Positions 1 to 36,733 of a DNA stretch of 36,733 bases are shown one piece after another. How positions within the stretch are numbered: position 1 is the stretch's first letter; each line of letters opens with the position of its first letter. Position numbers and translations under genes: made by a program. This DNA comes from Myxococcota bacterium (GTDB lineage: Bacteria > Myxococcota_C > UBA6777): the NCBI GenBank assembly GCA_023150835.1, contig JAKLKB010000059.1, forward strand, positions 1-36,733, given 5' to 3'. Below the pieces are notes generated by a model, which saw only the letters and a program-made list of their open reading frames with translations, was not told the DNA's origin and searched no databases.

Positions 1-23
1 AAGGGGATTGAGGGGGGGCGAAC

Positions 24-128
24 AAAAGAAAAGGTGATCAAGACCGACTCTACGAGGTTTCCACCTTAACAAGGCGCGTATGGGGGCTGCCCCTACACCT
101 TTACAAGCACACAACGAGCGGATATCGT
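24..128. repeat. Repeat module C (24-104) overlapping an inverted partial copy of module B (82-128)
   Basis: aaaagaaa..gatc..cgactct..tttcc.ccttaacaaggcgcgtatgggg recurs at 24526-24612. The stretch ctgcccctaca..tttac..cacaca..gcggatatcgt matches the reverse complement of 6230-6277. Confidence 0.8.
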
Positions 129-151
129 GCGATACGTGCCAACAGACGGGG

Positions 152-2653
152 CTAATAGTTGCCGTGTATGCCTCCGATAAACTGGCGGAACATCCCGGGC
201 ATAATGCCTTGGGGGCGGCGCGACGCGATGTAGCGGGCATCTGTGAGGTTCTTTCCTTCAAAAAAGACCCCCACACTCCAATGCGACATCTGGTAGGTGT
301 AAGCGATCCGCGCATCCAACAAGAAACGCCCCTCGATGCGGCCCACCAAGCCGTCCATGCTGGCTTGAACCGTCATCGCGTTATCAGCAAACTGCTCGCT
401 CATGTAATGAGCCGTCACCGAAGCGGAAAAACCGAAAGGATGGAAGAATCCAAGATTTGCAGAGACCAGATGTTCGGGGGCGTAAGGAAGGCGATTGTTG
501 TAATACTTGGTTCCGGGTTCTGCAAAGATCGCCAACGGAACCCACGTGTAAGTGAGGGTCAGCGGCAAGCGAAATCCCCAACGCATCGCCTCTGCGAGAT
601 CGAACATTGCGGAAGCTTCGAGACCTGCGTGCAAAGTACGCCCTGCGTTGACAAAGGGCTTGCCTTGGTTGGCGGGATCGTTGGCGACCGCGCCGCTGGC
701 TTCGGCGGGCGGGATCACTTGGTTTTGGAAGTCCATCAAAAAGCCCGTCAACTCGGCTTGGAAGAACCGTTTGATCCGCGAGCGCAAACCGATTTCATAA
801 TTCCACGAGAACTCTGCATCGATCTCAATGCTCGAACCACCCGCTGTAATCGCATCTTTGATCCGAGGCGGCGCATACCCACGATGAACCCCTCCAAAGA
901 TCGAGAGGCCGTTGATGGGTTGATACGAGATACCAAGACCGGGGATCGGCGTCGCCGTAAAGCTATTTGCAAGACGATCTACATCGGTGGGAACGTCTTT
1001 TCCGTTGGCGTCTTTGACTCGTGTGCGCAAGATGTGTCGCTCGTTACGAAGCATCTCCACTCGGATCCCCGGGGTGATCTGCAAGCGTTTGTCTAAAAAC
1101 ATAAACTTGTTTTGCAAAAACAACGCGCTCGCAAAAGCCCAACGCCGCTCATCATCGCGCACATCGCCGCTCGGTGAGTTTTCGCGCTCTCCGTTGATAT
1201 GCTGTTCATTTGCAGCCTCAACGTGCAAACGCACGCCTGCGGAAAGCTCGTTGTCTACGACCTTTCCAAAGCTGAAGTTGACGACATAACGAGTTTCCAA
1301 CCCAGCGTTGTGAAACAACCGATCTCGGTTTCCTGTAGATCGGCGAAAATACAGCGTACTTCCATCTTTGCTATCGCTGCTTGCGACGACTTGGTTGTTT
1401 CCATCGACGATCCGCTCGTAGTTTGCGCCTTTGTTTTCACGATCAAAGTCTTGACGCATCCAGTCGCGCTCGATCTGATAGGCATAAAAGGTCGTCTGAA
1501 GGCTCCCCGCTGTCTCGAAAAAATGCTTGTGTGTGGCGGAGATCGCATAACGACGCACCAAGAAGCGGTCGTGGATCGCAGGGCTGGCGGCTGCGTTGTT
1601 TTCGTACTGTGGAGTCGTCAAACCAAGGTAAGTCGAGCGAGAGCTTTCGTCGTAAAAATGCAGCTTTATCCCAAAGACGCTGCGAGGCGAGATCTGGATA
1701 CGAAACTTGGCGCTCACATCGGTCTGTGCAAGCCCGAGATTGCGATGCCCATCAAAACGCTTGTGGGCGGCCTCGAACAAATAACCAAAGGCTCCCACCG
1801 TGTCGCCCACAAAGGCTTGCGCAAGAAAGTAATTATAGCTCCCATACGCCGCACGTGCGCCGATCGTCAAACGCTTCGGAGGTTCGCGGGTGATAAAGTT
1901 CACGACCCCTCCCACCGTTTGCGGCCCCCAAAGGATCGAACCGCTGCCTTTGAGGATCTCGATGCGCTCTACACGCTCGATCATCGGGGTATAATAAGCC
2001 TCAGGCTCCCCGTACACTCCCATCGACAGCGGCACACCATCCTCAAGCAAAAGCACACGACGCGAGCGATTCGGATCAAGGCCACGTATCCCGATATTCA
2101 GGCGCAAGCCTTGGCCTTCTTCGGACGTCACATTGAGTCCGGGAGTCGTGCGCAACATCTCTTCGATGTGAGCAGGGCCTCTGTTTTGGATCTCTTGCGG
2201 CGTAATCACCGTCCCTGACCCCGGTACACTGTCCAATGCAGAACGGCGACGACCGATCACGTCGATCTGCGGCACAAGGATCTCCTCCGAGCGCTCGCGT
2301 AATTTCGGTTCTGTAGGTGGATTGAATTGCGCCATTCGTCCCGATTGACGGTCTTTTTTCGCTGGTGGCTTTTCGGCAACTGCTGCTGTCTTTTTTGAAA
2401 CAGGTGTCGACATCATCTTCGCCGATGGTTCGGAGATCATTCGCTCAGAAGGCTTCGACGTCGTTTTGACCGATGGTTTCGACGTCGTTTTGACCGATGG
2501 CTTCGACGTCGTGTTCGCCGCTGGAGCGGTCGGTGGGGAGTCAGCAAACACAGGCCAAGACAAAAAAAGCACGCTGAACACAGCGCACACACGGGCAAAA
2601 AAGGCAGGGGTGGCGCATTTATGGGTCGCAAAGCGCCGAGCGTGAGCAAACAT
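152..2653 (-). CDS. TonB-dependent receptor, FecA-like
   Basis: Plug motifs (LNIGIRGLDPNRSRRVLLLEDGVP; ERIEILKGSGSILWGPQTVGGVVNF), KNLTD near the C-terminus, terminal aromatic residue, signal peptide. ATG 2653 is preceded by GGAGG; the track ORF is longer (to 2845). Confidence 0.93.
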   Translation of the reverse strand: MFAHARRFATHKCATPAFFARVCAVFSVLFLSWPVFADSPPTAPAANTTSKPSVKTTSKPSVKTTSKPSERMISEPSAKMMSTPVSKKTAAVAEKPPAKKDRQSGRMAQFNPPTEPKLRERSEEILVPQIDVIGRRRSALDSVPGSGTVITPQEIQNRGPAHIEEMLRTTPGLNVTSEEGQGLRLNIGIRGLDPNRSRRVLLLEDGVPLSMGVYGEPEAYYTPMIERVERIEILKGSGSILWGPQTVGGVVNFITREPPKRLTIGARAAYGSYNYFLAQAFVGDTVGAFGYLFEAAHKRFDGHRNLGLAQTDVSAKFRIQISPRSVFGIKLHFYDESSRSTYLGLTTPQYENNAAASPAIHDRFLVRRYAISATHKHFFETAGSLQTTFYAYQIERDWMRQDFDRENKGANYERIVDGNNQVVASSDSKDGSTLYFRRSTGNRDRLFHNAGLETRYVVNFSFGKVVDNELSAGVRLHVEAANEQHINGERENSPSGDVRDDERRWAFASALFLQNKFMFLDKRLQITPGIRVEMLRNERHILRTRVKDANGKDVPTDVDRLANSFTATPIPGLGISYQPINGLSIFGGVHRGYAPPRIKDAITAGGSSIEIDAEFSWNYEIGLRSRIKRFFQAELTGFLMDFQNQVIPPAEASGAVANDPANQGKPFVNAGRTLHAGLEASAMFDLAEAMRWGFRLPLTLTYTWVPLAIFAEPGTKYYNNRLPYAPEHLVSANLGFFHPFGFSASVTAHYMSEQFADNAMTVQASMDGLVGRIEGRFLLDARIAYTYQMSHWSVGVFFEGKNLTDARYIASRRPQGIMPGMFRQFIGGIHGNY
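2453..2511. repeat. 24 bp in-frame tandem repeat (TTSKPSVK) in the receptor N-terminal linker
   Basis: ttcgacgtcgttttgaccgatgg repeated with period 24. Confidence 0.85.
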
Positions 2654-2716
2654 AACAAACCTCCACAAAAGCAGAGCCATGCGCTGAGATCGCGCATCCT
2701 CAAGTGATCGGGAGGC

Positions 2717-2745
2717 GTTGTAATCAAGGCCCAAATGCCCGTCAA
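2717..2745 (-). promoter_or_regulatory. Putative sigma70 promoter of the TonB receptor
   Basis: TTGACG-17 bp-TACAAC on the minus strand. Confidence 0.45.
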
Positions 2746-2904
2746 GCCGATTTTTTCGGCCTGTACTGCGACGTCTTGAAACACATCCTCGCGCAAAGAT
2801 CGATGTTGTTGTTTGTTGTTTGATTTGTGGAAGGTCTACACCCAAAACAGCCAGCCCGATTTCGAGTGGAGTCGATCATCTTTTTTTGAGGCAGGCGTCA
2901 CTTG

Positions 2905-3003
2905 TTGGATCGTTTTTGCGGGATTCCACCCCACACCTTGGATCGTTTTTGCGGGATTCCACTCCACGCCTTGGATCGTTTTTGCGGGGTTCCACCCCGC
3001 ACC
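2905..3003. repeat. Three 33 bp tandem repeats containing the 5' hairpin of repeat A
   Basis: ttggatcgtttttgcggg(a/g)ttccac(c/t)cc(a/g)c(a/g)cc at 2905, 2938 and 2971. Confidence 0.95.
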
Positions 3004-3107
3004 CCGCAAGGGAACTTTGTCCCCTTGACCCCGTATTGGCGAAGAGATCACAGATTTTTCACACAGACGACTCTGTCGCTTGAACCTTCACGAACACGGG
3101 GTTTTTT
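2984..3107 (+). repeat. Dispersed REP-like repeat A, copy 1
   Basis: GCGGGG..CCCCGC hairpin, then CCCTTGACCCCGTAT.GGCGAA..TTTTCA..GTCGCTTG..CGAACACGGGG. Confidence 0.9.
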
Positions 3108-3133
3108 GGCGGATGCGACGCTTCAAGAAGAAG

Positions 3134-3466
3134 TCAATTTGAGGAGGAAAGAGGCATCGGCCTTTGCAGGGCTTTTTCAAAAAGGCTCCACAAGCGATCA
3201 AAGCTATAGATGCAAGGACCGTAACCATCGGACCAATGCAACTCAATGGCATAATGTCCAACAGGCGTCCAACGCAACAGATGGATCGTGCGCAGCGCTT
3301 CAAGCGAACGGCGGGCTTCTTCGGAGTGGATCGCTTCAAACTGCGCACTCGCGCAATGTTTCCGCAACGCCAACAGATCGTACATCGCGATCTGCCCGTC
3401 ATCCCAACGGATCATCAATTGTTTTTGATCAAAGCGGATATCTTGTGCCGTCGGTGGCATGGCCAA
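3134..3466 (-). CDS. DUF971 / gamma-butyrobetaine hydroxylase N-terminal-like protein
   Basis: LMIRWDDG..YDLLALRKHC..VGHYAIELHWSDG..IYSFDRL pattern. Start is TTG 3466 or ATG 3460. Confidence 0.75.
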   Translation of the reverse strand: MAMPPTAQDIRFDQKQLMIRWDDGQIAMYDLLALRKHCASAQFEAIHSEEARRSLEALRTIHLLRWTPVGHYAIELHWSDGYGPCIYSFDRLWSLFEKALQRPMPLSSSN

Positions 3467-3511
3467 CCCTGAGTGTGAGAGGATGTTGCACTGGCGCAGG
3501 AAAATATCGTC

Positions 3512-4189
3512 TTATTTGCGGAGATACGCGAGGATGCGCAGCAATTCGCTTTGTTGGGTTTGTACGTATTTGGGTTGAAGAGAGCGATCTTTTCGGGCTT
3601 GAAGGTAGAGGTTGAACAAGATCTTCTCTTGTTTTCCATAGGTTTCTTTCTGTGTGGACCAGTTTTCGCGCATATCTTGGCATCGTTCAGCTTTGACGCC
3701 TTGGGCTTTTGTGGCGAGCGTAAAGACTTGGCAATAAAAGGCTTTGGGGCCAAAGTCCGCGCAGACCAACTTACGGAGTTTTCGACAAGCATGGGGATCG
3801 GCTTGCGCGTTGGATTGCATCCCGATCATCTGGGCGAGGATGTTGTCGGATATCTTCTGACGGAAGGCTTCGACACGCGCTTCGCCGGCACTACCGTAGT
3901 TTTCAGCCATCTTTTCAAGCGACTGCATATTGGTCTCTTGTTTGCGTAGATAGGCTTCCCACGCGGTCCATTGTTCATTCATGCGCTCGGAGCAGATCTT
4001 GTGCGAGGCACTTGGATGGCGTGCAACACGCTCATGCACACGACAAGCGAAGCTCAAAAAGCCAAAGGTTTGACAGACTTTTTTGCTCAGTTGAACGCAA
4101 GACTTGTTTGCGTGTGCATAATTGGGTTGAGAAAAGCTGCACAAAGATCCAAAGATCAGGGCGGATACACCGACAAACACGCTTCGCAT
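3512..4189 (-). CDS. Secreted hypothetical protein with two 4-Cys repeats
   Basis: AAGGAG before ATG 4189, signal peptide, and repeats CVQLSKKVCQTFG..C..C and CRKLRKLVCADFG..C..C. Confidence 0.7.
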   Translation of the reverse strand: MRSVFVGVSALIFGSLCSFSQPNYAHANKSCVQLSKKVCQTFGFLSFACRVHERVARHPSASHKICSERMNEQWTAWEAYLRKQETNMQSLEKMAENYGSAGEARVEAFRQKISDNILAQMIGMQSNAQADPHACRKLRKLVCADFGPKAFYCQVFTLATKAQGVKAERCQDMRENWSTQKETYGKQEKILFNLYLQARKDRSLQPKYVQTQQSELLRILAYLRK

Positions 4190-4261
4190 CGTGGACTCCT
4201 TTACGGTTGAAGACAGGCAGCATACCAAGATATACGCGCAGCAGGGAAAACAAAAGGCATC

Positions 4262-4795
4262 TCAAGAGGTGGGCTTTGAGGATTCGGCGAGATAAGCGCG
4301 ATAACCGAGGGTTTCGAGCTTGTGGGCTTTTTCCAAAACAGCCTCTTCCATGCGAGCGCGCAGATCACGCAAGCGCATACGGATGGCAGGAGAAAAAGCC
4401 GCCAAGATCCGCGCAGCAAGAAGGCCAGCATTTCGTGCGTTTTGGATCGCGACTGTGGCGACAGGGATCCCGCTCGGCATCTGCACGATGGAGAGTAAAG
4501 AATCGAGTCCTTGAAGCGCAGCCGACTGGATCGGCACTCCGATCACGGGCAGATCGGTCATGGAAGCCACCATGCCGGGCAGATGGGCCGCACCACCCGC
4601 CCCTGCGATGATCACGCAAAGCCCTCTTGATTCGGCGCTTTGGGCATACGCCACCATACGCTCGGGAGTGCGGTGGGCCGAAACCACCGTGATCTCGTAA
4701 GGGATCGCAAGCTCATCAAGAGCTTTTGCAGCTTCTTGCATCACAGGCAGATCGGAGTCACTGCCCATGATGATCCCGACCATCGCTTCGGTCAT
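4262..4795 (-). CDS. purE: N5-CAIR mutase PurE
   Basis: [49 protein letters not shown]. Confidence 0.98.
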
Positions 4796-5970
4796 GCGGG
4801 CGCTCCTTTGTGTTTTTCAGCCTGAGACATGGAGATGATCTGGATGATCTGACGGGCTTTTTGGGCTTTTTCACGCGCTCGATGAACATCGTGATCGACG
4901 ATCGTAATATGGCCCATCTTTCGGAAAGGCCGTGTTTCGGCTTTTCCGTAAAGATGAAAAGATAGACCCGAGATATCCATCGCTTCGCGCATCCCAAGGA
5001 TCAGCGGCGGTCCGTAAGCGTCGGGCGCACCGAGAAGATTGACCATCACGGCGGGGATCAAGAGATCCGTTTCACCCAGTGGCAGCCCCGCAATGGCCCG
5101 TAGATGCTGTTCAAATTGATCTGTAATGCAGGCTTCGATGGTGTAATGCCCTGAGTTGTGGGTGCGGGGCGCGATCTCGTTGAGCAAAATCCGCCCATCT
5201 TGGGCCAAAAACATCTCAACGCCAAAGATCCCGACGCCTTCGAGCGCTTGGATGGCATCTGAGGCGATCTGGATGGCGCGCTCTGCGATGTGTTTTTCCA
5301 CAAGGGCGGGAGCCATCACCACATCGCAGATATTGGCCGCAGGATCAAAGACCATCTCGACAAGCGGATGGCAACGGATCTGGCCGCTGGCATTGCGCGC
5401 CACCATCACCGCAAGCTCTTTGTGGATAGCGATTTTTTCTTCGATCAGACTGGGGCCTTGCAGCGCACGCGGCAAATCCCGCGCATCCTCGATCACCATC
5501 ACGCCGCGCCCATCATACCCGCCCCGCCGCAGTTTCTGCACTAAGGGAAATCCAAAAGCCTCACAAGTCGCCTCATCCAACACATCGGCCTCTCGAAAAC
5601 GAGGAACAGGAATTCCTTTCGCTGCGAGATATCGTTTTTGGGTCAGCTTGTCTTGGATGATCTGCAAGATGCGCGGAGAAGGCGCGATCGCATGGCCTTC
5701 AGCTTCCAGCGCAGCAAGGGCCTGCGCATCGATCTCTTCGAGATCGTAGGTGGTGATATCGCAAGCATCGACGATTTCTCGCAGCTTACGGATATCGTGG
5801 TAGCTTCCGAGGATATGCGTATCGGCGATCAGCGCCGCAGGTGCATGGGGGGAAGGATCAAGGATGCTCACATGAAACCCCATCGCCTTGGCTTGGAGTG
5901 CCAACATCTTACCAAGCTGACCGCCACCGATGATCCCCACCCGCATCAGGTAATGGTAACGCAGTGCCAT
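4792..5970 (-). CDS. purK: N5-CAIR synthase PurK
   Basis: [39 protein letters not shown] overlap with purE; GGAGGAG before ATG 5970. Confidence 0.97.
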
Positions 5971-6097
5971 CGCCATCTCCTCCATCGTATCGCTCTCTTG
6001 GGCCATCCAAACAAAAACACATCTTAGAAAAGGCGGGCGATTAGTGCAATCCGCGCAAACGTTTGTCAATGGGATAAGATCGACACAATTCGATGAT

Positions 6098-6222
6098 GTG
6101 GGACTCTGCCCCACACCCCGCGCCCTTAGCGCGGCTCCCTTGACCCCGTATCAGCGAAAAGATCACAGGTTTTTCAAAAAAATAGCTCCGTCGCTTGAAG
6201 TGTCGCGAACACGGCTTTTTTT
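6098..6222 (+). repeat. Repeat A, copy 2
   Basis: Same conserved blocks as copy 1. Confidence 0.9.
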
Positions 6223-6229
6223 GATTTAT

Positions 6230-6350
6230 ACGAAATCCGCAGGGTGTGTGAGCGTAAAAATGTAGGGGCAGTCCCCCTGTGGCTGCCTAACCACAGGGCT
6301 TTCACAACGGATCGCATCGGCCCTTCGTGTACGCTTCTCACGGATATCGT
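6230..6350 (+). repeat. MITE-like module B, copy 1
   Basis: acgaaatccgc ... gtaggggcag ... cacaggg ... acggatatcgt; colinear with 16141-16256 and 36455-36565. Confidence 0.8.
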
Positions 6351-6351
6351 C

Positions 6352-6588
6352 TTAGCGTATAGGAACAGCGGGGGTGGGCGAAGCAGGTGCAACAGAGGTT
6401 TTGGGCAGAAGAGGCTTAAGAAACCCCATCACAGCGTCAAAAAGGACGGGAGTGGTACGAGGAGAAAGGATGTCCCCCGCGAGAACATGCGAGGCTGGAT
6501 CGCTGGAAGTGTCCAAGACAAGGAGCTTTTTGTGTGGACTCCCTAACAACGCAAAGCGCGACTCGATCAGTCGGGGATCGAGGACTTG
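6352..6588 (-). pseudogene. C-terminal fragment of the IS-disrupted alpha/beta hydrolase
   Basis: Frame reads QVLDPRLIESRFALLGSPHKK..SDPASHVLAGDILSP, a catalytic-His region matching the family of the fragment at 8212-8617. Confidence 0.7.
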
Positions 6589-7943
6589 GCGAGGGGGGAT
6601 TGATCGCCGTCATGTCTTCGTGTGTAGGCGTATCCATCGGTGTGTTGAAGGAGACGACAATGTTTGTAAGAAATGCCTTGTGTGGTGCCACTTCGGGTTT
6701 TGATGTTGAAACTGCCCGTGCTTCGCACCGCCACCCGTCCGACGTATCGGCCTGCTTTCTTTCCCTTCGGAACCACCGCTTCCACCATGTCTCCTGTTTG
6801 AAAACCGTACACTTTCTTCTGTCTCGCTTTCGCCCCTGTTCGGGGGAAGACGACCCTTGGGAGTCTCGCGCTTCGCAAACCGTACTGATCCACGCTACAC
6901 ATCTGCCGACTTCCCCGTCCCATCGCTCTGATCTCCAGCACTTCTTGCGCGAAGTCCACGCGCACATTTTCTCCCGACACGCCCACACACACCGCATCCA
7001 GCCAATGTGTTTTCCGATATTCTTGCACACTTCGGTTGTACTTCGTTTGCCCACCGCTTCCCACTTCCAAGGGTACATCCAACCCACACAACCGCTCTCG
7101 CGATGCCAGTCGGGTGCTGTTGACCGCCGCCGCATCCGACAGCGATGCCTTCGCTTTGGCCATCAACGCCTTGTATTTCTCCGGCTGCTTGGCCAGAAAC
7201 GTCTTTGCGTTTTGGTTGCCCTTCTCTTGGTTGCACCTCGCACACGCCAACGTCAGGTTGCTCACACGATCCGTCCCGTTCTTCGAGCGGGGCACGATAT
7301 GGTCGATTTGCAAAGGAATTTCTGTGGCGTCACAATAGAAACACTTTCGTTTCCACTTTTCGAGCAGATATTCCCGCACTTCGTAGCCACACAAGGTGCC
7401 TTGTTGGTATTCCACACCCTCGATCTCTGGATTCTCTAAGCGTTGCATATCAAAACGCACCGATTCCATCGAGAGAGCGGTCAAAGGCATCCAACGCCTC
7501 AGTCGTTTGGCCCATTGCACCACGTTTTGCACACGACTTTCCAAACTGGGGGCCAGCCAGCCTTTTCTTCGTTTTCGGTGCTGAAAGCGCGGTTTGCGAT
7601 AACGTGTGTGCCGGTACCTTCGCGAACGCCGAACACCGCGACGTTTTTGCAAGGCTTCTTTGATCGCCTGACCGCGATGTTGGAGTTCCGCTGCAAACAC
7701 ACAGGTTTGTCCACGTTTGAATGTGGCGACGACCGCGAGTCCAGAGGTGCGACTGCCGGGATCGACCTTCAAACGCAGGGGCTGTGCATGAGAGGTGGTG
7801 GGTTGTGTGAGGACGATGGTGAAGGGAAAGCGCCGCCACACCGCAGCATGGCCTTGGGAAAGCAGTTGGCGAGCGCGTGCAGGATGACACGGCATCAACG
7901 GCTCTTTCTTCTCGCTGAGTACCAAGACTCTGTTTTGTGCCAT
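6567..7943 (-). CDS. iscB: IscB, omegaRNA-guided endonuclease (458 aa)
   Basis: PLMP domain, RuvC-I (KVDPGS), Arg-rich bridge helix (RRSRR), RuvC-II (MESVRFD), HNH with CxxC (CFYC..IDHIVPRS..NLTLACARCNQEK), RuvC-III (THWLDA). AAAGG before ATG 7943. Confidence 0.96.
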   Translation of the reverse strand: MAQNRVLVLSEKKEPLMPCHPARARQLLSQGHAAVWRRFPFTIVLTQPTTSHAQPLRLKVDPGSRTSGLAVVATFKRGQTCVFAAELQHRGQAIKEALQKRRGVRRSRRYRHTRYRKPRFQHRKRRKGWLAPSLESRVQNVVQWAKRLRRWMPLTALSMESVRFDMQRLENPEIEGVEYQQGTLCGYEVREYLLEKWKRKCFYCDATEIPLQIDHIVPRSKNGTDRVSNLTLACARCNQEKGNQNAKTFLAKQPEKYKALMAKAKASLSDAAAVNSTRLASRERLCGLDVPLEVGSGGQTKYNRSVQEYRKTHWLDAVCVGVSGENVRVDFAQEVLEIRAMGRGSRQMCSVDQYGLRSARLPRVVFPRTGAKARQKKVYGFQTGDMVEAVVPKGKKAGRYVGRVAVRSTGSFNIKTRSGTTQGISYKHCRLLQHTDGYAYTRRHDGDQSPLAKSSIPD

Positions 7944-8211
7944 GAAGACGTTACCTTTCCCCGTATTGACGGGGTGTTCTCGAAACGTGCGTTTCGGTAA
8001 AGTTCTCCTTGCCCGGTTGGACGAGAGGTTTTGAAGACACCGCACAGTCTTACCCAAGAACTGTTTGAAGTGTCGCGCAGATGCGTCGGACTGGAGAAGC
8101 ATCCGACTGTGCCTATTTATTCTCTCCCAACGTTTCCTTTCCTTACGAAAAGGGGGCGGGTCAACGGGGCTTACCGAAGCAAGCCCGCCCCTTCAGGGGT
8201 GGGTCGTTGAC
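6589..8211 (-). mobile_element. Non-autonomous IS200/IS605-family IscB element with truncated 3' end
   Basis: Begins GTCAAC plus subterminal hairpin cccacccctgaaggggcggg. Contains omegaRNA and iscB, no tnpA, and separates two fragments of one gene. Confidence 0.85.
7944..8211 (-). ncRNA. omegaRNA (HEARO-type) scaffold; guide is the ~16-20 nt flank at 8212-8231
   Basis: GTCAAC..GGGCTTG cttcgg TAAGCCC..GTTGAC stem; ACGTT..ATAGGCAC; GTCGGATGC TTCTCC AGTCCGAC stem whose loop is complementary to a downstream GGAGAA (pseudoknot). Directly 5' of iscB. Confidence 0.9.
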
Positions 8212-8617
8212 GGGCATCTTGCGCCCATGCTTGCACGCTCGCCTCTGCAAGAGCATCTCCCGAACGCCCATGCCCACGCAGCCGAGGGAAAAACACATTC
8301 GCTTGTAAAGCATCCGCCAACTTGGAACAGAGCGGCTCCACTTCCATGCGGCTCCCTGAAAATCCATGAAAAAACACGATAGAAACGGGCGTTTGGGCTT
8401 TGGTCTTTGGATGATACCAGCGGATCATCTTTTGCGTTTGGGGCCGAATATCGGAGAAACGCGCCTCTTGCTTTCTGAGCAAGGCATCCAGATCGCTTTC
8501 CAGCATCACAGGCTGGGTCGTGGTGTTTGTATCGACACGTGGCCCCAAGGCCACCACAACGCCCAAGACCACAACCATCCCAAATCCCCACATCGCCGCT
8601 TTTTTCACCCACTGCAC
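8212..8617 (-). pseudogene. N-terminal fragment of alpha/beta hydrolase interrupted by the IscB element
   Basis: TM anchor, IVFFHGFSGSRME and FFPRLRGHG, ending at AWAQDA where the IS starts. Start codon approximate (GTG 8617). Confidence 0.8.
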
Positions 8618-8705
8618 CGATGCACCCTCACTCCAAAGAGCTTTCTCTCGCGTTCGAGAACGTACCGCAACTTCGTTGATTCTTTGAGCCGTGGCACGCT
8701 TGACG

Positions 8706-8828
8706 AAATCCCCGTGTTCGTGGGCGTACAAGCGACACCGCTGTGCGTTTGAAAAACCTGTACTCGCATCGCCGATACGGGGTCAAGGGGGCCGCGCTAA
8801 GGGCGCGGGGCGTGGGGCAGAGTCCCAC
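8706..8828 (-). repeat. Repeat A, copy 3
   Basis: Reverse complement nearly identical to copy 2 over the 5' half. Confidence 0.9.
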
Positions 8829-8855
8829 AAAAGCCATGCAACCGCACAAAGCGAA

Positions 8856-9281
8856 TTATTGTTCAAGAAGAGCGCGCACCAATTCATCGATCATGGCGTT
8901 CATACCGCGAGGTTCGCCTTCCAATCGCCAAACGCCACTCCAGCCGAAACGTAGCGTTTGTTGGGTTGTATGCACAAGCACCTGTTGGACACGTGTTTCG
9001 ATGCGAGCGACTTTTTCCACGTCGCCTTGAGCGGCTTTGACAGCGACCTTGCACAAATGATCGGCCAACCACTCTTCGTCTGCGGGTGCAAGGACCGCTT
9101 CACGAAAGATGTCGCGCAATTGTTTTCGCATCTCTTCGCGCAAAGAATCCGAAAAAAGCCCATGAAACTGAGCGTCTTGAGGGGCCGCAACCCGTCGACG
9201 CAACATCACCCCCGCTCCCATCGACTGGATATCCCCTGTCCTCAAAGCTTCCACACGACAAATCCGTTTGCTCTCCAACAT
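8856..9281 (-). CDS. Hypothetical protein
   Basis: GGAGG before ATG 9281, protein-like composition, no recognised motif. Confidence 0.6.
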   Translation of the reverse strand: MLESKRICRVEALRTGDIQSMGAGVMLRRRVAAPQDAQFHGLFSDSLREEMRKQLRDIFREAVLAPADEEWLADHLCKVAVKAAQGDVEKVARIETRVQQVLVHTTQQTLRFGWSGVWRLEGEPRGMNAMIDELVRALLEQ

Positions 9282-9531
9282 CACAACCTCCACAAATCAT
9301 CAAAACGCCCAATCATGCGCTTCTTTTCGCATGCGATTCGGCTAAAAATCTTCCCAAATGCGCAAGATGCCGAAGACACCGCAGCATCGCCTCGCGCACG
9401 TCCGATCTTGGAGGCAAACTCTTGGAGACGCAATTTTTTATCAAAAAGAAGAGGATACAAAGGACAATTGAAGTGAAAAGATGCCTTGTTATACGAAGCG
9501 CTGCTCCCGTCAACGGATCCGCACGCGCCGT

Positions 9532-10664
<1,133 letters not shown>

Positions 10665-10804
10665 GATACGTCTCCCTCAAAACTTATACAGGTGTGTCTC
10701 GGTCAACCCCCACCCCGTCTCTAAGGACCCGACCTGACAAACTGAGCCGAGAAAAAAACCTCCGAAACTTCTACGGCTACGCAGAAGTGACGCAGTTGGC
10801 CCCG

Positions 10805-10925
10805 AAAAACTCGTGTACGCGCCTCTCCAAGCGACAGAGTCGTTGGTTTGAAAAACAATGATCGCTTCGCCGATATGGGGTCAAGGGGCGACAGTCTATG
10901 GCGGGGTTTGGGGTTCCAACCCCAC
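10805..10925 (-). repeat. Repeat A, copy 4
   Basis: Reverse complement carries all conserved blocks. Confidence 0.9.
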
Positions 10926-10954
10926 AAACCCCAACCAACCGCGTAAGCCCTATT

Positions 10955-12523
10955 CTATATCCCCTCACGATGTTTTGCAGCGTTATTTCGGCGGATCTTT
11001 TTGGCGCGCTGGGTCCAACGCTCTGCGCGATCGAAGTCGCCTGTTTGGTGCAACAACGCTGCGTGATTTTCCAAGATCCCCGCTACATCGAGATGATCAC
11101 GACCGAAGACTTTTTCGGCAACAGAAAGCGCTCGTTGATAAGCTTGTTCAGCTTCTCCGTATTGTCCGTTGGTTGTGCATATCCCACCGAGGTTGTTGAG
11201 GATCGCGGGAATCGACGGATGTTGGGGGTGAGCCGCATCAAGAGAACGCAGCGCCAAACGATACAGCGCTCCTGCCTGATCCAGACGCCCTTGGGCGTGG
11301 TAGATCGACGCAAGATTGTTGCGGAGTACCGACACATCGGGATGCGTGTCTCCCTTGATCGCCTGCTGCCACTCTAAAGCCTCGATGTATGCGGCTTCCG
11401 CTTTCTCTGCTTGGTCCGTGTGGCGGTAAGCATCCCCCAATGCAGCAAGCCAGCCGCCGATCGCTTCTTTGTCAGCCTCCAACAGATCCTTACGCAGCCT
11501 TGCGATGGCTTCTTCGTACAACGGGATCGCCTCGGCCTGTTTGCCCTCTGCTTGGAACCAAGCCCCAAGACGAGACAGATCTCGCGCAAAGCCCGATTCG
11601 ACGGTGTGTTGGCCTTGTGTCAAGTGCGCGGTACTTTCTCTCCAAAGCCTCAAGGCTTGTTCAAGCGCAACACGCGCTTCTTGCTTTTTGTTGGTTTGGC
11701 GAGACAGCAACGCGCTTTGTAAAGAAAAAGCCTCGGCACGATCTCGCAGCACCGTAGGTTCGGAAGAATCAGGCAGAAGCAACAACGGTTCAAGCATCTG
11801 CAACGCTGTTTCGTCTTGGTCTTGCAACGCCAACAGATCGGCGATTTCGAGACGGATCGTGTGGGCCTGTTTTGACTCGGAATGCTCGGCGTGGGCTTCC
11901 ATCACACGCAACGCCTCTTCAAAGTACACGACGTTCCCTCGATCTCCTCTTCCCACCAAGAGCGGAACTTCCATCACACGCAACGCCTCTTCAAAGTACA
12001 CGACCGCACGTTGAGGTTGATCGAGACGCAGCGATATCCGCCCCAACAAGACCTTGGTTCGAGCGCCCTCCATCGCAGACGCCGATGGAGACGACGATTG
12101 GATCGCCATCGCCCGCAGCGCGAGCGCCTCGGCTTCTCGAAAAGCATGGCCTTCAAAAGCCAAAGCCGCACTCAAGCTGTGCAGCTCCGCCGATTCAAGA
12201 CTCTGTTCGCCATATCGAGCCTCCGCGATCCACAAGGCTTGTTTGGCGGCTTGCCGCGCTTGTTCGATCTGCCCCTTGCGTCGGTACAGATCGATCGCAA
12301 AGCGCCAGATCTGACCCACACGCACACCACCCTCCCCATAGCGCCGCACCGCTTCGTTCAAGGCTTCTTGAAGATGGCGCTCTGCGGTCTCCAGATCTCC
12401 GCTGTCTGCTTCGCGTTGCGCAGCCCCCAACATCACCCGCCAACGGTAAACCCATAACACCCATCCCATCGAAAAAAACAACACCAACGCTCCAACAGCA
12501 CTCCCGAACAACCACCATCCCAT
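10955..12523 (-). CDS. Membrane-anchored TPR protein
   Basis: N-terminal TM helix; kinesin-light-chain-type TPRs (HPDVSVLRNNLASIY..GRLDQA; ILNNLG..GQYGEAE). Confidence 0.88.
   Translation of the reverse strand: MGWWLFGSAVGALVLFFSMGWVLWVYRWRVMLGAAQREADSGDLETAERHLQEALNEAVRRYGEGGVRVGQIWRFAIDLYRRKGQIEQARQAAKQALWIAEARYGEQSLESAELHSLSAALAFEGHAFREAEALALRAMAIQSSSPSASAMEGARTKVLLGRISLRLDQPQRAVVYFEEALRVMEVPLLVGRGDRGNVVYFEEALRVMEAHAEHSESKQAHTIRLEIADLLALQDQDETALQMLEPLLLLPDSSEPTVLRDRAEAFSLQSALLSRQTNKKQEARVALEQALRLWRESTAHLTQGQHTVESGFARDLSRLGAWFQAEGKQAEAIPLYEEAIARLRKDLLEADKEAIGGWLAALGDAYRHTDQAEKAEAAYIEALEWQQAIKGDTHPDVSVLRNNLASIYHAQGRLDQAGALYRLALRSLDAAHPQHPSIPAILNNLGGICTTNGQYGEAEQAYQRALSVAEKVFGRDHLDVAGILENHAALLHQTGDFDRAERWTQRAKKIRRNNAAKHREGI
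11897..12004. repeat. 36 bp host duplication flanking a 36 bp CRISPR-repeat-like insert
   Basis: 11897-11932 is identical to 11969-12004. The insert at 11933-11968 is GTTCCCTCGATCTCCTCTTCCCACCAAGAGCGGAAC. Confidence 0.9.
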
Positions 12524-12552
12524 GCAGATCCCCTTCGTTCTTGTGTGTGCTT

Positions 12553-12673
12553 TGACTCCCAAGAGGCCGCGCCTGCTCTGACGCCCAAGAGGCCGCACCT
12601 CATCGGGCCTTCGCTGCGATCAATCGGCCATTTGTGTTGCAGTGCATCCTTCGGCTCCCAAGATGCCGCACCT
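12553..12673. repeat. Three short direct repeats in a divergent promoter region
   Basis: cccaaga(g/t)gccgc(g/a)cct near 12558, 12584 and 12657. Confidence 0.7.
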
Positions 12674-12744
12674 TTCGGATGTACGAAGCATCGAAATTGT
12701 GGCGCTTTTTCCTTGCGCTCGACAAGCCCCTTTGTGTCTTGTGC

Positions 12745-12773
12745 TTGCACTTCCGAAGCGAGCGCGCTACCTT
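12745..12773 (+). promoter_or_regulatory. Putative sigma70 promoter of the Smr gene
   Basis: TTGCAC-17 bp-TACCTT. Confidence 0.4.
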
Positions 12774-12815
12774 GCCAGACCAACCGAGTCCACCCACCGC
12801 AGCGCAGAGGACGCC

Positions 12816-13493
12816 ATGCACCGCCAACCCAAAAAACAAGGCTTCAAGCATCTGCCTTTTCTACAAAAAAAGCAGGGGCTTCCCGATCCCGCGTCCCTCC
12901 CGCCCTCGATGGACAAACCCCCTCCCCCCACCGATATACCCGCCCAAGTGGACGATGAAGAACTCTTCGCCGCAGTCATGGCCGACGTGACGCCACTTCC
13001 TGAAAAGCCGATCCTTCCGCCTGATCTAGATCCCCCTCCCCTTTCTTCTTTCGCTCTCAACGAAGAACGCCTTGTGGTGCGCGAACTGGAAGATATCGTC
13101 GAAGGGCGCGCTCCCTTTGATATCATCTTTGGCGATGAGTTTATGGAAGGCTCCGTCCAAGGGCTGGATCCGCGTATCCTTCAACGGCTCAGGCGCGGAA
13201 AATACGCATGGCAAGGGCATATCGATCTACACGGTCTTCGGGTCGACGAGGCCCGCGACGACCTGCTGCAGTTTATCGACGAACATCGCAAAAAAGGCCA
13301 TCGCTGCTTGCTTATTGTTCACGGTCGCGGCAACCACTCTCCAGACGGCGAGCCTGTCCTCAAACGCCGCCTGATCTCTTGGCTAACCCAAGGGTTTCTA
13401 CAAAAAGAGATCCTCGCCTTTGCCACCGCTCGCCCGCACGACGGCGGGACGGGAGCCACCTACGTCTTGCTCCGACGCACACGCGGAGCCTAG
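12816..13493 (+). CDS. Smr/MutS2 family endonuclease
   Basis: LFAAVMADVTPL, IDLHGLRVDEA, LLIVHGRG..S, HDGGTGATYVLL. GAGGA before ATG 12816. Confidence 0.93.
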   Translation: MHRQPKKQGFKHLPFLQKKQGLPDPASLPPSMDKPPPPTDIPAQVDDEELFAAVMADVTPLPEKPILPPDLDPPPLSSFALNEERLVVRELEDIVEGRAPFDIIFGDEFMEGSVQGLDPRILQRLRRGKYAWQGHIDLHGLRVDEARDDLLQFIDEHRKKGHRCLLIVHGRGNHSPDGEPVLKRRLISWLTQGFLQKEILAFATARPHDGGTGATYVLLRRTRGA

Positions 13494-13618
13494 CTCGCCT
13501 TTTGCAAGCTCGCGCAGCGTGAGCGCCTTGTTGTGAGGCACACGCGAAGCCGAGAAGATCCGTCGTATCGAGGGGAACGCCGCACCAAAAGTTCCGAGGC
13601 ACCCCCAAAGTCCAGCGA

Positions 13619-13647
13619 TTGACAGCGCTCCCCCCCTCGCCTATCCT
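13619..13647 (+). promoter_or_regulatory. Putative sigma70 promoter
   Basis: TTGACA-17 bp-TATCCT. Confidence 0.55.
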
Positions 13648-13762
13648 GTCTTGGCGCGGGGCTTTTTTGGCCTTTTGCTGCCTGTTCTGCTGTCTTGCCT
13701 CGCCGCACACACAGTCCCCCGTATGTCCGCCCTTGTAAGCCTTCAGATGATCGGAGGTTTGG

Positions 13763-15940
13763 ATGATTCGCCGCCCGTTTGTATATGGTACTTATTGCTT
13801 TTTGCTTGTGTTCTCTGTGCTGTTTCCTGCTTGCGTCTGCACACCTCCCACATTTCGGACGACGTGCAGCAGCGATGCCGATTGCCCCGTCTCGATGCGT
13901 TGCGATTTTACCACCGCACGCTGCGTCACCAACAAGATCAATCCCACTTGCACAGCCAACAAAGACTGTCCTCTTGGACAATCCTGCATCTCAGGTCAAT
14001 GCACCATCCAATCTTGTGCGGATAACGAAACCATCGCTTGCGTTATCGGCGGCCAAACCGGCCCTTGCTCGGTCGGACAACGCACTTGCCGAAATGCTAT
14101 CTGGTCGGGCTGCGAACCCAAAAACGCCACAGGCGTCCCCGAGACCTGCAATGGCCTCGACGATGATTGCGACGGTCAAGTCGATGAAGACTTCAAAGGA
14201 AAGTTCGAAGCCTGCGAAGTACCCGGGAAACTCGGCCCATGCCGCCTCGGAGTGCAAAGCCGCTGTGTTGCCGCCAAGATCCTTTGCGAGTCGACCTACA
14301 ACCCGATCACCGAATCCATCAACAGCGCCAATTGCAACGACGGCATCGACAACGATTGTAACGGCCTGACCGACAAAGACGACCCCAAGTGCCAAACCAT
14401 CACATGCAAAGCGGGAGACACCCGCCCTTGCTACGATGGACCCGTCGGCACCGAAGGCATCGGAGCCTGCAAAGGCGGCATCCAGTCTTGCATCAACGGC
14501 GTCTTTGGCCCCTGCCAAGGCCAAGTCCTCCCCACCAAGGAGCTCTGCAACAACCGCATCGACGAAGATTGCAACGGTCTTGCAGACGACAAGTGCGGCC
14601 AAACTTGCACCGCAGGACAACAACGCGAATGTTACTCGGGCCCCGAAAGCACCCGCAACGTCGGCATCTGCAAAGTCGGCTCACAGTTCTGCGTCAACGG
14701 CGAATGGTCCGATTGCCAAGGCCAAGTCCTCCCCACCAAAGAGATCTGCGAAGACAAGCTCGACAACGACTGCAACGGCAAGATCGACGATTGCCTCAAC
14801 CCCAACCAATGTAAACTCGGCGAGGTACGGCCTTGCTACACAGCAGCTTCGGGCTGCAAGGCCGATGCAGCAGGCCAATACACTTGCCAAGGCGCGTGCA
14901 AAGCTGGAATGCAAAACTGCGGACCCAACCTAACGTGGGATCCATGCAAAGGAGAGGTCGGTCCTTCGGCGGAGATCTGCAACGACAGCATCGACAACGA
15001 TTGTGACGGAAAGGTCGATGGTTGCGTCGCCCGTGATGAACTACTCTCCGCGAGTTGGGACAGCCTTTCTCCGATCAAACGATGGGACACCAAAACCCCC
15101 AAAGAGCTGCGCAGTTATACGGGCGGCCACACCGATATCGTCTACAGCGTGCGTATCAGCGCAGACGGAAAATACATCGTCACAGGCGGCCAAGACCAGC
15201 GCGTGATCTTTTGGGAAGTCGACACCGGCAAGCTGCTTTGGAGCGGGACCGACCATAACGCCTCGATCTTTTCCACCGCCATCGACACCAAGGGCCAGAT
15301 CATCGCTTCGGGCGCTTCCGACGGAAAGATCTTTTTGTGGAATCCCACCACAGGAAAAGTCGATCGCCGTATCAACGCCAACACAGGCGGCGTTTATGCC
15401 CTTGCCATCGACCGCACCGACCGTTGGCTTGTCTCTGGTGGGGCCGATGCCAAGGTCCAGATCCGCGACTTTGCCGCATCCAATCCCAACGCCGTCAACA
15501 CGCTTTCGGGCCACACCCTCGATATCTACGCCATCGCCATCGATCCAAAAAGCCGATGGATCGCTTCGGGAGGCCGCGATGCCAAGCCGATGATCTGGGA
15601 TCTCAACAACCCCAAACTGCTCTACACGCTCGCAGGACCCACCCTCGGGATCACATCGCTCGCCTTCTCAGAAGATGGAAACACCCTTGCTGTCGGGAGT
15701 TCCGACTATACCATCACCCTCTGGAACATGACCACTTCTCCTCCCACACAGCGCGCCAAACTCACCGCTCCCAACAGCGATCCCGTCTACGCCGTCGCCT
15801 TCCACCCGCTAGGAAACATCCTTGCATCCGGCACTTACAACAGTCACATCATCCTCTGGAACCTCACCACCCAAACCATCCAATCCACCCTCACCAACGC
15901 ACACAACGGCACCGTCTCTTCCCTGATCTTCCGCCCGTAA
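13763..15940 (+). CDS. Exported Cys-rich repeat (MopE-like/putative metal-binding motif) protein with C-terminal WD40 propeller
   Basis: Possible lipoprotein signal (FPAC), repeated ExCNxxDxDCxGxxD motifs, about 7 GH..WD-type repeats, GGAGG RBS. Confidence 0.9.
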   Translation: MIRRPFVYGTYCFLLVFSVLFPACVCTPPTFRTTCSSDADCPVSMRCDFTTARCVTNKINPTCTANKDCPLGQSCISGQCTIQSCADNETIACVIGGQTGPCSVGQRTCRNAIWSGCEPKNATGVPETCNGLDDDCDGQVDEDFKGKFEACEVPGKLGPCRLGVQSRCVAAKILCESTYNPITESINSANCNDGIDNDCNGLTDKDDPKCQTITCKAGDTRPCYDGPVGTEGIGACKGGIQSCINGVFGPCQGQVLPTKELCNNRIDEDCNGLADDKCGQTCTAGQQRECYSGPESTRNVGICKVGSQFCVNGEWSDCQGQVLPTKEICEDKLDNDCNGKIDDCLNPNQCKLGEVRPCYTAASGCKADAAGQYTCQGACKAGMQNCGPNLTWDPCKGEVGPSAEICNDSIDNDCDGKVDGCVARDELLSASWDSLSPIKRWDTKTPKELRSYTGGHTDIVYSVRISADGKYIVTGGQDQRVIFWEVDTGKLLWSGTDHNASIFSTAIDTKGQIIASGASDGKIFLWNPTTGKVDRRINANTGGVYALAIDRTDRWLVSGGADAKVQIRDFAASNPNAVNTLSGHTLDIYAIAIDPKSRWIASGGRDAKPMIWDLNNPKLLYTLAGPTLGITSLAFSEDGNTLAVGSSDYTITLWNMTTSPPTQRAKLTAPNSDPVYAVAFHPLGNILASGTYNSHIILWNLTTQTIQSTLTNAHNGTVSSLIFRP

Positions 15941-16002
15941 ACTCGACCCGACCGCTCCAACCTTGTTTACTTGATTTCTCAGGTGCGCAGTTCGCTTGTG
16001 TT

Positions 16003-16127
16003 GTGGGGTTTCACCCCACGCCCCACAAGGGAGCTTTGCCCCCTTGACCCCGTATCGGCGAAGAGAACATCACTTTTCAAACCAACGGCTATGTCGCTTG
16101 AGCGTGTACGAACACAGGGGGCTTCTT
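16003..16127 (+). repeat. Repeat A, copy 5
   Basis: All conserved blocks present. Confidence 0.9.
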
Positions 16128-16140
16128 GTCCACGTACCAT

Positions 16141-16256
16141 ACGAAATCCGCCCACAGTGCGCTAACATATAGGGGCAGCCACAGGAGGATGCCCAACAAC
16201 AGGGCGTCTACAGCGGATCACACCTATCCTTCGATCACACTTCTCTTGCAGATCGT
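16141..16256 (+). repeat. MITE-like module B, copy 2
   Basis: Colinear with 6230-6350; right TIR degenerate. Confidence 0.75.
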
Positions 16257-16321
16257 ATCACGCCAGCACGAAAAGAGAGCGTCTTGAGGTGCTTCGTGTG
16301 GAGAAGGCCCAGAGAACAGGC

Positions 16322-16350
16322 TTGACAACAAAACGGGTGGCTCCTACTCT
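16322..16350 (+). promoter_or_regulatory. Putative sigma70 promoter of the BMC gene
   Basis: TTGACA-17 bp-TACTCT. Confidence 0.55.
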
Positions 16351-16486
16351 CTGCGCACTCGGAACGAAATGGGTTCGGTTCCTAAGCCTCCCACCTTGTG
16401 TCGCGACAATCAACAGCCCGATCTTTGCGCCCCAAACGCATCTCACAACCGAGCCGATCGAACCTCACCACCACGCACGAAGAAAG

Positions 16487-16537
16487 GACGGCGCTTCCTC
16501 CCCCTCCAAAGAAGGGGGTTTCCACGCCGAAGAGTCG
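16487..16537 (+). mobile_element. Orphan IS200/IS605 (IscB-type) 3' end remnant
   Basis: cggcgcttcctccccctccaaagaagggggtttccacgccg: inner hairpin and outer CGGCG/CGCCG stem, followed by ATGA. Confidence 0.6.
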
Positions 16538-16834
16538 ATGAACACTTCTCACCGCTTGGAAGAAGCCCTTGGCCTGTTGGAATGTGCGAGCTACACAGCC
16601 GCTCTCGCAGCGTCCGATGCGATGCTCAAAGCCTACACAATCGAGTTTTTGGGACTGGAAGATATCGGAAGTGGCACGATCACCACAAAGATCTGGGGCG
16701 ATGTCGAACAAGTCCAGAAAGCCATCGAGATCGGCGTTGAGATGGCCGAACAGGTCGGCGAAGTCATCAGCCTACACGTGATCGCTTCCCCTCATCCTTC
16801 GCTGCGCAAATACCTACGAAAAGAGTCTCTCTAA
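16538..16834 (+). CDS. Bacterial microcompartment shell hexamer protein (BMC-H)
   Basis: ALGLLE..AASDAMLKA..IGSG..GDV..HVIASPH; 98 aa. Confidence 0.92.
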   Translation: MNTSHRLEEALGLLECASYTAALAASDAMLKAYTIEFLGLEDIGSGTITTKIWGDVEQVQKAIEIGVEMAEQVGEVISLHVIASPHPSLRKYLRKESL

Positions 16835-16890
16835 TATTCTCTGAGCGCCAACGTTTCGACCCCGAGGACCCTAGGGGCGACACAGAAGAC

Positions 16891-17013
16891 AAAAGCCCCC
16901 GTGTTCGGGCAACAACAAGCGACAGCATCGTTGGTTTGAAAGACCTCTGCTCTCTTCGCCGATACGGGGTCAAGGGGCGACAGTCTATAGCGGGGTGTGG
17001 TATCTCGCCCCAC
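16891..17013 (-). repeat. Repeat A, copy 6
   Basis: Reverse complement closest to copy 4. Confidence 0.9.
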
Positions 17014-17040
17014 AAAACTTATCACAAGAAAGGAACGCGG

Positions 17041-19086
17041 ATGCAAACAAGATGGTCGGATCAAGCCGCAAAAGAGGCGATCCAACACTACGCCGCCCAC
17101 AACGAAGATATCGCCCTGCGCGTTTACACTTCCCGTCTGATCGGCCAAGAAGACGCGCTGGTCTTACACGGAGGCGGAAACACCTCTGTCAAGACGGTGG
17201 TCCGCAACAAACTCGGCGAAGAGATCGAAGTCCTCGCCGTCAAAGGCAGCGGCTGGGATCTCAAGACCATCGAACCCCAAGGCTTTCCTTGCGTTGATCT
17301 GAACCATTGTCGCAAACTTCGCGCTCTTCCCGCTCTCTCCGACGAAGAGATGGTCAACGAGCTACGAACCCACCTACTCGACTTCAACGCGCCCAACCCT
17401 TCGGTCGAAGCGCTGCTGCATGCGTTCCTTCCACACAAGTTTATCGATCATTCCCATGCAGACGCCATCCTCGCCATCGTCGACCAAGAAGACGCCGTGA
17501 CGATCTGCAAACAGATCTACGGTGACTCCCTTGTCATCGTCGACTACATCATGCCCGGCTTTGCGCTGTCCAAAAAAGCCGCCGAAGCCTACGAAGCCAA
17601 CCCCCATGTCAAGGGACTTTTGCTGCTCAAACACGGGCTGTTCACCTTCGGCGACACCGCTCAAGAAAGCTACGAACGCCACATCGAAGCAGTCACTCTC
17701 GCCGAAACCTACATCCAAAAATCCCAACGCCGCGCCCTCACGATCCCCCATCCCCAAGCACTACCCGAACAGATCATCGAACAGCTTTATCCGATACTGC
17801 GGAGTTTGTATCACGAACTAAGCGGAAAGCCTTGGGTGATCCACACCCGCAACACCGAAGCCACGCGCCAATTTTCCTCCAGCACCGAAGCCCTGTCTTG
17901 GACGCAGTTCGGTCCGATCACTCCCGATCATGTGATCCGCACCAAAGCCACCCCCTGCGTCATCCACGATATCCCCCATGAACCCGAAGCCTTGCGTATG
18001 CACCTTCGCAACGAGATCATCGCCTACCAAGAACGTTACCACGCTTATTTCACGCGCCAACAAACACGCGCAAAGACCGCCAAAACCGAACTCGACCGCC
18101 TGCCGCGTGTGTTTTTGATCGCGGGCCTCGGCCTCGTGACGATCGCTCCCCAAGAAAAAGCCGCCCAGATCGCCGCCGATATCTACGAACACACCCTCGA
18201 AACCATCCAAGACGCGATGGCGATTGGCCGATATCAGCCCGTCAGCGAAGCTGATATCTTTGAGATGGAGTACTGGTCGCTCGAACAAGCCAAGCTCGGC
18301 AAAAGCAGCGCTCCCCCTCTCCAAGGCCATGTCGCCTACATCACAGGAGCGGCCTCAGGGATCGGACTCGCCTGTGCAAAAACCTTCGCCAAAGCGGGCG
18401 CTCACCTCTACCTCGTCGATATCCAAGCCGAGCGCCTCCAAGAAGCCGCCACACAGATCCGCCGTTCGGGCGCATCAGTCGAATGGCAGATGGTCGACGT
18501 CACCGATGCCAACGCCGTCCGCGCCTCTGTCTCCCGTTGTGTCCATCGCTTCGGCGGAATCGACCTCGTCCTCTCCAACGCAGGAGCCGCCTTCCAATCC
18601 CTGATGGCCGATTGCGAAGACGATCTCTTACAACGCAGCTTTGCCCTCAACTTCTTCTCCCACCAGTCCCTCGCCCAAGCCGCCACACAGATCATGCGAC
18701 GTCAACGATACGGCGGCGCTTTGTTGTTCAACGTCTCCAAAGCCGCCCTCGATCCCGGCCCTCAGTTCGGCCCCTATGCCACCGCAAAAGCCGCAACAAT
18801 GGCCCTGATGAAGCAATACGCCCTCGAAGGAGCCCCCCACAAGATCCGCGCCAACGCCGTCAACGCGGATCGTATCCGAACAGGCCTCTTTACCGAAGAG
18901 TTCGTCCAACAACGCGCCGCTGCGCGTGGCCTCGCTCCCGAAGCCTACTTCCGCGCAAACCTCCTTGGTGTCGAAGTCTACGCCGAAGATGTCGCGCAAG
19001 CCTTCCTGCATCTTGCACTTGCAGAAAAAACCACCGCCACGATCTTGACCGTCGATGGCGGAAATATCGCAGCCAGCCCACGTTAA
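17041..19086 (+). CDS. Bifunctional class II aldolase / short-chain dehydrogenase (rhamnulose-1-phosphate aldolase/SDR type)
   Basis: LHGGGNTSVK, PSVEALLH, HSH, HGLFTFG, TPDHVIRTK, EYWSLEQAKL; SDR half has TGAASGIG, NAG and YATAK. Confidence 0.93.
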   Translation: MQTRWSDQAAKEAIQHYAAHNEDIALRVYTSRLIGQEDALVLHGGGNTSVKTVVRNKLGEEIEVLAVKGSGWDLKTIEPQGFPCVDLNHCRKLRALPALSDEEMVNELRTHLLDFNAPNPSVEALLHAFLPHKFIDHSHADAILAIVDQEDAVTICKQIYGDSLVIVDYIMPGFALSKKAAEAYEANPHVKGLLLLKHGLFTFGDTAQESYERHIEAVTLAETYIQKSQRRALTIPHPQALPEQIIEQLYPILRSLYHELSGKPWVIHTRNTEATRQFSSSTEALSWTQFGPITPDHVIRTKATPCVIHDIPHEPEALRMHLRNEIIAYQERYHAYFTRQQTRAKTAKTELDRLPRVFLIAGLGLVTIAPQEKAAQIAADIYEHTLETIQDAMAIGRYQPVSEADIFEMEYWSLEQAKLGKSSAPPLQGHVAYITGAASGIGLACAKTFAKAGAHLYLVDIQAERLQEAATQIRRSGASVEWQMVDVTDANAVRASVSRCVHRFGGIDLVLSNAGAAFQSLMADCEDDLLQRSFALNFFSHQSLAQAATQIMRRQRYGGALLFNVSKAALDPGPQFGPYATAKAATMALMKQYALEGAPHKIRANAVNADRIRTGLFTEEFVQQRAAARGLAPEAYFRANLLGVEVYAEDVAQAFLHLALAEKTTATILTVDGGNIAASPR

Positions 19087-19125
19087 ACGGCCTCATCCCG
19101 GCCTTCAAAGCACACAGGATCTCCC

Positions 19126-20025
19126 ATGACCACCAAGATCTTTGAACACATCGTTATCGGCTACGACTTTTCCGAGTCTTGCCGCATCGCACTCCACGAA
19201 GCTGTCCGCCTCGCACAGCGCCACCACGCCAAACTCACCCTCTTTCACGCCATCGACGACCTTCTGCTCCAATACAACCACCTGATGACCCTCTCCCCGC
19301 CCGAACTCGAAGCCGCCATCCACGCAGAAGCCAAAAAAGATATCGATGCACTACTTCAAAAAGTCGGTGGATCGGTGATCTACGAAGTCCACATCTGTAG
19401 CGGAAAACCTTACAAGGAACTGTTGGCCTTTTGCCAAAAAGACGATGTGAGCTTGCTCGTCATCGGAAAAACAGGCGCATCCGCCCTTGAGCGCATCCTG
19501 CTCGGCAGCACTGCCGAACGCCTGCTCCGTCATGCCGATGTGCCCGTCCTGCTCGTTCGCCCCGACAAAGAACCCGGCTTCCAAAAGATCCTTGTTCCCG
19601 TCGACTTCTCCGAGCTTTCACAGATGGCGCTCAAAGAAGCCTTCGCACTCGCGATCCACGAAGGCGCCAGCCTCGAAGTCCTCCACATCGTCGAGTTTGG
19701 CACTCTTCCGCTGCCCGCTGGTGTCGGTGCGTTTGAAGAAGCCCTCAATCTTCCCTTGGTCATGCAGGACCAAGCACGCGAAGAGATGGCCCGCTTTATC
19801 GCTGACTTTGACTTTGGCGATATCCACGTCCACACCCACCTGACTGTCGGTGCGCCCGATCAAGAGATCACCCGTTATGCCGAAGAAAATAGCTGCGATC
19901 TGATCGTCATGGGTTCCGTCGGTCGTACAGGACTCCAAGGCTTTTTGCTCGGCAACACCGCTGATCGCGTGTCCCGCCGCGCACAATGTTCCCTCCTCAC
20001 CCTCAAGCCACCCCGCCTCACCTGA
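19126..20025 (+). CDS. Tandem-domain universal stress protein
   Basis: Two USP domains (IVIGYDFS..LLGSTAERLLR; ILVPVDFS..LLGNTADRV). Confidence 0.95.
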   Translation: MTTKIFEHIVIGYDFSESCRIALHEAVRLAQRHHAKLTLFHAIDDLLLQYNHLMTLSPPELEAAIHAEAKKDIDALLQKVGGSVIYEVHICSGKPYKELLAFCQKDDVSLLVIGKTGASALERILLGSTAERLLRHADVPVLLVRPDKEPGFQKILVPVDFSELSQMALKEAFALAIHEGASLEVLHIVEFGTLPLPAGVGAFEEALNLPLVMQDQAREEMARFIADFDFGDIHVHTHLTVGAPDQEITRYAEENSCDLIVMGSVGRTGLQGFLLGNTADRVSRRAQCSLLTLKPPRLT

Positions 20026-20035
20026 GACCTCTCGA

Positions 20036-20668
20036 CTAATTCCAGCTTTTACCGTCTGCCTCGCCCACAGCCAACATCGGGAAGGTGTGGTGGATCATCG
20101 CGATATCATCCGATGCAAGGGGACCACGCCATTCTTTGTGCGTAAGGATATCGGTGGTACGCGCTTCAAGACACACAGCAGGGTAAGGCAACATCGCGAC
20201 ATCGTGGCCGATGACTGCACACAAACGGCGTGACAACTCGACAGCATCGATCTCACGGTTGAGTTCTTCGACCACAAGATCCGCGACTTCGCTCAACTTG
20301 CCATAACGCAAGCCGTACAGTTCCCACGTTGCATCTTGTTCGATGTGTGCGGCGTGATGAGCAAGAGCTTGTTCAAGCGCAGCCTGAAAACGCGGTGGCA
20401 AGGGGCGATAGATCTGACGCAGTTCGTGTTGGATGCGAAAGCGCACAGGCAGGCCGCGAAAGACTTGAAGATAGACTTCCACGCAGCCCATCGCATCGTG
20501 CATCGCTTCTTTGCTTTTCAGATCGCTTTGCGGCCCCAACACGATGCTGGTGTTTTGCAACTCGACCACACCCATCTCAGGATGCGGCCACGATGGACAA
20601 ACCAGACCAACCCGCGCTACCGAAGGGACGAAGGCTTCTTCAAAACGACGGCTCACTTGCATACACAT
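20036..20668 (-). CDS. Protein with a virulence factor (CvfC-like) domain
   Basis: VYLQVFRGLP..LPPRF..W..YGLRYG..EVADLVVEEL resembles that domain. Start uncertain. Confidence 0.6.
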   Translation of the reverse strand: MCMQVSRRFEEAFVPSVARVGLVCPSWPHPEMGVVELQNTSIVLGPQSDLKSKEAMHDAMGCVEVYLQVFRGLPVRFRIQHELRQIYRPLPPRFQAALEQALAHHAAHIEQDATWELYGLRYGKLSEVADLVVEELNREIDAVELSRRLCAVIGHDVAMLPYPAVCLEARTTDILTHKEWRGPLASDDIAMIHHTFPMLAVGEADGKSWN

Positions 20669-20803
20669 GACAAAACCTCTCTGCTCGGGATAACCCGAAA
20701 AAACGTATCGAGTAAGGAGAAAATGGATCTATAAAAAAAGCGGAACGCTTTAAAAAGGCGATGGATACGGTGGGATGACCAAACCGTCTTGAAACGCGGC
20801 GGG

Positions 20804-20832
20804 ACAGTAACGCAAGTTCAAAGAAAAGTCAA
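20804..20832 (-). promoter_or_regulatory. Putative sigma70 promoter
   Basis: TTGACT-17 bp-TACTGT on the minus strand, upstream of 20668. Confidence 0.5.
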
Positions 20833-20991
20833 GCAGAAATATTACACGCAAGAAAAAAGTTTGAAACAATGTCCTTCACCAAGAAAACCAAGGCACTCCC
20901 CACACAAACAGACTTGATTTCATACCAATACAGTAAGAAAGGAGTAACGCGATGATCCGAAAGAAGTCCGTTCGAACCTTCGTGCGCCCCT

Positions 20992-21447
20992 TCAAGGGCT
21001 ATCGATCTCTTTTTGGAGGGCAGCCCCCGGGTTGGGCAGAAAGCTATCGAGACGGATCTGGATCTTGGTGGCGGTGGTGGTGGGTTTTGGGATCGCCCAA
21101 CTGGAGATCAAGTTGAGTGTGGTGCCTTGTTGCTTGTTGATCTGTTGATCAAAACAGCGTTCAGCGTGCGCAAAAGATTCTTCGGGCTTTTGCGCAAACC
21201 ACGACACGCGCACACAAAAGCGATCTTCCCCATCTCCGACACTGCCGATCCAAGCGGCTGTTCCTGTGTTTTTGATCTCGACTTTGATCAACACGCGGTC
21301 ATCTTGCAGACGCTCCGATGTCACCGATGCGATCGACAAGATCGGCTGCGCACAACCCACCAACCAACTCGCCAAAAAGATCACCCCCATCAAACCGATC
21401 GCCCCATCCAAGGCAAACCAACGACGCACCTGTCTCCACCTTTTCAC
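20992..21447 (-). CDS. Hypothetical lipoprotein, beta-rich
   Basis: Basic N-terminus, hydrophobic core, lipobox LVGC. Confidence 0.65.
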   Translation of the reverse strand: MKRWRQVRRWFALDGAIGLMGVIFLASWLVGCAQPILSIASVTSERLQDDRVLIKVEIKNTGTAAWIGSVGDGEDRFCVRVSWFAQKPEESFAHAERCFDQQINKQQGTTLNLISSWAIPKPTTTATKIQIRLDSFLPNPGAALQKEIDSP

Positions 21448-21623
21448 CGAAAACTCCTATACACCGAGCGGATCAAAACAACGCCCCCACGAATACGCGA
21501 GGCTGCTCTTTCAAGACAAGCTGCAAAGACTCCAAACAACCGCAACAGCTTGACACAACGACCAAGATCGCACAACAAACAACCTTTGCCAACCTGCAAA
21601 ACCAAGTGCAAGGAGATCGATCG

Positions 21624-22709
21624 ATGACCGTCGATGTACGCAAAGAAGCCATCCAACAATACCTCGAACAAGCCTTTGAAGAACCCGTCACCCTCGAAGG
21701 GATCGGCCCGATCGGAGACTTGAGCGAACAAGGGATCAAGGGATTTGGTTATGGTAAGCCGCTGTTGTTGCGTTATCGGCGGGGTAAAGATATCGAAGAG
21801 GCCGTTCTTTCGGTGATGAAAGGAGATGCTTATGGCCACCAATTTTTTTGGGATCGCGCCGCTGTCTTGCTTTTTCAATACGCCACCGAAGCCAATATGG
21901 AGAAGCATGTCCGTCCCAAAGGCATCGGATACATCGACGAGACAGGAAAGATGATCCCAGTTCGTCGCCCTCAAGAGTTTTTTATCTTGCATGAAAAGCT
22001 CGAAGGGTACGACTATTTCAAAGATCTCGTCCGCATCCAAAAAGGCGACTATCGCAGCACAGATCGGCGACTGGTCGAAGACTTTGCGCGGTGGTTGGCC
22101 CGCGTCCATGCCCACAAACACACCGCACCCGATCTTTACCATCGCCGAATCCGCGAGCTGATCGGCAGTTCGGAGTGCATCTACGGCCTGATCGACGGTT
22201 ATCCCCATCCTTACGAGGACTTTGCTCCTAAACGGTTCCAAGCGCTCGAACATACCTTGGTGGATTGGCGTTGGCGTTTGCGCGGGTATCCGCATCGTTT
22301 GGCTGCGGTACATGGCGACTTTCATCCTTGGAATGTGCTGGTCACCGAAGAAGGGGCGTTTATGACGCTGGATCGCAGCCGTGGCGAATGGGGCGAGCCT
22401 GCCGACGATATCGCCACGATGACCGCCAATTATCTGCTGTTCGGACTCTCCGATGCCTCGACGCTCAAGGGGCCTTTTTGGGAGATGTATCTTGCTTTTT
22501 GGGAGACGTATCTCGAAGCGACGCAAGATCGCGAGATCTGCGAGGTGATCGCCCCCTTTTATGTCTTTCGTGGCCTTGTGATCGCCTCGCCGCAGTGGTA
22601 TCCCACGCATCCTCCCGCCCTGCGCCGAAGCCTCTTGCATTTTCTCGAAGCTGTCCTCCAAGAGTCACACTTCGATTACCGCGAGATCAACCGCTACCTC
22701 AAAGGCTGA
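21624..22709 (+). CDS. APH/choline-kinase-like phosphotransferase
   Basis: HGDFHPWNVL and LDRSRGEWGEPADD motifs; AAGGAG RBS. Confidence 0.88.
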   Translation: MTVDVRKEAIQQYLEQAFEEPVTLEGIGPIGDLSEQGIKGFGYGKPLLLRYRRGKDIEEAVLSVMKGDAYGHQFFWDRAAVLLFQYATEANMEKHVRPKGIGYIDETGKMIPVRRPQEFFILHEKLEGYDYFKDLVRIQKGDYRSTDRRLVEDFARWLARVHAHKHTAPDLYHRRIRELIGSSECIYGLIDGYPHPYEDFAPKRFQALEHTLVDWRWRLRGYPHRLAAVHGDFHPWNVLVTEEGAFMTLDRSRGEWGEPADDIATMTANYLLFGLSDASTLKGPFWEMYLAFWETYLEATQDREICEVIAPFYVFRGLVIASPQWYPTHPPALRRSLLHFLEAVLQESHFDYREINRYLKG

Positions 22710-22811
22710 GACGGTGGGACTCGCGCTGCGGCTTCGTCCTTTGGAATCGGCTATCTACGTCGATACATGGAACATCAAAGGCTGAGACGAGGGAACTCGC
22801 GCTGCGGCCCC
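22698..22811. repeat. Imperfect 38 bp duplication flanking a 38 bp insert
   Basis: 22698-22735 vs 22774-22811 match at 32/38. The insert is GTCCTTTGGAATCGGCTATCTACGTCGATACATGGAAC. Confidence 0.75.
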
Positions 22812-22851
22812 CGTGTTCGGGTAGGTATTCCCCATGCTTTCGGGAGTGTTG

Positions 22852-23508
22852 ATGACTGCACACAAAACGAACAACCAGACACCAAAAAACACCGAAGGAT
22901 GGGCGCTGTGGTTTGTGGGTCTGCCGGGTTCTGGCAAAAGCACCATCGCTCGCTGCGTCTTTGAAGCGCTACATCCGCAGGAGCCGCGACTTGTGTTGTT
23001 GCAGATGGATGCGTGGCGCAAGCTGCACTTGCCAGACAGCGGCTACACCCGAGAAGAGCGCGAATCTGCGTACCGCGCATTTGCCCAGATGGCCGCCGAG
23101 CGCGTCCATGCGGGCGATCGCCTCTTGCTTGATGGAACCGCCTACCGCCAAACGATGCGCCGATATGCACGTGACAAGATCGTTCGATTTGCCGAGATCT
23201 ACGTGACGTGTCCATTGGAGATCGCGATGCAGCGGGAGTCATCACGCCCTCAAGGTCTTGTGATGGCCGAGATGTACCGCAAGGCCCTCTGGCGCAAACA
23301 AACAGGACAGACGGTCCCTGATCTGGGCGAAGTCATCGGCGTGGATATCGAATTTGAGATCGATCCTTGCGCCGAATGTGTCCTTGATAGCAGTCAACTC
23401 TCCCCACAACAGGCTTGTGATCGCATCGTGGCTTGGCTCGAACAAAGCGGTTGGCTGTCTGATGCTGTTGAAAACGTCCGTCAATCCGTCCAAAAGGGTT
23501 TCATCTGA
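22852..23508 (+). CDS. Adenylyl-sulfate-kinase-like P-loop kinase
   Basis: WFVGLPGSGKSTIA, YTREERE, EIYVTCPLEIAMQRE. Confidence 0.85.
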   Translation: MTAHKTNNQTPKNTEGWALWFVGLPGSGKSTIARCVFEALHPQEPRLVLLQMDAWRKLHLPDSGYTREERESAYRAFAQMAAERVHAGDRLLLDGTAYRQTMRRYARDKIVRFAEIYVTCPLEIAMQRESSRPQGLVMAEMYRKALWRKQTGQTVPDLGEVIGVDIEFEIDPCAECVLDSSQLSPQQACDRIVAWLEQSGWLSDAVENVRQSVQKGFI

Positions 23509-23600
23509 CCACAAGCACCGAGGCTTCCCTCTGTTCTTTTCGTTTTGAAGGGTTTCACATGACCGCAACCACCGAGGCTTCCTTCTCGTCTTTTCGTTTT
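23494..23600. repeat. Imperfect 54 bp tandem duplication across a gene junction
   Basis: aagggtttca..tgacc.caa.caccgaggcttcc.tct..tcttttcgtttt at 23494 and 23548. Confidence 0.85.
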
Positions 23601-24506
23601 TCTCGAATCTTCCGCCTTGTGTCGATCTTTTTCGGATCGTTTGTTCTGCTGTTGTTTGGGGTGGGTTGGTATTTTTCCTCGATGTTGATGTATCCCGGCC
23701 CCCCGCGTTGTTGGGCAGAGAGTTTTGTCTTTTGCCAAACCCCCAAAGAACGGGGTCTTTCCTACGAAGAGATCGCCTTTTCCTCGGCAGACGGGACACG
23801 TCTTCATGGGTGGTGGATTCCTGCACCCAAAGCGACAAGGGCGATCATCTTTTCGCATGGTCGAGGCGGAGATCGCCGTGCTTCGTTGCGCTTGTTGCCT
23901 GCGCTTCATCGGGCCGGTTTTCACGTCATGGCCTTGGACTACCGAAACTGCGGTCAAAACCAGCGCAGTTTCAACAGCATGGGAGGACTCGAACGCCAAG
24001 ACCTCCGCGCCGCCATCGACTTTGTTGAAAAAACCAAACGTATCCATCGCATCGGCTTATTCGGAGAGTCCTTGGGTGCGGCCATCAGCATCCAAATCAT
24101 GGCAAGCGATCCACGTGTCGCCACCGGCATCTTTGAAGGAGGGTTCGCATCCGTCAAGGACGTCGTCGCACAACGCGCCCACGAACTCTACGGGCTCCCG
24201 CGTTGGCCGCTTTTGCCTATCGTCTTTTGGCTGTACAACTTGCGAACGGGCGTAGACTTCGACGCGATCAACCCCGAAACCCACATCGCTCGCATCGCCC
24301 CCCGCCCGATCTTGTTGATCCACGGCGACGCGGATCGTGTAGTCTTTCCATCCCACGCCCATCGACTCTTTCGTGCTGCCCGAGATCCCAAGACGCTCTG
24401 GATCGTCAAAGGCGGAAAACATACGCAAACTTGGCAACAGCAACGCAAAACCTTTGAAGAACGTGTCGTCCATTTTTATCAGAACACGCTACCCGCTTCT
24501 CCCTAA
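23559..24506 (+). CDS. Membrane-anchored alpha/beta hydrolase
   Basis: LHGWWIP, HGRGG, DYRNCG, GESLG nucleophile, IHGDAD, GGKH. Confidence 0.92.
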   Translation: MTATTEASFSSFRFSRIFRLVSIFFGSFVLLLFGVGWYFSSMLMYPGPPRCWAESFVFCQTPKERGLSYEEIAFSSADGTRLHGWWIPAPKATRAIIFSHGRGGDRRASLRLLPALHRAGFHVMALDYRNCGQNQRSFNSMGGLERQDLRAAIDFVEKTKRIHRIGLFGESLGAAISIQIMASDPRVATGIFEGGFASVKDVVAQRAHELYGLPRWPLLPIVFWLYNLRTGVDFDAINPETHIARIAPRPILLIHGDADRVVFPSHAHRLFRAARDPKTLWIVKGGKHTQTWQQQRKTFEERVVHFYQNTLPASP

Positions 24507-24525
24507 AAAACCTTCACTTCTTTTT

Positions 24526-24612
24526 AAAAGAAAGAGCGATCCTCCTCGACTCTCCGGTATTTCCGCCTTAACAAGGCGCGTATGGGGCAGCGCCCCCAAA
24601 AAACCGTTTTAC
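24526..24612 (+). repeat. Repeat module C, copy 2
   Basis: Shares ccttaacaaggcgcgtatgggg and upstream blocks with 24-104; ggggcagcgcccc hairpin. Confidence 0.8.
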
Positions 24613-24644
24613 TGCGTAAGTCCAGAACGCTTACGAACACCATC

Positions 24645-27600
24645 CTAGCGCGGTGATTTGGGGAGAAGCAGCGCGGGTTCACGCAAGAGATGGAGTCCCA
24701 ACAACGAGCGCTGCGCACAGACGTGTTCGACGCCAGCGTCAAGGTCGGCCCGAACAGCGTCACGAAACAACAAGCGAGCTTCTCGACGAAGACGCGCATC
24801 TATTTCGGCAAAATGCTTCCGTTGAACAGGCGTCAGACGATGCCCAAACAACGCACTGTCCAAGAAACCACGTATACGCCAAGACAACCAAGCCTTGGTT
24901 TGTGCTCCACGAAAGCGCGCACAAGACGACCACAGCGGCTGCTCTAAGGGAATGATCTGCTGTAGGCTTGCTGCCGTTTCGTTTGACAAACGCGATATCT
25001 CTTCGAGACCTTGGGACGGTTCCTTGTCAAAGTTTTCTTCCCATGCGAACTGCAAGATTTGACGCATACCCCGCAAAGAATGGAGATAGTAGGCGCTCGC
25101 CAAAAACTCCCGAATGTTCGCCTTTTTTTTGGGTTCTTCGATGGCGCTCAGGCGGTCTTTTTGCGCGAGAACACACAACACCGCAGCGTTTAACACGCTG
25201 TCTTCTGCGCCTGTTCGCAACAACAAAAACATCCTTGCTGCGCAAGATTCAAGACGCAACAACGCCGCATCGACCGATTTTTCTTGCGTCAGGCTGACCG
25301 AAGGAGGGGCATCCGAAGCAGAGACGGGCAGATCAGACAAGGCCACCCACCGCTGCGAAAAAGGGAGGAAGTAACGTAGGGCGTGTTTTTGTGTCGTGGT
25401 TTCGGTGCGTTGGGGATGTTGTGGAAAAAGGAACGCTTCAAACAACCGATGTTGGGCGTGAAAACGTTCATGAGCGCGGCGACTCTTGTGGCTTGGCCGC
25501 TCCAAAGCCCCGCCAAGAGGGAGTGTCGGAGACGGCAGCAACGCACCCTCTCGCTTTTCGGGAGATGGCGCAGAGCGAGAGGGTTCGGTCGTTTGTTGTG
25601 AAGCATTCGATGGACAGGGAAGATTCGGCGATCGAGTAGAAGCCGAGCAAGGCGTAGGCAACGGAAGATTCGGGTGAGCCTTTGGGGACGTTGGCACATG
25701 AGGAGCCGAGGCATCGGGGTTGTTGGCGGTGGGGGCGGTCGCTTTGTTGGCGGTAGGGGTGGTTGCTTTGTTGGCGTTGGGAAGGATGTTTTGTTGGGTA
25801 GGAAAGATCAGGCGCACCAATTGTTGCGGGATTAAGGGAAGAATGCGCATCCCCGCCATCACAGAAAGCCCCAACACAGGTGATTTAGAAGAAAAAGATG
25901 TTTGTGCAGAAACGATCGGTGGATGTTGTTGCGGCGATGGGGAAGATGAGCCGCTGTGCGAAGGGTGCGGGTTGTCATGCGTAGAAGCAGCGACAACCGC
26001 CTTGACACCGTTTTTGCTCTTCAAAGCAACGTTTGTTTTTTGTGCATTTGCGACGGCGGTTGGTTGTGGATTGCCTGCTGCGTTGGGTTGTGAAGCTCCC
26101 GCATCAAGGGGTTTTGGGCTACGTGCTAAGGCTGGTTGTGTTTGCGCTGATGTGGGAGAAGGCGATTTACTCGGTGGCTCGTGCTTGTTTGGAGTGGCTG
26201 GGATCGCTGGATGCGAAGCAGAGTTTGCAACAACGACAGGAGAAGCGATGCGGGGAGTGGGCGGAGCTTCTGGTTGAGTAGGAAGCTCCGCAGAAGTCGG
26301 AGAGTTGGGCTTTTTGGTGATGAGAGTGGGAGAGGATTCGGGTTCTTTATGCGTGAGTTTAACAGCTTTTTTGCAAGGGGCTTTTGCTGATCCGCAAGGT
26401 GTTTCTGGATCGGTTTGAAGGGATGGGTGATCGTGCGACGAAGAGGGCAAGATCGGTTGCGCGCTCACGCGGGCACGAGAAGCGGACGGAGATATCGAAG
26501 GCGACGCGCCGTCTTTCAAAGCAGAAGGGGCTTCTACGATACGCAGCGCGACAGGGCGAAGAGACGGCGTAGATGAAGAAGGGAGACGGATAGGCGTGGT
26601 GTCTTTGGCTGGGATGCTCGGAACAACGGAAGGGGCGTTCTCGATCGTGCGAACCAAACGCGGGATATCTTCGGTGGGTGGCTGTTGTGCGTTTGGGATC
26701 TTTGTCTCATGGTCTGACGGCACAACAGAGCGCGGGCGCGAGGCTGGCTCGGCCTGCTGTGTGGTGGGCTTGGGTCGATCAAGCGAGGCGGAAGCGACGG
26801 AGCGCGCTCGCCGCTTACGGACAGCACGCGCTCGCCGAGCCATGCGTGTTTTGATGGAACTTGGTGGGGGGGTGTGTTGTGGCTCAGCAAGATGTTTCAC
26901 GCCCCGAAGTGACGGGGACTCTGGGCGGCGAGGAACTCTTGATGGATTGGCGTGGATTGCAGCGAGGGGACTTGTGCGTGCTGTGGGCTTTTTCCCTTGC
27001 GGTTGTGCGACAAGCGCCTTAGGTGGGGGTGCGACAAAAGGCGAGGTGGGGAAAACCCAAGAAGGCACCCAAGGTACGGATGTTTTGATGTTGCGAGCTT
27101 GCATCTCCCACCAAGATCGGCCTTCAGGAGCGAGGCTCCACATCGACGCTCCCGCACACGTCCCCAAAAACAACATCAACCAGCCAGAGATCCAGCGCGG
27201 GCGTTGTGAGGGTTCATAGCGGTGGACGCACACGCGAACGGCAGCAGGGACTTCAGGTTCCACCACAAGAGGCTCCACGAACGCACGATCCGAGGGCATC
27301 ACTTCTGCTTCGGCGTGGGTTTGAGGCGGCCTGTCTTCGCTCAAAAGCATCGCAGGCGTAGTGGCTTCGCCTTCAAAGATCGGTGTTTGGGCCAAAGCAG
27401 ACCACAACTCTTCTGCGCGAGCAAACCGATCTTCGGGCGCTTTGGCCAGCAGCTTCATGACCACACGATCCAGATCTTCGGCAAAACCACGATCAGGACA
27501 AGCCACACGCAACGGTTCGGGAGGGACAGACACATGCGCGTGCAAAGTCGTAAACAAAGAAGACGCGATATCTTCGGGCTTTTCACCAAACGGCCATCGT

Positions 27601-28331
27601 TGCGCCAACAGCTCGTATAAGATCACACCAAGGGCATACAGATCACTGCGCACAGCCACTTCTTGATTCAGGCATTGCTCTGGTGACAGGTAATAGGGCG
27701 ATCCGACCACGCCTTGCGTAAAGTCCCCGCCATCGCTGCCTGCGTTGGGCTTTGCCAGCCCAAAATCCAGCAGCTTGATCACGAGGCTCTCTGTTTCTGG
27801 GGAAAGCACAAAGATATTGTTGGGTTGCAGATCTCGATGAACCCCGCCCCCCCGATGCAGCGCCTCCAACGCTTGGCAAAGTTGAAAAACCAAAGAAAAC
27901 AATTGTTTGGGCGTAGGGCTGGGGTATTCAGTCAGCCATTCCCGCAGGGTGCGCCCTTCCAGATGTTCCATCACAAAAAAAGGCCCCAACACGGGATCTT
28001 GGTGGAGATGGCGATCCATCCACACGATCTGCGAACAATCAGCCGCAACACCGTTGATCTTCGCTAAGTCTTCACGGATACGTTCTTCGCTGCCCTCGCG
28101 AGTCCAAAGCGAAGGATGGGGAAATTTGAGAACACAAGGGTGAGGTAGATCCGAATCCTTGGGTGGAGAAGCGAGATACAGCGAACTCATCGCTGTCTTT
28201 AACAACAGCTTTTCAAGTACAAACCCGCCTTCTACGGGATCGAGAGGAAAGCGGCAAACTGGACAAAAGCGGCTGTGGGCCGCGATCTGCTCCAGCGGGG
28301 CATGACAATGACTGCACTCTGTGTGACGCAT
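24645..28331 (-). CDS. Hanks-type Ser/Thr protein kinase with Zn-ribbon, TM helix and long Pro/Ser-rich region
   Basis: CSHC..CPVC, VLKF, HRDLQPNN, LLDFG, GSPYYLSPE, SDLYALG. Start taken as ATG 28331. Confidence 0.88.
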   Translation of the reverse strand: MRHTECSHCHAPLEQIAAHSRFCPVCRFPLDPVEGGFVLEKLLLKTAMSSLYLASPPKDSDLPHPCVLKFPHPSLWTREGSEERIREDLAKINGVAADCSQIVWMDRHLHQDPVLGPFFVMEHLEGRTLREWLTEYPSPTPKQLFSLVFQLCQALEALHRGGGVHRDLQPNNIFVLSPETESLVIKLLDFGLAKPNAGSDGGDFTQGVVGSPYYLSPEQCLNQEVAVRSDLYALGVILYELLAQRWPFGEKPEDIASSLFTTLHAHVSVPPEPLRVACPDRGFAEDLDRVVMKLLAKAPEDRFARAEELWSALAQTPIFEGEATTPAMLLSEDRPPQTHAEAEVMPSDRAFVEPLVVEPEVPAAVRVCVHRYEPSQRPRWISGWLMLFLGTCAGASMWSLAPEGRSWWEMQARNIKTSVPWVPSWVFPTSPFVAPPPKALVAQPQGKKPTARTSPLAAIHANPSRVPRRPESPSLRGVKHLAEPQHTPPPSSIKTRMARRARAVRKRRARSVASASLDRPKPTTQQAEPASRPRSVVPSDHETKIPNAQQPPTEDIPRLVRTIENAPSVVPSIPAKDTTPIRLPSSSTPSLRPVALRIVEAPSALKDGASPSISPSASRARVSAQPILPSSSHDHPSLQTDPETPCGSAKAPCKKAVKLTHKEPESSPTLITKKPNSPTSAELPTQPEAPPTPRIASPVVVANSASHPAIPATPNKHEPPSKSPSPTSAQTQPALARSPKPLDAGASQPNAAGNPQPTAVANAQKTNVALKSKNGVKAVVAASTHDNPHPSHSGSSSPSPQQHPPIVSAQTSFSSKSPVLGLSVMAGMRILPLIPQQLVRLIFPTQQNILPNANKATTPTANKATAPTANNPDASAPHVPTSPKAHPNLPLPTPCSASTRSPNLPCPSNASQQTTEPSRSAPSPEKREGALLPSPTLPLGGALERPSHKSRRAHERFHAQHRLFEAFLFPQHPQRTETTTQKHALRYFLPFSQRWVALSDLPVSASDAPPSVSLTQEKSVDAALLRLESCAARMFLLLRTGAEDSVLNAAVLCVLAQKDRLSAIEEPKKKANIREFLASAYYLHSLRGMRQILQFAWEENFDKEPSQGLEEISRLSNETAASLQQIIPLEQPLWSSCARFRGAQTKAWLSWRIRGFLDSALFGHRLTPVQRKHFAEIDARLRREARLLFRDAVRADLDAGVEHVCAQRSLLGLHLLREPALLLPKSPR

Positions 28332-28848
28332 CCACACATCCTTCAAGCAAGACCGAAAAAAGATCGCGATGGCTCTCGTTTTCCGACAAAAACACAAACT
28401 CATGCACGAAACGACGACGCCGTTTCTCACCAGAACATCCAGCACCTTCAACGGGCGAGAACATCTAGCACATCCAACGAGTTGCCTTTATGCGCTTAAT
28501 ACCATCGAAAACCTCGGTCAATGGACAAGAAAGTTGACTTACACAACGGATCGCTGTTTACGATCCGAGCGAGTACCGCGACAAAGAGGTCACATCACAA
28601 CGCAAGATCACGAACTTTCCGAGAACATCCACAAAACAACAAACCCTACACATCAAGATATCGGCGTATCGACCGATCTGTCCTGCTTTTTTCTCTTTGG
28701 CTTGACCAGCCCACTTTGGCCTATACTACACATCACAAACGCCCGCAAGCAGCTTTGCGTCCTACATCCTCTCCCAAAAAGACACGACACCTCCATCGCA
28801 TCGCTGCATCACAACACAAAAACGACCAACAGAACGGAGATTTCAACC

Positions 28849-29568
28849 ATGACGCTCCCCCATGCCTTTCCTCTCCTAGCTCCCTCACCCAAAGCACACC
28901 CCTTGTGGCTTGTTTTCTTCTTCTGCGTCTTCTGCATCCCAAACAGCCTCCATGCCCAACTCCAACGCCTCGATATCCTTGCGGGTGGGCAGATCATCGG
29001 TGCTTCGTTGGCGTTGCCGATCTCCCATCGTGCCGAACTCTTCCTTAACAAACGTTGGAACGTTCACGCGATGCGGGTGTACCTCTCGCACGCCACGCTC
29101 CGCGTCCATCCACACGGCCAAGTCCACCTCGAAGCCACACGCACTCACCCCCGATTCGCCTTGCGCTACGATCTCCAACGCCGACTCCAGCGCATCGATC
29201 GCTACACGCTCGAATACAACGACCTCGGGCGGATCCAACGCATCGGAAAAATACAGTTCACCTACGATAAGTTCGGTCGCATCGAACAGATCGACACACT
29301 ACAACTGCGCTACGATATCAACGCACGCCTCACTCACCTCGGAACGCTTCTCCTACGCTACGGGAACAACCAAAAACCCCAACAGATCGGCGACATCAAA
29401 CTCACTTATGACGACCAAGACCGACTTCAACAGATCGACACCCAACGCCTTCGCTACGATGGCCTTAACGCCCAGATCATCTCCATCCAAGGACACCTCG
29501 AATCTCCCCGATTGATCGTGCATTGGGATCTCAAAGAAACAGGAAGGCGCCTACAATACGGCGACTAG
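28849..29568 (+). CDS. Secreted protein with 16-aa YD-like repeats
   Basis: GGAG RBS, signal peptide, seven LxYDxxxRxxxI(G/D) units. Confidence 0.75.
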   Translation: MTLPHAFPLLAPSPKAHPLWLVFFFCVFCIPNSLHAQLQRLDILAGGQIIGASLALPISHRAELFLNKRWNVHAMRVYLSHATLRVHPHGQVHLEATRTHPRFALRYDLQRRLQRIDRYTLEYNDLGRIQRIGKIQFTYDKFGRIEQIDTLQLRYDINARLTHLGTLLLRYGNNQKPQQIGDIKLTYDDQDRLQQIDTQRLRYDGLNAQIISIQGHLESPRLIVHWDLKETGRRLQYGD

Positions 29569-29782
29569 TACACGCCTCAAACAAAACCGCTCGTGGAATG
29601 TCGCGGCCCCTGCACAACGAAAAACCATTCGCCCCTTGACTACTCTCACTTGAAACGTAACCTTTGCCGTCGCTCAACGGCTGCCTCGGATGCTCCCGCT
29701 GGATGCGCAATTTTGCACCGCACCTCGAAACGCAAGGCGGCTGGTCATTCCCCACAAACAGAAACACAGAAAGGTTCGCCCC

Positions 29783-30214
29783 GTGAACAAAACACAAAAA
29801 AATCGCGCCATCTTGATCGAAAAACTCAACCAGATCTTGGCTTGGGAGAAACGCGCCGAAGCGATGTATTCGCACTACGCCGCGTATGTGAAAGGACTCC
29901 ATCGCTTGCACCTCAAGCCCTTCTTTGAAGGCGAAGCCAACGAATCCACCCTCCATGCTCGCCAAGTCCGCGAAGCCATCGTCCACCTTGGCGGTGTCGC
30001 CATCACCGAACAAGATCCCACCGCGATCAAGCACACCACCAACTACCGCGAGATGTTGGCCGAAGCCTTGGAAACCGAAAAGCGCGCTGGAGCGGGATAC
30101 GCAGGACTGCTCGAACACATCGATGAAAATGACGAACTCTACGATGTGTTGCAACAGATCCACTTCGCCGAAGAACGCAGCCTGATCGAACTCAACCACC
30201 TCCTCGACGGCTGA
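29783..30214 (+). CDS. Ferritin-like (bacterioferritin-type) protein
   Basis: LNQILAWE..Y..ESTLHA..IVHLGG..LETEKRA..Y..EE four-helix pattern; GTG start after GAAAGG. Confidence 0.85.
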   Translation: MNKTQKNRAILIEKLNQILAWEKRAEAMYSHYAAYVKGLHRLHLKPFFEGEANESTLHARQVREAIVHLGGVAITEQDPTAIKHTTNYREMLAEALETEKRAGAGYAGLLEHIDENDELYDVLQQIHFAEERSLIELNHLLDG

Positions 30215-30292
30215 TTTTACGATGTGTTGCAATCGCTCCACTTCGCCGAAGAACGCAGCCTGATCGAACTCAACCACCTCCTCGACGGCTGA
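30140..30292 (+). repeat. Tandem duplication of the last 75 bp of the ferritin-like gene
   Basis: 30140-30214 vs 30218-30292 match at 72/75; period 78. Confidence 0.95.
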
Positions 30293-30361
30293 GACGAGAT
30301 CATCCCCGACCTCCGCATACATCCACCGACCTTCCCATCCCCCATCCCCAAAAGGCCGAGA

Positions 30362-32863
30362 TCAACGCACCTTATCGAAGAACATCAAGACAGATTTGAC
30401 GCGACCAAAAGCAGGGATACGCACTTTGCCTTGTTTTGCACCTTGGATCAGCTCACACACCGAAAGATGGGCTGTTTGGCCGATCTGTTGGACATCCGGA
30501 TCGCGTCGCATCCCGATCCCCACGCGGATCGGTAAAAATGGCACGCGCACGCTTTGATCGACAGAAAGATTTAGCCCCACCGAAAAGTCCGACACTTCGA
30601 GCGTAAACGTCGTGTCTTGTCGGATCGGGATCAATCGATGGCTTTGATAGATGGCCTTAAGGCGATGGTGCGCAACAGGCGTCTCAAGCTTTTGACTTCC
30701 CAACCAAACCGTCAAAAACGGTGAAGGCAGTTTCATTGAGCCGATCCCTGTATGCCAAGGTTTCCCATCAGCGCGGGTCTCCGTCACATCGACCTCTGCG
30801 ATACGCACGCGATACACACCTTCGCAGCGCGGATCACTGACCACTTGTTGTAAGGGTTCGATCTTGAGTTCCAACATCTCAACTTGACCGAACGACCGCA
30901 AGATCAAACGCCCCCCCTCCACAAACACCCGAGGAAGATGCGGTGTTGAAAAACGCCCGATCGGATCTTCGGCCCACCGCTGGATCAGTTCTCGCGTCGA
31001 GCGATACGTCCCCAAAAAGTCGTGTGCCACGGTCTCATCATCATCCGTCACCGTCACCGTGAGCGGCTCGTTGCCTCGAATACGAAAGACGTGCGAGGCA
31101 TTCCACTCCGGATGAACCGTGTTGTTGAGCGTTGGTGTAATGAACACATCGTAATCGCCAAGCTGGATCTTCACCCGAGGATCAGGCGCACGACGGCCTT
31201 CGCTCAACCTCTTGAAATCTTCGTTTTGCGTGTAGATCGAGATATCTTGCAGCCCGCGTGGTGGAAGACTCGGCGTACCCGCCCCCGGACAACCATCCCA
31301 ACAATCGCCTTTTTCGTTGAGCGGCCACAAGCGGGCTTTTACCACCGTCACCCGCACAAATTGCACAGAAGGCGGGATCGCAAAAGGCTTTTGCGTGATC
31401 GGCAAATTCGCCTCAAACTGCTTCAAACGCTCCATATGCACAAACACCCGCTCGACTTGCCCGAATGTCGGGATCTCCCAAACTCCGCCATCTTCCCAAA
31501 CCGCCGCAGGAAGGCCATGTCCGCGATAGACACCGATCTCTTCCGAAGAAAAGGCGTCCTTGTCAAGCAATCTGATCTCGATCCGATCATCCTTCCCAAG
31601 ACGCACAAACTCGGGCTTTTTCCACACAGGCTGCAAGGTATCTTGGCGCACATCCGTTTTCCACGCATGGCCGCCCATCTTGATCTCCGCCCACGGATCA
31701 GGCGCTCCTGCGCCCGAGGCCACCTCCCGAAAACTTGGCTGCGTATAATACGGCGTAAACTCACGCAAACCACGCGGCGGAAGCTCCTTCACTTTCCCCC
31801 AACAATCCCAACACTGTTGCGATACTTTCACCGGCCAGATCTGCGCACGGATCATCGAGATCCGAAACAATCGCTTGGGTTGCGCTACAGGCCGCATCTC
31901 TTCCGTACGTGCGGTCTTTTCAGCTACAGCCTTTTTGGTTTCGCTCTTTTCGGCTTTTGTGTCGGTGGCCTTAGGAGATGCTGTAATCTTCGAGACATCC
32001 GTCTTTTGTGCAGTCTCTTTGGGAGTTTGTTTCGCGATCTCTTTGGGCGTTTGCTTCGTGGTCTGTTTGGGCGTTTCTTGCGCGGTCTTTTTGGCAGTCA
32101 GTTCATGGGCGAGAGTCCTTGGCACAGGCGCAACACTCGGTGAATTGGGCTTGTTCTTGTCTTGTGCAGAGGTTGAGGGCGAGTTGGGTTCTGTTCCACG
32201 CGCATACACCACTGCCCCTGAAGGCTCGGCCAGCTTTAACGCGGCCATCGGCATCACAGAAGGGCTTCTCGCGATCTTGCTCTCTTTCTTTTCGACGTTC
32301 AAACGAACGATCTTGAATTCGATCGACTCCACTTGCATTACTTTGCGCAAGATCAGCCGCCCACCTTCCAATATCTCGCGTGGAAGGCGTTCTTCTTCGA
32401 CGCGTCCGATCCGATCGCTTCCCCAAGCGTCCACGTCCTCGACCTGCACCTCAAAGCGATCGGTGGGTTTTACCCGCAATAACTTTGTGACCTCCCAAGT
32501 TGGTTGCGTGGTGTTTTTGACGACAGGTGTCACGATCTGATGCGGTCCGATGCGCAAAATCACCCGAACATCGGGCGCTTTCCAGCCTGTCGTCATCTGG
32601 CGGAAACCTGTATGCCGCAGATAATGGGCGTAGGGATGAAACCCCCGCTCAGGCAACGATATCTTGCCCCACCCACAGGCATCCCAACACTCGCCTGTCG
32701 CTTTCACCGGCCAGATCTTCGCTCCCACGATCGAAAGGCGCACCCAAACCCCTTCTTCTTCTATCGGCTTGGCCCCCACAGGCAAGGGAACAGATATCCC
32801 CAAAAAGCCGAACAATCCAAGCAAAAACAACCCGATCTTGTTTTGTTTTGAGTGGTTCGACAT
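30362..32863 (-). CDS. Secreted protein with four C2-like domains
   Basis: Signal peptide; three repeats of R.....A.IWP....CWD..APD......T.....T..P.W......D.D.....IG plus a more divergent fourth. Confidence 0.8.
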   Translation of the reverse strand: MSNHSKQNKIGLFLLGLFGFLGISVPLPVGAKPIEEEGVWVRLSIVGAKIWPVKATGECWDACGWGKISLPERGFHPYAHYLRHTGFRQMTTGWKAPDVRVILRIGPHQIVTPVVKNTTQPTWEVTKLLRVKPTDRFEVQVEDVDAWGSDRIGRVEEERLPREILEGGRLILRKVMQVESIEFKIVRLNVEKKESKIARSPSVMPMAALKLAEPSGAVVYARGTEPNSPSTSAQDKNKPNSPSVAPVPRTLAHELTAKKTAQETPKQTTKQTPKEIAKQTPKETAQKTDVSKITASPKATDTKAEKSETKKAVAEKTARTEEMRPVAQPKRLFRISMIRAQIWPVKVSQQCWDCWGKVKELPPRGLREFTPYYTQPSFREVASGAGAPDPWAEIKMGGHAWKTDVRQDTLQPVWKKPEFVRLGKDDRIEIRLLDKDAFSSEEIGVYRGHGLPAAVWEDGGVWEIPTFGQVERVFVHMERLKQFEANLPITQKPFAIPPSVQFVRVTVVKARLWPLNEKGDCWDGCPGAGTPSLPPRGLQDISIYTQNEDFKRLSEGRRAPDPRVKIQLGDYDVFITPTLNNTVHPEWNASHVFRIRGNEPLTVTVTDDDETVAHDFLGTYRSTRELIQRWAEDPIGRFSTPHLPRVFVEGGRLILRSFGQVEMLELKIEPLQQVVSDPRCEGVYRVRIAEVDVTETRADGKPWHTGIGSMKLPSPFLTVWLGSQKLETPVAHHRLKAIYQSHRLIPIRQDTTFTLEVSDFSVGLNLSVDQSVRVPFLPIRVGIGMRRDPDVQQIGQTAHLSVCELIQGAKQGKVRIPAFGRVKSVLMFFDKVR

Positions 32864-33075
32864 GTGCAACCTCCTCTCTGCTTTGCGCTTCCCCTGCGTC
32901 ACCGCTGTGTCCGGTCAAGCCCTTGATCACCAAGAACCGCCAAAAAGCGCCTACTCCTCTCGCAACATAAGACCGGCCCCACACCCCCGCAATCCGCCCC
33001 TTCACTTGCTCGCTTCTCCCACCCACTTCTCGCACCGCTTCTCCCACCGCGATCGTATGGTTTTTCGGATCGCGA

Positions 33076-34911
33076 TCAGCCTGTCGGTGGTGATTTTTCT
33101 TCGATCTCCCCTCGAAAAAAATGGCTCCCTTCATAGCGTGAGAGGGCCTCTCTCAAAAACACCTTGACCACCGCAGCCATCGGCACAGCCAACAAGATCC
33201 CCACGATCCCAAACAACTTCCCCCCCACCAAGATCGCGATCATCACGACCAGTTCAGACATCCCTGTGTGTTCTCCCACGACTTTTGGCGTGAACACAAA
33301 CACGTCGCACATGTGGATCGTAAACATCCCGATCAACACAATAAAAAATTGCCACTGCAATTGAAATTGAATCAAAGCAACCGTCAGCGCGATCAAATAG
33401 GTGATAAAAAAGCCAAGGTAAGGGATGACGTTAATCAGCGCACCGAGCAACGCAATAGCCGGAGCCATCGGCACTTGTACAGCGGAAAGCACGATCATAT
33501 AGCACGAACCAACGATCATTGAGACCGTGATCTGCCCACGAATAAATCCCGATATCATCTGATCGATCTCACGCAAACGGCCCAACGCCCAACCCCGCAT
33601 ACGCGGGGGAATCGATTTGACCACCCTTTCCTCTACATGTTTGTAATCTTTGAGAAAATAAAATGTGAACAGCGGAATAAACAGAAAGTTGAAAAGGGCG
33701 ATCAACAGCGTCACACCGCTCAAAAAGATCGACGAAAAAAACTGCGTGAGCGGCTTGACCATGCTTGGGACGTATTTTTGGATCTGTTCGCCCCATTGTG
33801 TGATCGCTTCGGTGAAATTTTTGGGAAAATGGAATTTGAAATTGACTTCCGCCCACACTTTAAGTTTGTTTAGCGCGGTCGGAAGTTGCTGCATCAAGCG
33901 CGCAAACTCATCAAACGAGTGCGATAACGCCGGCAACAACAGCAACACCACTGACACCAACAGCACCACCAACAACAACACAAACATCGAGATCGCCGCG
34001 CTTCGGCTGATCCCGAGCTTTTCCATCCGCACCACCAACGGGTTCAACAGATACGCCACGCCCAAAGAAAACAAGATCGGCGTCAACACAGGACTCAAGT
34101 AATAGGTCATAAACAACAAAAAGATCAGCAACAACGCGATTACAAACGTGCGGATGTACACCATCTCCGAGATCTGCAACGACAGCGGCAACACTCCGTG
34201 ATCACGAACGCCCGCCCGCAAACGAATCGGACCCATCCCAAGCCCCGAGCCATCGACTGATTGCGTAAAAACGATCTCTTCCAACTCGACTTCTTCAGGA
34301 GGCCGCAACGGTGAAATATTGTGTTTTTTGATCGTCACCAACGGTCGCCCCGCTGCCGACAGTCCGTCTATCGAACGTCCCGAATACATCGGGCCATACA
34401 AATCTTCCTCCGCCTCGACGCTCTCTTTCGTATCTCCGTCAACATCCCCACCAACATTCTCCTCGGCCTCTGCGTCGGTATCCTCTGTTTTCTCTTTTTT
34501 GCGTTGCTCGGCTTGTGACGACGCTTCCGCCTCGATCTGCTCCTTGATGCGCTCCTCCCACAGATCGGTCTCTGGCGATGCCCCCGCATCGAACGTCACA
34601 TCCACGCCCAATACCTCACCCACCTCTTCTTTCTTCGATGCCTGTGCGGTGTGAGCGGTCGTTTCGAGACGAACGGGATCTTTGGTTGGAGGAGATATCT
34701 CTCTTTGATTTTTTGCGATATCGACCGAGCGTGCGGCGTATTCTGCTGCGCTTCCCGATCTGTGGAGAGAGGAAGGGGCTGTTGTTTTGGAAACAGGCGG
34801 TCGAGGCGATTCGGGATCTCCCGCAAGTGCATCGGCTGTTGTTTTGGGGCGTGGTGGCTCGTGCTGTTTTTGAGAAGCAGGCGGCGCAGACTTATTCTTT
34901 TTACGACCCAT
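33076..34911 (-). CDS. AI-2E family transporter with long disordered N-terminus
   Basis: LTPILFSLGVAYLLNPLV, FIRGQ, IPYLG, GGKLFGIVGILLAVP. Confidence 0.92.
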   Translation of the reverse strand: MGRKKNKSAPPASQKQHEPPRPKTTADALAGDPESPRPPVSKTTAPSSLHRSGSAAEYAARSVDIAKNQREISPPTKDPVRLETTAHTAQASKKEEVGEVLGVDVTFDAGASPETDLWEERIKEQIEAEASSQAEQRKKEKTEDTDAEAEENVGGDVDGDTKESVEAEEDLYGPMYSGRSIDGLSAAGRPLVTIKKHNISPLRPPEEVELEEIVFTQSVDGSGLGMGPIRLRAGVRDHGVLPLSLQISEMVYIRTFVIALLLIFLLFMTYYLSPVLTPILFSLGVAYLLNPLVVRMEKLGISRSAAISMFVLLLVVLLVSVVLLLLPALSHSFDEFARLMQQLPTALNKLKVWAEVNFKFHFPKNFTEAITQWGEQIQKYVPSMVKPLTQFFSSIFLSGVTLLIALFNFLFIPLFTFYFLKDYKHVEERVVKSIPPRMRGWALGRLREIDQMISGFIRGQITVSMIVGSCYMIVLSAVQVPMAPAIALLGALINVIPYLGFFITYLIALTVALIQFQLQWQFFIVLIGMFTIHMCDVFVFTPKVVGEHTGMSELVVMIAILVGGKLFGIVGILLAVPMAAVVKVFLREALSRYEGSHFFRGEIEEKSPPTG

Positions 34912-35028
34912 CGGATGACCTCTCTTTTGTTTCCGTCAAGGCGTTTTAACACAACAAAGCTTGTGCGCCAAAAGCAACACAAGCCTCGACCCGAAACAGC
35001 CCTTGCCCCCGATCAGAAAAACGCTGTT

Positions 35029-35514
35029 TTAGTTGCAAGTCGGACAGCTTGATTGGCAAGCAAAAGTCCAGCGCGTCTTGTCTTGTTCGCAAGTTCGGAT
35101 GCCATCTTGGGTTTCTTTGAGGCAGCTTTTGAGTGCTTCGCCGAGAGGGGTTTGGCAGGTTGCGTAGCACTTTTCTTTGATCGTTCCGCAACCTTCTCTG
35201 TTGTAGCAGAGCACAGGATCATTTTTGTCTTTGCAGTTCGCGTAGCACTTGTCAGCATCCGAACATTCGAGTTTTCGAACGCAACGACGCCCATTTTTGT
35301 GGGCTTCCTTGATACATCGGTGACGTCGCTTCAACACGTCTTTTCGACACTTTCGCTCACGCACAGCCGCTTTCGCAAGGCAGCGCTTCTTGCATGTATC
35401 GCGTTTGCGCAAACATCGTTGCGTTTGATTCGGCTTGGCCGCAACCTCCGTCCTCCAACAACCCCAACACACCACGAACACCAACCAACCACTCAACAGA
35501 TAACGTCCTCGCAT
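35029..35514 (-). CDS. Small secreted Cys/Lys-rich protein
   Basis: Signal peptide followed by regularly spaced Cys in helical-looking segments. Confidence 0.7.
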   Translation of the reverse strand: MRGRYLLSGWLVFVVCWGCWRTEVAAKPNQTQRCLRKRDTCKKRCLAKAAVRERKCRKDVLKRRHRCIKEAHKNGRRCVRKLECSDADKCYANCKDKNDPVLCYNREGCGTIKEKCYATCQTPLGEALKSCLKETQDGIRTCEQDKTRWTFACQSSCPTCN

Positions 35515-35657
35515 CGACTTCCCTTCTTCTTTCCTTTGGGTGCAGCATCCCTCGTGAAGCTCTACATGGAACTTTCGGCAGCATAACGAAAAGCACAAAC
35601 GGATGCAACAATACGATCCATTTCACCCACCCAGCCCCGCCCCTGCGGATCACAACC

Positions 35658-36404
35658 TCACCTCTCCCCAGCGATAAAATTAAACATCCGCCCGCAACGC
35701 CCGCCGCTTGCACGGTGCGAAAAAAAACGAGACGAAACATCCGAGACGGTGCAGCCATGAACGTGATCGATCTGTTCCCTCGGAACTCCCGCACGCTCTA
35801 GCTGCGCGACCAACGCACCGCGCAGATCGACCAGATGCCGACCTTCTGCGCTTGGATCAGGACGTGCGGCTTCTGCAAAATGCGCCGCCACCTCGTCCCC
35901 GACTTGGAAGACCTCGGCGCTGATATGCGGGCCGATCGCCACAAAGATATCGGGGGACGATACCCGCGCACGCAAACGCTCGATCACCCGCACCGCGATC
36001 TCAGACACCACACCCCGCCAACCCGCATGGATCGCCGCAACGGCTCGACTTTTTCGCTCCGCCAGCAACAACGGCACACAGTCCGCTGTTTTGACCCCCA
36101 CCACCAGCCCCGACACAAACGACAACAGCGCATCCGCCTGTTCGTTGGCCGTCGGTTGTTCTGCTTCTTCACAAAGCACCACACGATCCGAATGGATCTG
36201 CGTCACACTTCGGATCTGTTCGCGTTGCACTTCCAAACGCGAAGCGAGCAAGCGAAGATTCTCTTCGACAGCATCGGCTCGATCACCCGTCGATGTCGAA
36301 AAATTCCAAGAAGCATACGCCCCTTCGCTCACTCCGCCTGCTCGCGTTGTAAAACCGTGTTTGGGAAAACCGACTTCTTCCAAAAGGGATGAACGCAACC
36401 ACAT
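35658..36404 (-). CDS. pgeF: Peptidoglycan editing factor PgeF (YfiH family)
   Basis: HGFTTRAGGVS, QIHS, TADCVPLLL, IHAGWRG, IGPHI, FFSHR. Confidence 0.95.
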   Translation of the reverse strand: MWLRSSLLEEVGFPKHGFTTRAGGVSEGAYASWNFSTSTGDRADAVEENLRLLASRLEVQREQIRSVTQIHSDRVVLCEEAEQPTANEQADALLSFVSGLVVGVKTADCVPLLLAERKSRAVAAIHAGWRGVVSEIAVRVIERLRARVSSPDIFVAIGPHISAEVFQVGDEVAAHFAEAARPDPSAEGRHLVDLRGALVAQLERAGVPREQIDHVHGCTVSDVSSRFFSHRASGGRCGRMFNFIAGER

Positions 36405-36454
36405 GATGCCTCACACAACGTTTTCCATGATCGGAAGTGATCTGCTTGGAGAAT

Positions 36455-36565
36455 ACGAAATCCGCCTGTCGTGTGATCGTAAAGATGCAGGGACAGACAG
36501 GTGTGGCTGCCCGATCACAGGGTGTCTCCGCGCCCATCTTCGATAACACGTCTCGCGGATTTCGT
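36455..36565 (+). repeat. MITE-like module B, copy 3, with perfect 11 bp TIRs
   Basis: ACGAAATCCGC (36455-36465) and GCGGATTTCGT (36555-36565). Confidence 0.8.
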
Positions 36566-36574
36566 GTAAGTTTC

Positions 36575-36698
36575 GTGGGGCTTTGCCCCACACCCCACAA
36601 GGGAGTCCGCTCCCTTGACCCCGTGTTTGGCGGAACGAACAGATGTTTTTCAAACAAACAACGGCTCCGCTTGGACGAGCCCGAACACGGGAGTTGTT
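36575..36698 (+). repeat. Repeat A, copy 7
   Basis: GTGGGGCTTTGCCCCAC, CCCTTGACCCCGTG..., CGAACACGGG. Confidence 0.88.
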
Positions 36699-36733
36699 GA
36701 TAGGGGGAAGATTTGTCGTTCTCACGTATGCTT

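Follow-up and report, generated by a model that had tools for sequence, protein, structure and literature searches.

A gene for a TPR protein in a Myxococcota genome carries a 35-nt insert between two identical 37-nt copies of its own sequence, and we read this X-Y-X unit as the probable scar (at a probability of roughly 80%) of an off-target, non-canonical spacer integration by Cas1-Cas2. The insertion together with its empty site, its geometry, the genome-wide family of similar units and the four adaptation modules of the genome are established here by direct observation. We propose that the unit is without a function of its own and belongs to a set of about 150 similar scars in the same genome. 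The DNA analysed, referred to below as the window, is a stretch of 36,733 nucleotides, in which we assigned the following features:

10955..12598, minus strand: host gene of the unit, coding for a 547-aa TPR protein with a 24-codon in-frame insertion (from the ORF and Pfam)
11896..11932: X1, first copy of the duplicated 37-nt target, native TPR-gene sequence, identical to 11968-12004
11933..11967: Y, spacer-sized insert of 35 nt, absent from the orthologue of the closest relative (G001) and from a conspecific contig of run X8
11968..12004: X2, second copy of the 37-nt target (target-site duplication), identical to X1
22699..22808: second, older candidate unit, from a mismatch-tolerant scan and sequence inspection

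Positions 11896-11932 and 11968-12004 form a perfect 37-nt direct repeat with an offset of 72 nt, and the 35 nt between the repeats (11933-11967) show no relation to the flanking 37-mers. The first-pass annotation had described a unit of 36/36/36. Its perfect duplication around an unrelated insert stands, but the true split is 37/35/37, the shared C at 11968 having been counted with the insert; insert and shared C together give the 36-mer GTTCC...GGAAC. The host ORF matches TPR_12 of Pfam (E=2.7e-44) and related families. The unit adds 24 codons to this ORF without a change of frame, and VVYFEEALRVME is encoded twice in it. The insert has no stop codon in the frame of the host gene, and the ORF 10955..12598 is open throughout, in agreement with the earlier statement that a net gain of 72 bp keeps the TPR gene in frame.

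The unit is a true and recent insertion. We compared the genome studied (G000) with its closest relative in the comparison, which belongs to the same genus (G001), and with a more distant congener (G002); the amino-acid identities of their TPR orthologues are 89-92% and 52-53%, respectively. On the DNA level, the orthologue of G001 contains the 37-mer once, letter for letter, and is exactly 72 nt shorter than the gene of G000. According to HSP coordinates, the orthologues of both G001 and G002 are without the 24 residues, and the comparison with insert-free TPR orthologues that had been suggested from the sequence alone was thus borne out. Contigs from four public runs were also compared with window positions 11500-12400. 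In run X8, an unrelated soil metagenome from another study, a contig joins 11895 to 11968 and skips 72 nt, with no other letter differing over 396 + 96 nt; the 37 nt fit either side of the junction. Two runs come from the probable source sample, and in both X-Y-X is spanned by independent k-mer contigs (11903-11997 and 11896-11997) that are as deep as the flanks; the 37-mer forms a separate unitig there, with a depth about 2.5 times that of the flanks. The contigs of run X5 end at 11929 and restart at 11976, and neither allele is displayed there. Because X-Y-X is covered at flank depth by contigs of the source sample and the empty allele is present in run X8, the unit is not the assembly artefact that the first-pass annotation had allowed for, and the insertion is polymorphic within the species.

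The insert had originally been taken for a CRISPR repeat that lies "inside out" between two host segments. The insert is no such repeat. None of the four resident arrays has a repeat that matches it, the genome contains no further copy of it either with up to 3 mismatches or by short-word BLAST, and it was not found in 60 relatives (up to 3 mismatches). This is the uniqueness that had itself been named as an argument against the repeat interpretation. Exact scans of genome, metagenome and viral contig collections, which diverged copies would escape, gave no match to the whole insert, and neither its 5' half in the genome contigs nor its 3' half in the metagenome contigs was matched exactly. 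In the source sample, the unitig that contains Y is present at single-copy depth; thus, no array with this repeat is abundant in that sample. The best alignment of the insert is with the 38-nt repeat of the array on contig C138, the common start being GTTCCC.CGATCT in the first 13 nt (GTTCCCCCCGATCT), and the likeness has a p value of about 0.001 against shuffles of the 36-mer. However, when 70 inserts were compared with the 4 resident repeats (280 comparisons), the best global alignment of this insert was tied with those of two other inserts. Since its likeness to a repeat is no better than that of other inserts, we dropped it in spite of the shuffle p value. Accordingly, the GTTCC...GGAAC ends are present as long as the C at 11968 is counted, but the resemblance to a repeat that was read into them did not hold. 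The proposed hairpin did not stand out either, because the RNA fold of the insert has z scores of -1.66 and -0.10 against 200 shuffles and its foldability ranks 31 of 86 among inserts; taken together, the inserts are only marginally more foldable than array spacers (p=0.05). Single occurrence, chance-level similarity to repeats and an ordinary fold all speak against the insert as a CRISPR repeat.

The duplicated DNA had likewise been considered as a possible spacer. The 37-mer has no other copy in the genome and hence is not a spacer of any resident array, and of the 192 array spacers, not one matches another part of the genome over its full length. It had also been suggested that a lone repeat in an mRNA could create a Cas6 cleavage site. 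As neither X nor Y is a resident repeat, such a site is not expected in the TPR transcript.

The TPR unit is not alone in the genome. We took a census of exact direct repeats at short distance over the whole genome and called a unit clean when its middle was unlike both the repeat and the flanks; units whose insert resembled X or the flanks were left out by this definition. The filter was passed by 113 of 973 repeat pairs. X lengths concentrate sharply at 37-39, with few longer values, and Y lengths peak at 33-40. Among perfect clean units with a period of 50-110 (n=93), 59 have a period of 70-78 and 29 a period of 60-68, and 5 fall elsewhere. When mismatches were allowed in X, by which older units are included, 183 units were obtained on 95 contigs (94 at 70-78, 62 at 60-68 and 27 elsewhere; periods of 45-120). 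The search for other X-Y-X units that the first-pass annotation had recommended thus returned 156 units in two period bands, and the remaining periods between 45 and 120 together hold 27. The Y sequences, whose clustering had been recommended along with it, are all mutually different, and so are all X sequences. Because the inserts are all different, the earlier suggestion of an undescribed minimal mobile element fails. A MITE was rejected on the same ground, the insert of the TPR unit being unique, those of the other units all different, and an element family lacking. A tandem duplication or minisatellite was also discarded, as nothing in the empty allele corresponds to the 35-nt insert.

Empty sites were found for other members of the family as well. 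Seven units were tested against G001, of which four have a clear empty site there (the TPR unit, C87:126149, C115:80613 and C120:2585) and one a probable one (C14:14245); C136:67447 has no match in G001 or G002, and the G001 match of C103:7235 ends at the unit. A gene on C120 contains a young and an older unit side by side, each of 66 nt, and G001 lacks both. Paralogous empty sites were detected for 19 of 70 units, which are located in repeated elements: their reconstructed empty site can be aligned with other copies of the element without a gap, in seven cases at 91-99% identity. At C111:65370-65555, three repeats and two inserts form a mini-array of ordinary DNA, which shows repeated hits at one ectopic site. 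In about nine cases, the unit seems to have lengthened a long ORF by 22-26 codons without a frameshift.

The genome itself is represented by a metagenome bin of 7.56 Mb (239 contigs, 93% complete, repeat-rich). It contains four CRISPR arrays, whose repeats are 38, 37, 37 and 36 nt long and whose spacers are mostly 34-38 nt. Compared with this geometry, the 37 + 35 nt of the TPR unit correspond to a resident repeat length for X and a spacer length for Y, and the main band of the census lies where the repeat-plus-spacer unit of the resident arrays does (70-76 nt). Four Cas1 genes exceed the family cut-off, and they belong to four modules:

Module 1: type I-C with Cas1
Module 2: type I-MYXAN with a Cas4-Cas1 fusion
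Module 3: I-B-like with Cas1 and Cas4
Module 4: a Cas1-Cas2 pair beside a fusion of a group-II-like reverse transcriptase with PrimPol, and a CRISPR-associated PrimPol

Only two of the Cas1 genes have a Cas2-sized neighbour that matched a family, and in both cases it is Cas2.

For most inserts, the genome contains no matching sequence. The main class includes four (36, 39, 36 and 37 nt) that copy another locus of the genome from end to end with 1-2 mismatches, and the matches stop exactly at the insert boundaries; these four look like captured protospacers. In addition, the insert of C69:5503 contains a partial repeat of the C149 array. The flanks of the protospacers gave no pattern that would indicate a PAM, in a set of five cases only and with uncertain orientation. 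As for the targets, all four resident repeats end in AC, and 15 of 44 main-class units have the same two letters at the end of X on one strand, compared with 4.6 expected (p=2e-5); for the second class the count is 7 of 26, and for other units 7 of 43. Oriented units have a G-rich upstream flank and a C-rich downstream flank. In particular, the TPR unit reads TGGG/CTTCC...CGAC (the slash marking the junction), compared with CTGGG/GTTCC...AAAC at the leader-repeat junction of the 38-nt array of C138. Over the whole length, the likeness of X to the resident repeats is at chance level. Multi-copy palindromic elements hold about one third of the targets, which fits the known liking of the integrase for structured DNA.

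We infer that Cas1-Cas2 was the catalyst of these events. In place of a leader-proximal array repeat, an integrase loaded with a prespacer of about 35 bp would have taken the TPR gene as its target and attacked the two strands at positions separated by 37 bp. Gap filling or repair synthesis would then have duplicated the 37-bp target on either side of the insert, as in the normal duplication of a repeat. The gene would have remained open after this event and the allele would have persisted because 72 nt are divisible by three and the insert has no in-frame stop. Ectopic Cas1-Cas2 integration with duplication of a repeat-length target was one of three models offered by the first-pass annotation, and it is the one that the empty sites, the geometry and the genome-wide family favor. 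The model in which a repeat-spacer circle reintegrated at its protospacer loses its basis with an insert that is not a repeat and an X that is not a spacer.

We also asked how far units and Cas1 go together in the two congeners. Cas1 was not found in G001 (86% complete) or in G002 (64% complete). The same scan over 800 kb of G002 gave 3 clean units, 2 of them in the 70-78 band and both of atypical shape, where about 16 band units are predicted from the density in G000. In G001, 727 kb contained 11 units in the two bands, 9 of which are imperfect. Three or more of these also occur in G000, and two or more are specific to G001, judged by the empty sites in G000. G001 therefore failed as a control without Cas1, since it carries units of its own, and the absence of Cas1 and the absence of units do not cleanly track each other. 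Taken together, the low unit count of G002 supports the link to CRISPR, and G001 gives no clean answer.

Several of these observations count against off-target integration by Cas1-Cas2, and some of them would suit an undescribed insertion process unrelated to CRISPR, in which a unit of fixed size (about 65 or 72 nt) consists of a short copied piece and a compensating duplication and is produced, for example, by template switching of the RT/PrimPol or of a repair polymerase. The period of the units is better defined than its parts, because the lengths of X and Y are negatively correlated (r = -0.45 and -0.53), and we estimate that chance extension of the repeats accounts for only about half of this anticorrelation. 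No resident array has repeats of the length that the 60-68 band (X of about 27-33 nt) would call for, since arrays with repeats of about 30 nt were not found in the 93%-complete assembly. The self-derived inserts differ by 1-2 bases from their sources, as an error-prone polymerase would leave them, whereas the X copies beside them are perfect. Moreover, G001 has units of its own although Cas1 was not found in that 86%-complete genome. A further difficulty for off-target integration is that 18 of the 59 perfect units of the main band have periods of 76-78, which are rare in arrays. Nevertheless, we consider the process unrelated to CRISPR unlikely. The X mode of 37-39 with its short right tail is the one that a fixed ruler of 36-38 nt plus chance extension would produce, the main band equals the unit length of the resident arrays, and the AC-end motif is the same as that of the repeat ends. 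A copying process would also leave most inserts without a genomic source, and duplications of 37 nt come from no known template-switch process.

In a rescued form of the inside-out unit, the 36-mer would be the repeat of an array that is foreign or was not sampled, and the 37-mer would be a self-targeting spacer, with a repeat-spacer circle or a repeat-length fragment set free by the integrase re-entering the protospacer. The GTTCC/GGAAC ends and the likeness of the first 13 nt to the C138 repeat, with its value against shuffles of the 36-mer, speak for it, the nearly equal lengths of repeats and spacers mean that a repeat-length fragment could act as a prespacer, and the C69:5503 insert does contain part of a resident repeat. 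We nevertheless judge it very improbable, as the best alignment is tied with two others among 280, no other copy exists in the genome or the 60 relatives and no exact match in the public collections scanned, the Y unitig has single-copy depth, and the fold is no better than that of shuffles. In addition, X has no other copy in the genome and is thus not a spacer, and the other 150-odd units carry unrelated inserts. The origin of the bin, a repeat-rich metagenome assembly of 239 contigs, and the 5-nt inverted ends of the insert might raise the suspicion of an assembly artefact, or of a miniature transposon whose target duplication is very long. Either is hardly credible. K-mer contigs from two runs extend through the unit at the depth of its flanks, and the empty allele occurs elsewhere; the insert is single-copy and the other units have unrelated inserts, hence no element family. 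Casposons and other Cas1-family or transposase systems likewise produce direct target duplications by staggered integration. The target duplications of casposons are about 14-15 bp and flank a large gene-carrying element, and we know of no transposon family that makes 37-bp duplications around a 35-bp cargo.

A wider reading, which we put forward tentatively, takes ectopic integration in this lineage for more than a rare accident. It would have been a sustained mutational force, with at least 150 scars of varied ages in two size classes. The array belonging to the integrase of the 60-68 class would lie outside the assembly, sites that were hit again would have become small arrays, and some units would have entered genes in frame. 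The mismatches in the inserts would reflect prespacers made by an error-prone RT/PrimPol or DNA from diverged relatives.

Off-target integration is an event type known from experiments. According to papers that cite them, Nivala, Shipman and Church (2018) reported that over-produced E. coli type I-E Cas1-Cas2 integrates off target and generates "neo-CRISPR" loci. In those loci, a spacer-sized insert lies between two copies of repeat-length chromosomal DNA and repeated integration can build a small array, properties shared by the units reported here; the target there resembles repeat or leader features, to which the AC ends of X in the present genome may correspond. Unlike those induced events, the present ones are natural, amount to about 150 in one genome and fall into two size classes, and they occur in a Myxococcota genome with repeats of 36-38 nt, some of them in frame inside genes. 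For Pyrococcus furiosus, PMC6698737 reports in-vitro off-target integration by purified Cas1-Cas2 in a plasmid assay. The sites used are non-CRISPR sites that share sequence features of the repeat, with a spacing set by the integrase, as may be the case here; in contrast to the plasmid assay, the scars studied here are fixed in a genome, and relatives have the empty-site alleles. For Streptococcus thermophilus, PMC7999890 describes that spacers are acquired ectopically within arrays, the integrase likewise using a site other than the leader-proximal repeat. Those events take place at true repeats inside an array, whereas the targets in the present genome are unrelated genes and intergenic DNA.

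Off-target integration has been shown mainly with over-produced enzymes in E. coli and in vitro. According to the preprint 10.1101/148544, it is unclear if such events are common in nature, and only circumstantial evidence exists in two other species. In the openly accessible main texts searched, we found no account of many natural off-target integrations in one genome. Read as such an integration, the single TPR unit is a natural member of a known event type, the mechanism of which is known from experiments, and the genome-wide scale is new. This scale is the reason for a follow-up. The genome is a natural data set of about 150 events with empty-site alleles in a sister species and in the conspecific population, so target logos, duplication lengths and insert sources could be derived from it for four co-resident modules without an experiment. 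The units would also represent a cost or by-product of CRISPR immunity, in the form of scars in genes, some of them in-frame protein insertions, and of some sites that resemble new arrays. For annotation, two-repeat "questionable CRISPRs" of this kind are better read as scars than as arrays.

The window also contains the second, older candidate unit at 22699..22808. Its X is 34 nt long with 3 mismatches between the copies (22699-22732 and 22775-22808), its Y is 42 nt and its period is 76, and it is located at the 3' end of an ORF.

A second unit of the same kind as that in the TPR gene, in which target DNA is duplicated around an unrelated insert, was found in the window, and related units were found elsewhere in the source genome (G000; contigs are denoted by C-numbers). 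These loci, together with two duplications in the window and an adaptation module, are as follows.

Window 22699-22808: second unit, older than the main one; 34-nt repeat with 3 mismatches, 42-nt insert, period (repeat plus insert) of 76
Window 30140-30292: tandem duplication, 78 nt x 2.0, 96% matches
Window 23494-23600: tandem duplication, 54 nt x 2.0, 86% matches
C69:5503-5599: unit in which a 33-nt repeat flanks a 31-nt insert
C111:65370-65555: ordinary DNA present in three copies (~31-38 nt), with two unrelated inserts lying between them; periods of 79 and 76
C120:2477-2682 (L021:188-393): two neighbouring 66-nt units in the same long ORF
C183:40475-47762 (L013:7476-14763): adaptation module encoding a reverse transcriptase-PrimPol fusion, a CRISPR-associated PrimPol, Cas1, and Cas2

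The second unit in the window is positioned at the 3' end of an ORF. The other two window loci are plain tandem duplications and do not have the X-Y-X arrangement (repeat, insert, repeat).

The origin of an insert was indicated by the C69 unit. Its insert includes the final 19 nt of the type I-C array repeat with one mismatch, and thus at least one insert was taken from a CRISPR array. Two other loci carry more than one insert. The C111 locus looks like an ectopic site that was struck twice, that is, a nascent array. At the C120 locus, the repeats are perfect in one unit and 85% identical in the other, and the orthologue in G001, the congener that is the closest relative compared, has neither unit; the older of the two inserts has a 92% match at another place in G001. 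A palindromic element, comprising GGCAGCCCCCTGTGGCTGCC and adjoining sequence, gave about 500-600 matches across G000 by short-query BLAST; it is often the target of such units and now and then their insert.

We also compared the main unit with contigs of four public sequencing runs, including X1 and X4. A further contig of the sample behind these two runs, 151 nt long in X1 and 1367 nt long in X4, matched window 11957-11992, 36 nt that cross the insert/repeat junction, with 3 differences, and had no likeness to the window on either side; its version of these 36 nt was not found in G000. This match could be a homologous TPR motif from another organism with a chance extension, or a copy of the junction.

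In the C183 adaptation module, the reverse transcriptase-PrimPol fusion, the CRISPR-associated PrimPol, and Cas1 consist of 880, 815, and 370 aa, respectively. The module is located upstream of a 42-repeat array, which reaches past the contig end.
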